From an uncultured delta proteobacterium (GTDB lineage: Bacteria; Desulfobacterota; Desulfomonilia; UBA1062), in contig CAVVYZ010000001.1 in assembly GCA_963752595.1 (NCBI GenBank), positions 192,001 through 256,000 on the forward strand: a stretch of DNA of 64,000 bases, read 5' to 3'. The notes below the pieces were generated by a model. That model ran no database searches, had not been told where the DNA came from, and was given only the letters and a program-made list of their open reading frames with translations. This document shows, piece after piece, positions 1 through 64,000 of this stretch. The translations under genes were made by a program, and so were the position numbers. Every line of letters starts with the position of its first letter. Position 1 is the stretch's first letter.

Positions 1-2
1 AC

Positions 3-395
3 AGGCTCTTCACGCAGCAGCTCGATCTGCTCGACCGGTGCGGATCGCTGGAAGATTTTGCCTCCATCGAGGTGGAGATCCAGGATACTCTCGTGAAGCT
101 TGCCGGGAGCACCATCCTGCGGCTGTTCGCCAACTCCATGCGCAAGCTCCGCCTGCAGTTCGCCATCTCGTTTTTCCGGTATGTCGACAGGCGCAGGCAC
201 GTCATCACACAGCGTGCCTGGGTCCAAGACCAGATGGCAGGAAAAACAAAGCCGGAAGACGTATCCTCCCGGCTTCGGTCCTATCTCATCGAGCAGACGC
301 AAACGCAGCGGGAGCGCTTGTCAAGGCTGCCGTCGAACCCGAGCCGCCGCACAAAGCAAAGAACTCCGGGAACACCGGGCAAAAGCGGCACATGA
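3..395 (+). CDS. Partial CDS (5' end outside window), possibly the C-terminal domain of a GntR/FadR-type regulator
   Basis: Frame open from base 3 (RLFTQQLDLLDRC...EVEIQDTLVKLAGSTILRLFANSM) to TGA at 395; helical FCD-like pattern; family call is weak. Confidence 0.4.
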   Translation, partial: RLFTQQLDLLDRCGSLEDFASIEVEIQDTLVKLAGSTILRLFANSMRKLRLQFAISFFRYVDRRRHVITQRAWVQDQMAGKTKPEDVSSRLRSYLIEQTQTQRERLSRLPSNPSRRTKQRTPGTPGKSGT

Positions 396-496
396 ACCGT
401 GGGTCTTAACGAGGTCCAGGGGGCGTGCGAGGCCCTTCACTCAGGCAAATCCGGCGACGTGAAGATCGTTATCAGACCGTGAAAGGGAGAGAGCCC

Positions 497-1528
497 ATGG
501 AAAAGATCGCATATTTCGATTCGACGCACGACATGCCCGAGGAGATCCTCATGGCGGCGGGGTTTGTTCCGTACAAGATCATGGGGGATGTGCACACCCC
601 GCTCGAGACCGTGGACTCGTGCCTTGCAGCCTTTTTCTGCCCTGCTGCAAAGAGCTTCATGGTCGAGGCCCTGAACTCATCGAAGGACTGGGCAGGGATC
701 GTGTTCGCTCACGGGTGCGACGCCACCAACCGCCACTTCGATGTGTGGAAGATGCACGTGAAGACGCCGTTTCAGTACTGGCTGAACGTGCCGCTCAACA
801 CCGATGCGACAGCGGCCGGGTTCTTCAAGAAGGAGATGGAGCGTTTCATCGCAAGCCTGGAGAAGCAGTACGGCGTAAGCATCACCAGAGACGGGCTGAA
901 AAAGGCCGTCAGGGACTCCAATGCGATCAAGAAAAAGCTCCAGGGTCTGGGGGCGCTCAGGGCGAGTAAGGATATCCCCAACGCGGATTACTTCGATGTG
1001 ATGAAAAAGACCCTGCAGCTCCCCAAGGTTGAAGTCTTGAGCCTCCTCGACCGGACGCTGGAAGACTGGCGGAAGAGGCCTGTCTTCCCCGGAGACAGAA
1101 CCCCTGTCCTGCTCACCGGCTCGGATGTCACCTACCGGGAGTTCATGGAAATCCTCGATATCGCAGGCTTAAGGGCCGTACGGGACGACCTGTCCATCGG
1201 CGAGCGCTACTATGCAACCCTGATCCCGGAGGATGAGGACCTCCTCGATGCGCTCATCAGCTACCATTTCGCAAAGCCTGCACCCCCGACAAAGAATCCG
1301 CCGGCCCGAAGGCTGGACTACCTCTTAAGCTGCATGGAAAATACCGGGATCGAAGGCGTCGTGTCCCAGAATGTAAAGTTCTGCGAGCCCTTTGCCCTTG
1401 ATTCCGTGCTCATCAACAAGGCGCTCAAGGAAAAGGGGTATCCGCTCATCCATATCGAGCGTGACTTTACCCCCAACATCGACAACACCCTGGTGACCCG
1501 TCTGCAGGCATTCAGGGAACTGCTCTAA
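497..1528 (+). CDS. 2-hydroxyacyl-CoA dehydratase family subunit (beta / BcrC-like)
   Basis: PEEILMAAG; three cluster Cys motifs FCP, GCD, KFCEP; C-terminal TRLQAFREL; SD GGGAGA before ATG 497. Confidence 0.85.
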   Translation: MEKIAYFDSTHDMPEEILMAAGFVPYKIMGDVHTPLETVDSCLAAFFCPAAKSFMVEALNSSKDWAGIVFAHGCDATNRHFDVWKMHVKTPFQYWLNVPLNTDATAAGFFKKEMERFIASLEKQYGVSITRDGLKKAVRDSNAIKKKLQGLGALRASKDIPNADYFDVMKKTLQLPKVEVLSLLDRTLEDWRKRPVFPGDRTPVLLTGSDVTYREFMEILDIAGLRAVRDDLSIGERYYATLIPEDEDLLDALISYHFAKPAPPTKNPPARRLDYLLSCMENTGIEGVVSQNVKFCEPFALDSVLINKALKEKGYPLIHIERDFTPNIDNTLVTRLQAFRELL

Positions 1529-1539
1529 AGGGAGGCGAC

Positions 1540-2835
1540 ATGTCCGATATGCAAGCCCCTGTACAGGAAAAGAAAAAGATCAGGATGAAGTATACGCAGT
1601 CTGCCTCCGACCTGCTGGGCATCGTCATGAACTATATGGCGGATGCGGCAAAAGCCTCGCAGGACCCCCTTAGGAGATCCGCCTGGGTTACCGCAGGTTT
1701 TCCTGTGGAGCTCACGTGGGCGCTGGACGTGTTCTGCCTCATGCCGGAAAACTCGGCCATCGTGGCCGCGCTGCAGGGCAAGTCCCTGGAGATGATCGAG
1801 CACATGGAGAGCGAGGGCTACTGCCGCGATCTGTGCAGCTACATGAAGACCGGCATGGGCGCTTTCAGGAAAGGCCTGCCCATGCACGAGGGAGGGATAT
1901 TCAACCCCGATGTGATCCTTGCCGCCAACACCATCTGCGACACCCACTGGAAATGGTTCGAGATAGAGGCCCGCAGGCTGGGCGTCCCGTACTTCTGCTA
2001 CGACGTGCCGAGCTTCGTCTCGGGATCGGACGACGAGCGGATGGCGGAATATGTCGATTACGTCGAAGAGCAGACCTACAATTACTTCGGCTTCATGGAA
2101 AAGCACTTCGGTGTGCATATAGACGAAGCGCATTTCATGGCCGTCTTTGCCAACTCGGAGCGCCTGACCGACCTCTGGTGGCAGATCATGGATCTGCGCA
2201 GGCGGATACCGTCACCGTATCTCATCCAGGAAACCATCAACGCGCTGTTCCCGCTCGCCATCCTCATCGGCCTGGAGCAGAGCATCACGCTCTTCGAAAA
2301 GATCAGAAACGAGCTTGCGCAACGGGTGGACAAAGGCGAAGGCGCCGTAGCCAAAGGCGAAGAAAAATACCGGCTCATCTGGGAAGGCATCCCCATCTGG
2401 CACCGGACAAAGCTCTATAACGAGCTCCTGCAGTACGGGGCCGTGGTCGCTTACGAGCCGTACACCGAATCCTTCGGCGTGCGGAGGAAGGTGATGCCCA
2501 CATTCAAGGAACAGGTGAGCGAGATTGCGAAGGGATTCATCCACCTCCCGTACAACTACAATCTTGAGACCCGCATCCCCTACTTCGAAAAGCTCATCGA
2601 CGAGTACCGTATCGACGGCGTCATCCTGCACCACAATATGAGCTGCAGGCCGTCCGCAACGTCCATGATGGACCTCAAGAACGCCATCCAGAGGGACAAG
2701 GGCATACCGGTATTCCTCTTAGACTGCGACCAGGCCGACCCCAGAGCCTATTCCGAGGGCCAGGTGAGGACGCGCATGGAGGGTTTCATCGAGCTCATGG
2801 AGGGAAACGCTCATGCCCGCAGCAGCGCAGGGTAG
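1540..2835 (+). CDS. 2-hydroxyacyl-CoA dehydratase family subunit (alpha / BcrB-like)
   Basis: PEN motif, DLCSY, TICD, SCRP, DxxDPR...TRMEGFIE; SD GGGAGG. Confidence 0.88.
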   Translation: MSDMQAPVQEKKKIRMKYTQSASDLLGIVMNYMADAAKASQDPLRRSAWVTAGFPVELTWALDVFCLMPENSAIVAALQGKSLEMIEHMESEGYCRDLCSYMKTGMGAFRKGLPMHEGGIFNPDVILAANTICDTHWKWFEIEARRLGVPYFCYDVPSFVSGSDDERMAEYVDYVEEQTYNYFGFMEKHFGVHIDEAHFMAVFANSERLTDLWWQIMDLRRRIPSPYLIQETINALFPLAILIGLEQSITLFEKIRNELAQRVDKGEGAVAKGEEKYRLIWEGIPIWHRTKLYNELLQYGAVVAYEPYTESFGVRRKVMPTFKEQVSEIAKGFIHLPYNYNLETRIPYFEKLIDEYRIDGVILHHNMSCRPSATSMMDLKNAIQRDKGIPVFLLDCDQADPRAYSEGQVRTRMEGFIELMEGNAHARSSAG

Positions 2836-2863
2836 TCTGTATCAGAGCCTGGCCAGTGACCTT

Positions 2864-2887
2864 ATATTCAATTGAATGTTCAGTTAA
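2864..2887. promoter_or_regulatory. Palindromic operator candidate upstream of the TetR gene
   Basis: Perfect palindrome ATTCAATTGAAT (2866-2877) overlapping TGAA-TG-TTCA, just upstream of the tetR start. Confidence 0.45.
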
Positions 2888-2896
2888 TTACGTGAT

Positions 2897-3523
2897 ATGG
2901 ATACATCCATGAGAGCGCGAAAGAATGCAGAACTGAGGAAACCGGAAATCCTGGGGTTCTTTTACGAGACCATCGTCGAGGAAGGCATCGAAGGTGCGTC
3001 CATCGGCAAAGTAGCAAAGAGGATGGGCATCCATCCGAGCCTCATCATGCACTACTTCTCCACCAAGGAAAACATGATGATCGAGATGGTGGATTACATC
3101 ATCAGGGAATACTCGGACTTGCTGAACAACATCCATGTCGACAAGGACGACCCGCATGCCAGGCTCCACCAGCTCCTGGGTGTGCTCTGGGGCGAGCAGT
3201 GGTACGGGATGACCAACATCGCCGCGGATTTCTCGGTCATTTCGGTGAGCTTCCGGAATAATGAGATAAACGAGCGGCTTAAGCACCTCTATTCTCTGTT
3301 CAGGAAATACCTGTGCCGGGAGCTGAAGACATTCACCAAAGCAGGGATCATCCGGGTCGAAGACCCGCTCGTCACTGCCGACATCATCATCACCATGCTG
3401 GAAGGGTATCGTCACTTCAAGCATTTCTACGTGGATGAGCAATCCTCCGGCAGATTCCGGGAGGAGATGAAAAAGGCAGCGCTGTCCATGCTGAACTATG
3501 AACCCGGCGCCATGGGAAGCTGA
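2897..3523 (+). CDS. TetR/AcrR family transcriptional regulator
   Basis: N-terminal HTH GIEGASIGKVAKRMGIHPSLIMHYFSTKE. Confidence 0.9.
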   Translation: MDTSMRARKNAELRKPEILGFFYETIVEEGIEGASIGKVAKRMGIHPSLIMHYFSTKENMMIEMVDYIIREYSDLLNNIHVDKDDPHARLHQLLGVLWGEQWYGMTNIAADFSVISVSFRNNEINERLKHLYSLFRKYLCRELKTFTKAGIIRVEDPLVTADIIITMLEGYRHFKHFYVDEQSSGRFREEMKKAALSMLNYEPGAMGS

Positions 3524-3635
3524 CGAAGATGATCACCGGGTTTTCTTAAACGGACGGATCGAATGAGCTGCCCGGATTCGCGGGAGACGGCAGCCCATTA
3601 CTTTGACATAGAAAAATGAAGACGGAGGAAGGAAC

Positions 3636-4511
3636 ATGAAGGCAGAGGACATCAAGCGCGTACTCATCATCGGTTCAGGCACCATGGGCCGGCAGATCGG
3701 CTTTTATTGCGCACTGCACGGCTGCGACGTGATCCTCTACGACCTGAACCGGGAGATCCTGGATAAGGCCGTAAAGGGTCTGGAAAAGCTTGCAAAAGAC
3801 TATGCCGCCCAGTGGAAAACGCCCCAGGACGAGATCGATGGGGCCATGCACAGGATAATCCCCTCGTGCTCCCCGGAAGAGGCAGCTATCGATATCGATC
3901 TCGTGAACGAATCCGTGCCCGAAGACCCGGCGCTCAAAGCGAAGATCTTTGCGCAGTTCGATGCCCTGTGTCCGGAGCACACTATCTTCACCACCAACAC
4001 CTCGACGCTCCTTCCCTCCATGATTGCCGGGGCGACGGGCAGGCCCGAGAGGTTCCTGGCCTTCCACTTCCACGATATCCTCCTCACGGGCATCGTGGAT
4101 GTCATGCCCCATTCCGGGACACTGCCCGAGATTACGGAGGCGGTGAGGGAGTTCTCGTTGAGGATCGGGCTTGACCCCATCGACATCAAGAAGGAAAGTC
4201 TGGGCTATGTGTTCAATTACATGCTCATGGGCTTCTTTCATTCGGCCCAGACCCTGGCAGCGCGCGGGGTTTCAACCGTAGCGGACATCGACCGCGCCTG
4301 GAAGGGCGTCACCCACATGGACATGGGCCCATTTGCCATGATGGACAGGATCGGCCTCGATACCGTGTGGATCGTCACGGAGTACTGGTCGAAGAAGAGC
4401 AAGGACCCCCAGAGCGTCAAGAATGCCGAGTTCCTCAAACACTACGTAGAGAGGGGCGAGCTCGGCTGCAAGAGCGGCAAAGGCTTCTATGAATACAAGA
4501 AATCCGAATGA
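3636..4511 (+). CDS. 3-hydroxyacyl-CoA dehydrogenase family protein
   Basis: Rossmann GSGTMG, ESVPE, TNTS, HF, GPF..MD.IGLD, LG.KSGKGFY. Confidence 0.92.
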   Translation: MKAEDIKRVLIIGSGTMGRQIGFYCALHGCDVILYDLNREILDKAVKGLEKLAKDYAAQWKTPQDEIDGAMHRIIPSCSPEEAAIDIDLVNESVPEDPALKAKIFAQFDALCPEHTIFTTNTSTLLPSMIAGATGRPERFLAFHFHDILLTGIVDVMPHSGTLPEITEAVREFSLRIGLDPIDIKKESLGYVFNYMLMGFFHSAQTLAARGVSTVADIDRAWKGVTHMDMGPFAMMDRIGLDTVWIVTEYWSKKSKDPQSVKNAEFLKHYVERGELGCKSGKGFYEYKKSE

Positions 4512-4521
4512 GGGAGGCAAA

Positions 4522-6511
4522 ATGAAGTATCCCAGGTTGTTTTCACCCATAGAGATCAACGGCATGGCTGTCAGGAACCGGTCGGTCATGCCGGCCATAG
4601 GAACTGCATACGGTAACATGGACTGCACGGTGAGCGACCGGTATGTCGAATTCCTTGCCGCACGGGCACGGGGAGGCACCGGCCTGATCATTACCGAGGT
4701 ATGCGCGGTGCTGCCGCGCGGCAAAGGTTTCCCCAACGAGATCGGTTCCTGGAGCGACGACTTCATCCCCTCCCTGGCGAAGATCCCTGAGGCCCTCCAC
4801 CGGGAGGGTGCCTGATGCAGCGCTCCAGCTCCATCATGCCGGGAGGGAGACAACGGAGTTTGCGACAGGAGCCATGCCCGAGGCGCCGTCTCCGATCCCC
4901 AGCGCCATCCTGCAGCAGCCCTGCGAGGAGATGAGCCTCGACCGCATCGCGGTTGTGATCGACGCCTATGGGCAGGCGGCCGTGAGGGCGAAGAAGGCCG
5001 GGTTCGACGCAGTGGAAATCCACGGCGCGCACGGCTACCTCATCACCCAGTTCCTCTCCCCCTTTTCCAACCAGAGGCAGGACGCATACGGCGGGAGCGA
5101 CGAGAACCGGGCGCGCTTCGCGCTCGAGGTTATCGAGTCGGTCAGGGGCGCGGTGGGAAAGGATTTCCCGGTCATCATCAGGGTCTCGGCAGACGAGATG
5201 ATCCGCGGCGGGTATGACCTGGAATTCATGAAATGGCTCGCTCCGCGGCTGGTATCTGCCGGGGTTGATGCCATCCATGCCTCCATCGGCGTGTACTCCA
5301 CGCCGGGAAACCTGAGCATCGCATCCATGGAGACCGAGCCCGGGTTCAACCTGTTCCGTGCGCGAGCCATCAAAGAGCTGGTAAAAGTCCCGGTGATCGG
5401 GGTGGGGCGCATCAACGATCCGGAGCAGGCAGAGGAAGCCATCGCCAGGGGAGATGCCGACCTCATCTCCTTCGGCAGGCAGCACCTGACCGATCCCGAT
5501 TTCATGAACAAGGCGCGCTCCGGGGATCTCGACGATATCCGCTGGTGCGTTGCCTGCAACCAGGGCTGCATCGAGCGGCTGAGCTTCGAGATGAAATCCG
5601 CCACCTGCACCTTCAATCCGGTGTGCGGAAGGGAGTTCAAAGAGACTCCCGTATCGGGGGGCAGCGAAAAGGGATCGAACCCTCCCACTGCTGCGGACAC
5701 AAAGGCCAAGGGGCCGGCAGAAGTCCGAAAGAAGGTCTGGGTCATCGGGGCAGGTCCGGCAGGCCTTTCCGCAGCCCTGGCCGCTTCCGAATCCGGGCAC
5801 GAGGTCGAAGTGTTCGAGAGGGACGTTTCACCCGGAGGCCAGCTTCAGCCCGCGAGCTCTCCGCCCCACAAGGAGGCCTTCCTGGGATGGGTGAACTGGA
5901 TCATGCGGCAGCTGGACAAGCGCGGCGTACGGGTACGCTTCCAGGATGAGATAACCCTCAGCCGTCTTCAAGTGAATCCCCCGGATGCCGTGATCCTTGC
6001 AACCGGGGCATATCCGGTGGCGGCTCCCATCCCCGGCATCGATCAAAAGCATGTCCTGGACGCCCGGGATGTGCTTACGGGCAAGGTAGAAATCTCGAGC
6101 CCTGCGGTGATCCTCGGCGCCGGATACGTGGGCATGGAGACCGCGGAGTTCCTCCTCATGCACGGGATCAAGACAGCGGTGGTAGAGATGCTCGCGAGAC
6201 CTCCTGTGGGAAAAGAGACCGCCCACGGGTACTGGCTGCACAAGAGCATCAGGGAGGCGGGCGGCAGGCTGATGTTCGGCGCAACCGTGAAGAACATCGG
6301 CGCAGATGCGGTTGAATATACGCAGCAGGGCCGGGAGATGTCGGAGCCTGCAGCCATGGTGGTCACCGCCATGGGCGCCAGGCCGGAAAACAGCCTGGAA
6401 GAAAGCCTTCAACAGCTCAAGATCCCCTATGTTATCATCGGCGATGCCAAGAGCCCGAGACGGCTCCTGGAGGCGATCCACGAAGGGCACCGCGCCGGGA
6501 GGGAGATCTAG
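4522..6511 (+). CDS. NADH:flavin oxidoreductase (OYE/FadH-like enoate or dienoyl-CoA reductase), split by a 1-nt frameshift near 4815
   Basis: LFSPI..NR, RARGGTGLII, QLHHAGR, EIHGAHGYL, CxxCxxxC, GAGPAG; removing one base in GCCTGATGCA joins the two ORFs. Confidence 0.85.
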
Positions 6512-6636
6512 AGGTATCCAACCGGACAGATCCGGCCCGGTATTCTTCCCGAAACGTGTCGTGTGCTGAACAATGATGAGGCGGGATTTTCGTCTTTATC
6601 CTGCCTCATCATCTATTACTCCGATCAAAAGGTCTT

Positions 6637-8157
6637 TCAGGAAATAAACAGGTTGTTCGTCGCAAAATTCGGGTCGCTTGTCACGTTTACCCCGATGCGC
6701 CTCAGTCCTGCCTCGTCGCCGGGAGTGGGGATGTGGGTCATGTGCACCTCGCAGCCCCTCAAGTCTTTAATCCTTTCCAGGGCGAGCTTGGCCGCAGGGT
6801 TGCCGATGGCGCTGATGCTCAACGATACGAGGGTCTCTTCGAGGTCGAGGCTCACGGTTTTTTCTTCCAGGATCTCGGTTTTGAAGTTCCGCAGCGACTC
6901 GATGATGTTTGTGGGAAGCAGCTCGAGCTTTTCCGGGATCTCGGCGAGGTGCTTGATGGCCTTGAGGATCAGGCTCGATGCGGCGTGCATCATGGGAGAG
7001 TTGCTGCCTGTGACGATGGTGCCGTCTTTAAGCTCGATGGCTGCCCCGCAGTAGATACCCTCGTTGCCCTTTGTCTCGTCGTCTTGCGCCTCCACGGCGG
7101 TTTTCCTTGAGGGAACCACGGTGCTGCGGTATTCGGAAGTGATGTCGAAATCCTTCATGAGGAGCTCGACCCGCTGCACGGTCTCTTTGTCTGTGAACCC
7201 CATCGCGTATTCGCACTGGTAGCGGAAGTAGCGGCGGATCACCTCCTGGCGGGAGGCCTCCCTGACCACCTCGTCGTCCACGATGGCAAAGCCTGCGCGG
7301 TTCACGCCCATGTCCGTGGGCGACTTGTAGAAAGACTCACCGCCCGTGATCTTTTCCAGGATGCGCTTGAGCACGGGGAACACTTCCACATCACGGTTGT
7401 AGTTCACCGAGGTCTTTCCGTAGGCCTCGAGGTGGAACGGGTCGATGAGGTTGAAATCCCTGATGTCTGCAGTAGCGGCCTCATAGGCTATGTTGACCGG
7501 GTGCTTGAGAGGAATGCTCCAGATGGGGAAGGTCTCGAACTTGGCATAGCCTGCTTTCATGCCCCGGTGGTAGTCATGGTAGAGCTGTGATAGGCACGTG
7601 GCGAGCTTGCCGCTGCCCGGACCGGGGCCGGTCACGATCACGAGGGGTTTGTTCGATTCGATATAGGCGTTCGCCCCATAGCCCTCGTCGCTGACGATGA
7701 GGTCGATGTCGGTGGGGTATCCCTTGGTGTACCGGTGCGTGTAGACCTTGATGCCGCGCCTTTCGAGCTTGTTCTTGAACAGGCTCGCCGACGGCTGGCC
7801 TTCATAGCGCGTGATCACCACGCCGAGCACGTCGATGCCCCAGGTTTTGAGATCGTCGATGAGCTTCATGGCATCCGAATCATAGGTGATGCCGAAGTCG
7901 GCCCTGATTTTCTTGCGCTCGATATCACCCGCATAGATGCACAGGATGATGTCCGCCTTGTCCTTGAGCTCCTTAAGGAGCCTCATCTTTACATTCGGAT
8001 CGTATCCCGGAAGGACCCGCGCTGCATGATAATCGTACAGGAGCTTGCCGCCGAATTCGAGATAGAGCTTGTTATTGAACCGCTCTACCCTTTCGAGAAT
8101 TTCTTTTGTCTGTTCCCTGAGATAGCGTTCGTTGTCGAATCCTATGGTAGATTTCAT
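6637..8157 (-). CDS. DUF1846 / UPF0371 family protein (P-loop)
   Basis: GFDNERYL, LYLEFGGKLLYDYHAARVLPG, PGPGSGKLATCLSQLY, YAKFETFP. Confidence 0.9.
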   Translation of the reverse strand: MKSTIGFDNERYLREQTKEILERVERFNNKLYLEFGGKLLYDYHAARVLPGYDPNVKMRLLKELKDKADIILCIYAGDIERKKIRADFGITYDSDAMKLIDDLKTWGIDVLGVVITRYEGQPSASLFKNKLERRGIKVYTHRYTKGYPTDIDLIVSDEGYGANAYIESNKPLVIVTGPGPGSGKLATCLSQLYHDYHRGMKAGYAKFETFPIWSIPLKHPVNIAYEAATADIRDFNLIDPFHLEAYGKTSVNYNRDVEVFPVLKRILEKITGGESFYKSPTDMGVNRAGFAIVDDEVVREASRQEVIRRYFRYQCEYAMGFTDKETVQRVELLMKDFDITSEYRSTVVPSRKTAVEAQDDETKGNEGIYCGAAIELKDGTIVTGSNSPMMHAASSLILKAIKHLAEIPEKLELLPTNIIESLRNFKTEILEEKTVSLDLEETLVSLSISAIGNPAAKLALERIKDLRGCEVHMTHIPTPGDEAGLRRIGVNVTSDPNFATNNLFIS

Positions 8158-8573
8158 CCTTATCTCCTCGCCTTAAAGGTTTTCATACTGTACCAGGAAG
8201 CCCAATTCATCTGATACTGAACTACAATTGCGGCACTATATACCAATGTCTCATTGGGGACAATAATGTCTATTCTTAATACCCGGCATCGCATGAATAC
8301 TATCTATGGCTTTATGCTTCTTCACAAAAATGTACCAATCCCATGGTTTTTATTATCGAGCCGGAGGTAGAAGATCAGCTTGATCGCCGCATGACCGTAT
8401 GTACAGGAGGTGCGTTGTCATTTAGATTCATAGAAGCATGTGATAGCTTCGGCCGGGCAAGGATACACTCATTGAATAATGCCCGTGCAGCTATAGGAAT
8501 AAGCTATTTGCTATAGTATCCCCCTTCCTATAGACATACCTGGAGAGTTTCATCAAAAGAAAGGGAGAGAAAA

Positions 8574-9731
8574 ATGGAACATAAGATCGAGCCGCTACTG
8601 AACGATGAGTATACAGGCTTTCCGACAAAGCGGGCACTGGCGTACCTGCAGTCGAAGCGGGAAAAGGGATGCAAGATTGTGGGGGCGTACTGCGCGTATG
8701 CACCACTTGAGATCATCCGGGCCATGGATGCTGCCCCGGCAGTGCTGTGCGCCTATGCAAATTCTACCATCGAGACTGCGGAAGCCGTGCTGCCGTCCAA
8801 CCTGTGTCCCCTGATCAAGTCGAGCTATGGATTTATCCTCAAAGATACCTGCCCCTTCTTCAGCATTTCCGATGCCGTGGTCGGGGAAACGACCTGCGAC
8901 GGGAAGAAAAAGATGTTCGAGCTCATCTCCACCAACAGGCCTCTCTTCGTCATGGACCTCCCGCAGCTGCCCGACGAGAAGGAAGCGGAATCCAACTGGG
9001 CGGTCATGCTCAGGAAGTTCGCGTCGTTTCTGGAAAAGACCTTCGATGCAGTGATAGACGACGATGCCATCGAAGCGGAGATCAAGGATACGAACCGGAA
9101 GAACGCTCTCATGGACAAGGTCTTCTCCTATGCGATGCACCATCCGCCGCTCATCTCCTGGGAGGAGACATATGACTTCCTCCTCGTGGCTCAGCTCGCC
9201 AGGGCATCGGAGATCGAGGGCATGCTTGCCGAGGTTCTGGACAAGCTCGAAGACCGGAAGAGAAAAGGCATCGCTCACGGCCCGGAGAACGCACCGCGCG
9301 TGCTCGTCACCGGGTGTCCCGTGGGCGGCGATTCTCTTAAAGTATACCGGATAATCGAAGAAGCCGGCGGCCGCATCGTGGCCATGGATGCATGCTCGGG
9401 CATGAAGCCCTTTGCCGGCCGGATCAAAGAAGACACCGGCGACCCGATTGCAGCCCTCTCGCGGAAGTACCTGAAAATTCCCTGCTCCTGCATGACGCCC
9501 AATACCGGACGCCTGAAGGCCATGGACGGGCTCGTGGATAGCTTCAAGCCCGATGCCGTCATCGAGATTGTCCTCCATGCCTGCCATACGTACAACATCG
9601 AGTCGTACAAGATCGGGCAGCACGCGCGGAACGAGCACGGTCTTCCCTACCTCAAGATCGTCACCGATTATTCCACAGGGGATATCGAGCAGATCAGGAC
9701 CAGGATCGAGGCGCTCTTCGAGAGCTTATAG
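8574..9731 (+). CDS. Double-cubane-cluster-containing anaerobic reductase (DCCP/YjiM-like)
   Basis: YCAYAP, LPSNLCPLIKSSYG, CPFF, GETTCDGKKKMFE, TGCP, CSCMTPN, CHTYNIES. Confidence 0.85.
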   Translation: MEHKIEPLLNDEYTGFPTKRALAYLQSKREKGCKIVGAYCAYAPLEIIRAMDAAPAVLCAYANSTIETAEAVLPSNLCPLIKSSYGFILKDTCPFFSISDAVVGETTCDGKKKMFELISTNRPLFVMDLPQLPDEKEAESNWAVMLRKFASFLEKTFDAVIDDDAIEAEIKDTNRKNALMDKVFSYAMHHPPLISWEETYDFLLVAQLARASEIEGMLAEVLDKLEDRKRKGIAHGPENAPRVLVTGCPVGGDSLKVYRIIEEAGGRIVAMDACSGMKPFAGRIKEDTGDPIAALSRKYLKIPCSCMTPNTGRLKAMDGLVDSFKPDAVIEIVLHACHTYNIESYKIGQHARNEHGLPYLKIVTDYSTGDIEQIRTRIEALFESL

Positions 9732-9754
9732 GGATGTTTTAAGGGGATCGGTGA

Positions 9755-9806
9755 TCCGCCCTGCGCTTCAGGAGAATGAAGCGGTCCTCCCGAAGCGCAG
9801 GGCGGA
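9755..9806. repeat. Perfect 15-bp inverted repeat between convergent genes (terminator or REP-like)
   Basis: TCCGCCCTGCGCTTC (9755-9769) pairs with GAAGCGCAGGGCGGA (9792-9806). Confidence 0.7.
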
Positions 9807-10024
9807 ACATCTCATGCCGCGCTGTCCTGGATCTCTCATTTGCGCACTCGTCCTTTGCAAATAATTAATCACATGAATACAGCGGATGGTTTCAAGCCAT
9901 AAATAATCGAAGGCCGATATATCGAAACAGTCTTTGTTCCAAAAGGCGATCTGCCCTCACCCGTACCATGCAAGGTATTGATACGGCTCGGGACCAGCAT
10001 GCTCCTCGATGTATTGAGTTTGAA

Positions 10025-10249
10025 TTACAGGGTGCAGAGGTCGCGGAATTCCACGGCGCCCGTGAGGGCGGATATGATCTCTTCACGAAGCTCGGGGCGG
10101 AACCGGATGCACACCCCGCAATCGGAGCTGATCTGACGGGGCACCGGAATCACCTTGTGGACGATACCGTGCTTTTTCAGGGTTCTTTCGGCGAGCAGCG
10201 TCGAGCTCACCGAGTCGAACAGGAGTACGCAGTAGCCTTGGTCGCTCAT
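10025..10249 (-). CDS. DUF3343 family putative Se/S carrier protein
   Basis: F.S....L.AE..LK, IPVPRQISSDCG; overlaps the yedF stop. Confidence 0.85.
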   Translation of the reverse strand: MSDQGYCVLLFDSVSSTLLAERTLKKHGIVHKVIPVPRQISSDCGVCIRFRPELREEIISALTGAVEFRDLCTL

Positions 10250-10842
10250 ATCCGGATGATCTTCCCTGCCTTAAGCATGCTCTCGGCAATCTCATACATG
10301 TTGGATACCCTGCCCACAGCGAGCTTGTCCTTGATTTCGAAATACCCGAGGCAGGTTCCGCACACAAGGATAGTCACCCCTTTCTTCGAAAGATCTTCGA
10401 GGTCGTCGAGCACTTCGGAGCCCGAGACGGTGAGCTTTACCCCGGTATTGAAGAAAATCAGGGTAGTCGGCGGCTTGGATAGATCGGTCAGGGTATGGAT
10501 GAAGCTCTTCATGAGAACTGCGCCGAGCTCGTCATTGCCGCTTCCCATCGTGTCCGATGCAATGACCGCTACGACAGGGCCGGATACGGGCTCTGTTGAA
10601 TGACAGCCGGAGGTGTCTGCCTGCTTGGGCTCCTCCTGCCTGATGATGGTGAGATAGAGGTCGGCGCCTTTCCGGTTGAACGAGATCCTGCATCCCATGC
10701 TCTCTGCAAAACGCCTGACATTTTCCTCCGATTCCTTTTCGTTCACGATCACCGTGAACTCGGGGTACTGTTCAAGGGCTTTCTTGGTCAGGACAACAGG
10801 TTCGGGGCATGGCAGGCCCCGTGCATCGATCTCTTTTTTCAT
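10246..10842 (-). CDS. yedF: Sulfurtransferase-like selenium metabolism protein YedF (TusA + DsrE-like domains)
   Basis: IDARGLPCPEPVV..KKAL; G.G.DELG.VLMKSF; CGTCL.YF; G.VSNMYEI. Confidence 0.88.
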   Translation of the reverse strand: MKKEIDARGLPCPEPVVLTKKALEQYPEFTVIVNEKESEENVRRFAESMGCRISFNRKGADLYLTIIRQEEPKQADTSGCHSTEPVSGPVVAVIASDTMGSGNDELGAVLMKSFIHTLTDLSKPPTTLIFFNTGVKLTVSGSEVLDDLEDLSKKGVTILVCGTCLGYFEIKDKLAVGRVSNMYEIAESMLKAGKIIRI

Positions 10843-12014
10843 GGCAGCTCCTTGGTCTTGTTCTCTTCTGCGATCCCGGCGACCGCTTTAACGGCGTATT
10901 CAACATCTTCCCTGGTGGTGAAGAACCCGGGGCTGAACCGGACAGTCCCTTGGGGAAAGGTCCCGATGGTCTTATGGGCGGAGGGCGCACAGTGCAGGCC
11001 CGGCCTGGACATGATCCCGTACTCATCGTCAAGCATCAGCGCCGCCTGGGACGGGTTTATTCCCTCGATGGTAAATGATACCACGGCGGTCTGCCTCGCT
11101 GCGTCATGCACCCCGAACATGCGGACGCCCGGGATGGAATCGAGACCTGCGAGGAGGTATGCGGTGAGCGCCTCTTCTTTCTGCCGGATGGTCTCGATGC
11201 CCGTATCCAGGATGAACCGCACCCCGGCATGAAGCCCTGCGATGCCGATCGCGTTCGGCGTGCCCGCTTCGTACTTGTCGGGCATGAACTCGGGCTGGGT
11301 CTCGAACTCCGATCTGCTGCCCGTGCCCCCAAGCATTGGGGAAGAGATCATTTCTTCAAGGCCTTTCCGCATATAGAGGCCGCCGGTGCCCTGGGGGCCG
11401 TAGAGCCCCTTGTGGCCGGTAAAGGCGAGGAGGTCTATGTGCATGTCTTCGACATTGATGGGGAGCACACCTGCGGTCTGCGCGGCATCCACGCACAGGA
11501 GAATGCCCCTTTCCCGGGCAATGGCACCGACTTCAGCCACCGGCATGATCGTGCCGGTCACGTTCGATGCATGGGTGATGAAGATTGCCCTCGTATCGGG
11601 CCTGATGAGGGAAGCAATTTCCTTAGGGTCGAGCTCGCCTGCCTCTGTGCACGGGGCTATGCAGAGCCTCACCCCGTTAACTTCAGCAAACCTTAAGGGC
11701 CGCATGACCGAGTTGTGCTCCATGCTTGTGGTGATTACATGGTCGCCCGGTCGAAGCAGCCCGGATATAACGATGTTGAGGGCCTCGGTGGCATTCTTCG
11801 TGAAGACTATCCTGAGCATGTCGGGAATGCCGAAAAGCTCTGCCAGGGCTTCCCTCGCATCCATCATGATCCGTGCGGCCTCGATGGAGAGCGTGTGGCC
11901 GGACCTGCCGGGGTTGGCGCCCACCGAGCGATTGAACTCCTCCATGGCAGACATCATGCTTTCCGGCTTCGGCCATGAGGTGGCTGCATTGTCGAGGTAC
12001 GTGATTCTTTTCAC
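10839..12014 (-). CDS. Class V aminotransferase, cysteine desulfurase / selenocysteine lyase family
   Basis: YLDNAATSWPKP, EHNSV.RP, DAAQ, FTGHKGL, RPGLHCAP. Confidence 0.92.
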   Translation of the reverse strand: MKRITYLDNAATSWPKPESMMSAMEEFNRSVGANPGRSGHTLSIEAARIMMDAREALAELFGIPDMLRIVFTKNATEALNIVISGLLRPGDHVITTSMEHNSVMRPLRFAEVNGVRLCIAPCTEAGELDPKEIASLIRPDTRAIFITHASNVTGTIMPVAEVGAIARERGILLCVDAAQTAGVLPINVEDMHIDLLAFTGHKGLYGPQGTGGLYMRKGLEEMISSPMLGGTGSRSEFETQPEFMPDKYEAGTPNAIGIAGLHAGVRFILDTGIETIRQKEEALTAYLLAGLDSIPGVRMFGVHDAARQTAVVSFTIEGINPSQAALMLDDEYGIMSRPGLHCAPSAHKTIGTFPQGTVRFSPGFFTTREDVEYAVKAVAGIAEENKTKELP

Positions 12015-12238
12015 AAAAATCTCTTTTTCTCTTTATGCTCTGCGTTTGAGTTCACAGTGTGAAGCTCTGTCGTTATCTTAGGGGGTAGTTCATGGAGCTT
12101 TATAAGTCAAATTCAAAAACGGCATACATGGGGGGTAATTATGCGGATGGATAATACCTGTCATTTTCAGAACCGTTCTCTGCTGCTTTGGAAAGGGTCG
12201 ATTGCGGCCTTCGTATAAGGGACTTCAAAAAGAGCCGA

Positions 12239-13516
12239 TCACGCCCGGCTCCTTTCTCCCGCCCGTTTGGCATCGATCATTTCGAGCAGGGCCTCCAGCC
12301 TCGTGAAGGCGGCCTCTTCGCTGTACTTGCGCTCGTCCGCGTGGTCGACGTCGATCATGACGCAGGGTATGTTCAGCGCTTCCCGGATATTCTTCATCTG
12401 GTCCATCTGCATCAGCGAATAGACCTTGCAGCTGCGGTTGCCGGCAAAGACCACGCCGTCGATCGCATTGCGCTCGATGACCTCCTTCATGGCCTTGCTC
12501 CGTAAGGCAAGGCCGTGGGGGCAGACCGAGAAATTCTGGAGCCGTGCAAGCCAGGCGAGCGGGTCGCGGCCGTCGAATTCGTACGCGTCATATTCCCCTT
12601 CAAGGGCTCCGATGCAGTAGGTGTAGCTTGCCGAGGTGATGTTCGCGCCCAGGCTCCCCAGGCGGGTCGACATCTTTCTCAGCTGGTGCCAGGGCGCGAT
12701 GTTGTCCCACAGGAGCCGGTATCTCTCCTCCGGGACAGGAAAGATGCCGTTTCTGACCTGCTCCTCGGTTTCGTCGGCCAGGAGGCGGTAGTGGTCCAGA
12801 AGCTGCTCTGTCCCGCGGGAGGTAAGCACAGGTGCCATCTGCACGAACGAATCAAAGGCCGTGATGCCCGAGGGCCTGTGCGAGGCAAAGCTTAAGAAAC
12901 GCTTCCATTCCTTCAACGCCAGGCTGGAGAGCCGTACCGATTCCCTTGCCCTGTCGATATCGAATTTCTGACCGCTCAATTCTTCGATGGTCCGGATAAG
13001 GCTGCCGAACTGGGCCATGATATAGGCGAAGTCGTCGGGAAGCTGATTCCCGTAGCAGAACGGGATATCCAGGACAACGTGGGGCACACCCCATGTGCGG
13101 TGGTGGACATCGAACCATTTGACCAGGAGCGAGCAGTTATTGTTGTTGCTGATGAGCAGGTCCGGCTTGGGCAGGCCGAAGGTGGGGGAGTCATTGCCGC
13201 CTCCCAGGACAGTGCCGATATCGATCCGCGCATAGGAGCACAGGTCGGTTGAATATCCTTTAGCCTCGGCTTTTTCGCACAGGAGCGAGCCCACACCTTT
13301 GCCTGCACACAAGGCGGCATGGCTTTCGGGCACGGCATAGACCACGTTGTCGAACCCGGAGAAGATCTCTGCGGGCACGATGATGGCGATCCACACGACA
13401 AACGCTCCCTCGGAGGCCCTCCGGTGCAGGGTGAGGTAATCGTTCATGAGGATCGAGCTGAGCCTCTTTCCCGATGTGTTTTTCCTGAATTCTGTGTGGG
13501 GTTTTTCTTCAGTCAT
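12239..13516 (-). CDS. 2-hydroxyacyl-CoA dehydratase family subunit (alpha-like), second copy
   Basis: PESHAA, DLCSYAR, NNC, RSCK, TRLEALLE. Confidence 0.87.
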   Translation of the reverse strand: MTEEKPHTEFRKNTSGKRLSSILMNDYLTLHRRASEGAFVVWIAIIVPAEIFSGFDNVVYAVPESHAALCAGKGVGSLLCEKAEAKGYSTDLCSYARIDIGTVLGGGNDSPTFGLPKPDLLISNNNNCSLLVKWFDVHHRTWGVPHVVLDIPFCYGNQLPDDFAYIMAQFGSLIRTIEELSGQKFDIDRARESVRLSSLALKEWKRFLSFASHRPSGITAFDSFVQMAPVLTSRGTEQLLDHYRLLADETEEQVRNGIFPVPEERYRLLWDNIAPWHQLRKMSTRLGSLGANITSASYTYCIGALEGEYDAYEFDGRDPLAWLARLQNFSVCPHGLALRSKAMKEVIERNAIDGVVFAGNRSCKVYSLMQMDQMKNIREALNIPCVMIDVDHADERKYSEEAAFTRLEALLEMIDAKRAGERSRA

Positions 13517-14688
13517 GAATGTCTCCTCTGAGCGCTTGAAGCGTCAAGCAGCTGAGCAAACGTTTCGATTCTGGTCTTGTACGAGTCCGGGTCTTTCGTG
13601 CCGTCCGTGCCCGTTTCGAGGAACAGGCTCCTGACTCCCATTTCTTTCAGCATCCCTTCGATGTACGGAAATTCGAAGTATTCGTATTCGCAGAATTTCT
13701 CGCCTATGAAGATGAAGCCTTGGATATCGTTCTGCCTGACAGCCTCCCTGATGATTTCGAGACGCAGATCAGAGGAGGGAAGGATCGTGGGGCAGGGGTG
13801 GTGGTTCCGGTAGAAATCTTCATAGTATGCGACCGGGTCGGGTGTTGCCGCTGCGCAGGAGGCATAGGAGCGTTTTTGTGCTGCGATATCGTTTGCAGCA
13901 ATGACAAGGCTTACGCTTTCCATGCATTCGATGAGATCCCGGGTCGGGGGAAGGATCCCGCTGAGCATGACGGCATGGCGTTTATGCAGGCTGCTGCAGG
14001 CGCTGGAAAGAGGTGCCGGTGATTTCGGATCGTTTCCCGGATCCCCGTCCGCCCCTTCGAGCAGTTTTTCGAGCAGGCCAATGTGGTCTTCTACAGGGAG
14101 CCGGTGCGCTGCCATCAAGGCTTCGGAGCAGTCTGCAAAGCTCATTCCCCCCTCTGCGGCCCGGGCTTCGAGATTCATACTTAAGGCCCGCTGTCTGCTA
14201 TAGAGACGGATGCTCTCAAGGAAGGCCTGTTCGGAGAATCCCCTTCCGGTAAAACCAGCCAGATCTGTGATGAGGCCTTCCATGCGCGCCTCCATGTACC
14301 GGGCAGCTCCTTCCTGATGGAGAGATACAGCGGGTATGTGGAGCCTGAAAATCGGGAGATGCTTCCCCTGTTCCCGCAATGCCCCATCGATGATTTCGGG
14401 GAGATTCCTGAGTGTATCACAGGCATTGTACATGAAGAGGGCATCCATGAGCCCGTACTCATGGGAGAGCACGAACTCGGTCAGGCACCGGGCCACCCGG
14501 CAGGCATAAGGCTGGAGGTGCCGGTCGCTCAATGCAAGTCCTGCCGGGCCCGGTTCCAAGTTCCAGAGCACCACAGGAGTGAGCCCGAAAGAATGCAGAA
14601 GCTCAAGGGGAGGGTAGAGGGGGAAGCATCCGATCAGCATATGGCCCTTTGCCTTCATGCCATGTAAAGAACTCAGAAAGCCGTCCAT
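13513..14688 (-). CDS. 2-hydroxyacyl-CoA dehydratase family subunit (beta-like), second copy
   Basis: PLELL..G, YAC, NACD, KFCE, TRIETF; start set at ATG 14688 after SD AAGGAG; ATGA overlap with partner. Confidence 0.82.
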   Translation of the reverse strand: MDGFLSSLHGMKAKGHMLIGCFPLYPPLELLHSFGLTPVVLWNLEPGPAGLALSDRHLQPYACRVARCLTEFVLSHEYGLMDALFMYNACDTLRNLPEIIDGALREQGKHLPIFRLHIPAVSLHQEGAARYMEARMEGLITDLAGFTGRGFSEQAFLESIRLYSRQRALSMNLEARAAEGGMSFADCSEALMAAHRLPVEDHIGLLEKLLEGADGDPGNDPKSPAPLSSACSSLHKRHAVMLSGILPPTRDLIECMESVSLVIAANDIAAQKRSYASCAAATPDPVAYYEDFYRNHHPCPTILPSSDLRLEIIREAVRQNDIQGFIFIGEKFCEYEYFEFPYIEGMLKEMGVRSLFLETGTDGTKDPDSYKTRIETFAQLLDASSAQRRHS

Positions 14689-14840
14689 ACTGCTCTCCTT
14701 ATTTTCATTCTGCTCTTCCGTTGCCATGCCCGGATAAGAACAAAAAACGAGCGGCAATCCGGAATAATGCACTATAACATACTGTTATATTCATTAAAGG
14801 AGACAGGAGGTGAAAGCAATGGAAATATAAACGCCGGGTC

Positions 14841-15302
14841 CTATTCCCACGCAAAGGTCATGGTCACAGCCTTTTCATACTGCTTCTCGTGCTGGAGGGT
14901 TTCCGATGGGAAGAGTTCTTCAATGATGATGGTCTGGGTCAGAGGCTCGTAGCCTGTCCTGACCGCCCGGAAGGTGCAAGGGGTCTCGCTTTCGAATTGT
15001 GTTGCCCGGATGAGGTATTCCGTCTTTCCGCTCACGGGGGAGAAGATTTTGCATTTGCGGCCACTGATCGACGGTTCTGCCTTGAGTATCATCGAGAACG
15101 GTGTGACACCCTTGAGATCATCACCAATATACACCTGAGCCCCGCTCGGGTTTGATCTGAATTGCACGGTCAGCATCAGGCGGCAGTACCCCCTGAAATC
15201 GTACCAGGATGCCCGGTCCTGGTCATACGGGACATCGCACCCCGCTGCTGCAGCGACTACAAGTCCAAGGAGTATGCTTGATAGGAATATGCTTCTCATC
15301 AT
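14841..15302 (-). CDS. PEGA-domain lipoprotein
   Basis: Lipobox AAGC; SNPSGAQVYIGDDLKGVTP. Confidence 0.7.
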   Translation of the reverse strand: MMRSIFLSSILLGLVVAAAAGCDVPYDQDRASWYDFRGYCRLMLTVQFRSNPSGAQVYIGDDLKGVTPFSMILKAEPSISGRKCKIFSPVSGKTEYLIRATQFESETPCTFRAVRTGYEPLTQTIIIEELFPSETLQHEKQYEKAVTMTFAWE

Positions 15303-15515
15303 TCATGTATTGCCGGGCGGATCATTCTACCCGACGGTAAAAAGAAAAGTCCGTATTTAACTAGCCTTAAGATGTTTATAGAAGGCTGGAGAAAAAACTC
15401 AATACCCGGAGCGATATATGTTTTTAAGATCTCATGAAGAGCCTTCGTACGGGACCCTTCCTGCGTGGATTTTTTAATACCATGTCTTCCGGGCAGATGT
15501 TATTCCTGATAAAGA

Positions 15516-16574
15516 TCAGAATGAGAGGGACAAGGTGAGTGACCCGAATACCTGGCCTTCCTTCTGCTCCTCGAATGTCCTGGTCTTGTATACCTGGGCA
15601 TAGGTGATCTTGTAGCGCGAAATGAGTATCCCGATGCCGGCAACGATATCACCGACAAAAGGCTCTTTCTTGACATGGTGGCTTTCAAGGAAGGTATTCC
15701 CATCCAGTGAAACATCGCGTACTACGGCAGATCCTTCCAGCCCTGCAAAAATATGGGAGCTGAAGCGGGCGGATCTCCCGGAGATGCGCGGGTCCGAATC
15801 ATCGACCGGCGCATTGCTGTCTGATCCGGGCCGGATGATATAGGTGCCGAAATCCTTGGGAAGATTCCATCCGAACCTTGCCTGTGCACCGATATTCACT
15901 CCGGTGTATGCATTCCCTACTCCTATCCCGGCGTGCGGAATCATATCGAGTCCCAGGTCGTCATCCGGCGGGAGATGTGAGAGTCTCCACTTACGTTCAA
16001 AGAAGAGATTGCAGACAGGCTCGTCATCGAGCTGATTGTCCCAACCCCTGGGTATGGGGCAATGCAGTGCCTTATGGAGCTGCTTCTGCACATTTTCGCC
16101 ATAGGAATGGTGGCCGACGATGCCCACATCGAATTCCAGGGTATCCATCATGGATGTGTTCCTGCTGTGAAAACCTATGGCCGCTTCGGTTATGCCTGCA
16201 TATGGCCGGTCGTCATCGATGAGCCCGGTGGATATCGTATTGCGGGGTGTGTAGACCTGATGGATGAGGGAGAGCGAGACGGTTTTCAGATTACCCTGCT
16301 TGTTCACGATGGGAAGATGCTGCACCATGGGGGTGTACCATCTCTCTGTGGCGCTGATTTCCCGGTATTCGCTCAAATCGGGCGAGAGCCAGGTAAACTT
16401 CATTCCTCCCGTATAACCGAAGTCGGTCATGCCGAAAAAATCGTTATCAAAGGAGGCGGTAAAGGTGCTGGTGTTCCTGGCAGTTATGCGGTCATCCGCT
16501 GCAAGTGTGCCGGGAAGCATGCACAAGGCACTGAAAATGATGATATATAGAATCATGCAGGGCAGGCCTGCCAC
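15516..16574 (-). CDS. Lipid A deacylase LpxR family outer-membrane protein (DUF2219)
   Basis: Signal peptide; DND..TD..YT.G, Q.YTP, DRPYAG, GW.NQL; C-terminal Phe. Confidence 0.85.
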   Translation of the reverse strand: MAGLPCMILYIIIFSALCMLPGTLAADDRITARNTSTFTASFDNDFFGMTDFGYTGGMKFTWLSPDLSEYREISATERWYTPMVQHLPIVNKQGNLKTVSLSLIHQVYTPRNTISTGLIDDDRPYAGITEAAIGFHSRNTSMMDTLEFDVGIVGHHSYGENVQKQLHKALHCPIPRGWDNQLDDEPVCNLFFERKWRLSHLPPDDDLGLDMIPHAGIGVGNAYTGVNIGAQARFGWNLPKDFGTYIIRPGSDSNAPVDDSDPRISGRSARFSSHIFAGLEGSAVVRDVSLDGNTFLESHHVKKEPFVGDIVAGIGILISRYKITYAQVYKTRTFEEQKEGQVFGSLTLSLSF

Positions 16575-16817
16575 AGTTCCCTCTCTTTAACAGCGCCCTT
16601 TACCGTCTGCACAGGCCGAGCTGCAAATCCGGATCATGCGGCGCATGTAAGGGTACTTCCGCCACTAAGGATAAGAGGTACTGCCTGCCGGAGAATTTTC
16701 AATCAGGAAACCTGCCCTGGCAGGAGCAAACGAAATACGGTATAATTCCCGGCACAAGCTCCCCATGACCCCTGATTGCCGGAGCCTGTCATACCTGCCA
16801 AAAGGAGCGGTTCGTGT

Positions 16818-17876
16818 ATGGATGAGATCTATGAGCGATTGAGGATGCGTCTCGATGAAATGGCAACCGGCTATCCCGCAACCCCGGGCGGGGTCGAGGT
16901 CAGGCTGCTCAAAAGGCTCTTTACCCGGGATGATGCAGCATTGTTTCTCCGGTTGGGCGATGCCCCCGAGACCGCCCGGGAAGTTGCATCCCGCATCAGT
17001 GATGATCCGGGGTCCGTTGCCGCACGACTGGAAGACATGGCTCTGAAAGGGCTGCTGTTCCGGATCAGGCGTGGAGGTGAGCCCGCTTATCTTCCCATTC
17101 CCTTTGTCGTGGGGATCTATGAGTTTCAGGTGAACACCCTCGATGCGGACATCCTTCAAGACGTCTCGGAATATTATCTCTCCGGGCTCGGCCGATCGTT
17201 TCATTCGACGAAAATACCGCACCTGCGCACTATCCCCATAAACTCCGGCATGGTGTCGGCGCATCCCATCGCCCCCTACGACGATGCAATCGCCGTGGTG
17301 CAGCGCAAGGGTAAGATCGCGGTCGCCGAGTGCCTGTGCCGCAAGGCGGTCCGGATGTACGGCAAGGGCTGCAGCCATCCTCTGGAGACCTGCCTGCAGT
17401 TCGATGCCTACGCCGAGTACTACGTCGACAACGGCATGGCCAGGCCGCTGAGCATGGATGAGGCAATAAGCATACTCAAGCGGAACGAAAAAGAGGGGCT
17501 CGTTATCCAGACCCTGAATTCGCAGAATGTCGAGGCCATGTGCGCGTGCTGTTCCTGCTGCTGCGGCATGCTCATCTCACTCAAGCTCTTTCCTGCCCCT
17601 GCCCGTGAGGTCAAGAGCAATTACGTGTGCGCGGCCGATCCCGGGCCCTGCAGGGCATGCGGCCTCTGCGCGCAGCGTTGCCCCGTGGGAGCGGTCAGGG
17701 TAAAGGACGGAAAGTCGAGCCTTCGCGAGGAGCGGTGCATCGGGTGCGGGCTCTGCGTGAGCACGTGCCCCGAAGGGGCCAGGTCGCTCGTGAAGAAACC
17801 CCCGCACAAGCTCTACACACCGCCGGAGAACGTCTTCGACGCATTCGTCGAAATGAGCAGGGAGCGGGGGAAATAG
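16818..17876 (+). CDS. 4Fe-4S dicluster domain protein with an extra Cys-rich region
   Basis: Two CxxCxxCxxxCP motifs plus CLCR and CACCSCCCG; SD AAGGAG; TATAAT at 16741. Confidence 0.85.
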   Translation: MDEIYERLRMRLDEMATGYPATPGGVEVRLLKRLFTRDDAALFLRLGDAPETAREVASRISDDPGSVAARLEDMALKGLLFRIRRGGEPAYLPIPFVVGIYEFQVNTLDADILQDVSEYYLSGLGRSFHSTKIPHLRTIPINSGMVSAHPIAPYDDAIAVVQRKGKIAVAECLCRKAVRMYGKGCSHPLETCLQFDAYAEYYVDNGMARPLSMDEAISILKRNEKEGLVIQTLNSQNVEAMCACCSCCCGMLISLKLFPAPAREVKSNYVCAADPGPCRACGLCAQRCPVGAVRVKDGKSSLREERCIGCGLCVSTCPEGARSLVKKPPHKLYTPPENVFDAFVEMSRERGK

Positions 17877-17894
17877 GAGTAAAACTTTTTGCCC

Positions 17895-19253
17895 CTAATT
17901 CAGCAGCGTTCGGTACAGCGCCCTGAGCCCGGCATCCGCATTCCGCTGGAGAATCCCGAAGTGGAAGCTCAGCTGCGAGGGCCCCTGATCCACGATCTCG
18001 ATGTTGATGTTTTCCTGGAAGAGTGCATTGGATGCCTTGGCCAGGACACCCGGGGTATTCTTCATGCCGATGCCCACGGGTGAAAGCAGGGAAAGGTCGT
18101 AGCGGATCTCCAGGAAATTCGGTGTCAATGCGGTGGTGAGAGTCTGCTTGAGCTCTTCTGCTTTGTCTACGAGGTCCTGCTGGTCCACGATCACGGCGAT
18201 ATCGTCCTTGTCTGATGGGTAATGGTGCGTGTTGATGCTGTAGTCCTTGAAGATATCGAGCAGTTCCTTGGTGAATCCCACGGTCTCGCCGATCAGATCC
18301 TTCTCGATGTATACGTAGGCAATGCCGTCCATGCGGGCAATCCCGACGGCCGTTTCCCTGGGCGCCCGCGAGCTCACGATCATGGTTCCCGGCGCCGCGG
18401 GGTTGTTGGTGTTGCGGATATTGATGGGGATGTTCTTGTGCTTGCAGTTCATCATGGCATCGAAATGGAAGACATTGAATCCCTTCGATGACAGGAGCCG
18501 TATCTCTTTATACGTAAGCTCGGGGATGACGGAAGCCTCGGGGATGATCCGGGGGTCTACCTGATAGACGCCGTCGGTATCGGTCCAGTTTTCATAGCAG
18601 GAAGCATCGACGGCATAAGCCACTTCCCCGCCGGTGAGGTCCGATCCGCCTCGTGAGAGCACGGCGATATCGCCCTTGATGGTGATGCCGTAATAGCCCG
18701 GGATGACGGCAATGGAATCTTCGTGAAGGCTCTCCTTGAGATTTGCATGGGTGGCCGGCAGCACCTTTGCATTTCCGAACCGGTCGGAAACGATGAAGCC
18801 GATGTCCTCGGGCAGCATGACATCCGCACCCATCCCGGTTTTCTTGAAGTAGCGCGCAATGATCTTGGCGCTGTAGTGCTCTCCGCGGGAGGCAAAGAAA
18901 TCGATGCGTTTCTTGTCGGAGATGTGCGAGGTCAGGTCGGACTCGAGCCCCTCCATGATATCGTCGCCTTCGATGGCGAGACCGGTGATGAGAGACTTGA
19001 ACTTTCCCATGACCCGCTCGTGGCTCTCTTTCGCGCTGATGCTTTTGCCCCGCACCCGGAAATGCTGTCCGTCCGTTGCGATATTGAAGAGGTGATCCGT
19101 GACCTTTTCGGAGTCGTTCTTGTCTTTGCCCGGAGCCGACACCACGACGTAGCGCCGCTTGTCATTCTCCAGTATGATGCGGCGCACCTTCTCGATCTGC
19201 CCCGCATTTGCAACGGAACTGCCCCCGAATTTGCATACGATGTATCCGCCCAT
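17895..19253 (-). CDS. lysC: Aspartate kinase
   Basis: KFGGSSVA, VVVSAPG, SRGE, SRGGSDLTG, WTDTDG..VDPR; C-terminal ACT domains. Confidence 0.92.
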   Translation of the reverse strand: MGGYIVCKFGGSSVANAGQIEKVRRIILENDKRRYVVVSAPGKDKNDSEKVTDHLFNIATDGQHFRVRGKSISAKESHERVMGKFKSLITGLAIEGDDIMEGLESDLTSHISDKKRIDFFASRGEHYSAKIIARYFKKTGMGADVMLPEDIGFIVSDRFGNAKVLPATHANLKESLHEDSIAVIPGYYGITIKGDIAVLSRGGSDLTGGEVAYAVDASCYENWTDTDGVYQVDPRIIPEASVIPELTYKEIRLLSSKGFNVFHFDAMMNCKHKNIPINIRNTNNPAAPGTMIVSSRAPRETAVGIARMDGIAYVYIEKDLIGETVGFTKELLDIFKDYSINTHHYPSDKDDIAVIVDQQDLVDKAEELKQTLTTALTPNFLEIRYDLSLLSPVGIGMKNTPGVLAKASNALFQENINIEIVDQGPSQLSFHFGILQRNADAGLRALYRTLLN

Positions 19254-19379
19254 GGGTCCATCCTCCCTCTTCGTGTGTGCTGCAGGCCTTCTTTAAAGAA
19301 CCTCTGAAGTCCGGCTCAAACAGGGTTTCTATCCTATCTGCAGGCGGAGGGAAAGAGGAAATTGGGGAAAGGGATTTCT

Positions 19380-20414
19380 TTACCCTCCCTTGTGTTCAGA
19401 GGGCTGCTTGCCGTCCGGCTTGGCAATCTGGAGAAGCTGGACGGGAAGCTCGATGCCGAGCTTCCTGGATGCTTCTATATCTACGAAGATGGTGAGGCCT
19501 TGCGGCATGGCCACCGGTATATCTTCAGGCTTCACTCCCTCTTTTAGGATCTTTGCCGCCTGATCGGCCGTGAGATTTCCCATGGCGGCAAAATCCGGGA
19601 ATGTGTAAATGAGCGGGCTGCCGACATTCTTTCCCATGGATGAGATACAGGGTATCCCATGCTCGGATAATATGCCGCCAAGGGTTTTCCCGCGTTCGAA
19701 ATTATTAAGCCTGTAGTATCTGTCAAAGGGAATGAAAAAGGTATCGATCCCCTGTGACAGCATCTCTTCCGCTGCCGGGTTTATGCGCTCCCACAGATTC
19801 AACTGTCTGGAGATGACCTCGATCCCGAGATCGGCAGCCTTTTTTTTTGTTTCTTCCATATAGGCGACAGCATAGTCGTCGTCACTGTGGATGATGCCGA
19901 GCTTCTTCATATTGGGCAGGCCCAGCCGTGCCGTGCGGATGAAATCCTGTGGATTCACATACATGGTCACGCCGGTAAATCCTGGACCCGCCAGCGTTTT
20001 GGAAGCGCAGCCTACGGTCTCCGGGAATTCCACACAGGTGAAAACAAGCGGGATGCCTGCCTTGACGATCTTGAGCCTGGAAAACTTCGTTGCCGTGGTC
20101 CCGATGGTGATGACAATCCGGGGCTTCCTGTCTATGATCTCTCCGGCCATGAGCTTGACCTTCATGAGGGTCCTTAAGTTTTCCCACGTGTATAACTCGG
20201 CCTCAGGATTTGTATCGATGATGGTCCTGTTGATCTTCACGTCGTTCCCGAGGATAAGGCCGTTCCTTTCAAGTCCTTTGAGGATTCCCTGGTAGGCCTC
20301 TTCGAAGGTGTTCAGCCTGCTCACCTGGAGAACCTCGATCTGATAGACGGCCGCTGCCCGGCAGGGGATGGAAAAGACAAAAAGGAGTATCATGGCTGGG
20401 ATGATTCTTTTCAT
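19380..20414 (-). CDS. Orphan ABC transporter substrate-binding protein
   Basis: Signal peptide; IGT.A, IP.VF..V, TGV, KIL.G.KP.DIPV; no permease or ATPase adjacent. Confidence 0.75.
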   Translation of the reverse strand: MKRIIPAMILLFVFSIPCRAAAVYQIEVLQVSRLNTFEEAYQGILKGLERNGLILGNDVKINRTIIDTNPEAELYTWENLRTLMKVKLMAGEIIDRKPRIVITIGTTATKFSRLKIVKAGIPLVFTCVEFPETVGCASKTLAGPGFTGVTMYVNPQDFIRTARLGLPNMKKLGIIHSDDDYAVAYMEETKKKAADLGIEVISRQLNLWERINPAAEEMLSQGIDTFFIPFDRYYRLNNFERGKTLGGILSEHGIPCISSMGKNVGSPLIYTFPDFAAMGNLTADQAAKILKEGVKPEDIPVAMPQGLTIFVDIEASRKLGIELPVQLLQIAKPDGKQPSEHKGG

Positions 20415-20544
20415 TGCTGATTCCTCTTCTCGGAAGAAAGGTGATCTCCTGTAATAGATAATTTACCATATCCGAGATCAGGAAGGAAATATCCATTCTT
20501 TAAAGAGTGTGAAAAGGGCTGATCTTTTTAAGCCGCGGGATTTT

Positions 20545-21531
20545 TTAGATTCGTGAGGCAAAGAAATAGGTTAAAGCCGAGATGCCGGCAGATCCCGGGA
20601 TGGTCAGGATCCATGCCCATACGATACGGCCTGCGACTCCCCAGCGGACTGCACTCATGCGCCGGAGCGAACCCACGCCCATGATGGAACCGGTGATCGT
20701 ATGCGTGGTGCTCACCGGGATGCCCATCATGGTGGATATGAAAAGGCTCACCGCTGCGCCTGTTTCGGCGCAGAACCCATCGACGGGTTTCAGTTTGGCT
20801 ATTTTCTGCCCCATGGTCTTTACGATGCGCCATCCGCCGAACATGGTGCCTGTTGCTATAGCTGCCTGACAGGAAATGACCACCCAGAAGGGGACATAAA
20901 ACGTCTCTCCAAGGAGCCCGGCAGAAAACAGCAGGACTGCAATGATGCCCATGGTCTTCTGTGCGTCGTTGCCCCCGTGCCCCAGGCTGTAGAGGGCTGC
21001 CGAGATGAGCTGTCCCTTTCGGAAGATATGATCGACACTCCGCGGGGTGGATTTTCTGAGGGTCCAGTATACCGCGATGCCGATGGCCAGACCGAGCAGC
21101 AGACCCACGGTAGGTGAGATAAAAATGAAGCTCACGGTCTTCAGGATGCCTTTCGCCACGAGAGCCTCCGGCCCGGCCTTGACCAGGGCGGCTCCCACCA
21201 TGCCGCCGATCAGCGCGTGGGAAGAACTTGTGGGCAGGCCGACGTACCAGGTAATGATATCCCATATGCATGCCCCGACGAGCGCGGCCAGGATGAAATC
21301 GGGACCGATGATACCCATATCTACGATGCCCTTGCCGATTGTGTTTGCCACGTGCAGCCCAAGGAAGAGGAAGGCGATGAAGTTGAAAAATGCTGCCCAA
21401 ATCACTGCCTGCCTCGGGGTGAGGACCCGGGTGGACACAATGGTTGCGATCGAGTTGGCCGAGTCGTGGAAACCGTTTAAGAAATCGAAGGACAGTGCCA
21501 GCAGGATCAGGAAGAAGATATAGAGCGACAT
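20545..21531 (-). CDS. pit: Inorganic phosphate transporter, PiT family
   Basis: NGFHDSANSIAT, GLPTSSSHAL, HGGNDAQKTMG, PVSTTH. Confidence 0.93.
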   Translation of the reverse strand: MSLYIFFLILLALSFDFLNGFHDSANSIATIVSTRVLTPRQAVIWAAFFNFIAFLFLGLHVANTIGKGIVDMGIIGPDFILAALVGACIWDIITWYVGLPTSSSHALIGGMVGAALVKAGPEALVAKGILKTVSFIFISPTVGLLLGLAIGIAVYWTLRKSTPRSVDHIFRKGQLISAALYSLGHGGNDAQKTMGIIAVLLFSAGLLGETFYVPFWVVISCQAAIATGTMFGGWRIVKTMGQKIAKLKPVDGFCAETGAAVSLFISTMMGIPVSTTHTITGSIMGVGSLRRMSAVRWGVAGRIVWAWILTIPGSAGISALTYFFASRI

Positions 21532-21761
21532 GTCTTCACACCCGTGCGCCGGAAAGGGTTCTCGCGTGCTTCAATACTATTGGCCGGAATGGATCATTAT
21601 ACAATGTTCTCAACATCGGTGCTTTTTTTCATACTCTTAGGCAGGAATTGTTAATATTTGATGAAGATTCGGTTAATTTTGCATGAAGGAAACCCTGCAT
21701 CCCGGTTCCAGAGAATTCCCGGGAATGGATAGTTCCGGGATCACCTGGAGACAATGTCGGG

Positions 21762-22049
21762 TCAGCGCTGGAGATCTTTTTTCATGCTTTCGAATTCCTC
21801 TTTGGTGATCTGCCCTTCGGCATAGCGTCTTTTGATGATATCGAGCGGCGTTTCTTTTCCGGCCCCGGGAGATGTCGGCAAGCCGGGCTTTATGATCCTC
21901 GTGGCAATATAAACCAGGAGAAAGATGATAAGGATAAAGAAAATCCACATGATCAAACCTCCTGTCCAGGAATTCATCATCCCCCAGCCGTGGCCGTTTT
22001 GCATCATGCAGTCAGAGAGGTAGGTTCCCGAAAGAATCAGGACGGACAT
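21762..22049 (-). CDS. SHOCT-domain small membrane protein (start uncertain)
   Basis: One TM helix plus PLDIIKRRYAEGQITKEEFESMKKDL. Confidence 0.8.
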   Translation of the reverse strand: MSVLILSGTYLSDCMMQNGHGWGMMNSWTGGLIMWIFFILIIFLLVYIATRIIKPGLPTSPGAGKETPLDIIKRRYAEGQITKEEFESMKKDLQR

Positions 22050-22130
22050 AACCTGATTTCCGGGCAGGGATTTTTTATTGTTCATATGCTTATAATAAGC
22101 CGGCATCGGACCGGCTTAAAGGCGGATCAT

Positions 22131-22667
22131 TTATGTTTTCTGCAGGGAAAGGGAGCCGTCCAGGATGTCGGCAACCTCCTGCTTGCACGCCCTGCAGCGC
22201 TGTGCTCCCCTGAAGAGCGGCTTGCCGCACGAAGGGCAGTGGTAGCGTTCGCATTCCGAACGGGCCCATTCAACGCTGCCGTCTTCATCTCCGAGCTCGG
22301 CTACCTTTTCCCGCCAGAGGGGGATGGCCCGCTTCATCACGCGCAAGCCGGTGGAAAGGCCGAAATTCTCCACCTTGCTGCACGGCCATTCATTGCACTG
22401 ATGACAGGAGTAAAAGCCTTTCGACCTTACGCAGTCTCTGATCGTGCAGAGCCTGCAGTACCCGTAGAGCATCTTCGGGGGGTCCGGCTGCATACATCCG
22501 ATGCACTTCGTCTCTTCAGGGCTTGTCCCATAGAGGTTTCCCATCACGGCCCTGAATTTATCATTATTGTCCCTGGTTGCTAAGTATACCCCGCAGGTGC
22601 CGCAATATAATCCGCAGGGGGCCATCAGATTCCTGTTCCGGAACTCATCCTCGCTCCATCCTTCCAT
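22131..22667 (-). CDS. DUF3795 domain Cys-rich protein
   Basis: APCGLYCGTC, C.GC, C.IR.C, C..C.E.PC, C-terminal CxxC...CxxC. Confidence 0.82.
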   Translation of the reverse strand: MEGWSEDEFRNRNLMAPCGLYCGTCGVYLATRDNNDKFRAVMGNLYGTSPEETKCIGCMQPDPPKMLYGYCRLCTIRDCVRSKGFYSCHQCNEWPCSKVENFGLSTGLRVMKRAIPLWREKVAELGDEDGSVEWARSECERYHCPSCGKPLFRGAQRCRACKQEVADILDGSLSLQKT

Positions 22668-22737
22668 GTTCGTCTCCTTTCAGTGCGACTGCTTTAATCC
22701 TCGCTTCCCTTGCCGCCGGGACAAAATAATCTCCAGA

Positions 22738-23534
22738 CTACCCGATATCCGCGAGATCTTCATGGTTCAGGAGCATCACGCCGTACAAGGAGGAAACCAT
22801 GCGTGCCCACCGGGAATACCGTGCATTCGTTACGACGGCTGCCACTCAGCCCCGTATCTTCTTTGTGTCGAGGACAGATTCCGGATAAAATGCCTGCCCA
22901 CCGTAGACGAAGACTTCGCACAAGAAAGGACGAACAATACGACTCCTTTCTGGGCAAGAACGTGGCTATGTGCGTTTTCCTCCCCGTCGTAGATCACCTT
23001 CCACCCGGCCAGGCCCAGAAGCCTCGTGCAATATAGGCGGTAGGCCTGCTGGTCGTCATCTTCCCAGCTTTCACCCCGGTATTCCCTGATCGTTCCGTCT
23101 ATGCGGTTTTTTTCAAGATACTCATCGATGCGCATATCGATCATGGCATCGATGCGCGTGGCAGAGAGTGGAAAGTCATGGGATTGAAGATCGCTGAAAA
23201 GACCGCCGAGTACGTTCGAAATAAAGTAGTCCTTTTCCTTATCCCAGGTTTCATAGTGCACAAGCCCATAGGCGTCTCTAAAGACCATATATCTTCGCTT
23301 TCGTGCAAGGACATCGAGGTGCTCGTTGATGCAGGCGGCAACTTTCCTGCGCGTAAAACGGCTTTCCAGAATATGGGACAGGTTCGGCCAGATGCCGCGG
23401 AAAAAGCCGTGCAGAAGTGCGAGCAGCATGATCGCCACGGAGAGGTAGGGCGAGGTATGATACAGAAGGAAGGCTGAGAATATATACAGACTCCCCAGCA
23501 GGATGAACCATACGATCCCCGTAACCATAGACAC
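22738..23534 (-). CDS. Membrane-anchored protein with a degenerate Mrr-like nuclease domain; 1-nt frameshift near 22843
   Basis: Two N-terminal TM helices; Y..YC..LL...GW, VLAQKG, VG; adding one G restores AAVVTNARYS...GVMLL.HEDL and TAG at 22738. Confidence 0.6.
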
Positions 23535-23755
23535 TCACTTCATCGCAAAGCTCGCAGCATAGGTACCCTCGCACAAGTGCTTCAAGCAGATAGTGTTAAT
23601 ATTATACCTGAATTAGAAAGAAATGATACTACAAATCAACGGACCGGAAGGAAGGCTCTTTTTGCCGGGAATATTCAAAGATCCGAAGCCATTTCCTAAG
23701 GCGACGGATTCAGAAGCTATTTTTACAGTCAGGCAGGTGCCAAGGGAATGAAGAT

Positions 23756-23843
23756 AAAAAAATAGCCAGAAGAAATTTAGGTGTAAGAGCATAGAAAAGG
23801 AAGGCTATGCTCCTTCTTCTGGCTCATAAAAGGAGGTTTCTCT
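23756..23843 (-). ncRNA. Candidate small RNA or terminating leader with anti-SD motifs
   Basis: Promoter TTGAGA-N17-TACTCT, 5' ACCUCCUUUU, nested 11-bp and 8-bp perfect stems, U7 tract. Confidence 0.5.
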
Positions 23844-23848
23844 TACAG

Positions 23849-23877
23849 AGAGTAAATATTTTCTAATGCATTCTCAA
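23849..23877 (-). promoter_or_regulatory. Sigma70-type promoter candidate
   Basis: -35 TTGAGA (23877-23872), 17-nt spacer, -10 TACTCT (23854-23849). Confidence 0.45.
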
Positions 23878-24215
23878 ATAATAGTTTATCAGTCATGTTC
23901 TGAAAGGCCTGTAGTCTATAGAGCGGCCGGCTTGTGAGATATTGTCCGACAAGGATCATTTCCATTACCGGCATGGGGACTTAGGAGGAGCGGGCTGGGA
24001 GCCGGCTCGAAAAAATATATGCAGCCCCATGTCCGATCATGATTTATGCGCTTAAAGGGCATGACCGGGCCGGGCAGGGAAGAGTTCATCTCTCTTTATC
24101 TCGAGTGCATCCCGACGCACCCGATTGTCTTTTACCCCGCATCAAAACTCTGAAAAAGCACAACATAGAATGGGACAATCATGAAAATAACAAAAAAGTT
24201 ACTTTGAGAATATAA

Positions 24216-24233
24216 CAGCACAACTATGTGCTG
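24216..24233. promoter_or_regulatory. Palindromic site upstream of the amtB sigma54 promoter
   Basis: CAGCACA-ACTA-TGTGCTG; GCAC...GTGC core resembles NtrC-type sites. Confidence 0.5.
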
Positions 24234-24297
24234 CAAGCCATTCATGAAAGCTGTACGGAACTATAGATAAAACAGAGACATGAATGATTCAGCCCTC

Positions 24298-24314
24298 CTG
24301 GTATGAAGCTTGCC
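24298..24314 (+). promoter_or_regulatory. Sigma54 (-24/-12) promoter of amtB-glnK
   Basis: CTGGTATGAAGCTTGC with GG-N10-GC spacing. Confidence 0.7.
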
Positions 24315-24357
24315 CTTGAACATATCAATTCATCCGACAGGGGAGGTACTATATTCT

Positions 24358-25937
<1,580 letters not shown>

Positions 25938-25960
25938 TGAAAGGCGTATCCGCCGGCTTA

Positions 25961-26248
25961 TTATTTATTGATTCTCGGTGATGTGCTTTCCTCTTTCCGC
26001 AGAGGCGTTGCCGACATCTCGACGATAGTTACCTTTCCGTGCCTGCTTAAAATCCATCGGAAAAACGGAATGACAACCCCTTTGGGGTTCGTCAGGTCTT
26101 CGATCAGGAGCGCGGCAACAGGTAATACGAGGCCGATGATGCCTTTGCCCATGCTCTTCTTGGTAATATTGTAGAGGCCTCCGGCCAGGAGAGCGTCCCT
26201 GATCCTGTTCTTGATGTGCAAGGGTGCATTGCCGTACTCACTTGCCAT
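25961..26248 (-). CDS. Hypothetical small membrane protein
   Basis: 95-aa ORF with purine-rich SD-like region and a hydrophobic segment. Confidence 0.5.
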   Translation of the reverse strand: MASEYGNAPLHIKNRIRDALLAGGLYNITKKSMGKGIIGLVLPVAALLIEDLTNPKGVVIPFFRWILSRHGKVTIVEMSATPLRKEESTSPRINK

Positions 26249-26599
26249 GTGTACATACTCCTCTCTTCTGCTGCTGATTACCCGTTATGCTTAGGAGTTT
26301 TCTCATCAGCCCGCCGTCCATCCGGCAAGCTACCCCGATTGACCGGCCCATGATACCAGAGAAATATAAATAACGGAAGCATCCTGATAGGGAGTGGATT
26401 CAGCCCGCCATCGATGCAGTGTGTGGTACATCCAAGTATCGAAAAAAACTAAAAAACTGGACAGTAAGGCTAAGGAAGTGTATGCTTGGAAACCGTAAAT
26501 TCATTGTTTCCCAAAGGCTGCAGTGGGGCGATGCAGGTTTCGGGGAGAGGATGAATGAAATTTATTCCGTATGCATAAAACCGACGAGGAGGTGGAGTA

Positions 26600-27325
26600 A
26601 TGAGAAAGATGATTGTTTCGCTGGCAGTGCTGGTTATGATGGCGCTACCCATGGGTGTCATGGCTGAGGATTCCCTCGTGGAGGCAAAGGCTCTGTTGAA
26701 ACAGGAGACCCTTGACTCCAGCAGGAAGGCCCTTGATATCTCGCTGAAGGTAGTGCAGCAGCAGCCGCAGAGCTATGAGGCGAACTGGGTTGTTGCAAAG
26801 GCATACCGTTTGACAGGGGACCAGTCTAAAAAGGCCAATGTTCCCAACTGGAAAGCCATCTGCAAAGACTACGGGAAAAAAGGCATGGCATATGCTGAAA
26901 AGGCTAAGGCCATCGATCCAAACAAGGTGGACGGTCATTTCTGGTATGCTGCTTCCGTGGGAACGTACTCGGACGGCGTGAGCATCATCACCGCACTCAA
27001 GGAAGGCCTGAAGGACAAAACCCAGAACGGCTTCGAAACCTCGTATAAAATGGATAAAATGTACAATGACGCCGGTCCGGTCCTTGCACTCGGACGGTTC
27101 TGGTCGGTTCTTCCCTGGCCGCTGAAGGACAAGAAAAAGGCGGTAACGTATCTGGAAGAATTCCAGAAATACTTCCCGAACAAGCCGGAGGGGCAGGTCT
27201 ATCTCGGAACGGCATACCTGGATGTGAAAGAGAAGGATAAGGCCAAGGCTGTCCTGACAAAAGCAGCGGAATCAAACGACAAGTATTACAGCGACATGGC
27301 AAAGAGTCTCCTGAACGGCATGTAA
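26600..27325 (+). CDS. Exported TPR-like helical protein
   Basis: SD GAGGAGG, signal peptide, TPR-like repeats, LGRFW..LPWP. Confidence 0.75.
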   Translation: MRKMIVSLAVLVMMALPMGVMAEDSLVEAKALLKQETLDSSRKALDISLKVVQQQPQSYEANWVVAKAYRLTGDQSKKANVPNWKAICKDYGKKGMAYAEKAKAIDPNKVDGHFWYAASVGTYSDGVSIITALKEGLKDKTQNGFETSYKMDKMYNDAGPVLALGRFWSVLPWPLKDKKKAVTYLEEFQKYFPNKPEGQVYLGTAYLDVKEKDKAKAVLTKAAESNDKYYSDMAKSLLNGM

Positions 27326-27349
27326 TTCGTACACAAAGGAAGCGAGCAC

Positions 27350-27384
27350 AAGGGGCGCCTCTTCTTGAAGGCGCCCCTTTTTTT
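27350..27384 (+). terminator. Rho-independent terminator
   Basis: AAGGGGCGCCT-loop-AGGCGCCCCTT followed by a T run. Confidence 0.85.
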
Positions 27385-27427
27385 CATCTCCCCTTTTCCA
27401 TCCCGGTTATTGTATACACCCCTTTAT

Positions 27428-27985
27428 ATGATACTCGACATCGAAGGCGTAACTGCGATCACCATAGAACACAGCAGGAAGGCAAAGCGCATGCGCATCA
27501 CCGTGAGCTCGGGGTCTGTCCGGGTCGCCGTTCCCCGCTGGATATCTCTGGATAAAGCAAAGGCCTTTGTCCTGGAGCATGCTGACTGGATACGGCATCA
27601 CGAAGCACGGCTGAAACTCAGGGAAAAGGCCGGTGAGGAACTCCTGCGCGAGCTGCCCCCCATTGCCGACCCCGATGAAGCCAGGCAGAAGATCATCTAC
27701 CGCAGCAGGCTGCTGGCGCTCCATACCGGCCTTTCCTTCAAGCGCCTCACGATCAGAAGCCAGAAGACCCGCTGGGGAAGCTGCAGCGCCCGAAACGACA
27801 TCAGCCTGAACATCAAGCTTGCAAGGCTGCCCCAAGCACTCATGGATTACGTGATCCTGCATGAACTGGTACATACGAGGGTCAAGGGTCACGGCCCGGC
27901 ATTCTGGAACGAACTGGACAAATACGCAGGAGATTCCAGAAAACTACGCAGGGAGTTGCGGAAATACCTGCTCAAAAACCTCTGA
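27428..27985 (+). CDS. YgjP/DUF45-like metallopeptidase-fold protein
   Basis: QKTRWGSCS, DYVILHELVH, HGPAFW. Confidence 0.88.
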   Translation: MILDIEGVTAITIEHSRKAKRMRITVSSGSVRVAVPRWISLDKAKAFVLEHADWIRHHEARLKLREKAGEELLRELPPIADPDEARQKIIYRSRLLALHTGLSFKRLTIRSQKTRWGSCSARNDISLNIKLARLPQALMDYVILHELVHTRVKGHGPAFWNELDKYAGDSRKLRRELRKYLLKNL

Positions 27986-28332
27986 CATACCTTGTGCATA
28001 TAAAAACACTTCCGGCTTTTTTGCGTCCCTCGCTGTGACGACCATATCTGTATTCCCTGATGCCTTTCTCAATAGCGTTTGCAGGTTGCCCGAGTAGGGG
28101 GTGCAATTGGGTACGGGGGTAATCATGACGAAACGTCGAATATGGGGTTAATATGTATGAGCGTTGGGCAACAAGAGGGCTCTTCCGACCACCGAACTGC
28201 CTTTTTTGATACATCCAAGGATCGCCCGGAGGTGAGCCGATCGGATGCATCAAAAGGTGCCGTAATGAGGGCCGATGTCCGCTGCACCCCTTCTTCTCAG
28301 GCTAAACTTCTATACGTGTCCTGAGATGCACA

Positions 28333-28608
28333 TCACCCGCTGCACTGCCGGCCGGGCTGGGAGAGACGGAATTTCAGGAACAAGGCCACAAGCACGACCA
28401 GGATCGGGAGCTTGAGCTTCCGGAATAGGGCGAAGAAGAACCCGGTGAGCTTGAAGGCTATTTTGAGCCCGATGATTCCTGCAACTGCGAATGCAGCGGG
28501 CTTCAGCATTTTCTTGAACCCGGCGAACCTGACATCCAACTCGGCTTTGATTTCTTCCAGTTCGTGCGTGATTTCGTTCATATCGGTTCTCAGCTCTTTT
28601 TCAGCCAT
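28333..28608 (-). CDS. Hypothetical membrane protein (coiled coil plus TM), partner of the holin-X-like gene
   Basis: SD GGAGG before ATG 28608, overlapping the upstream gene end. Confidence 0.6.
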   Translation of the reverse strand: MAEKELRTDMNEITHELEEIKAELDVRFAGFKKMLKPAAFAVAGIIGLKIAFKLTGFFFALFRKLKLPILVVLVALFLKFRLSQPGRQCSG

Positions 28609-28973
28609 CTCATATCCTCCCTGACCAGGTTCAGATTGACTCGTGCTTGGGAAACCCCTTTTTTCACCTTCAGCAGGCCTATGAGGCCGAGAATGAGACC
28701 GCACAGCATGAGGAATAGGGTGACGATCAACGCCGAGGCCCAGGGCGCGAACCAAATATTCAGGATCAGCACAGCAGTGACTAAAAAGAAGATTCCCGAA
28801 AGTGCGATGAAAACAAGACCGGCGCACGCCAGGGCAACCCCCGGCAGGCTTATTTTGGCCGAATCTTCAAAGGTCTTCTTTACAAACGACTTTTCCTGCG
28901 CGGCAAACCTCTTGACCAGGCTTATGAACCTGGTTATCAGCCCGAACGTAGATACATCTCCGTATTTTCCCAT
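28590..28973 (-). CDS. Holin-X / YqjE-like membrane protein
   Basis: Two to three TM helices, PWASALIV motif, C-terminal VREDMRWLK. Confidence 0.7.
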   Translation of the reverse strand: MGKYGDVSTFGLITRFISLVKRFAAQEKSFVKKTFEDSAKISLPGVALACAGLVFIALSGIFFLVTAVLILNIWFAPWASALIVTLFLMLCGLILGLIGLLKVKKGVSQARVNLNLVREDMRWLKKS

Positions 28974-29298
28974 AACCTTCCCCCAAGTTTATATGAAAGA
29001 ACCGTCGATACCTCTTCCGTCAGTATCATTCGATAGCGGCTTCACCTTGCACCCGGTTGAAATTCATTACTGCCCGCTTAATGTAAAAAATGGGGGCAGT
29101 TCTCTTTTTCCCAATCCCTAAAGCCTGATTAGTTTTCGGGCTGCAGGAAAGCTGCAATCTAACGCAAGTTATTTAGAAAGTTTACATGATAATCCCCGTC
29201 AAAGTCAACACAATGGCTCATGGGTATTGTCGAAGCCTTGGGAGATCGGGAAAAACCTTTAATTATTAGTTTAGGATGTCGTGAAAGGAGGAAAAACG

Positions 29299-29990
29299 AT
29301 GAAAGTGAAAGCAATGAAAGCGCGAACTGTTGCGATCTTTATGGCGGCGGCAGCCGCAATTCTTTTGGCAGCCTGTGCATCGATGCAAAATACCGAAGCT
29401 GACAGCCGCATCGAATCGTCTATTAAAAATTCCTACGTATTCAGGACTTATCTGCAGGATGAAAATATCACCGTAAGCTCCCGGGGTGGGGATGTTACTC
29501 TGGTGGGTACGGTTTCGGATGCATGGCTTGCTTGGTGCAAAGGTGAAGGCCGCCATTTTGCTGCATCGGGAAGTGAGCGCTGAGGAGACCGACGTGTTCG
29601 TCCAGGATGGCGTTGTGACGCTACGGGGCCAGGCAAACAGCGACGCACAGAAGAAACTGACGACCGAATATGCAAAAGACGTGAAAGGGGTCAAGAGTTA
29701 ATAATGAGATGACCGTAGCCGGTACGGGTACCGGAACCGAACCAAGCACCCTCACCCAAACGGTCGATGACGCATCGATCACTGCACAGGTCAAGCTGGC
29801 TCTGGCGACGCACCGCTCGACCAGTGCACTTAATACCAATGTCGATACGCAAAACGGCATCGTTTCGGTATACGGCGTGGCCGGCAAGGTGAAAAGGACC
29901 TGGTAACCAAGCTCATTATCGATATCAACGGCGTAAGGGGTGTGGATAACCAGATGACTGTCGCATCTCCCGCATCGCTGGTGGAATAAG
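29299..29990 (+). pseudogene. Multi-BON-domain (OsmY-like) lipoprotein, disrupted
   Basis: Lipobox LAAC; BON motifs GDVTLVGTV, DGVVTLRG...GVKSV.N, DDASITAQVK..L, GVRGVDNQM in different frames; first BON truncated. Confidence 0.65.
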
Positions 29991-30142
29991 AGGGCTGCAC
30001 TATAATCAGGCTGATGCGTCCTTGGCATCAGCCTGATGAGATATAAGACCGGGTGTGAAATTCAATGCATGCCGGCACTTGTCCTGAAAGGACTTCATGC
30101 GATTGCTTCCTATAGGATTGCAACACTCGGTGGAGGTGTTTC

Positions 30143-30982
30143 ATGGAAAGCCTTTGGAATCTCTTTTGGATTTTCATCGTCATTACTGCCCTGCTGCCGG
30201 TGATCCGGCAGAAGAGGATAGAGTTCAAGCGGCTCAAGGTAATCAAGGATTTCGAGGAAAGACGTTCCTCCCGCGTCATTACCCTGATCCACCGGCAGGA
30301 AATCATGAAGCTCCTCGGTTTTCCGCTCATGAAGTATATCGATATCACCGATTCCGAGGATATCCTGAGGGCGATCAGATTCACTCCTGAAGACATGCCC
30401 ATCGACATGATCATTCATACGCCGGGGGGGCTCGTGCTTTCCTCGGAGCAGATAGCCAAGGCGCTCAAGCGCCACAAGGCAAAGGTCACGGTTTTTGTCC
30501 CGCATTATGCAATGTCCGGAGGCACCCTCCTGTGCCTTGCGGCAGACGAGGTAATCATGGACGAGAACGCCGTGCTCGGGCCGGTTGATCCGCAACTGGG
30601 GGAATATCCGGCGGTGTCGATTCTCAATGTGCTGGAGAAGAAAGAACCGAAAGACATCGAAGACAAGACCTATATCCTGGCCGATGTCTCAAGAAAGGCG
30701 CTGACCCAGGTGAAAGACTTCGTCAAAACGATCCTGTCGGACGAGAGAAACGAGAGCGAGGTGGAGAGCATCGCGACAGCGCTGACCGGAGGAAAATGGA
30801 CGCACGACTACCCCATCTTCTTCGAAGAGGCAAAGCTCATCGGGATCAATATCTCCGCTCATATGCCCAAAGAGGTCTATGAACTCATGGATCTGTTTCC
30901 GCAGGCGCAGCAGCAGCGGCCTTCGGTCCAGTATATCCCCGTACCCTATAGAAGCGGAGACCGGCAGAAAGGCAAGCAGTGA
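30143..30982 (+). CDS. SDH-family Clp-fold serine protease (DUF114)
   Basis: HTPGG, HYAMSGGT, LGPVDPQ, WTHDYPI. Confidence 0.88.
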   Translation: MESLWNLFWIFIVITALLPVIRQKRIEFKRLKVIKDFEERRSSRVITLIHRQEIMKLLGFPLMKYIDITDSEDILRAIRFTPEDMPIDMIIHTPGGLVLSSEQIAKALKRHKAKVTVFVPHYAMSGGTLLCLAADEVIMDENAVLGPVDPQLGEYPAVSILNVLEKKEPKDIEDKTYILADVSRKALTQVKDFVKTILSDERNESEVESIATALTGGKWTHDYPIFFEEAKLIGINISAHMPKEVYELMDLFPQAQQQRPSVQYIPVPYRSGDRQKGKQ

Positions 30983-31009
30983 TAATGGTGCGTCTTATTG
31001 GTTTAGTCC

Positions 31010-34000
31010 TCACGAGGCCAGGCCGTTCATGCATCCATCACTGTTTTCCTTTCTCTCAATCCTGGGCAGGAAAACCGTAAAAACCGATCCTTCACCCGGT
31101 GTGCTCCGAACCGTGATGGCGCCCTGATGGCCTTTTACGATACCATGGACCACCGCCAGACCCATACCCGAACCTTCACCCTTTTTCTTGGTGGTGAAGA
31201 ACGGCTCAAAGATATGCTTCACGGTCTTTTCGTCCATTCCCGTACCCGTATCCCTGACCGTGATCTTCATATACGTACCTTCGGACAGGTCGGGCGATAC
31301 TAGAGAGGCGGTCTCCTCACTGAGAACAGAATCGCTGAGCTCCACTTCGAGGATACCTCCCTGCTCCTTCATTGCGTGGCCTGCATTGCTCCCGAGGTTT
31401 ATCATTACCTGCTTGATCTGCGTCGGGTCTGCAAACACCGTAGAGCATTCGTCGTGAATCCTGCTATGGATCTCGATGGTGGAGGGGAGGGAAGATCTGA
31501 GGAAGGACAGGGTCTCCTTGACGATGGAAGAGATGACCACAGGTTTCTTCTCCTGAGGGGTCTGACGGCTGAAGGTAACGATCTGCTTCACCAGGTCGCT
31601 TCCTATCCGGGCAGCTCCGAGCACTTCTTCGAGCATGGGATGGACCGGGTTTTCCGCGCCCACGTCTTCAAGCGCGATCTCGGTATTGATCAGAATCGGC
31701 GTAAGGATGTTTTTCAGGTCATGGGCTATGCCGCCTGCCAGCGTGCCCAATGCCTCCATCTTCTGGTTCTGGGAAACCTGCTGTTGCAGTAGGACTTCAC
31801 GGGTGACATCCTGAACGACGGCAACGAAGTTGATGATATGGCCGGTCTCATCGCGCACCGGGGATACGCTTAAAATGATCTCCAGGGCGCTTCCATCCAT
31901 ATGCTTCCTTGTCATCCGGCCTGTCCAGGATTCTCCCCCCTCCTTTATCTGGGTGAATACGGACTGATACCTTTCATGCATTTCCACGCCGAAGAATGTG
32001 GTGGTTTTCCCGATGAGCTCATCGGGCTGGTATCCGGTCAGGAATTCGTATGCAGGATTCACATATTCTATGATTCCGTCCGGACTGAAGAGTACGATAC
32101 CTTCCTCTGCCTGTCTGATGGCTGCCGCGAGGCGCAGAAGATCCTGCTCCATCCTCTTGCGGGCAGTTATGTCTATCCCAATGCCCACCAGGGAGCCGTC
32201 CGGGAGCCGGACATTAGCCCAGGAACTCTGCAGAAGGCTCCCTGAACGTGTCGTTATCCCGATGTCTTTCCACCCGGATTTTTCCTTCATCATCGAGTCC
32301 CATATCTCGGCCCTGTAGTGGGGATCAGGATAGATGGCCGCCATGAGATCCATGGTGCGGGCCTCTTCCAGAGACCATCCGGCAAGCTTCTCGAACTCGC
32401 GGTTGACGAGTTTTACCTTACCCGTTACATCGTAGAAGGTCAGCATTACCGGGATGTTATTGATGATCGTCTGCAGGATCTCCTTCTGCTCTTTCAGCTG
32501 ATCTACCGTCTGGGCCAGTACCCTGGTGCGGAATTTCACCTTCTGCTCCAGTTCTTCGTTGGTCTTCCGGAGAGATTCCTGTGCATTCTTGACCTCGGTG
32601 ATATCGCTGAAGATAACGAAGACCCTTGCGAGTTCCTTGTCCTGTGAATCCCCCTTGTGCAGCCGGGGGATCAGATCCACCGAAACCCAGCGATGATCAG
32701 CTTGCCCCGTGCCGGAGAAGCGCATCACCTTGTTCAGGACCGAATTACCCGTCTTCAGGGTTTTCATGATCGGAAGATTGTTTACGTCAAAGGGTGCCCC
32801 GTCTTCCTGTGCAGCTCCGGGTATCGATTGGAAAACCTGGAGAAACGGACGGCCCAGCATCTTCCCGAGGTCCATGCTCAGGATGTTGTTCGCTGCCTGG
32901 TTTACCGATACGAGGTTGCCCGCTTCATCAAATTCCGCCACGCCCTGTTCCATGGAATCATAGAGGAAGCGGTATCGTTCCTCTGAAGCACGCAAGGCCT
33001 TTTCTGCCCGCTTCCGGTCGGTGATGTCGAGGAATGCACCCACGGACCCGCGGATATTGCCTGAAACATCGTGTAACGGTGATGCGAACTCGAGCATGCT
33101 GACGGTCACGCCGTCGTCCCGGACGACCTCCACCTCGAAATTCCGCACAATGGTGCCCCGGGAGGCAGCGCTCTGCAGAGGCAGCTCATCAGGCCCGAGT
33201 TCCCTCCCATGGGAGAGGACTTTGAAGCTCTTCGGGCGTTCATCCCGGCCTGCACTGAGGGACAGGTTCGCTCCCTGCTTCATGCCGAGTATTTTCTCGA
33301 ATGTTTTGTTTCCCCGGACCGTTCTGCTTTCCCGGCCTTCGGCAATGCCGATGCCTATGGGGATAACATCGAGCAGTGTCTGCAGTTCCTCGACGCGGCG
33401 CCTGAGGTCGGTATTCAGATTTCCTATCTTCTCCTCAGCCTGTTTGTGCTTCGTGATATCCATCGTGATCCCGAGGATCTGCTGTATCTCACCCTGTTCA
33501 TTCAGCAGGGGGACATAGTTTACGACAAGCGTCTGTATGATGTTCCCGGAGGAAATGCTCACCTCTGCCTGCTGCGGCTGCCTGGTCCTGATCGCCCGGA
33601 GTAGGTGCGGCAGGTAGGCGCCTGCCTCCTCGTGAGGGAATATCTCTTCGTCCCGATGTCCGAGGATCTCCTCTTCGGCAAGCCCGCTTACCTGGATGAG
33701 GTGCTTGTTGACGAACCTGAACCGGCGGTCTGCATCATAGATGATAAATGTGTCCGGGAAGCGGTCAACGGCTGCGCGGAAGCGCTCCTCGCTCTGCCGC
33801 AATGCCGATTCCGCCTGCTTGCGTTCGGTGATGTCCCGGAACTCGGTTACCCTGACAGTCCGTCCATGATAGGGAATGGTCTTGCCCTGGATCTCGAGAG
33901 GGTAGATAGAGCCGTCCTTCCGCATGCCTTCGACATCATAGGGTTCGCCGAAACTGCCGACGATTCTCTGCATAACGTAATCCCGCCATGCCGGGGCAAT

Positions 34001-34990
34001 GAGCTTGAGGCCGTCCATGCCGATGAGCTCATCGACGGAATACCCTGTCAGGTCGTCAAGCCCCTGGTTGCAGTCCAGGATGATCCCTTTTTCGTGTATG
34101 CCGATGCCGCCGAACGAAGCTTCATGAAGCGTACGGAAACGTTCCTCGCTCTCGCGAAGCTCCTGCTCGGCCTTTGTGCGTTCCGTGATGTCACGGGCAA
34201 TGCCGATGATACCGATCACAGCACCTGAAGCATCACAGTAAGGCGATTTGGTAGTGAGGAAAACGCGATCGCCGCCGGGTGTGGGGATCCGTTCTTCCAT
34301 GACGCTCGTCCGGCCGGACTCCAGGACAAGCCGGTCATTTTCCATGAGAGCGAGCCCGATTGCCATGTCGCTGTAGATCTCGCTGTCTCTCTTTCCGAGC
34401 ACCTGCATGGAGGTTTTGCCCATTGCCGAGAGTGTTGCCGGATTGGCCAGCAGGAAGCGGCCGGACCGGTCCTTCAGGAATATCGGATCAGGGCTCCCTT
34501 CAATAACGGCATGCAGGAGAGACCGGCTCTCGTACAAAGCTTCCTCTGTCCTCTTGCGTTCGGAGATGTCGCGGACAATGGCCACGATCCGGGGCTCGCG
34601 GTGAATAAGGGTCTGTTTGAGGTTTACCTCAATCCAGAACACCCTTCCTTCCCTGTCCCTGGCCTGCCATTCGAACATCGGAGACGACTCGCCACTGAGG
34701 GCCTGGCCGATCCGCTCGACCGCGCCTTCCTGGGTGTAGGGAGGTATCCCTGAGCTTAGGTCCCCCACCGAAAGCTTAACCGCCTCTTCGACCGTGTAAC
34801 CGTACATCTCGGTCATCTTCCTGTTGACGTCCAGGATGGCTCCGGTCGAAGGGTCGTGGATAAAGATCGCGTCATTCGCTGCATCGAATATTGCCCGGTA
34901 GCCGGTTTCGGAGGCCTTCATCATCTCCTCGGCCTTCTCGCATCCGTCTGTCGTCTCTATGAGTTTCCCGTGAGAGTTCTCTGATTCCAT
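31010..34990 (-). CDS. Cytoplasmic multi-PAS sensor histidine kinase without receiver domain
   Basis: About seven PAS/PAC repeats, mostly ending in DIT/DIS/DVT; H-box AGGIAHDL; FEPFFTTK; GSGMGL; SD AGGAG before ATG 34990. Confidence 0.92.
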   Translation of the reverse strand: MESENSHGKLIETTDGCEKAEEMMKASETGYRAIFDAANDAIFIHDPSTGAILDVNRKMTEMYGYTVEEAVKLSVGDLSSGIPPYTQEGAVERIGQALSGESSPMFEWQARDREGRVFWIEVNLKQTLIHREPRIVAIVRDISERKRTEEALYESRSLLHAVIEGSPDPIFLKDRSGRFLLANPATLSAMGKTSMQVLGKRDSEIYSDMAIGLALMENDRLVLESGRTSVMEERIPTPGGDRVFLTTKSPYCDASGAVIGIIGIARDITERTKAEQELRESEERFRTLHEASFGGIGIHEKGIILDCNQGLDDLTGYSVDELIGMDGLKLIAPAWRDYVMQRIVGSFGEPYDVEGMRKDGSIYPLEIQGKTIPYHGRTVRVTEFRDITERKQAESALRQSEERFRAAVDRFPDTFIIYDADRRFRFVNKHLIQVSGLAEEEILGHRDEEIFPHEEAGAYLPHLLRAIRTRQPQQAEVSISSGNIIQTLVVNYVPLLNEQGEIQQILGITMDITKHKQAEEKIGNLNTDLRRRVEELQTLLDVIPIGIGIAEGRESRTVRGNKTFEKILGMKQGANLSLSAGRDERPKSFKVLSHGRELGPDELPLQSAASRGTIVRNFEVEVVRDDGVTVSMLEFASPLHDVSGNIRGSVGAFLDITDRKRAEKALRASEERYRFLYDSMEQGVAEFDEAGNLVSVNQAANNILSMDLGKMLGRPFLQVFQSIPGAAQEDGAPFDVNNLPIMKTLKTGNSVLNKVMRFSGTGQADHRWVSVDLIPRLHKGDSQDKELARVFVIFSDITEVKNAQESLRKTNEELEQKVKFRTRVLAQTVDQLKEQKEILQTIINNIPVMLTFYDVTGKVKLVNREFEKLAGWSLEEARTMDLMAAIYPDPHYRAEIWDSMMKEKSGWKDIGITTRSGSLLQSSWANVRLPDGSLVGIGIDITARKRMEQDLLRLAAAIRQAEEGIVLFSPDGIIEYVNPAYEFLTGYQPDELIGKTTTFFGVEMHERYQSVFTQIKEGGESWTGRMTRKHMDGSALEIILSVSPVRDETGHIINFVAVVQDVTREVLLQQQVSQNQKMEALGTLAGGIAHDLKNILTPILINTEIALEDVGAENPVHPMLEEVLGAARIGSDLVKQIVTFSRQTPQEKKPVVISSIVKETLSFLRSSLPSTIEIHSRIHDECSTVFADPTQIKQVMINLGSNAGHAMKEQGGILEVELSDSVLSEETASLVSPDLSEGTYMKITVRDTGTGMDEKTVKHIFEPFFTTKKKGEGSGMGLAVVHGIVKGHQGAITVRSTPGEGSVFTVFLPRIERKENSDGCMNGLAS

Positions 34991-35341
34991 TGATACTCCT
35001 GATGCACCTGTCGATAACCGTACATATGCTGCCTGACAGCATGTTTCCTGAATATAGTATGAGAAAAAGAGAGAAACGGACTCAATCCATCTGAACACAA
35101 ACCCGAACAAAAGCGATTTATAAAATATGACGGGTGCATGATGATCAATTCCTTATGTAAATGTCAACATAAATAATTACAGAGCGAGCTTTTTTGCATC
35201 TATTTGCAGATAACCCTTTGTCTTGCTTGAGGGAGAAGAAATTGCGGGTATTCTCCATTCCATGAGGAGAAAAAGAGGGGGAGATGAATGCCGGGTTGTC
35301 AGGGATACATCAGGCAGCCCGTTAAGGAGCAACTGCCGGCC

Positions 35342-36394
35342 ATGAATCTCTATGAATATCTCGATTCGGTACGCAGATGGCAGGGCGCATTCCTGGATGT
35401 GTTCGGATTGGGTCCGCAAGAGTCCCCTTCGAGAACCGTGTTCTCAAGACGGTTGATGACGCTCAAGGTCTATGGCGGTGGACAGCCGGGAGGACCTGTC
35501 CTCCTGATTGTTCCTGCTCCGATCAAGAGGGCGTATATCTGGGATATTGCCCCGGGGGCAAGCGTGGTTCGTGAATGCCTGAGAAGCGGCATACGGGTTT
35601 ACATGATTCATTGGAAAGAACCCGGGCCGGATGATCAGGAGGCAGGGCTTGATGAGTATGCCGGCTCATTCATTGCCTCATGCCTGGATGCCGTCGGCAG
35701 CGAGACAAGAGAAAAGAGGGTATTCATAGCCGGACACTCGCTGGGCGGCACACTTTCCGCCATCTTCACTTCCCGGTTTACCGGCCGGGTCAGGGGCCTG
35801 ATCCTGGTGGGAGCCCCGTTGCAGTTCGGTCCGGATGTGGGAGAACTCGACGCGATGATTGCGAAGTCGCCGAAGGCCGAAGATTTTACCAAAAAGCTCG
35901 GCAATGTGCCGGGCGCCTTTGTCGGCTCGATGAGCAGCGCTGCTTCGCCGGAGAGCTTCAGGAAAGAACGCTTCCATGACTGGTTCTTAAGCCTCACGGA
36001 TCCGGAGGCCTGGCAGATGCATATGCGGGTGGAGCGCTGGACCCTCGATGAAATGCCCATGCCCCGGAGGCTTTTTGAGCAAGTCATGGAATTTCTGTAC
36101 CGTGAAGACCGGTTCATGAAGGCCCGATTGACGATCGACGGCCGGACTGCCGTCCCTGCGGGCGTCAGATCCCCGATCCTGAGCATTGCGGACAAGCGGT
36201 CGAGGGTCGTCTCGCCTCAGGCATCTCTTGCGTTTCATGATGCCGCGGCAAGCATCGACAAGAAAGTGCTCTGGTACAATGGCGATGTCGGGGTAGCGCT
36301 CCAGCATATCGGGATGCTCGTGGGAAAGAATGCCCATCAATACCTGTGGCCGGAGATCATTGCATGGATTCATGCTCACAGCCATACAGAATGA
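35342..36394 (+). CDS. PhaC-like alpha/beta hydrolase-fold protein with Ser lipase box
   Basis: P.LIVP..IKR.YI.D, V..I.W, GHSLGG, C-terminal HIG. Confidence 0.72.
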   Translation: MNLYEYLDSVRRWQGAFLDVFGLGPQESPSRTVFSRRLMTLKVYGGGQPGGPVLLIVPAPIKRAYIWDIAPGASVVRECLRSGIRVYMIHWKEPGPDDQEAGLDEYAGSFIASCLDAVGSETREKRVFIAGHSLGGTLSAIFTSRFTGRVRGLILVGAPLQFGPDVGELDAMIAKSPKAEDFTKKLGNVPGAFVGSMSSAASPESFRKERFHDWFLSLTDPEAWQMHMRVERWTLDEMPMPRRLFEQVMEFLYREDRFMKARLTIDGRTAVPAGVRSPILSIADKRSRVVSPQASLAFHDAAASIDKKVLWYNGDVGVALQHIGMLVGKNAHQYLWPEIIAWIHAHSHTE

Positions 36395-36472
36395 ACGGCG
36401 AGGATAACCACGGAAGGCCCTGCCATTATGTATGTATCCCCCGGCAATAACTGCTTGTCCATCGTTAAAATT

Positions 36473-36531
36473 AGTTGATTAACCAAAATATATTGACAGG
36501 AAATAGGAGTTATTTTATTGGTTAAGCAACT
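36473..36531. promoter_or_regulatory. Two operator-like sites flanking a TTGACA box upstream of ald
   Basis: AGTTGATTAACCAA (36473-36486) and TTGGTTAAGCAACT (36518-36531) are inverted copies with 1 mismatch; TTGACA at 36493. Confidence 0.65.
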
Positions 36532-36548
36532 CATCGCTGGAGGTTTCC

Positions 36549-37658
36549 ATGAATATCGGAGTCCCGAGAGAGATCAAGACGCGGGAGGGCAGAGTGGCCG
36601 TAACTCCGTCAGGGGTAGCGGCATTAAGAAGCCGGGGCCATCGGGTATATGTGGAAAACGGTGCAGGCCTGGGATCAGGGATGTCCGACAGTGCTTATGA
36701 AAAGGCAGGGGCGGTGATGGTTGCCGACCCGGATGCTCTATGGGGCTCCTCCGATATGATCGTCAAGGTCAAAGAGCCCATCCATGGAGAATTCGAGCGC
36801 ATGCACAAGGGGCAGATCCTGTTCACCTTCCTCCACCTTGCCGCATCCGTGGAACTCACCCGTGAGCTTCTCGAGCGCAAGGTTATCGGGATAGCCTATG
36901 AGACGATCCAGCTCGAAGACGGATCGCTCCCTCTGCTCGCCCCCATGAGCGCGGTTGCCGGCCGGCTCTCCATCCAGATGGGGTGCGCCTGCCTTGAGGC
37001 AAAAAACGGTGGAAAGGGAATACTGCTCTCGGGCGTGCCCGGAGTCCATCCGGCGAAAGTCGCGATCTTAGGCGCAGGGATATCCGGTCTCAACGCCGCA
37101 CACCTGGCCGTGGGCATGGGCGCACAGGTCTCTATCCTCGATATCAACCAGAAGCGCCTGAACTACATCGAGGATATTTTTCATTCCAGGATCATCACCC
37201 TCATGTCGAATCCCGAGAATGTTGAAAAGAGTGTCCGGGAGGCTGATCTCGTCATCGGGTCGGTGCTCATCCCCGGTGCACGGGCGCCGCATCTCATCAC
37301 GAGGGAGCTCTTAAGGGAAATGGAGCCGGGCTCAGCCATCGTGGATATCGCCATTGACCAGGGCGGATGCGCGGAGACGAGCAGGCCCACCACGCATGAT
37401 GATCCAACCTATATCGAAGAGGGCATTGTCCACTACTGCGTCACGAATATGCCCGGCGCAGTACCGCGCACCTCGACCTATGCGCTCGCCAACGGGACGT
37501 TTCCCTATGTGATGGAGCTTGCGGACAAGGGATGGGAGCGTGCCCTGCATGAAAACCGTGCCCTGGCAAAAGGCCTCAATGTATTGACAGGGAAGCTCAC
37601 GAACAGGAAGGTGGCCGAGGCCTTCGGATGGAAGGGCCTGGATTTCGAGGCTGTTTGA
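36549..37658 (+). CDS. ald: Alanine dehydrogenase
   Basis: IGVPREIK..EGRV, KVKEP, LHLA, PMS.VAG, DIAIDQGGC.ETS, NMPGAVPRTST. Confidence 0.96.
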   Translation: MNIGVPREIKTREGRVAVTPSGVAALRSRGHRVYVENGAGLGSGMSDSAYEKAGAVMVADPDALWGSSDMIVKVKEPIHGEFERMHKGQILFTFLHLAASVELTRELLERKVIGIAYETIQLEDGSLPLLAPMSAVAGRLSIQMGCACLEAKNGGKGILLSGVPGVHPAKVAILGAGISGLNAAHLAVGMGAQVSILDINQKRLNYIEDIFHSRIITLMSNPENVEKSVREADLVIGSVLIPGARAPHLITRELLREMEPGSAIVDIAIDQGGCAETSRPTTHDDPTYIEEGIVHYCVTNMPGAVPRTSTYALANGTFPYVMELADKGWERALHENRALAKGLNVLTGKLTNRKVAEAFGWKGLDFEAV

Positions 37659-37718
37659 TGTCCATGCCGGGTTAAATTGCCGGCTTCATGATCTGCACTG
37701 AAAAGGGAGGGTAAATAT

Positions 37719-39356
37719 ATGGAGGGCTGTAAGGATGTAGTATTTAAGAATGCTACGGTTTGGGCAGGCAACCCTATCAGGAAGGTTAAGGGGGGCATGA
37801 AGATAGCCGGGGGCAGAGTTGTTGAGATCTTCGAGAATGGACAACCCCCATGGGAGGCAGATCAATCCATCGACCTCAAAGGAATGCATGTCATCCCGGG
37901 GCTTATCGATGCACACCGGCACTTCTCTGCATATGCCCTGTTAGCCTGCTATGGTGATGCCGGTACATGGAGATCGAAGGCTGATGCGCTTGCTGCCATC
38001 GAGGCTGCATGCAGTGCGTCACGATCACCGGATGCATGGGTCTTCTTCTCGATGATGGATTATTCCAAGTGGAAGAAACCTTGCCCGCCATCGCTCAAGG
38101 AGATCGATGAGGTTGCACAGGGACGCCCGGTAGTTGTCGTCGACATTACCTTTCATCGCGGCATTGTATCATCGGAGGCAATCCGGAAGGTTGGGCTCGC
38201 GAGGAATACCCTGCGGCACGCAGGTGATGTGGAGGCCTCTTTTTCCGGCAAACCGAAGGGAATTATCTGGGAAGAGGCTCTCGGCAAGGTGCTGTTCAGC
38301 GTTTTCAGGGATATGCTGAAGATCCTGAGCAGGGAGGAGAAGATTAAACTCTTTCTCGACGAGGCCAAAAAGTGCCTTGCCATGGGTCTGACCCATGTGC
38401 ACGATCCCGGCATCCCCTCGGACATCCAGATGCTCCTGAACGATGCCCAGGGCAGCACGCCGTTGAAAATGAGCTGGTCGATAACGGGGAGTGAAAGCCT
38501 CTGCAGCCCTCCGGCCGGGGGGAATGAGCAAGGGGCCGTTCACTCGATTCATGCCCCGAAAAGCGTCAAGTTCTTCCTCGACGGCGCGCACCGTACCGCT
38601 GCGAGCATGCCTGTTATCGCCGGTCTCAAGGCAATGGTCCGTGCCGCGGCCGACAGCGTTTCCATGCTCGATACGCGCTCGCTCCGGCTTCTTTTCGAGC
38701 AGAAGATTATCTTACGGGGCAGCCGTCTGACCATGCCGTACTTGCGCTTTCCGGACACAGGAGATCTTATCCGGAGGGCCGCGTACTTTTCAGACAAGGG
38801 ATACCGGCTCGTGCTCCATGCACTGGGCAACGACGCTGTGCAGCAGGCGGCGACAGTGCTTAATACCATCAAACCGGCAGGTGGAGCATCGGTCGAGCAT
38901 CTGCTGGTCATGTCGGATAATGATCTGGATATATTTGCCGGCTGCGACGCAGTTGCATCCGTTCAGCCTGGATTCATACCGGTCTATGCGGATACCCTCG
39001 AGCGCCAGGGGGTGATTTCCTACATGAAGACCTTTGGGTTACGAAGCATGATCAGGAGGGGGATACCGGTCTGCATAAGCTCTGACGGGCCCTGTGGACC
39101 GGATGATCCCCTGTTCAATATCAGGAGGGCCGTGGATCGCAGGAAGCCTGACGGTTCCCGGCTCGATCCCGAAGAGTCAATCAGCCCGGAAGAGGCCCTT
39201 GCCGCCGCAACCATCGGGGGCAGCCTGTCCATGGGCAATGGAAATGAAGGCTTGAAGACGGGCGGTCCTGCACATTTCTGCATCGTAAGCGACGATCCGT
39301 TTTCAGATTCGAGCAGGGTAGTCCAGACCTGGATTGACGGGGTGAGGGCATATTGA
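37719..39356 (+). CDS. Metal-dependent amidohydrolase (YtcJ/NfdA-like, amidohydrolase 3)
   Basis: PGLIDAHRH, KFFLDG, HALG, EH, SSDGP, TWIDG. Confidence 0.87.
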   Translation: MEGCKDVVFKNATVWAGNPIRKVKGGMKIAGGRVVEIFENGQPPWEADQSIDLKGMHVIPGLIDAHRHFSAYALLACYGDAGTWRSKADALAAIEAACSASRSPDAWVFFSMMDYSKWKKPCPPSLKEIDEVAQGRPVVVVDITFHRGIVSSEAIRKVGLARNTLRHAGDVEASFSGKPKGIIWEEALGKVLFSVFRDMLKILSREEKIKLFLDEAKKCLAMGLTHVHDPGIPSDIQMLLNDAQGSTPLKMSWSITGSESLCSPPAGGNEQGAVHSIHAPKSVKFFLDGAHRTAASMPVIAGLKAMVRAAADSVSMLDTRSLRLLFEQKIILRGSRLTMPYLRFPDTGDLIRRAAYFSDKGYRLVLHALGNDAVQQAATVLNTIKPAGGASVEHLLVMSDNDLDIFAGCDAVASVQPGFIPVYADTLERQGVISYMKTFGLRSMIRRGIPVCISSDGPCGPDDPLFNIRRAVDRRKPDGSRLDPEESISPEEALAAATIGGSLSMGNGNEGLKTGGPAHFCIVSDDPFSDSSRVVQTWIDGVRAY

Positions 39357-39432
39357 ATGTTGTTACCGGCAGGCAGCCGGAAAAATGAAACCATGCATGA
39401 GCACTCGGCGTGCACTGAAGAAGGAGGTTCGT

Positions 39433-40836
39433 ATGGAAGAAATGGGGTATCAGAAGATGGATGTCCAGGAGCGTGACTATATCCAGCACCTCTTCGGCAA
39501 GCACATTTCCAGAGGGCAGGTGCGGTACTTAAGGTGTGCGCACCTGGATATCTATGAATGCAACCGCAAGGGGTGCACGGTCACGGATGCGGTTTCGGGC
39601 AGGAAGTTCTTCGACTGCTTCAGCTCGGCAGGGTGCTTCAATGTGGGCAGGGGAAATCCCCGGATCATTAAGGCGCTCGAGCAGGCTCTGGACAGGTATG
39701 ACATGGGGTCTCACCAGATCCTCTCCGAACACAAGATCAGGTTTGCCGAGAAGCTCGCAAGCCTCTGCCCCGGGGATCTCAAGCGCGTGGTGCTCTGCGC
39801 GAGCGGTGCCGATGCATGCGCAGGGGCCATTAAGCTCGCCAAGGGCGCAACGGGGAGAAACGAAGTGATCACCATGGATAAGGCCTACCACGGGCACGAG
39901 GGGTTCAGCCTGTCAGCAAACGGCAAGGATTATTACAAGGAGCTGTTCCTGCCGCTGATGCCGGGCTTCCGCGTGGTTCCCTTCAACGATCTGGAAGCGG
40001 TGAGGAAGGCCGCATCGAAAGATACGGCAGCGATCATTCTGGAGCCGGTGCAGGGGGAGGGAGGCATCCACGTCGCTACGCAGGAATACATGAAGGGCTT
40101 GAGAAAGCTCTGCGACGATCTCGGCATCATGCTCATCTTTGACGAGGTGCAGACGGGATTCGGCAGGACCGGAAAGATGTGGTGCATGGAGCACTACGGC
40201 ATGATCCCTGATATCATGTTCACGGCCAAGTCCTTAAGCGGAGGCGTTTATCCCAACGGCGCCGTCGTTTACCGGGAAAGAGAGCCCCTGATGAGCTATG
40301 TCGAAGAAAACCCGGCCTTCCATACCTCCCATTCCGGAGGATCGGACCTCGGGTGCATCGTATCGTCTGAAGTCCTCGATTACATCGTGGAGAACAAGCT
40401 CTGGGATCATGCAGCCAAGGTCGGAAAGCGTTTCAAGGACGGACTCATGGAGATCGGGAGGCAGAACATCGGGATCGTCAAGGAAGTGCGCGGGCTCGGG
40501 CTCATGATCGGCATCGAGTACAAATATGAGTTCATCGGTGCACTTATGGCAGATTGCCTTGCGAGGCATGGTGTCTGGGCCGTGTACTCGGGCAACGCCC
40601 CTCAGGTCATGCGCTTCCAGATACCTGTCACGGCATCCATGGAGGAAGTGGAAGAGCTCCTGGGACGGATCAAGGCTGCCGTGAGCTCCATGAAACTGTA
40701 TCTCATCTTCCTCCTCCCTCTGGCAAAGGTGCCCCTGTTCAGGATGATCCTCGACAACCTGAAAGTTCAGATCCTGGCCTTTAATATCGTAAGAGATATC
40801 GAAGAGATCGTTTTCAAATATGTAGTGAGAAAGTAA
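39433..40836 (+). CDS. Class III aminotransferase, Lys-bearing subunit A
   Basis: SGA, AYHG, EPVQGEGG, DEVQTGFGRTG, AKSLSGG, RGLGLMIG. Confidence 0.92.
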   Translation: MEEMGYQKMDVQERDYIQHLFGKHISRGQVRYLRCAHLDIYECNRKGCTVTDAVSGRKFFDCFSSAGCFNVGRGNPRIIKALEQALDRYDMGSHQILSEHKIRFAEKLASLCPGDLKRVVLCASGADACAGAIKLAKGATGRNEVITMDKAYHGHEGFSLSANGKDYYKELFLPLMPGFRVVPFNDLEAVRKAASKDTAAIILEPVQGEGGIHVATQEYMKGLRKLCDDLGIMLIFDEVQTGFGRTGKMWCMEHYGMIPDIMFTAKSLSGGVYPNGAVVYREREPLMSYVEENPAFHTSHSGGSDLGCIVSSEVLDYIVENKLWDHAAKVGKRFKDGLMEIGRQNIGIVKEVRGLGLMIGIEYKYEFIGALMADCLARHGVWAVYSGNAPQVMRFQIPVTASMEEVEELLGRIKAAVSSMKLYLIFLLPLAKVPLFRMILDNLKVQILAFNIVRDIEEIVFKYVVRK

Positions 40837-40848
40837 GGAGGTGCGGAT

Positions 40849-42079
40849 ATGAAGTCAGCATCGATAACGCGGACGGATAAGGGCAGTCTCTTCGTGGCAG
40901 CTGAAAAGGTGTTTTCGAAAAGTCTGGTGAAGATGATTTCGGAGCAGGGCCATGATTTCCTCGAAGGGCTTCGGGAAGGTGCGTACGTATTCGATGAAAG
41001 CGGGAATCGCTATCTCGACTGCTACACCTCGGCAGGTACGTTCAATCTGGGCCGGAAGAACAGTACCATTGCTGCAAGCCTGAAAAAGGCCCTTTACGAG
41101 ACCGACCAGGGGAATTTCGTCATGCCCTCCCAGGAGAAAGCTCTCCTTGCCCGGAGGATCTGCCGGTTCATGCCGGGAAATCTCGATTGCGTCCTCTTCG
41201 GGGTGACGCGGGGTGAATCCATGGAAGCGGCGCTGAAGCTCGCCCGCGGGTTTACCGGCCACAGCGGGATCGTCACAGTGGACAGCGGCTGCTACGGCGA
41301 GAGCGGCTTTGCGCTTTCGGTCTCGGAAAGGAAAGGCAAGGAGCAGTTCGGTGCGCTCATCCCCGATGTCAGGGTTGTTCCCTTCGGCGATGTAGCGGCA
41401 GCAAGGTCCGCAGCGGAATCGAAGCCGGCGGCATTCGTCATGGAGCCGATCCAGGCCGAGAACCACTGCAGGACGGCTTCGAATGACTACTATGCCGAGG
41501 TCAGGAGCCCTGTGCGACCGGCATGGAATCAAGCTCATCTTCGACGAAACCCAGAGCGGGTTCGGCAGGACCGGGCGGAAATTCTTCTTCGAGCATACAG
41601 GTGCCGTGCCGGATATCCTGATCGTCGGCGAGGCCATAACCGGCGGTATATTCCCCATGACCGCGATTATATTTACGCGTGAGCTGAAAGCCTTCTTCGA
41701 TATGCATCCCCTCATACACCTGTGCACCTTCGGCGGCCATGACCTCGGCTGCCGGGTTGCCATGGAAGCCCTGGATGAGTATGACCGGCAATCGCCGTGG
41801 GATAATGCGCAGCTCCTTGGAGAGAAGCTCCTGAAAGATCTTAAGTCACTTGCAGGAAGAAATACTGCCCTTCGGTCGGTTTCGGGCAAAGGCCTCCTGA
41901 TTTCATTGAAACTCGAATCCAAAGAGGCTGCCCTGAACTTTTGCAGAAAGGCAAGGGAGAAAGGGCTCCTCGTGAATGCGGGAAAGATCGATGAATCGTG
42001 CGTCGTGCTCAGGCCGAGCCTCCTGATCGGCCAGGCGGAAGAAACGTTCATTGCGGATACGATCGCCGGGATCATCTGA
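40849..42079 (+). CDS. Class III aminotransferase-like subunit B lacking the PLP-binding Lys; 1-nt frameshift near 41506
   Basis: DETQSGFGRTG and CTFGG present; GEAITGG replaces AKxxxGG; removing one base in GTCAGGAGCCCTG fuses the ORFs. Confidence 0.82.
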
Positions 42080-42230
42080 CTTCTGTTCTGCTCAAGTCAA
42101 AGATGGAATGCGTTTGGGTAGAGGGCATCCGGCGAGCGTGCTTTGCCGGTGATGAGGAGATGTTGATTCATGCCCGTGAATATGCCATAGTGCGGACTTA
42201 TCCAAAGAATCTCGTGAGGATACTAAAACC

Positions 42231-42821
42231 ATGGCAAGGAAGTCCGTACGTGAAGAGCGGAAGAAGCAGATCCTGCAGGCGCTGGATCACTGCCTGCTTG
42301 AGAAGTCGTTCCATAAGACTTCCATAAAGGACATCTCCCGCATCGCGAAGGTCAATCACGGGGTGCTTCACTACTACTTCAAGAGCAAGGAGGACATCCT
42401 CCTGCACTATATCGATTACGTGGTCGATTACTTCAAGGGCCAGGTGCAGGAGATGCTGAAAGCACAGAATACGGAGCAGATGTCCCGGAAGGATTTCGTA
42501 AAAGAAGTGTTCAGCTTTGTAAATCAGAAGATAACGCTGGACAGGAATCTCTCGAAGATCTTTGTGGAGATCTGGGAAATAGCCCTTTACAACGATATCG
42601 TGCGCTCAAAGCTTAAAGAGGCATATAAGGAATGGATACAGATCCTGACGGGAAATATCGCCGCCGGGTCTGACGACAGCGAGACAGCTTCCATCCTGAG
42701 CATCGCCATGGTCGCTTTCTGGGAGGGCATGGCGCTGTTTTCCACCATATTCGACGAAAGGGAAATCGATTTCCAAGAAACGCTTGCCAGGTTCCAGCAG
42801 AGGATTCTCGAGATCCTGTAA
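42231..42821 (+). CDS. TetR/AcrR family transcriptional regulator
   Basis: TSIKDISRIAKVNHGVLHYYFKSKEDIL. Confidence 0.92.
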   Translation: MARKSVREERKKQILQALDHCLLEKSFHKTSIKDISRIAKVNHGVLHYYFKSKEDILLHYIDYVVDYFKGQVQEMLKAQNTEQMSRKDFVKEVFSFVNQKITLDRNLSKIFVEIWEIALYNDIVRSKLKEAYKEWIQILTGNIAAGSDDSETASILSIAMVAFWEGMALFSTIFDEREIDFQETLARFQQRILEIL

Positions 42822-43399
42822 AAAACCTTTCATTTCTCCAGGGAAAAGCCCCATGGCCTAAAGGGGGAAGCTCCTTCGCAAAAAGGGAAAAATATGTCCC
42901 GAAGAGGCAAAGGAGAAAGGAGCAGCCCTAAGCCCCTCTCTCCTTTACCGGAGGTGGTTTCTAATGGAGAGGAAGAACATTGCCCGGCGGCAGAATGCAT
43001 CCTCCACACATCGGAATGCCTATACGCCGGGAAAGTTCGTGATCGTTCTTCCGTGTCATCAGCAAGGCCGGCCGGACAGTATCAAAGAGTATGCCGGATT
43101 TAAGGTTTTAAAATTACACGAAAAAAAAGGGAGGAAAATGTGCCGCGTGCACATTTGTACTTTTCACGACAAAAATTGATGCCCGGCTCAATAAATACCT
43201 GTGCCCGGATGTCAATCTCCCGGGAAAGTTTCAGGCGGGTACGGTATGGCGACTGATCCGATAGCTGCGGAGACTATTGGCCTCCCGATTGTTCGTGTAC
43301 TGGTGGGAAATGGGGGAAGAGGCGGTAATGCGTACTAATGGAATTCATATGTAGGAATCCTGTACGATTACAACTGCCTCGTGGAGCTTGCGAATAAGT

Positions 43400-43466
43400 A
43401 TTCAGTACTGAAGGATTCGGAGTACGGGCCTTTGCCGTATGGATTCCGAATCCTTAACTGCTGAAT
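43400..43466. repeat. Long imperfect inverted repeat just downstream of the AtpZ-like gene (terminator or stability hairpin)
   Basis: ATTCAG..AAGGATTCGGA.TACGG / CCGTA..TCCGAATCCTT..CTGAAT. Confidence 0.65.
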
Positions 43467-43482
43467 CCTTTTTCGTCACAAT

Positions 43483-43707
43483 CTATTTTCTCCTTTCTAT
43501 TATGGCTTCCTGAATGAAACCCTTGAATCCGAGCGCCGTGCCGATGACGAGCAGCACGAGGGTGAAATTAGGTGCCATGCCGGTGATTCTGTCCAGGTAC
43601 AATCCGAGGTAGAGGCCCAGGAAGGTCATGGTTACGAGCACGATGCTGTACCCGCTGATCCTCGTGAGCCTGTTGGCCAGCTTCCGTTGGATTTCTATTT
43701 TTTTCAT
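43483..43707 (-). CDS. AtpZ/AtpI-like small membrane protein
   Basis: LGLYLGLYLD.....P.FTL.LL.IG...GF; SD AAGGAGG. Confidence 0.75.
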   Translation of the reverse strand: MKKIEIQRKLANRLTRISGYSIVLVTMTFLGLYLGLYLDRITGMAPNFTLVLLVIGTALGFKGFIQEAIIERRK

Positions 43708-43736
43708 GGCATGCCTCCTTCCTTCCAGCCGGTTCC

Positions 43737-43913
43737 TTAGAACAAGCTCATCAGAATTTCGCGTGCCGGAGCGGTGTTGATCCCAACCAGGGTAACCACG
43801 AGGATGAAAATCGCAACAGCCTCAGCCGGGGTGATCCCGAGCACCTTGTACGTGAACCTGATCCCGATCCCTGTCATGAACATGCATCCTATTACGATCC
43901 ACAATGTAATCAT
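43737..43913 (-). CDS. 58-aa two-TM membrane protein, absent from the ORF track
   Basis: MITLWIVIGCMFMTGIGIRFTYKVLGITPAEAVAIFILVVTLVGINTAPAREILMSLF; SD AAGGAGG. Confidence 0.75.
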   Translation of the reverse strand: MITLWIVIGCMFMTGIGIRFTYKVLGITPAEAVAIFILVVTLVGINTAPAREILMSLF

Positions 43914-43955
43914 TTCTGTTTCCTCCTTTTTGATTGATTTCTGCTTAGTGTAAGG

Positions 43956-43970
43956 GCAATAGGCATGCCA
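43956..43970 (-). promoter_or_regulatory. Sigma54 promoter
   Basis: TGGCAT-GCCTA-TTGC, near consensus. Confidence 0.8.
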
Positions 43971-44031
43971 AAGTTATAAAACATTCAAGCTATTGAAATT
44001 ACATAAATAATAAATAATAGGATTCGCCTTT

Positions 44032-44131
44032 TGTGACATTTTGTCACATTGCCCGATACGGGACCTTCGGCCATGACCAAATTGACAAAATGAATGGTTA
44101 TTCATCTTTGTAACTGTGACATCTTGTCACA
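44032..44131. promoter_or_regulatory. Two palindromic enhancer (bEBP) sites
   Basis: TGTGACA-N3-TGTCACA at 44032-44048 and 44115-44131. Confidence 0.75.
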
Positions 44132-44291
44132 TGGTTTATAAATATACTTTAAAAATCAATTTATTAAGAAAGGATGTGAAAAGGAGGGAGGCGGCGGGAG
44201 AATAAGCAGCGTATGATCGGCATCCCACCCAAAACTTGCTAAGAATCCGGTCATCATATATTCAAATGATAAGATAAGGGAGGATGCGGCA

Positions 44292-44852
44292 ATGGCTTAT
44301 GATGACCGGAAAGACAGCAGGCCGGGGCCGGTTCCGCCAAAGGTGGTCGACCCGGCGTTCAGTCCGCAGGAGATGGTGGTGATCGTCGATGAGAATAACA
44401 TGGTGACCGGCAGCGCACCGAGGGCGATCATGCGCAAAGAGGGCCTCACCCACCGGGCCGCTTACATCCTCGTCTTCGATTCCCACGGCAGGCTCTTTGT
44501 CCAGGAGCGCACGCTGACCAAGGACATCTTCCCCGGCTATTACGACCTCTGCACCGGCGGTGTGGTGCTCGCAGGAGAGAAGTACGAGAAATCCGCTCTC
44601 CGCGAGCTGGAGGAGGAGATAGGCGTAAAGGATGCAGAGCTTACCTTTCTCTTTGACTTCTATGGCGAGTATGCAGGACAGAAAGTATGGGGCAGGGTGT
44701 TCTCCTGCATCTCGGACGGCCCTTTCACCCTGCAGCCCGAAGAGGTCTCCGGCGGTGCGTTCTATGATATCGAGGGGGTCAAGCATCTGATAGAAACAGA
44801 ACCGTGCACCCCGGACAGCGTCTATGCATTCTTTCGCGCAATCGGTTTATAA
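44292..44852 (+). CDS. NUDIX hydrolase (YfcD/IDI-like)
   Basis: HRA.YI.VF, Q.RT..K..PG, GGVV.AGE....A.RELEEEIG. Confidence 0.9.
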   Translation: MAYDDRKDSRPGPVPPKVVDPAFSPQEMVVIVDENNMVTGSAPRAIMRKEGLTHRAAYILVFDSHGRLFVQERTLTKDIFPGYYDLCTGGVVLAGEKYEKSALRELEEEIGVKDAELTFLFDFYGEYAGQKVWGRVFSCISDGPFTLQPEEVSGGAFYDIEGVKHLIETEPCTPDSVYAFFRAIGL

Positions 44853-44910
44853 GTATCCTCGGCATCTCAATGATTGACAGCAGGGGTATTAACCTGCTTC
44901 AAGGGCGGGT

Positions 44911-46437
44911 ATGGATATCCTGCTCATTCATCCGCCGGTTGTGAAGCCTTCCGAACCTCCTGCAGGTTTGGCAAAGCTCGCAGGTGCATTAGGGGAGCAC
45001 GGCAGGTCGTTTAAGGTTATAGATGCAAATATCGAGGGGTTGCTGTATCTCCTGAACGGCCCGGTGAAAACAGAGGATACCTGGACAAGGCGGGCCTTTC
45101 GTCATCTGGAAGACAACCTTGTTGCCCTTACCGACGGGCGGGCATTCCGCAACCTGGACCGGTACACGCAGGCAGTGAAAGGGCTCAACCGGGTCCTTTT
45201 CTTCAAGTCCGAACCGAAAGGAGCCAATGTCAGTCTCAACAACTATACCCAGGATGCGTATTCGCCGGTGAGAAGCAAAGACCTCATCAGGGCTGCGGAA
45301 GATCACGAGAAGAACGTATTCTACCCGTACTTCAGCAGACGGCTTTCCGGGCTCATGGAGAAGGATGAGCCGTCCGTGGTCGGTTTTTCTCTCAATTATC
45401 TGAGCCAGGCCGTTGCAACATTTGCCATGATGGGTTTCGTGAGGCGCATCAACCCAGGGATGAAGATTATCTTAGGGGGAGGGCTCGTCACCTCGTGGAT
45501 CAACGGCCGGGGCTGGAACAATCCGTTCCCTGGCCTTGTCGATGAGCTCGTTGCAGGGAAAGGCGAGGAGCGCATCCTAAGCCTGGCAGGCACCGGATGG
45601 TCAGGTGTCGAGCCTGTTCCCGATTATTCCCATTTCCACCATTATCCATACCTGTCTCCGCGGAAGGTGGTGCCTTTCAGCACCTCGTCCGGATGCTACT
45701 GGGGAAAGTGCTCATTCTGTCCCGAAAAGTCGGAAGGGAATCGTTATTCGCCCCTTTCTGCAGGCCGCGCCTTTTCGGATTTCGGGAGTCTTTCATCTTT
45801 CGCGTCTCCGAGCCTGGTCCATATCTGCGATAATGCCCTGAGCCCTGCCTTCCTGAAGACCATGGCGGGGCAGGAGCAGGCAACGCCCTGGTACGGATTT
45901 GCGAGGGTAACGCACCACCTCGCTGATCCTGATTTGTGCGCTCGCCTCAGGCGCTCGGGCTGTGTCATGCTCAAACTGGGCATCGAGTCCGGAGACCAGG
46001 GGGTCCTGGATGAGCTGGGCAAGGGGATCAGCGTCGATGATTCCGTAAGAGCGCTCCGGGCGATCCATGCCTCGGGGATAGCCGGTTATGTGTATCTCCT
46101 CTTCGGAACACCTCCCGAGGATCAGGCCGCTGCCCGGAAGACCCTCGAATTCACCGTTCAACACAGCGACCTGATCGATTTCCTTAACCTCTCCATCTTC
46201 AATCTCCCGAGGGCGAGCAGGGAGGCAGACTCGCTGGAAACCTATGATTTCTCCGAGGGAGATCTCTCTCTGTACCAGGGTTTCATCCACCCCAAGGGCT
46301 GGGAAAGAAATCTCGTGAGGCAATTCCTCGACAAGGAGTTCAGGCGCCATCCTGCCATAGCCGGAATACTCCGTGCAGATCCGCCTTTTTTTACCTCCAA
46401 CCATGCCCCGTTTTTCGTCATGAACAGGACCGCCTGA
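44911..46437 (+). CDS. B12-binding-domain radical SAM protein
   Basis: PPAGLAKLAG, IILGGG, GCYWGKCSFC, LGIESG, FGTP.E. Confidence 0.87.
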   Translation: MDILLIHPPVVKPSEPPAGLAKLAGALGEHGRSFKVIDANIEGLLYLLNGPVKTEDTWTRRAFRHLEDNLVALTDGRAFRNLDRYTQAVKGLNRVLFFKSEPKGANVSLNNYTQDAYSPVRSKDLIRAAEDHEKNVFYPYFSRRLSGLMEKDEPSVVGFSLNYLSQAVATFAMMGFVRRINPGMKIILGGGLVTSWINGRGWNNPFPGLVDELVAGKGEERILSLAGTGWSGVEPVPDYSHFHHYPYLSPRKVVPFSTSSGCYWGKCSFCPEKSEGNRYSPLSAGRAFSDFGSLSSFASPSLVHICDNALSPAFLKTMAGQEQATPWYGFARVTHHLADPDLCARLRRSGCVMLKLGIESGDQGVLDELGKGISVDDSVRALRAIHASGIAGYVYLLFGTPPEDQAAARKTLEFTVQHSDLIDFLNLSIFNLPRASREADSLETYDFSEGDLSLYQGFIHPKGWERNLVRQFLDKEFRRHPAIAGILRADPPFFTSNHAPFFVMNRTA

Positions 46438-46548
46438 AAGGAAAGACCTTTAGAATTACTCGGGGAATGCCGATTTTGGGTATAGCTCCGAAATGTCCGT
46501 ACTCGGGTACGGGGGTGGTTCCAGGATGAAAAGCAAGGGTTGGATGCT

Positions 46549-47766
46549 ATGGCATACGAAGTTCTTAGCAAGGGTAACATTGAGAAATTGGCGAAAAATG
46601 CTGCGCGCGGGAGGAAGATCAGGCCCTTTGACTGGATATCTCTTGCCTCTCTCGTTGCCATACTCGTTATCTTCGTTTATGCCGGGTACTTCACCCGGGA
46701 GTTCATGGTCGATGTCACGAAAGTAACCCGGGAATACCCGTTTCAGATCAATACCCGGCTCAATGCGATCGGCAGGGTAGTCGTGGACCACGTGATCGAC
46801 GTTATGCCCAGAACCGCGGGGCAGCTGGTGGAGGTCCTGGTAAAAGAGGGAGACCAGGTAAAAAAAGGCCAGGTCGTTGCCCGCCTCGAAAGCACTGATG
46901 CAGCGCTTTCGAGAGACCAGAGCGATGCCGATCTCAAGCTTGCAAATGCAAATCTCGAACAGGCCGTGATCGTATTCAATGAAGCTGAGCTCGATCATGA
47001 GCACTCCAAGGATCTGTATCAGAAAGGTTCTCTTTCCGAATCCGGCTACCACGCCTCATTGGCCTTGTTCCGCAAGGCGAAATCAGCGGTCAATGTCGCC
47101 CAGGCCACGGTCAGGGCTCAAACCGCAGCACTCCACGGTGCCGAGGTTGCATTGGGCTATACTCAGGTGAAGGCGCCTGTGGATGGGATCGTTCTGAAGA
47201 CGAATGCGCATGGCGGAGATACGGTCTCCCCTCTGGGCTCCTCAGGGCAGGGGAATTCAGGCATAGTCTCCCTGGCCGAATTTTCCTCGTTGCGTGTGGA
47301 GGCAGAGGTTCCGGAATCTGAATTCGATTCAATAAAGATGGGTGAACCCTGTGTCATTATAGTCGATGCCCTGAAGCAGAAGCGTCTCAGAGGCGAGGTG
47401 GACGCCGTAATACCTGCCGCTGACGAGAATAAAGGAACAGCTACGGTGAGGGTTAATTTTATCGATTACGATACCAGTATCCTTCCTGATATGACTGCAG
47501 ACATCGCACTTCTCAGCCGGCCGCTCTCTCCTGATGATACCGCTCCCATCACCGTGGTGGATCGTTCCGCTCTGGTCGTATCCAGAGGGGGCCATACGGT
47601 TTACCTTGTCAAGGGTGAACGCGCCGTGGAGAAAAGAGTGAGCATCGGCGCACAGTTCAAGGACAAGGTAGAAATCCGCGAGGGTCTTTCCTGCGACGAC
47701 ATCATCATCATAAACCCTCCCGACGCCCTCAGAAAAGGCTCCAGGGTAATCCCAAACAAGATCTGA
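46549..47766 (+). CDS. Efflux periplasmic adaptor subunit (MacA-like), orphan
   Basis: N-terminal TM, V.EGD.VKKGQ, APVDG.V, V.E....I..G. Confidence 0.85.
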   Translation: MAYEVLSKGNIEKLAKNAARGRKIRPFDWISLASLVAILVIFVYAGYFTREFMVDVTKVTREYPFQINTRLNAIGRVVVDHVIDVMPRTAGQLVEVLVKEGDQVKKGQVVARLESTDAALSRDQSDADLKLANANLEQAVIVFNEAELDHEHSKDLYQKGSLSESGYHASLALFRKAKSAVNVAQATVRAQTAALHGAEVALGYTQVKAPVDGIVLKTNAHGGDTVSPLGSSGQGNSGIVSLAEFSSLRVEAEVPESEFDSIKMGEPCVIIVDALKQKRLRGEVDAVIPAADENKGTATVRVNFIDYDTSILPDMTADIALLSRPLSPDDTAPITVVDRSALVVSRGGHTVYLVKGERAVEKRVSIGAQFKDKVEIREGLSCDDIIIINPPDALRKGSRVIPNKI

Positions 47767-47906
47767 TCTTTCTCCTTTCCCAAAGGCAAATCTCATAGAT
47801 CAAAAAATAAATGTGGTTCCCGCCCGATCACAGCGTTCATCTCCTGAGGGATATCCTGCGATCTCCGCTGTCCTGCCTTTGTATCCATGACGGATCTTGC
47901 ATCTTC

Positions 47907-49210
47907 CTAGATCAGAGGGACGATATTGGCTTTGCTTCCATTAAGCTTTGCAGCGATGAACAGCGCAACGGAGCGCACCAGGTCCACCTTCGACAGCATA
48001 AGCGGAAGGATCCCCATATGCCTGCACAGGCCGTGGACGGTCAGTGCCAGGTCGTTGCAACCCGGGCTCATGGTCACATTGCGCTTGCCCAGGCGCGCCT
48101 GGAGGGCTACACCGTGCTCCTGGACGGCGCAGCTTCCGGCGATATGCACCTTGCCTTTGATCCGGTCCACCTCCTGCTGTCGATGCCCTTGCCCATGAGG
48201 ATCGTGAAACCGCCTTTCCCGGAATGGTCGCGGTAGAGCATCTCCACCACGGTTTCTGTGTTGCGGCGGCAGCCCTCGTGGCAGCATCGCTCCTTGCCCC
48301 TGAGGAAGGTAAGGTCCGGCGGGTAGTCGTCGAGAAGTTCAAAGGTGAGCCTGGTTTTGCGCTCCTCGAAGAGGGACCTGTTGACGATGTCGATGAGGGT
48401 CTGATCGCCGATGCCGATTCCGGTGGCGCGGCAGAGATCCAGGTGCGTGACCTCCTCCGGATCGAAGCCTATGAGGGAAGCTGCCGTCACATCCGTGGCC
48501 AGCGGATCCGATCCGCCGATGAGGAGGTTCATAGGCACCACGCACTTGTCGGCATTGTACGTCGTGGGATAGTGGCCGTGGGTGGTGGCGATAAGACCGT
48601 CGATCAGGGCGAAATGCGGCCGCAGCACGCGGTAGATGTCCGCGAATTTCTGGTGGAGGCGGTAGTTGTGGTCTGCAATGCGGCTTTTCTGGTGCACGAG
48701 GCCGAACTGATTCTTGATGGACAGGGACACCTGGGACATGGAATGGGTCTTGAGCTTGGGCAGGGAGAGATAGAAGTTTTCATCGCCCCGTTCGATGATC
48801 CGTTCGAACACGAAGCGCGAGATGTCGATGAATTCCTCGATGCCCTCCAGGAAGATCGGAACGGCCGGGGTCTCGTCCAGATAGACCGGGACGGCGCCCG
48901 TTTCCCTGCAGACCTTAAGATACCCGGTGGCATGAAAAACCAGGCGCGTGAAGTTGGCCTGGGTGCAGTTCTCCATGACATAGACCGTGCGGGCCCCATT
49001 CTTACGGAAGTAGTCGATCGTTTCCCGGAGCACATCCGGGTCGGTATACACGTTGGCCTCGGGACCCACACCGTTAACCTTGATGTATACGTCCCGGCTG
49101 GAACGAAGGAGCTTCTTGCCGCCGCCGAAATGCTCGAAGACCTCGCTCACCGCGGTTGCGATGCCAGCCTTCGTGTCCGCCATGATGACCTGTGCCCTTG
49201 CGTTATCCAT
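47907..49210 (-). CDS. DUF362 family protein; frameshift near 48177
   Basis: IK.N, YTDP.V, PKLKTH, SLSIKNQFG, D..A.D; C-terminal GSCA...PGC in the adjacent frame. Confidence 0.8.
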
Positions 49211-49316
49211 GTGCGCCTCCTTGTTTCCGACCATCTATGGTTTCCCTGCCAGGGTCTCCTCTATCAATTGATCCTAGTGCACATCAGCACCCTGCAATTG
49301 TGAAGGAAGGACTCGC

Positions 49317-51191
49317 TCACGAGCCTGAACGCTTGTCTTGTGGGATAACCTCGTCCCGCTGTCCTGCCATAAGGTCCGGGCTCAAGTCTGTCCCCACGGT
49401 CGTGCTGTTCAGGGTGAGACCGAAAAGCGAGGCTGCCGTGATGCCGAGGTCTGCGATCCGGATGGGCTTGTCCGAAATGCCGGTCCTGCCTTCAGGTATG
49501 GATATGGCGGCCACAATGGGCAGCGTGTCCACCGAACCGTGACCCCCGTTGTACACTCTCCAGGGCGGAGCCCATTTTGGGGCCTTGATGCCGACGTTGG
49601 GGACGTGGCCGTTGTAGGCCGGGATCTGCCAGCCGTTCTTTCCCAGGATGATGAGGTCGGGCCAGATCATGGACTCTTCCCTGGCTGCCTCCACATAATA
49701 AGAATGGTAAAGCTCTCCGGGAAGGCACACGCCTTCGATGCCCTTCTTCATGTCGTTCCGGTCCAGGACCCACCAGGGGCATTCGCGCTTGCCTGTCTCC
49801 GGGTTGAGCGCCAAGTGGGCCTTGAGCAGCGCCTTGGCAGCAGGGATCTGCTCTTTGCCGTCTCTCCAGTACAGGGTTCCATAGCTGCTCACGCTGCAGG
49901 CATATACATTATCTTTCCCGATAATGCCTGAACCTTCCAGGAGGCCCATGACATCCGTAGAGGAGAAATCGGATGTGCTCAAGTGGTTCACTGCACAGTG
50001 ATCGCTCAGGAGAATTACCTTCGCACGGCTCAAGGCTCCCTGTTTTTCGAGCCCGTCAATGAGCCGCCCGAACTGGATATCCACATCCCGTATCACGTCC
50101 AGGATGGCTTCCTTGAAGAGGAGCTTGTTCCTCTTGCTCACCAGCTGGTATTCGGGCTTGTTCTCGCAGCCCTCAGGCGTTTCATACGGCGGGTCGACAT
50201 TCACGAATTCGGAAGGATCGGCCGCATTGCCGAGGCAATGGCCTGCATCGTCGCACTGGGCCAGGAGGATGTAAGCCAGGTCCGGATCTTCCCGTTTGAA
50301 GATCTCGAGTGTCGAATCCACGACCCAGCCGTCATGAGGGAAGTGATGTGCAAAATGTTCCATCTGCAGGGTCAGAAGGCCGCCCTGGCCGGTGTACATC
50401 CTGGTCCAGCTCTCGCTCGGGCCCATATTGCCTGCAAAAAACCCGAGATGCTTCGATTCAGGGTCGCATGCTGCATCCGTATCGTTTTCAGGGTCCGCAA
50501 GCCCTTCGCGCTTGGGCGGCTCGAGATAATCCGGGTGGTTCGGCCCGGTCACCAGGATGTCGACCGGTGCAGGCGAACTGTCCGCCCTGAACATCTCACC
50601 GACCCATTCCTTGCCTGTGATGAACAGTGTTTTCGAGTCGGGCCACTGCCTTTTCCACGCATGAAACAGGGTATCGACAGGACGGCCTTTGTCATCCTTT
50701 GCATACGAGAGATGCGAGTGTCTGATGATGACGTTTCCCTTCTCATCCCAGCCCGCAGGCTGGGCCCAGACGCCGATGATCCCGGTCTGAGCCGTGGATG
50801 TCCCTGCCAGGACATTGAGATGGTTCATATCCGTTGCGGCGGGGAGAAAGGCCTTGGCATCTTTATACCACAGAGACTTCCCAAGGAACGCACGGATATT
50901 CGGCATCAGCCAGTCTCCGTCTTTTCCGCCCGGGAGGCCTTTTGCATTGAGGTCGAGATATTTCGGGTGCAGGGCATCGATGGCGACGAAGATGAGCTTT
51001 TCCCGGCCGCCCGGAGATCTCTTCCACGGAACCGCAGGGAAAGAAGGGGGACTCTTTCTTTTCAAAGGATGCAGGCCCCATGTCAGGAGAGCGCCGCCGC
51101 CGAGGATTGCGGCAGCCCATTTCAGGAAGGACCTCCGCCGGAGTTTCTTTTGCAGCTTCCCATACAAAGGACCGTTCTTATCCAACGTCAT
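49317..51191 (-). CDS. Tat-exported alkaline phosphatase superfamily (phosphodiesterase/NPP-like) protein
   Basis: RRRSFLK signal; IDAL, Thr in AT..NH, DDAGH, SDH, GGHG. Confidence 0.82.
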   Translation of the reverse strand: MTLDKNGPLYGKLQKKLRRRSFLKWAAAILGGGALLTWGLHPLKRKSPPSFPAVPWKRSPGGREKLIFVAIDALHPKYLDLNAKGLPGGKDGDWLMPNIRAFLGKSLWYKDAKAFLPAATDMNHLNVLAGTSTAQTGIIGVWAQPAGWDEKGNVIIRHSHLSYAKDDKGRPVDTLFHAWKRQWPDSKTLFITGKEWVGEMFRADSSPAPVDILVTGPNHPDYLEPPKREGLADPENDTDAACDPESKHLGFFAGNMGPSESWTRMYTGQGGLLTLQMEHFAHHFPHDGWVVDSTLEIFKREDPDLAYILLAQCDDAGHCLGNAADPSEFVNVDPPYETPEGCENKPEYQLVSKRNKLLFKEAILDVIRDVDIQFGRLIDGLEKQGALSRAKVILLSDHCAVNHLSTSDFSSTDVMGLLEGSGIIGKDNVYACSVSSYGTLYWRDGKEQIPAAKALLKAHLALNPETGKRECPWWVLDRNDMKKGIEGVCLPGELYHSYYVEAAREESMIWPDLIILGKNGWQIPAYNGHVPNVGIKAPKWAPPWRVYNGGHGSVDTLPIVAAISIPEGRTGISDKPIRIADLGITAASLFGLTLNSTTVGTDLSPDLMAGQRDEVIPQDKRSGS

Positions 51192-51414
51192 ACGTCCCCC
51201 GTTAAGATTCTATTTGTGCACTCATTTCATGGGCTTCGTGTTGCCATTATGGAGCAATGAAACCAAGGAGTCAATGCATTCCGTATTCAGGCACCCGAAG
51301 CATCTCCTGCCGGATACCAGCCCTGGTTGTCCATTAAGACTCCTTGGTAAAGGTGAGTATCAGGCGGCAGTTGTTATTAATAATAATAGAGAAAAGATCG
51401 AGGAGGGAGAAGCC

Positions 51415-52020
51415 ATGATCATGGCGGGAAAGCCTGCACAGAATTTTACTGCCCCGGCATATCATAAGGGAAAGTTCACCCACATCGAGCTCTCGCAGTA
51501 CCTGGGCAAGTGGGTCGTCCTCTATTTTTACGGCGGCGATTACACCTTTGTCTGAGCGACCGAAGTATCGGCAGTTGCCGATAGATATGATCAGTTTCAA
51601 AAGCTCGATACGGAAGTCCTGACCATGAGTGTTGACAGCGTGTATGTCCACAAGGTCTGGAACGACAACGAGCTCTCGAAAATGATTCCCGGCGGTGCTC
51701 CCTTTCCCATGCTCTCCGACCCGGGGGGAAGGATCGGGAGGGTTTACGAAGTCTACAACGAAGAGCCCGGTGTGGACTTAAGGGGAAGATTCATCATCGA
51801 CCCCGACGGGGTGATCCAGGGATATGAGGTGCTCACGTCCGTAGTGGGCCGCAGTACGGAAGAGATGCTTCGGCAGCTCGCTGCATTCCAGATTGTAAGG
51901 GCGAGCAAAGAAAAAGAATTCACTCCTGCTGACTGGAAGCCGGGTATGGCCACGCTCAAACCCATGATAGAGCTCGTGGGGAAGGTGTGGGAGATCTGGA
52001 AGCCGGGCACCCGGGGGTGA
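51415..52020 (+). CDS. prxU: Selenocysteine-containing peroxiredoxin (UGA at 51553-51555 read as Sec)
   Basis: GKWVVLYFYGGDYTFV-U-ATEVSAV continues in frame into SVDS...HK.W, RGRFIIDPDG, GR. Confidence 0.93.
51556..51586 (+). promoter_or_regulatory. Bacterial SECIS element
   Basis: TATCGGC-AGTT-GCCGATA hairpin starting 11 nt after the UGA, with a G in the apical loop. Confidence 0.8.
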
Positions 52021-52036
52021 AAGAGGCTTGGCCTCA

Positions 52037-52795
52037 TCACCCGTTACAGCAGGAACGTACCCCGCCGACAGGGCCTTGTTCGAGGATTTCTCCCCTGCGG
52101 CTGATGGTGATGTGTCTGACCGGGAGGTCTGCTCCGGCCTTCTGCACCGCTGTCCGGGCGGCCCGGACGAATGCGCTGCAGCAGGGCACTTCCATATGCA
52201 CAACGGTCAGGCTCCTGATCCCGCTCAAACGGATGATCCGGGTGAGCTTCTCGACATGGGCGTCTAAATCATCGAGCTTGGGGCACCCCATGGCAACGGC
52301 CTTGCCTTTGATCAGGTTCTGGTGAACGCCCGGGTAGCACAGGGCACAGCAGTCGGCCATGAGCAGGAGATCCATACCATTGAGGAAAGGTGCCTGGGGG
52401 TGGAGCAGCTGCAGCTTTACCGGGAAATGGGAGAGGTTCGATCTGAACGTCGCCGGCTCTTCCGGGGCGTCATCCTTCTCGAACGCCATGGCCGCGGTAC
52501 CGGGGCATCCGCAGGGGAGCGGCTCAAGGACCTTGGGGTTGCGGTTTTTTCCCAGGTGTTTTTCGACTTCCTGCTCGTCGAACTCAGGCGCTTCGCGTTC
52601 GATGACCTTCAATGCCCCTGTCGGGCAGTCGCCGAGACAGGCCCCGAGGCCGTCACAGTACACATCGCTCACGAGCCTTGCCTTGCCGTCCACCATCCGG
52701 AGAGCCCCTTCGGCACAGGCAGTGATGCAGCTCCCGCAGCCGTTGCACAAGTCTTCGTTTATCTCGATTATCTTTCTCTTCATTGTCTTCTCCAT
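52037..52795 (-). CDS. Hcp-associated 4Fe-4S ferredoxin-domain protein
   Basis: CNGCGSC..ACAEGA, CDGLGAC...CP, CGCPG, ADC, GCPKLD, MEVPCC. Confidence 0.87.
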   Translation of the reverse strand: MEKTMKRKIIEINEDLCNGCGSCITACAEGALRMVDGKARLVSDVYCDGLGACLGDCPTGALKVIEREAPEFDEQEVEKHLGKNRNPKVLEPLPCGCPGTAAMAFEKDDAPEEPATFRSNLSHFPVKLQLLHPQAPFLNGMDLLLMADCCALCYPGVHQNLIKGKAVAMGCPKLDDLDAHVEKLTRIIRLSGIRSLTVVHMEVPCCSAFVRAARTAVQKAGADLPVRHITISRRGEILEQGPVGGVRSCCNG

Positions 52796-52808
52796 ACTTT
52801 TTTCATGA

Positions 52809-52855
52809 TGCCCTCTCCCCCGGCCCGCTTTGCGGGTGCCTTCGGGGAGAGGGCA
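52809..52855. repeat. REP-like GC-rich hairpin between hcp and the ferredoxin gene
   Basis: TGCCCTCTCCCC...GGGGAGAGGGCA with inner CCGC-TTT-GCGG. Confidence 0.65.
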
Positions 52856-52867
52856 GGGCGAGGATAA

Positions 52868-54497
52868 TTATCTTCCTTCCCTGATGGCTGCGATATCGCC
52901 TGCAACGTCACCAATGGGCTTGATGTCGAAGGTATCGACGAGCACCTTTGCGACGTTCGGCGAGAGGAAGCCGGGGAGCGTTGGTCCGAGGCGGATGTGC
53001 TTGACGCCCAGAGACAGCAGGGCCAGCAGCACGGCCACGGCCTTCTGCTCGTACCACCCGATGTTAAAGGAGATGGGCAGGTCGTTGATGTCTTCGAGGC
53101 CGAAGACCTCCTTGAGCTTCAGGGCGATGACCGCAAGCGAATAGGAGTCGTTGCACTGGCCTGCATCGAGCACCCGGGGGATGCCGCCGATGTCGCCCGG
53201 ATTGAGCTTGTTGTAGCGGTACTTGGCGCAGCCCGGCGGTAAGGATGACCGTATCTTCCGGCAGGTCTTCCGCCACTTCGGTGAAGTAGCTCCGGGCCTT
53301 GAACCTGCCGTCGCAGCCGGCCATGACCACGAAGCGCTTGATGGCGCCGCTCTTGACCGCCTCCACGACCTTGTCCGCCAGCTTCATGACCTGGTCATGG
53401 GCAAAGCCGCCGACGATCTCGCCCCGTTCGATCTCCACAGGGGGGCGGACTGCTTCGCCAGCGCGATGATCTCCGAGAAGTCCTTTGGTCTTGCCGTCCG
53501 CAGGCTCCGGGATGTGCTTTACGCCGGGGTATCCCACCTGGCCGGTGGTGAAGATGCGGTCCTTGTAGGAATCCTTCGGCGGGATGATGCAGTTTGTCGT
53601 CATGAGGATCGGTCCGCCGAACTGCTCGAACTCTTCGTTCTGCTTCCACCAGGCGTTGCCGTAGTTGCCGACAGATGATCGTATTTCTTGAAGGCCGGGT
53701 AATAATTGGCCGGCAGCATTTCGCTGTGGGTGTAGACATCGACGCCTGTACCGTCGGTCTGCTTCAGGAGCTCTTCCAAGTCTTTCAGATCGTGGCCGGA
53801 AATAAGAATGCCCGGGTTCCCGCGCACGCCGATGTTCACCTTCGTGATTTCGGGTTTGCCGTAGGTTTCGGTATTGGCCTTGTCGAGCAGGGCCATGGTC
53901 TGTCACTGCCGTCCGGCCGCACTCCATGACCAGGCCGACGAGTTCGTCTGAGCCTAAGTCCTTTGTCGTAGCTTCGAGTCCTTTGAACAGGAACTCATAG
54001 ATCGCCGGGTCCTCATAACCGAGGATGGATGCGTGGTCTGCATAGGCGGACACGCCCTTGAGGCCGAAGATGAGCAGCGAACGTAAAGAGCGGACGTCCT
54101 CATTCTCCGTGGAAAGGATGCCCACCGAGAGAGCTTTCTGCCTGAACTCGTTCTCGTCATCCGAGAACCACACGGAAGCATCGGGCGCGGTAATGTTCAA
54201 GCCCGCCGATTTCTTCAGCCCCTCTTTAAGCTTCAGAGATTCCCGGATCAGGTCAATGATCCTCTCGCTGTTGAAATTCACATTCGTAATGGTTGCGAAC
54301 ATGGCCCGGATCGTGAACCGGCCGAGCTCTTTAATATCAGCCTTTCCTTTTGCCCGGTTTACGCAGACAGCCAATCCTTTGAGCGTAAACAGGAGCAGAT
54401 CCTGAAGATTGGCGGTATCCTCTGTTTTTCCACAAACCCCCTTTACGGTGCAGCAGGAATTTTTGGCTGTTTCCTGGCATTGGTGACAGAACATCAT
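52868..54497 (-). CDS. hcp: Hybrid cluster protein (hydroxylamine/NO reductase), with several 1-nt frameshifts
   Basis: [54 protein letters not shown] spread over three frames. Confidence 0.92.
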
Positions 54498-54553
54498 GAC
54501 TTCCTCCTTTTGATTTGATATGAGGGAAATAGCATCTCCATTGAGATGAATAA

Positions 54554-54567
54554 TTGACTTAGGTCAA
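54554..54567. promoter_or_regulatory. Crp/Fnr-type (HcpR) binding site
   Basis: TTGAC-TTAG-GTCAA between divergent hcp and the Crp/Fnr gene. Confidence 0.75.
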
Positions 54568-54613
54568 ATGTCAAAAAATTATAAAATTATTGTAATCCAA
54601 AAGGGATGGCACG

Positions 54614-55288
54614 ATGAAGCTTGCGGAAATCATAAAGAATGCCTTTCCGTCATTGAGCGCGCAATCGGTGGACATGATCGCCCGGTACTGCCGCCTCGTG
54701 CAATACCCGAAGAACGAGATCCTCTTTCTCGAAGGAGACAAGGGGAATAACTTCTACTACCTGGCAGAGGGCACAATAAAGATCTTTAAAACATCGCCCT
54801 CGGGACAGGAAACGGTCTTGCGGCTCCAGGGGCCGGGCTCCATTTTCGCCGAGGTGATCCTGTTCGAGAAGGACGAGTACCCGGTCAGCGCGGCAGCCAT
54901 GGCGCAGTCCCTGGTGGTTCACATCCCGCGGGAGCACTTCCTGAAGCTCCTCGACGAGAGCCGCTTCCGCAACGAATTCATTGCCACCCTCATGCACAAG
55001 CAGCGCTACCTCACGGACCGTATCATGTACCTCACGAGCTTAGACGTGGAGGAGCGCTTCTTCCGGTTTCTCATCGAGCATTACGGCATCAGATGCGACT
55101 ACACCTTAGACCTTTCGAAAAAGGATATTGCCTCGGCCATCGGCACCATCCCCGAAACCCTGTCCCGCCTGTTCGACCGGCTCAGGAGCAGGGGAGTCAT
55201 TTCCTGGGAATCAGGGGTGCTCAAGCTCAGGAAGGACTATCTGGAGCAGTTTACGGCAGACAGCCTGCCGGATATCCCGGACGACTGA
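54614..55288 (+). CDS. hcpR: Crp/Fnr family regulator, probable HcpR
   Basis: LF.EGD, G.IK, FAEV.LF...YP, IGTIPETLSR; divergent from hcp. Confidence 0.82.
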   Translation: MKLAEIIKNAFPSLSAQSVDMIARYCRLVQYPKNEILFLEGDKGNNFYYLAEGTIKIFKTSPSGQETVLRLQGPGSIFAEVILFEKDEYPVSAAAMAQSLVVHIPREHFLKLLDESRFRNEFIATLMHKQRYLTDRIMYLTSLDVEERFFRFLIEHYGIRCDYTLDLSKKDIASAIGTIPETLSRLFDRLRSRGVISWESGVLKLRKDYLEQFTADSLPDIPDD

Positions 55289-56107
55289 TCACTTCTGAAG
55301 CAGTTCCGGCCGGTACTCGAAGTGCATGGCATCGTAGCTGTGCCAGCGGCCGCCCCAGATGAAGCCGTTTCTCTCGAAGATGTCCACCAGGAACTGCGGA
55401 ACGTTGTTCCGGTAGCAGTACGGCTCGTCCCGGTGAGAGCCGGCGAAGTAGAAAAGATCGCCGTTGATATCCACCGCGATCCCGTAGGCATGCCCCGAGG
55501 TGCGGTTCGGATAGTCGCGCACCGGCCTTTCAAAATACCCGTAAGGCCCTTCGACATCGAAAACAACATCTTCCAGGCTTTTCTTCATTTCATCGGGGAG
55601 GTTCATGATTTCACAGGCTACCCGTTCCAGTGCCTTGTCTACGCCGTTGACCGCAGTTACCCTGATCGTTTTCGGCTTTCCGTTCGCAGAGCCGACCCAC
55701 TGCACGCTTCTCATATTCTTGCTCCGGTGTGTACCGGGCGGCCCGTACATATAATTGAATATTACCGCAGGACGGATGCGCCCCGGATCACCTGCAGGAG
55801 GCCTTTCTTCCGTGGGGATGGGTTCGCCTGCCCCGTAGTCCCAATAAAAGACATCCTCCGGGTCGAATGTCTCATCACCGATCGAGCCGTCCACGATCAA
55901 CCGGTCGAAATTTTTCTGCCTCAGATCATCGAGTAAAAACTTTTCGCCGGTCTTTGCGAGGAGGCACCCATCCTCATACGCAGTGAAGAAGTCAGGGTAA
56001 GCCCTGATATACCGCTCGGCTTCGGAGGCATTGTCGCCGGACGAAAAAGCTTCCGTACAGCCCCACCAAAGCAGTAACACCAGAATCAAGCCGATCTTTC
56101 CGAGCAA
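55289..56107 (-). CDS. Exported M15 family metallopeptidase
   Basis: Signal peptide; R...SGHAYGIAVDIN, GFIWGGRW.SYD.MHFEYRPEL. Confidence 0.88.
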   Translation of the reverse strand: MLGKIGLILVLLLWWGCTEAFSSGDNASEAERYIRAYPDFFTAYEDGCLLAKTGEKFLLDDLRQKNFDRLIVDGSIGDETFDPEDVFYWDYGAGEPIPTEERPPAGDPGRIRPAVIFNYMYGPPGTHRSKNMRSVQWVGSANGKPKTIRVTAVNGVDKALERVACEIMNLPDEMKKSLEDVVFDVEGPYGYFERPVRDYPNRTSGHAYGIAVDINGDLFYFAGSHRDEPYCYRNNVPQFLVDIFERNGFIWGGRWHSYDAMHFEYRPELLQK

Positions 56108-56215
56108 ATCTGTTTCCTTTCTTTCTTAGGATACAGCATCGGCAGGGAATCAAAAAGCCTTCTTTTATTGGATACAATTCCGAAACCATGTCCTTCTCCG
56201 GCATGGAAGGTTTGC

Positions 56216-58915
56216 TCAGCAAGAGGTGGATATAGATTTATACTTTCTAAAGCTTTTTACAAGCCCTTGAAAACTGTCAGGTCTGTATCGTTCAAAATCC
56301 TCTTCATCAACGAATACAAAGTCGAATGTATGCTTCGATTGAGCTTTGTTGATGTCTTCGCACCACCTTTTCAACCGTTCTATTTTTAGCGGCACATCGA
56401 GGTCTTCAACTCCTTTTGTCTCTATAATGAAGATTTCTTTTTCCCCGGTTTTTACAATGAAGTCGGGATAATAATTGGATATATCACCATTGGCATTCAC
56501 ATAGTCGATCCTGAAGTGAATATTATAATAATTCTTAACATATGTGATGATATCAGGACATCTCTCAAGGAAAGATGCAAAGAGAAGCTCCAGGCGGCTG
56601 TCACCTATGATCTTGTTGAACGGGCTTTTCTGTGGAATGAGGAATCCCTGGTCTTTGGCAACAAAGGGGCGCGTCTGTTTTATCTTGATATAGTCTTTGA
56701 TCTCTGCGCTTCCTTTATCAAGCACGGTCAATTCATTGATCTTCTTTTTGAAAGTTTGAATAATAGTTTTTGTAGCCTCGATCTCAGAAAGGTTCCTAAG
56801 TGTGTTCAAATCATCTATATCAATCTGCTTGTTGAATAGACGGATACTGATAAACTCTTTCACCTTGCCGTAGAGGATGTCATACCCACTCACCAGACGA
56901 AGATCCTTCATGATAAGCTGGGTAAAATATCCAATCACACTACGGTAATCGGTAACTGCGCTTGAATCGAGATAGGTTGTGTGGTTAATCTCCCCGGTAG
57001 TAATATCCTTGAAGATAATCTCCCGTTGTTCTTCTATAGAGAATTGCCGGTACTCAATCCGCTGAGTACCAAATTGTGAAGGTTTGAGTTCTTCAAGATT
57101 TTTATATTCTCTGTAAATACGTGGTGTCATAACGGGGATCTCTAAATCTAATTTGTCGAGATCCTTCTTGGTATTCTCTTTATCAATTTCAATGATAATT
57201 GGCGTTTTGGGTGCTGTGCCTTCTCCCATAGGCCTGCGTTCCAGCTCTACGCCCTCACTCTTTATGGACTCAACAAAATCCATGAAGGCATCTGTTCCCA
57301 CTACACTCACATATTCAGTGGTATCAGTGCCGGGATACATGCGCCGGAGTCCCCTGCCAAGTGTCTGTTCAGGAAGGATATTGCTTTGAGCTGCATATGC
57401 TCGAAGACCTACAATGGTCGTCACATTACGTACATCCCATCCTTCTTTTAACATCAAAACAGAAACAATGACCTTGCAAGTGCTTTCCCATGAGTCTATC
57501 CGGTTGGCCTCTTTCCTCAGCTGCTCGAGGTCTTCCTTATCCTTCTTTGTGTCAGCTTCAGAAATCTCGCCGTTATTTTTCGTGTGGATCACCAGTACTG
57601 AGTCTTGGAATTCGGGGTATGAGCTTTTCAGGTATTCTGCAACGTCATCACAATTTTTTGTATCATCGGTCATAATGAATAATACAGCCTTCTTGCCGAG
57701 CTTCTCATGTTCAGCATAGGCTTTCCGCCATTCTTCAATCCCTAATGCGATGTAATCGGAATATCTCTCTGTGTAACGGGAACTCTGCCGCTCTGCGAGC
57801 TTCGCTCGGCTTGCTGAATCCGGCAGTACGGGGTGCTTCACCACATTCTGGTGGATTGCCTCCACCAGGGGGTAATCACAAACAGTCTGTACAAAGATAG
57901 CTCCATTGTTGTGTTTGGGTGTGGCAGTGAAATCCACCTGAAGAGAAAGGAAATGATCTTTCTGTTTCAAGCGATTATGGATATCTTCAATTGATTTAAA
58001 CCACGCCAGCCGGCGATCATGAATATGATGTGCTTCATCATTGATAACTATGAGTTCATCAATCTCGCGAACAATAATGCCAAGATCTATCTTTGAGTCG
58101 TTGGTTTTTCCTGCAGGCCGTTTGCCGAGGAAATAATCTTCAAGATTATCATCATCAAAGCTTGGTTCTATCTCATTGCCTGCATATACACGATGGATGT
58201 TGGTGAGGAAGATATTCCCGGTTTTTCTTATGATGGATACATCATCCTGGATATGTAGAGTAATTTGAAAATTGTCCTGCCAATTACACCCTGCATAACC
58301 GTTATCGGGTAGAAGAGGATCACTAAAGAAGATTTTCAGGCCGTCAAAATCGGTTCTTAGCCGATCAAGAACGATTATATTCGGTGCAATGAGAAGAAAA
58401 TTCGTTGAGAGCTGTGAATCCGGCTCATAGATCTTATGGAAATAGCACCAGGTAATGAGCAGACTCATCACCTTTGTTTTTCCACTGCCGGTTGCCATCT
58501 TGATGACGAATCTTAGCCATTCCTCATCAAACATGCCGGATGATACTGCTCCTGAGGAATCATAGCGGAGCAGGTCGTACTTGTCATTTATTTGTGCAAC
58601 CTCATAAAGATAGATGACCGTCTCGATGGCCTCTTGCTGGGCAAAGTAATATCTGAACTCTAATAAACTCTTATCAGCTTTAGGGAGGATGTGCTCGGTA
58701 TTAAACCACCAGTTCAGAAGTGCTTTGCTGGTGTCGGATGCTCCATCATATCTCCTGTCTCGCCAGTCTTTGACTTCTCTACGAATCTTGTGAACCAAGG
58801 GGGGGAGCAGTTTCTCATAACTCGTTTCCCGTAAGGCTTCATCTGCCGGGAACCAACGATTATCAGGGTCGAGAATAGAATGGGGTGAGGTTGGAAAATC
58901 AGGATGTATAGCCAC
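56216..58915 (-). CDS. res: Type III restriction enzyme Res subunit
   Basis: MATGSGKT, DEAHH, LKEGWD, QTLGRGLR, C-terminal YPDF...IETKG. Confidence 0.9.
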   Translation of the reverse strand: MAIHPDFPTSPHSILDPDNRWFPADEALRETSYEKLLPPLVHKIRREVKDWRDRRYDGASDTSKALLNWWFNTEHILPKADKSLLEFRYYFAQQEAIETVIYLYEVAQINDKYDLLRYDSSGAVSSGMFDEEWLRFVIKMATGSGKTKVMSLLITWCYFHKIYEPDSQLSTNFLLIAPNIIVLDRLRTDFDGLKIFFSDPLLPDNGYAGCNWQDNFQITLHIQDDVSIIRKTGNIFLTNIHRVYAGNEIEPSFDDDNLEDYFLGKRPAGKTNDSKIDLGIIVREIDELIVINDEAHHIHDRRLAWFKSIEDIHNRLKQKDHFLSLQVDFTATPKHNNGAIFVQTVCDYPLVEAIHQNVVKHPVLPDSASRAKLAERQSSRYTERYSDYIALGIEEWRKAYAEHEKLGKKAVLFIMTDDTKNCDDVAEYLKSSYPEFQDSVLVIHTKNNGEISEADTKKDKEDLEQLRKEANRIDSWESTCKVIVSVLMLKEGWDVRNVTTIVGLRAYAAQSNILPEQTLGRGLRRMYPGTDTTEYVSVVGTDAFMDFVESIKSEGVELERRPMGEGTAPKTPIIIEIDKENTKKDLDKLDLEIPVMTPRIYREYKNLEELKPSQFGTQRIEYRQFSIEEQREIIFKDITTGEINHTTYLDSSAVTDYRSVIGYFTQLIMKDLRLVSGYDILYGKVKEFISIRLFNKQIDIDDLNTLRNLSEIEATKTIIQTFKKKINELTVLDKGSAEIKDYIKIKQTRPFVAKDQGFLIPQKSPFNKIIGDSRLELLFASFLERCPDIITYVKNYYNIHFRIDYVNANGDISNYYPDFIVKTGEKEIFIIETKGVEDLDVPLKIERLKRWCEDINKAQSKHTFDFVFVDEEDFERYRPDSFQGLVKSFRKYKSISTSC

Positions 58916-59286
58916 TAAGAGAGATCCTCCAGCATTTTTCCGATCACGATACCAACCTCAGGGATTTTCTCTTTGCAGGTATAAAAGACAGCCTCTGCAT
59001 TCACATCAGCATAATTATGGGTGAGGATGTCTCTCATGCCTTTGGCCTTTTTCCATTCAATTTGCGGATAGCGTGGGAGGAGTTCACCCCCTGTAATTTT
59101 ATCCAGGTTCTTGAGTGATTCACCAATGACGATCAGCATCATGCATATGGCGTCCATCTTTTCTAAACCTTCGGGGCTGTCGGTAAAATCGGATACATTG
59201 CGGATTGATTGAAAACGGTAGGATATTTTCTCTATTGCCGTCTCAATCTGCCTCAATACCTCCAATACAAGCTCCATGTCAGACAT
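58915..59286 (-). CDS. HEPN (DUF86/HepT-like) ribonuclease toxin
   Basis: IGE.LK, P.I.W...GMRDILTHNY (RX4HXY). Confidence 0.9.
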   Translation of the reverse strand: MSDMELVLEVLRQIETAIEKISYRFQSIRNVSDFTDSPEGLEKMDAICMMLIVIGESLKNLDKITGGELLPRYPQIEWKKAKGMRDILTHNYADVNAEAVFYTCKEKIPEVGIVIGKMLEDLS

Positions 59287-59572
59287 ACACAGCCTCTCGG
59301 TCGATTCTCTTTTTCAGGTATTGATTCATGGCATCCCGGTAGGTCACAATATCAACAGGTCTATGGAGCCTTTCTTCAAGATCATTTTTTATACCTGCAA
59401 GCATGAACAGCTCCGGTTTCTCAAGACGGACAACCACATCTACGTCACTGTTTTCAGTTGCCTCATCACGGGCTACGGATCCGAATATCCCTAAGGCGAT
59501 AATTCCATACAGACCGGCACACTGATCTTTGAATTCACGCAGCACGCTTATAATCTCATTTCTGCTCATCAT
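59279..59572 (-). CDS. Minimal nucleotidyltransferase (MntA-like) antitoxin
   Basis: FGSVARDE....SDVD (GSX10DXD), VDIV. Confidence 0.9.
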   Translation of the reverse strand: MMSRNEIISVLREFKDQCAGLYGIIALGIFGSVARDEATENSDVDVVVRLEKPELFMLAGIKNDLEERLHRPVDIVTYRDAMNQYLKKRIDREAVYV

Positions 59573-61711
59573 GTGTCTCCTGTGTGTATGTCGATAATTT
59601 TCATAGTGTCATTGCCGAAGATGTCTACTACCTTGACCGCAATCTTGACTCGTCCGGGCTTGCATTCATGAAATGGGGTCTTCAGCTCCAGGGATCGATC
59701 TTTCTTGGTTCTGAAACTTTGCCACTCATTCTCAAAGATGAAGTCTCCGGTCCATATCTCTTCCATCTCGCCTGTCGCCTCGTTCTTTGCCCGTACTATT
59801 TCTCGTTTTGATTCGAAATTGAAATCAACGCTCCAGTAATCGATCCAATCAGTCCATTTCTTTGTGAGGATTTCCTTTTTTACAATGCCTTCTTTATCCT
59901 TGATGATTTTCATGATCTTGCCTTGTTCCACAATGATTTTACCGGAGCCGTTTTTCAGGCCTTCGGCTACATTGTCAACCGAGTCCTGAGAATAATATAC
60001 CGAAAAATCGGTCAGTTCCACAGCTACTGCACCTTTCTTCACATGCGGCTTTACCTCAATGTATGAAACATCATGGAAGGCTATCTGGTTTTTTTCCACT
60101 GCCCGTTTGTCGAAAACATCTCGCGGGATGTATTTCAGCGCCAGGTCAATGCCTTTGGCTTTTGCTTCTTCCTGAATGTTGGGGAACAACCCCATCTCAA
60201 ATTCGAAAGCAAGGATATCTACGCGGGATATCCGTTTTTCTCTGCATTCGAGGATAACTTCCTCAACGAAAAGTCTGGTAACGGGCAGGTTGATAGGCCC
60301 CACGGCGACTAGCCTGCCTGCCTTCTTGCCATGGAAGCACTTGAAGTTTTCCACCGGCTCGGCCCGATAGGCATGCAGAATAAGGCTGATGAAATCCTTT
60401 TCCTTCTGTTCGAACTGTTTCTGTTTTTCCTCTATCCCTTAGGTTCATATTCACACCGATGAAGTGTGCACGTTCATACTTGCCAAGGTTAAGGATCTCA
60501 AAGGCTCTGAAGTCCTTACCCAGTTCTTTCAGCTGGCGTTGTACACCTATCATGCGTTTACGTGTAGTATGAATAGAGAACTTGCCTAGGTCTGTCCCGA
60601 TCCATTTACGACCGAGATTTTCTGCTATTGATAGAGTTGTCCCTGAACCGCAGAAGAAATCAGCGATGATATCATTTTCGTTAGATGAGGCCTTAATAAT
60701 ACGTTCAAGGAGGATCTCTGGTTTCTGGGTAGGATACCCTAATGCTTCTTTGGCTGAATTATTTATTTTATCCAAATTCCAGACATCATCAACTACAACA
60801 CCCTGATCCATAACTTCATCAAGATATCTTTCTATCCTTTGGCCTCCTTCTGCATCAGATAGAACATATTCTCTTCCATTATTATCAATCTCTGACTTTC
60901 TGTTTTCTTGCTTTTACATATGCTTCTTTTGATTCCCATGGTTGAAAATAAGAATGAAAGATAGGACTTGAGCTTTTCGAGTAAAAAAATATTGTATCGT
61001 GACGACATTCAAAAGAAGATCTTAACTTTTTATTCCAACCGCTATAATGCCAAGATATTGAATTATTAAACATCTCTTTACCGAATACTTCATCCATAGC
61101 CAAGCGAATGTACCCATTAACTCTCCAATCACAATGTAAGTAAATGCTCCCATCCTCTGCAAGGAGATCTCTCATGAGTACAATTCTCTCATAGATCATT
61201 GCAATGAAGCTGTCGGCACCCTTGCCCCATGTATCGCGATAGGCTAGTTCTTCAAGCACATTTGGGCTTCTTGGTGAAAGTCTCATCGCCGATCTCGATG
61301 TCCATTGAAAAATCAGCGCCCACATCAAACGGTGGATCAATATAGATGAGCTTGATCCCTCCGTTTTTATCAATCTCATCTCTCATAGGACCGTTCTTAG
61401 GCTGGAGAGGATAAGTTTGTTGTCACCCCAGATGAGCTTATTCGTCCATCCGGTCTTCTGCCTTCCTCTTTCATCGAACAGAAACGTTTGTGCCATCGTA
61501 TCCTTTGGCTTTTCAGCCCTAGGCTCATCCACCTGCTCTATCACCTGAAACGGCAGAACTATATTACATACCTCATTGGTCTTGCCGTTCCAGACTAATT
61601 CAACCTCGCGCTTGTCGTCAAAAAGGAGAAAACGATATTTATCAGGTAGAGGCTTGTCTGCTTCGATAGAACTTAAAGATTTCACGTTTTTCATTATCAG
61701 CTCAGCTTCAT
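59569..61711 (-). CDS. mod: Type III DNA methyltransferase Mod subunit, with several frameshifts
   Basis: Reconstructed start MKLSDNEKREI; NKLIWGDN, IYIDPPF, YPTQKPE, DFFCGSGTT, KVVDIFGND. Confidence 0.85.
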
Positions 61712-62062
61712 TCCTGCCTCTGTGGAGTAGTCTTTCTGTTATTTCCGATTCTAGAAAGCCCAAGATGTCCGGATCGTACTGACGATATAACGAGCATACC
61801 AAATAAAAAGGCTTCCTCTCATAACATTTCGCATTTCTGCCACGCTTCAAATTCGGCGTTTATGATGTACTATATACCTCAAATTGCTTAGGAAGTATAG
61901 GATGCCTTAATCAGGTCAATGCAACTAAGGCAAAATGGTGAGTAAAAATATCAGCCGGATACCCATGGCTCAACTTCTTCTCCGGACCTGTTCATTTTAA
62001 ATTAAGGATCACCTGCATCTGTGGGCATTGACAGCTTCCCGTCGGAAAGATAGAGGAAAGGC

Positions 62063-64000
62063 ATGAATGAAGCGCATATCCTGAAAATAGCCGAAGAGTT
62101 GAAGATAATGCCGCGCCAGGTCAGTGCGACTGCCGGCCTCCTGAATGAAGGCGCTACCGTGCCGTTTATCGCCCGCTACCGCAAGGAGCTCACCGGGTCT
62201 CTCGATGAGGTGGCCATTGCCGCTGTCAGAGACCGCCTCAAGGAGCTCGAGCTCGTCGATGCCAGGAGAGATACGATCCGGAAGTCCATGACCGAGCAGG
62301 GTGTTCTCACCGAAGAGCTGGGAGCAGCGATCGACGCGGCGCAAACCATGACCGAGCTCGAAGATATCTACCTTCCGTACCGGCCCAAGCGGAGGACCAG
62401 GGCGATCATTGCAAGAGAAAAAGGGCTGCAGCCCCTGGCGGATCTGATCTTTGACCAGAAAGACGGCATCGATCCTCTTTTGGAGGCATCGGCCTTTATC
62501 GATCCGGACAAAGGCGTGGCGACCGCCGAAGAAGCCCTGGCAGGGGCCGGGGACATCATTGCGGAGCATGTCTCCGAGGATGCGGACATCCGGGCTTCCC
62601 TGAGGAGCTTGTTCGAAAAGGAGGCAATGCTTAGCTCCGAGGTCTATACGGGCGCGGAAGAGGATGCCGCGACCTACAGGGATTATTTCCACTGGCAGGA
62701 GCCGGCGGCAAAAGCGCCGAGTCACCGGATCCTGGCTGTCTTCAGGGGAAACCGGGAGGCGTTTCTCAAGCTCTCGATCCGGCCCGGTGAGGATAAGGCC
62801 CACGCGCTTCTGGAAAGGCGCGTCTGCAAGGGAAACAACCGGTGCACAGAGCAGGTGCGCCTCGCATGCCGGGACGGCTACAAGCGTCTCCTCGGTCCTT
62901 CCATGGAAAACGAGATAAAAGGCGTTTTGAAAGACCGGGCGGACGATGAGGCGATTCAGGTGTTTGCCAGAAATTTAAGGGAGCTGCTCATGGCACCTGC
63001 CCTGGGGCCGAAGCGGGTGCTCGCCGTGGACCCCGGATACCGTACCGGATGCAAAGTGGTTTGCCTCGATGCGCAAGGGGCTCTTCTCCACCATGGCGTG
63101 ATCTATCCCGTCTTCTCGGGAGGCCGTGCGGAAGAAGCGGCCAGGACCGTAAAAGACCTTGTGGGCACGTATGCAATCGAGGCCGTTGCCATCGGCAACG
63201 GAACTGCAGGCCGCGAGACCGAGGGTTTCATGCGGGGGCTCGGCCTGACCGTCCCGGTGATCATGGTAAACGAGAGCGGGGCCTCGGTCTATTCAGCATC
63301 CGAAGCGGCCCGCCGGGAATTCCCTGACCACGACGTGACCGTGCGCGGCGCGGTCTCGATCGGCAGGAGACTCATGGACCCGCTGGCAGAACTCGTCAAG
63401 ATCGACCCCAAGGCAATCGGCGTGGGTCAGTACCAGCACGATGTCGATCAGGCCGGATTGAAGAATAAACTGGATGACGTGGTCCGGAGCTGCGTCAATG
63501 CCGTTGGCGTGGAGGTAAACACCGCCAGCCCGGAGCTGCTCACCTACGTATCCGGCCTTGGTCCTGCCCTGGCAGGCAACATCGTTTCCTACCGCAACGA
63601 GCAAGGACCTTTCCACAGCAGAAATGCGCTTAAAAAGGTGCCCAGGCTCGGTGCCAAGGCGTTCGAACAGGCAGCAGGCTTCCTCCGCATCCGCGGCGGG
63701 TCGCATCCCCTTGATGCGAGTGCGGTGCACCCCGAGCGCTACGGCCTGGTGGAAAAGATCGCAGCCGACCTGGGCAGCTCGATACCGGATCTCATGCGGG
63801 ACAGGCATCAGCGGCAGAAAATCGATCTGAGGAAATATATCAGTGACTCCGTGGGAATGCCCACGCTCAAGGATATCATGTCCGAGCTCGACAAGCCGGG
63901 CAGGGACCCGAGGGAGTCCTTCGAGGTCTTCAGCTTTGCCGAGGGCATAAGCAGCATCGGCGACGTGAGAGAAGGCATGGAACTGCCGGGAATCGTCACG
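62063..64000 (+). CDS. tex: Tex family RNA-binding transcription accessory protein (3' end outside window, not in the ORF track)
   Basis: EGATVPFIARYRKE.TGSLDE, EDIYLPYRPKRRT, DPGYRTGCK, ESGASVYSAS, IGVGQYQHDV. Confidence 0.95.
   Translation, partial: MNEAHILKIAEELKIMPRQVSATAGLLNEGATVPFIARYRKELTGSLDEVAIAAVRDRLKELELVDARRDTIRKSMTEQGVLTEELGAAIDAAQTMTELEDIYLPYRPKRRTRAIIAREKGLQPLADLIFDQKDGIDPLLEASAFIDPDKGVATAEEALAGAGDIIAEHVSEDADIRASLRSLFEKEAMLSSEVYTGAEEDAATYRDYFHWQEPAAKAPSHRILAVFRGNREAFLKLSIRPGEDKAHALLERRVCKGNNRCTEQVRLACRDGYKRLLGPSMENEIKGVLKDRADDEAIQVFARNLRELLMAPALGPKRVLAVDPGYRTGCKVVCLDAQGALLHHGVIYPVFSGGRAEEAARTVKDLVGTYAIEAVAIGNGTAGRETEGFMRGLGLTVPVIMVNESGASVYSASEAARREFPDHDVTVRGAVSIGRRLMDPLAELVKIDPKAIGVGQYQHDVDQAGLKNKLDDVVRSCVNAVGVEVNTASPELLTYVSGLGPALAGNIVSYRNEQGPFHSRNALKKVPRLGAKAFEQAAGFLRIRGGSHPLDASAVHPERYGLVEKIAADLGSSIPDLMRDRHQRQKIDLRKYISDSVGMPTLKDIMSELDKPGRDPRESFEVFSFAEGISSIGDVREGMELPGIVT

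Follow-up and report, generated by a model that had tools for sequence, protein, structure and literature searches.

The window, by which we mean the whole 64 kb stretch of DNA analysed, carries on its plus strand two tandem genes of the class III aminotransferase type. Gene A (positions 39433–40836) encodes a 467-residue protein, the putative catalytic subunit, assigned from its Pfam match, its homologues and an AF2 monomer model. Gene B (40849–42079) starts 12 bases past the stop codon of A, which is overlapped by a Shine–Dalgarno-like AGGAGG, and encodes a partner subunit without the Schiff-base lysine (409 residues in relatives); here the assignment draws on the sequence, homologues and the AF2 model of an orthologue. 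A matches PF00202 (Aminotran_3) with 298.9 bits against a curated cutoff of 30.5, and the two parts in which B is found score 71.9 and 125.4 bits over profile positions 17–217 and 219–400. The model of A compares with Escherichia coli YgjG (PDB entry 4uox) at a TM score of 0.83 and that of the intact B orthologue from genome G004 at 0.92–0.93. Both chains therefore combine a profile match above the cutoff with a YgjG-like predicted monomer fold. Putrescine aminotransferase is the best NCBIfam model for A, and among the models listed neither A nor B reaches a cutoff; the PatA/YgjG models NF008570 and TIGR03372 give A 315.4 bits (cutoff 612) and 271.6 bits (cutoff 658.65), respectively.

The own-site motifs of A read SGA, AYHG, EPVQGEGG and DEVQ, and its Lys266 is encoded by AAG at 40228. 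The loop that would be donated to the other subunit has decayed to HTSHSGG (40321–40341, from the sequence and homologue columns), with His300 aligned to Thr332 of YgjG. In B the own-site motifs are altered to TRGES, GCYG and EPIQAENH. Arg121 (CGG, 41209–41211) takes the place of YgjG Gly150 in the phosphate cup, and a glutamate (GAG, 41630–41632) stands at the Schiff-base lysine position, the latter placed from the sequence and homologue columns, as is the conserved donor loop HLCTFGG (41717–41737, Thr codon 41726–41728). The initial annotation had read the motifs, the lysine, the glutamate and both loops from the translations, and all are found where it put them.

As assembled, B contains a +1 frameshift, one extra base in a CCC run at 41508–41510, recognized by comparison with relatives. 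This is probably an assembly error, to judge from the intact B genes of relatives, the equal dN/dS across the break and other shifted loci in the same genome. Complete and intact, B neighbours A in 17 of the 19 A-bearing genomes among 60 related genomes searched; of the other two, one has a B truncated where its contig stops and the other an A located at a contig end. Compared with its G004 orthologue, B has a dN/dS of 0.17 ahead of the break and 0.18 past it, and five of 30 tested loci of the window's genome are frameshifted relative to the genes of relatives. The frameshift is present in the assembly, as it would be in a real, very recent pseudogene that left the system broken in this organism though working in its relatives, but that reading is improbable given the 17 intact genes, the even dN/dS, the frequency of shifted loci and the homopolymer in which the extra base sits. 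Contigs from four DNA runs with small shares of this genome were placed on B; they do not bridge 41506–41510 or cover 41630. Decay of the family as a whole was rejected because the best B homologues are single intact ORFs and dN/dS is about 0.17. Elsewhere in the window, a hybrid-cluster-protein-like gene (label read from the translation; 52868–54497, minus strand) is broken over several frames and a DUF362 gene (48107–49234, minus strand) appears to be shifted near its end; both fit an indel-prone assembly.

Gene A ends in an A-specific extension (approximately residues 421–467; 40693–40833, plus strand), helical and amphipathic as judged by the model, hydropathy and relatives. Past the core there are 47–61 residues in 30 of 31 genome-derived A proteins, against 10–36 in 19 single-gene relatives. 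The best 19-residue Kyte–Doolittle mean is 1.9 in the window A, with a median of 1.35 for homologues and values of at least 1.6 in 28 of 116. A hydrophobic tail that might bind membranes had been suggested; the extension is real, but it is amphipathic and holds no conserved transmembrane helix. A transmembrane anchor was rejected since the hydropathy is weak and variable, and since A–B fusion proteins (see below) run on past the tail into B.

Complementary active sites

Three residues of YgjG bind the phosphate of PLP: Gly150, Thr151 and, from the other subunit, Thr332 (PMC4244111, in excerpt). Using YgjG numbering, we compared 34 A/B pairs (from 31 genomes and three fusion proteins) with 19 single-gene or two-lysine relatives, here called S1. 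Column 300 is Lys in all 34 A and all 19 S1 sequences and Glu in all 34 B; column 150 is Gly in every A and Arg in every B. Tyr180, His181, Glu243, Asp271 and Gln274 are each present in 34 of 34 A, and Arg426 in 33; B has Arg426 in none, shows W, C, S, Y, L or F at the ring-stacking residue 180, and retains Glu238, Glu243 and Asp271 throughout and Gln274 in 27 of 34. Thr332 follows the opposite course, being present in all B and all S1 sequences and in only four of 34 A. Likewise, column 119 is Phe in every B and S1 sequence and variable in A. The lysine, the aspartate to the pyridine nitrogen and the glycine of the phosphate cup, which a canonical class III enzyme has on each chain, thus all occur in A (34/34), while B keeps the aspartate; the donated threonine loop, also canonical on each chain, is found in B and has been lost from all but four A.

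The same holds for larger sets. Across A and the best 120 of its 2516 homologues the Lys266 column is Lys in 121 of 121, and the Thr332 column is never Thr (0/121), with His, Ser, Phe, Leu, Tyr and others instead. Among the best 120 of 415 B homologues, all 120 have Glu at the lysine column and 119 retain the loop Thr. A single sequencing error at 41630 is rejected on the first of these B counts, which also answers, for these best homologues, the worry that homologues of B might carry lysine; all four bear out the argument of the initial annotation for coordinated changes. It had further predicted that lysine loss in B would accompany TFGG loss in A, and loop decay in A is seen in every typed pair. 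Two features go beyond it: the invariant Gly-to-Arg replacement in the B phosphate cup, and a second donated loop with the same reciprocal pattern. For this loop, residues 114–123, we infer donation in trans; the YgjG paper, in the excerpt available, lists Gln119 without an other-subunit mark (PMC4244111).

B is the faster-evolving chain (entropy over the entire chain 1.45 bits, against 1.03 in A). Across the 34 pairs, apart from one own-site segment given below, the donated loops are the only two segments with more variation in A than in B (1.52 versus 0.40 bits and 1.23 versus 0.49 bits). Own-site segments vary more in B, namely 88–94 (0.24 in A versus 1.64 in B), 179–184 (0.35 versus 1.27) and 415–428 (0.18 versus 1.72). 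One own-site segment, 148–152, breaks the pattern (0.78 in A versus 0.43 in B) because the Arg-Gly of B is invariant.

On these sequence patterns we consider it likely that A and B form an obligate heterodimer with one PLP site. A, which has the catalytic lysine, would hold the sole pyridoxal phosphate, and the two conserved loops of B would complete the site. The pocket of B itself would be dead, probably plugged by two invariant residues, the Arg at Gly150 and the Glu at Lys300. Apart from segment 148–152 and the lysine kept by the distant B-like P0284 (see below), two observations count against this arrangement: Thr occupies the loop column in four of 34 A, and the Ser or Thr at position 331, one place before it (32/34 A), might serve an AA dimer; and B keeps Glu238, Glu243, Asp271 and Gln274 beyond the need of a fully dead pocket.

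The first of these observations would suit a homodimer of A with a re-registered loop, for which A has kept His329, Ser/Thr331 and the Gly-Gly of the loop. B would then be a separate pseudo-enzyme that regulates, stabilizes or channels without completing the site, for example by docking the Zn dehydrogenase that follows it at nine of the 30 loci and, in the Hydrogenedentota phylum, at 17 of 18. We regard this as quite unlikely, since no active-site segments are under weaker constraint in A, or under stronger constraint in B, than the two donor loops, conservation of B is just as high in the absence of the Zn dehydrogenase, and there are 1:1 A–B fusions in which B has lost its own N-terminus. 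The invariant charged set Arg121, Glu199, Glu204, Asp232 and Glu261 of B might instead point to a living B pocket. This would accommodate an effector, or PMP or PLP with no Schiff base formed, and would carry out a second reaction or control A. ColD/E1 are lysine-free PMP enzymes and provide a precedent. This is slightly less probable still: the phosphate site would be taken up by the Arg at Gly150, residue 180, which should stack on the ring, varies, Arg426 is lost, and the A loops that would line the B pocket are variable. The initial annotation held that only an A/B dimer forms a full site; the loop reciprocity, the intact B homologues and the fusions support this. That the two chains physically pair, and that A is inactive by itself, we infer from sequence.

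Distribution, fusions and ancestry

A and B are adjacent or fused in 49 of the 52 genomes with A or B, and the remaining three cases lie at contig ends; these counts come from few candidates scored per genome, with each search stronger on one chain and with kin that are not independent. Within the window's phylum (401 genomes) a mixed profile matched 28, and motifs were typed for 30 loci. There the B profile found five B genes, each beside an A; its other eight matches are S1 genes, and it missed the broken B of the window. Among 301 genomes of the Myxococcota (the phylum of locus L002) A occurs in 12, with B adjacent in 11 and both at contig ends in one. Of 135 genomes of Ca. Hydrogenedentota (the phylum of L070), 18 have B, which is adjacent to A in 16, fused in one and cut by a contig end in one. 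Further sources by name are Spirochaetes, Smithella, Desulfomonilia and Desulfosudis oleivorans. The B profile found nothing in the 301 genomes of Chloroflexi (the phylum of G451) searched, a related-locus search with generic patterns gave the A/B subfamily at seven of 160 loci, and the ESM Atlas returned generic Aminotran_3 clusters only. The A/B pair is a real, conserved family trait across several bacterial phyla. The trees of A and B share 14 of 31 splits (0.2 when shuffled), with an identity correlation of 0.91; such congruence signifies co-inheritance only, as for any adjacent genes.

Five longer proteins match the B profile and three of them are A-then-B fusions: P0245 (851 residues, two members), P0246 (854 residues, 11 members) and P0247 (906 residues, one member). 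P0246 is a single open frame in the DNA of genome G843. The B half of P0245 and P0246 begins at profile position 56, the first 55 or so positions having gone, which a read-through error would not produce. P0247 has a complete B half and stands apart in quick trees (supports not printed), from which two fusion events are likely. Another long protein, P0249, joins a lysine-containing class III aminotransferase to an NAD-binding reductase-like domain (label read from the sequence) and is unrelated to these fusions. The opposite half-site losses, the joint inheritance over phyla and the occasional fusion together make a two-subunit, single-site enzyme likely.

In a quick maximum-likelihood tree of 59 proteins, A (17 sequences) and B (13) are each split off by a branch with 100% SH-aLRT support and a long stem. 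Both group with the S1 genes and are separated from S2 and the PatA/ArgD outgroup (99%), and the tree leaves open whether A and B are sisters. The pair may have arisen by duplication of a homodimeric single gene of the S1 type, which neighbours it in the tree. Among the best 150 representatives at 50% identity, glutamate-type B sequences make up the top seven plus two fragments, and 136 have Lys.

Several more distant relatives were seen. In the class III proteins P0297, P0298 and P0304, which may be an independent dead-partner lineage, Arg or His replaces the lysine and the HxSTFGG loop is intact; P0284 is a distant B-like representative that has the Arg150 of B yet keeps the lysine, and is a possible intermediate. 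A sister layout of S1, SCP2, S2 and an APC permease occurs at L006:5009–9359 and at L197–L202, L207, L209, L216 and L218–L220, with Lys in both aminotransferases, an S2 loop of IINSFGG (Ser for Thr) and a match to family f14 in ten of ten genomes; S1 and S2 may pair as a heterodimer with two sites or may each work as an enzyme of their own. The window's genome also has a further class III paralogue, beside a DUF6206 gene (L275:7295–8563; G000 C8:33315–34547).

Comparison with known systems

The one-site design has precedents in other PLP families, in SerTA and SPT, and for class III we found none described. SerTA (Ser4/Ser5) of Serratia sp. ATCC 39006 has one active site per heterodimer, as established by structure and mutants, and was called the first heterooligomeric aminotransferase studied in a 2024 paper (PMC11726168, in excerpt). 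Like the proposed A/B enzyme, it is a fold type I aminotransferase encoded by tandem genes, with a lysine-less chain supplying phosphate-binding residues. It differs in being biosynthetic and carrier-protein linked, and in that Ser4 is truncated (24.6 kDa) whereas B is of full length with Glu and Arg substitutions (PMC11726168, in excerpt). SerTA also belongs to the sugar-aminotransferase family, while A and B match PF00202 only, and it is absent from the PDB matches listed for A or B; the available portion of its paper nowhere mentions 'class III' (PMC11726168).

Eukaryotic SPT1/SPT2 resembles the proposed A/B enzyme as a heterodimer from a homodimeric fold I ancestor with Lys on one chain, a presumed single site and own-site residues missing from the partner chain. 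Unlike A/B, it is a membrane-anchored eukaryotic enzyme of the alpha-oxoamine synthase family that performs a decarboxylative condensation (PMC6148460, in excerpt). With both systems A/B shares two paralogous chains with Lys on one, retention of the residues used in trans, and co-inheritance or fusion of the chains. The two-subunit glycine decarboxylase GcvPA/GcvPB is also a bacterial alpha/beta fold I PLP enzyme with Lys on one chain and fused forms elsewhere; it differs from A/B as a decarboxylase of another family.

Among solved structures, YgjG/PatA (4uox), a class III enzyme, is the nearest to both chains in sequence as well as in predicted fold, and its cofactor residues are the same in A; unlike the arrangement proposed for A/B, it is a homodimer with two sites (PMC4244111, in excerpt). 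The transaminase domains of PigE and TamH (4ppm; PMC9594044, in excerpt) are class III and near A, with PigE the second-best model for A (308 bits, cutoff 850). They differ from the proposed A/B enzyme as homodimeric multi-domain biosynthetic enzymes with Lys intact. TamH turns a C12 aldehyde into a C12 amine (PMC9594044, in excerpt), so substrates resembling lipids are found near the A/B branch. A heteromeric class III aminotransferase was not found in the literature searched, namely that outside subscription-only papers and supplements.

Gene neighbourhood, substrate and significance

Upstream of A and on the same strand lie an alanine dehydrogenase (36549–37658; TIGR00518, 535.8 bits, cutoff 391.85), likely in the same operon, and, directly adjacent, an amidohydrolase family 3 protein (37719–39356; PF07969, E = 2.4e-46). 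B is followed on the plus strand by a TetR-family regulator (42231–42821; PF00440). Downstream of the TetR gene are two small hydrophobic ORFs on the minus strand (43483–43707 and 43737–43913). Within 6.5 kb of A, the 30 loci contain a TetR gene in 12 cases, alanine dehydrogenase in ten, the Zn dehydrogenase in nine, the amidohydrolase 3 orthologue in six, another amidohydrolase in two, an amidase in three and a XylR_N regulator in two. The Zn and alanine dehydrogenases never occur together. The Zn dehydrogenase (L194:667–1878 and orthologues) keeps its catalytic and structural zinc ligands, has an N-terminal hydrophobic insertion and reaches no NCBIfam cutoff. SCP2 is near nine of ten S1 loci versus none of the 30 A/B loci, and the amphipathic tail is confined to A. 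In the window a promoter and terminator scan stayed at chance level (4 versus 4.6 and 6 versus 6.2), and no tRNA was found within the 64 kb.

The entrance and substrate residues Phe91, Gln119, Lys183, Leu419 and Phe327 of YgjG are absent, with Ala, Phe (from B), His, Gly and Leu or Met (from B) instead; in A the changes are Phe91 to Ala in 32 of 34, Leu419 to Gly in 33 and Lys183 to His in all 34. The His at 183, the Phe at 119 of the donor chain and the small residues at 91 and 419 suggest an uncharged, bulky amine. A retains the Glu243–Arg426 pair, associated in YgjG with the half-reaction of the keto acid (PMC4244111, in excerpt). We tentatively propose that the enzyme transaminates a primary amine that is uncharged and either bulky or hydrophobic. 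The amidohydrolase would free the amine, pyruvate would accept the nitrogen, and the products would be handled by alanine dehydrogenase in the window or by a Zn alcohol dehydrogenase in other lineages. That the neighbours differ by lineage counts against fixing the substrate, and our literature search found nothing on it.

There is a sizeable, if lesser, chance that the heterodimer is real but has a diamine, polyamine or amino alcohol as its substrate, or works as a lyase or racemase. The best family and structure match is putrescine aminotransferase, saccharopine-dehydrogenase-like or Orn/Arg-decarboxylase-family genes in a few loci are polyamine pointers, and two S1/S2 loci have split transketolase genes nearby. 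However, Phe replaces Gln119, the residue that binds the distal amine, smaller side chains have replaced Phe91 and Leu419 at the entrance, A scores about 315 bits where PatA requires 612, and the keto-acid switch is kept in A with alanine dehydrogenase adjacent.

Textbooks describe class III (omega) transaminases as homodimers, and the enzymes are in wide use as biocatalysts. If our reading is true, A/B is a class III heterooligomeric aminotransferase, both halves of which are labelled 'putrescine aminotransferase' in databases, though B cannot form a Schiff base. A wider scenario is speculative and, taken whole, rather unlikely: a class III lineage in at least four phyla would have passed from a homodimer to a one-site heterodimer with a self-plugged pseudo-site, where invariant Arg and Glu stand in the cofactor's stead, and been fused probably twice; the SCP2 lipid carrier of its relatives would have been swapped for a built-in amphipathic tail, and lipid-like amines would be deaminated in anaerobes, with homodimer, two-lysine pair, heterodimer and fusion all surviving. 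The solo gene, duplicated pair, complementary pair and fusion would form a testable natural series for how obligate heteromers and pseudo-enzymes arise. A/B would also offer a natural asymmetric or single-chain transaminase scaffold, the halves of which can be changed independently, and its substrate would define an unassigned amine-use pathway in bacteria of anaerobic sediments and digesters.
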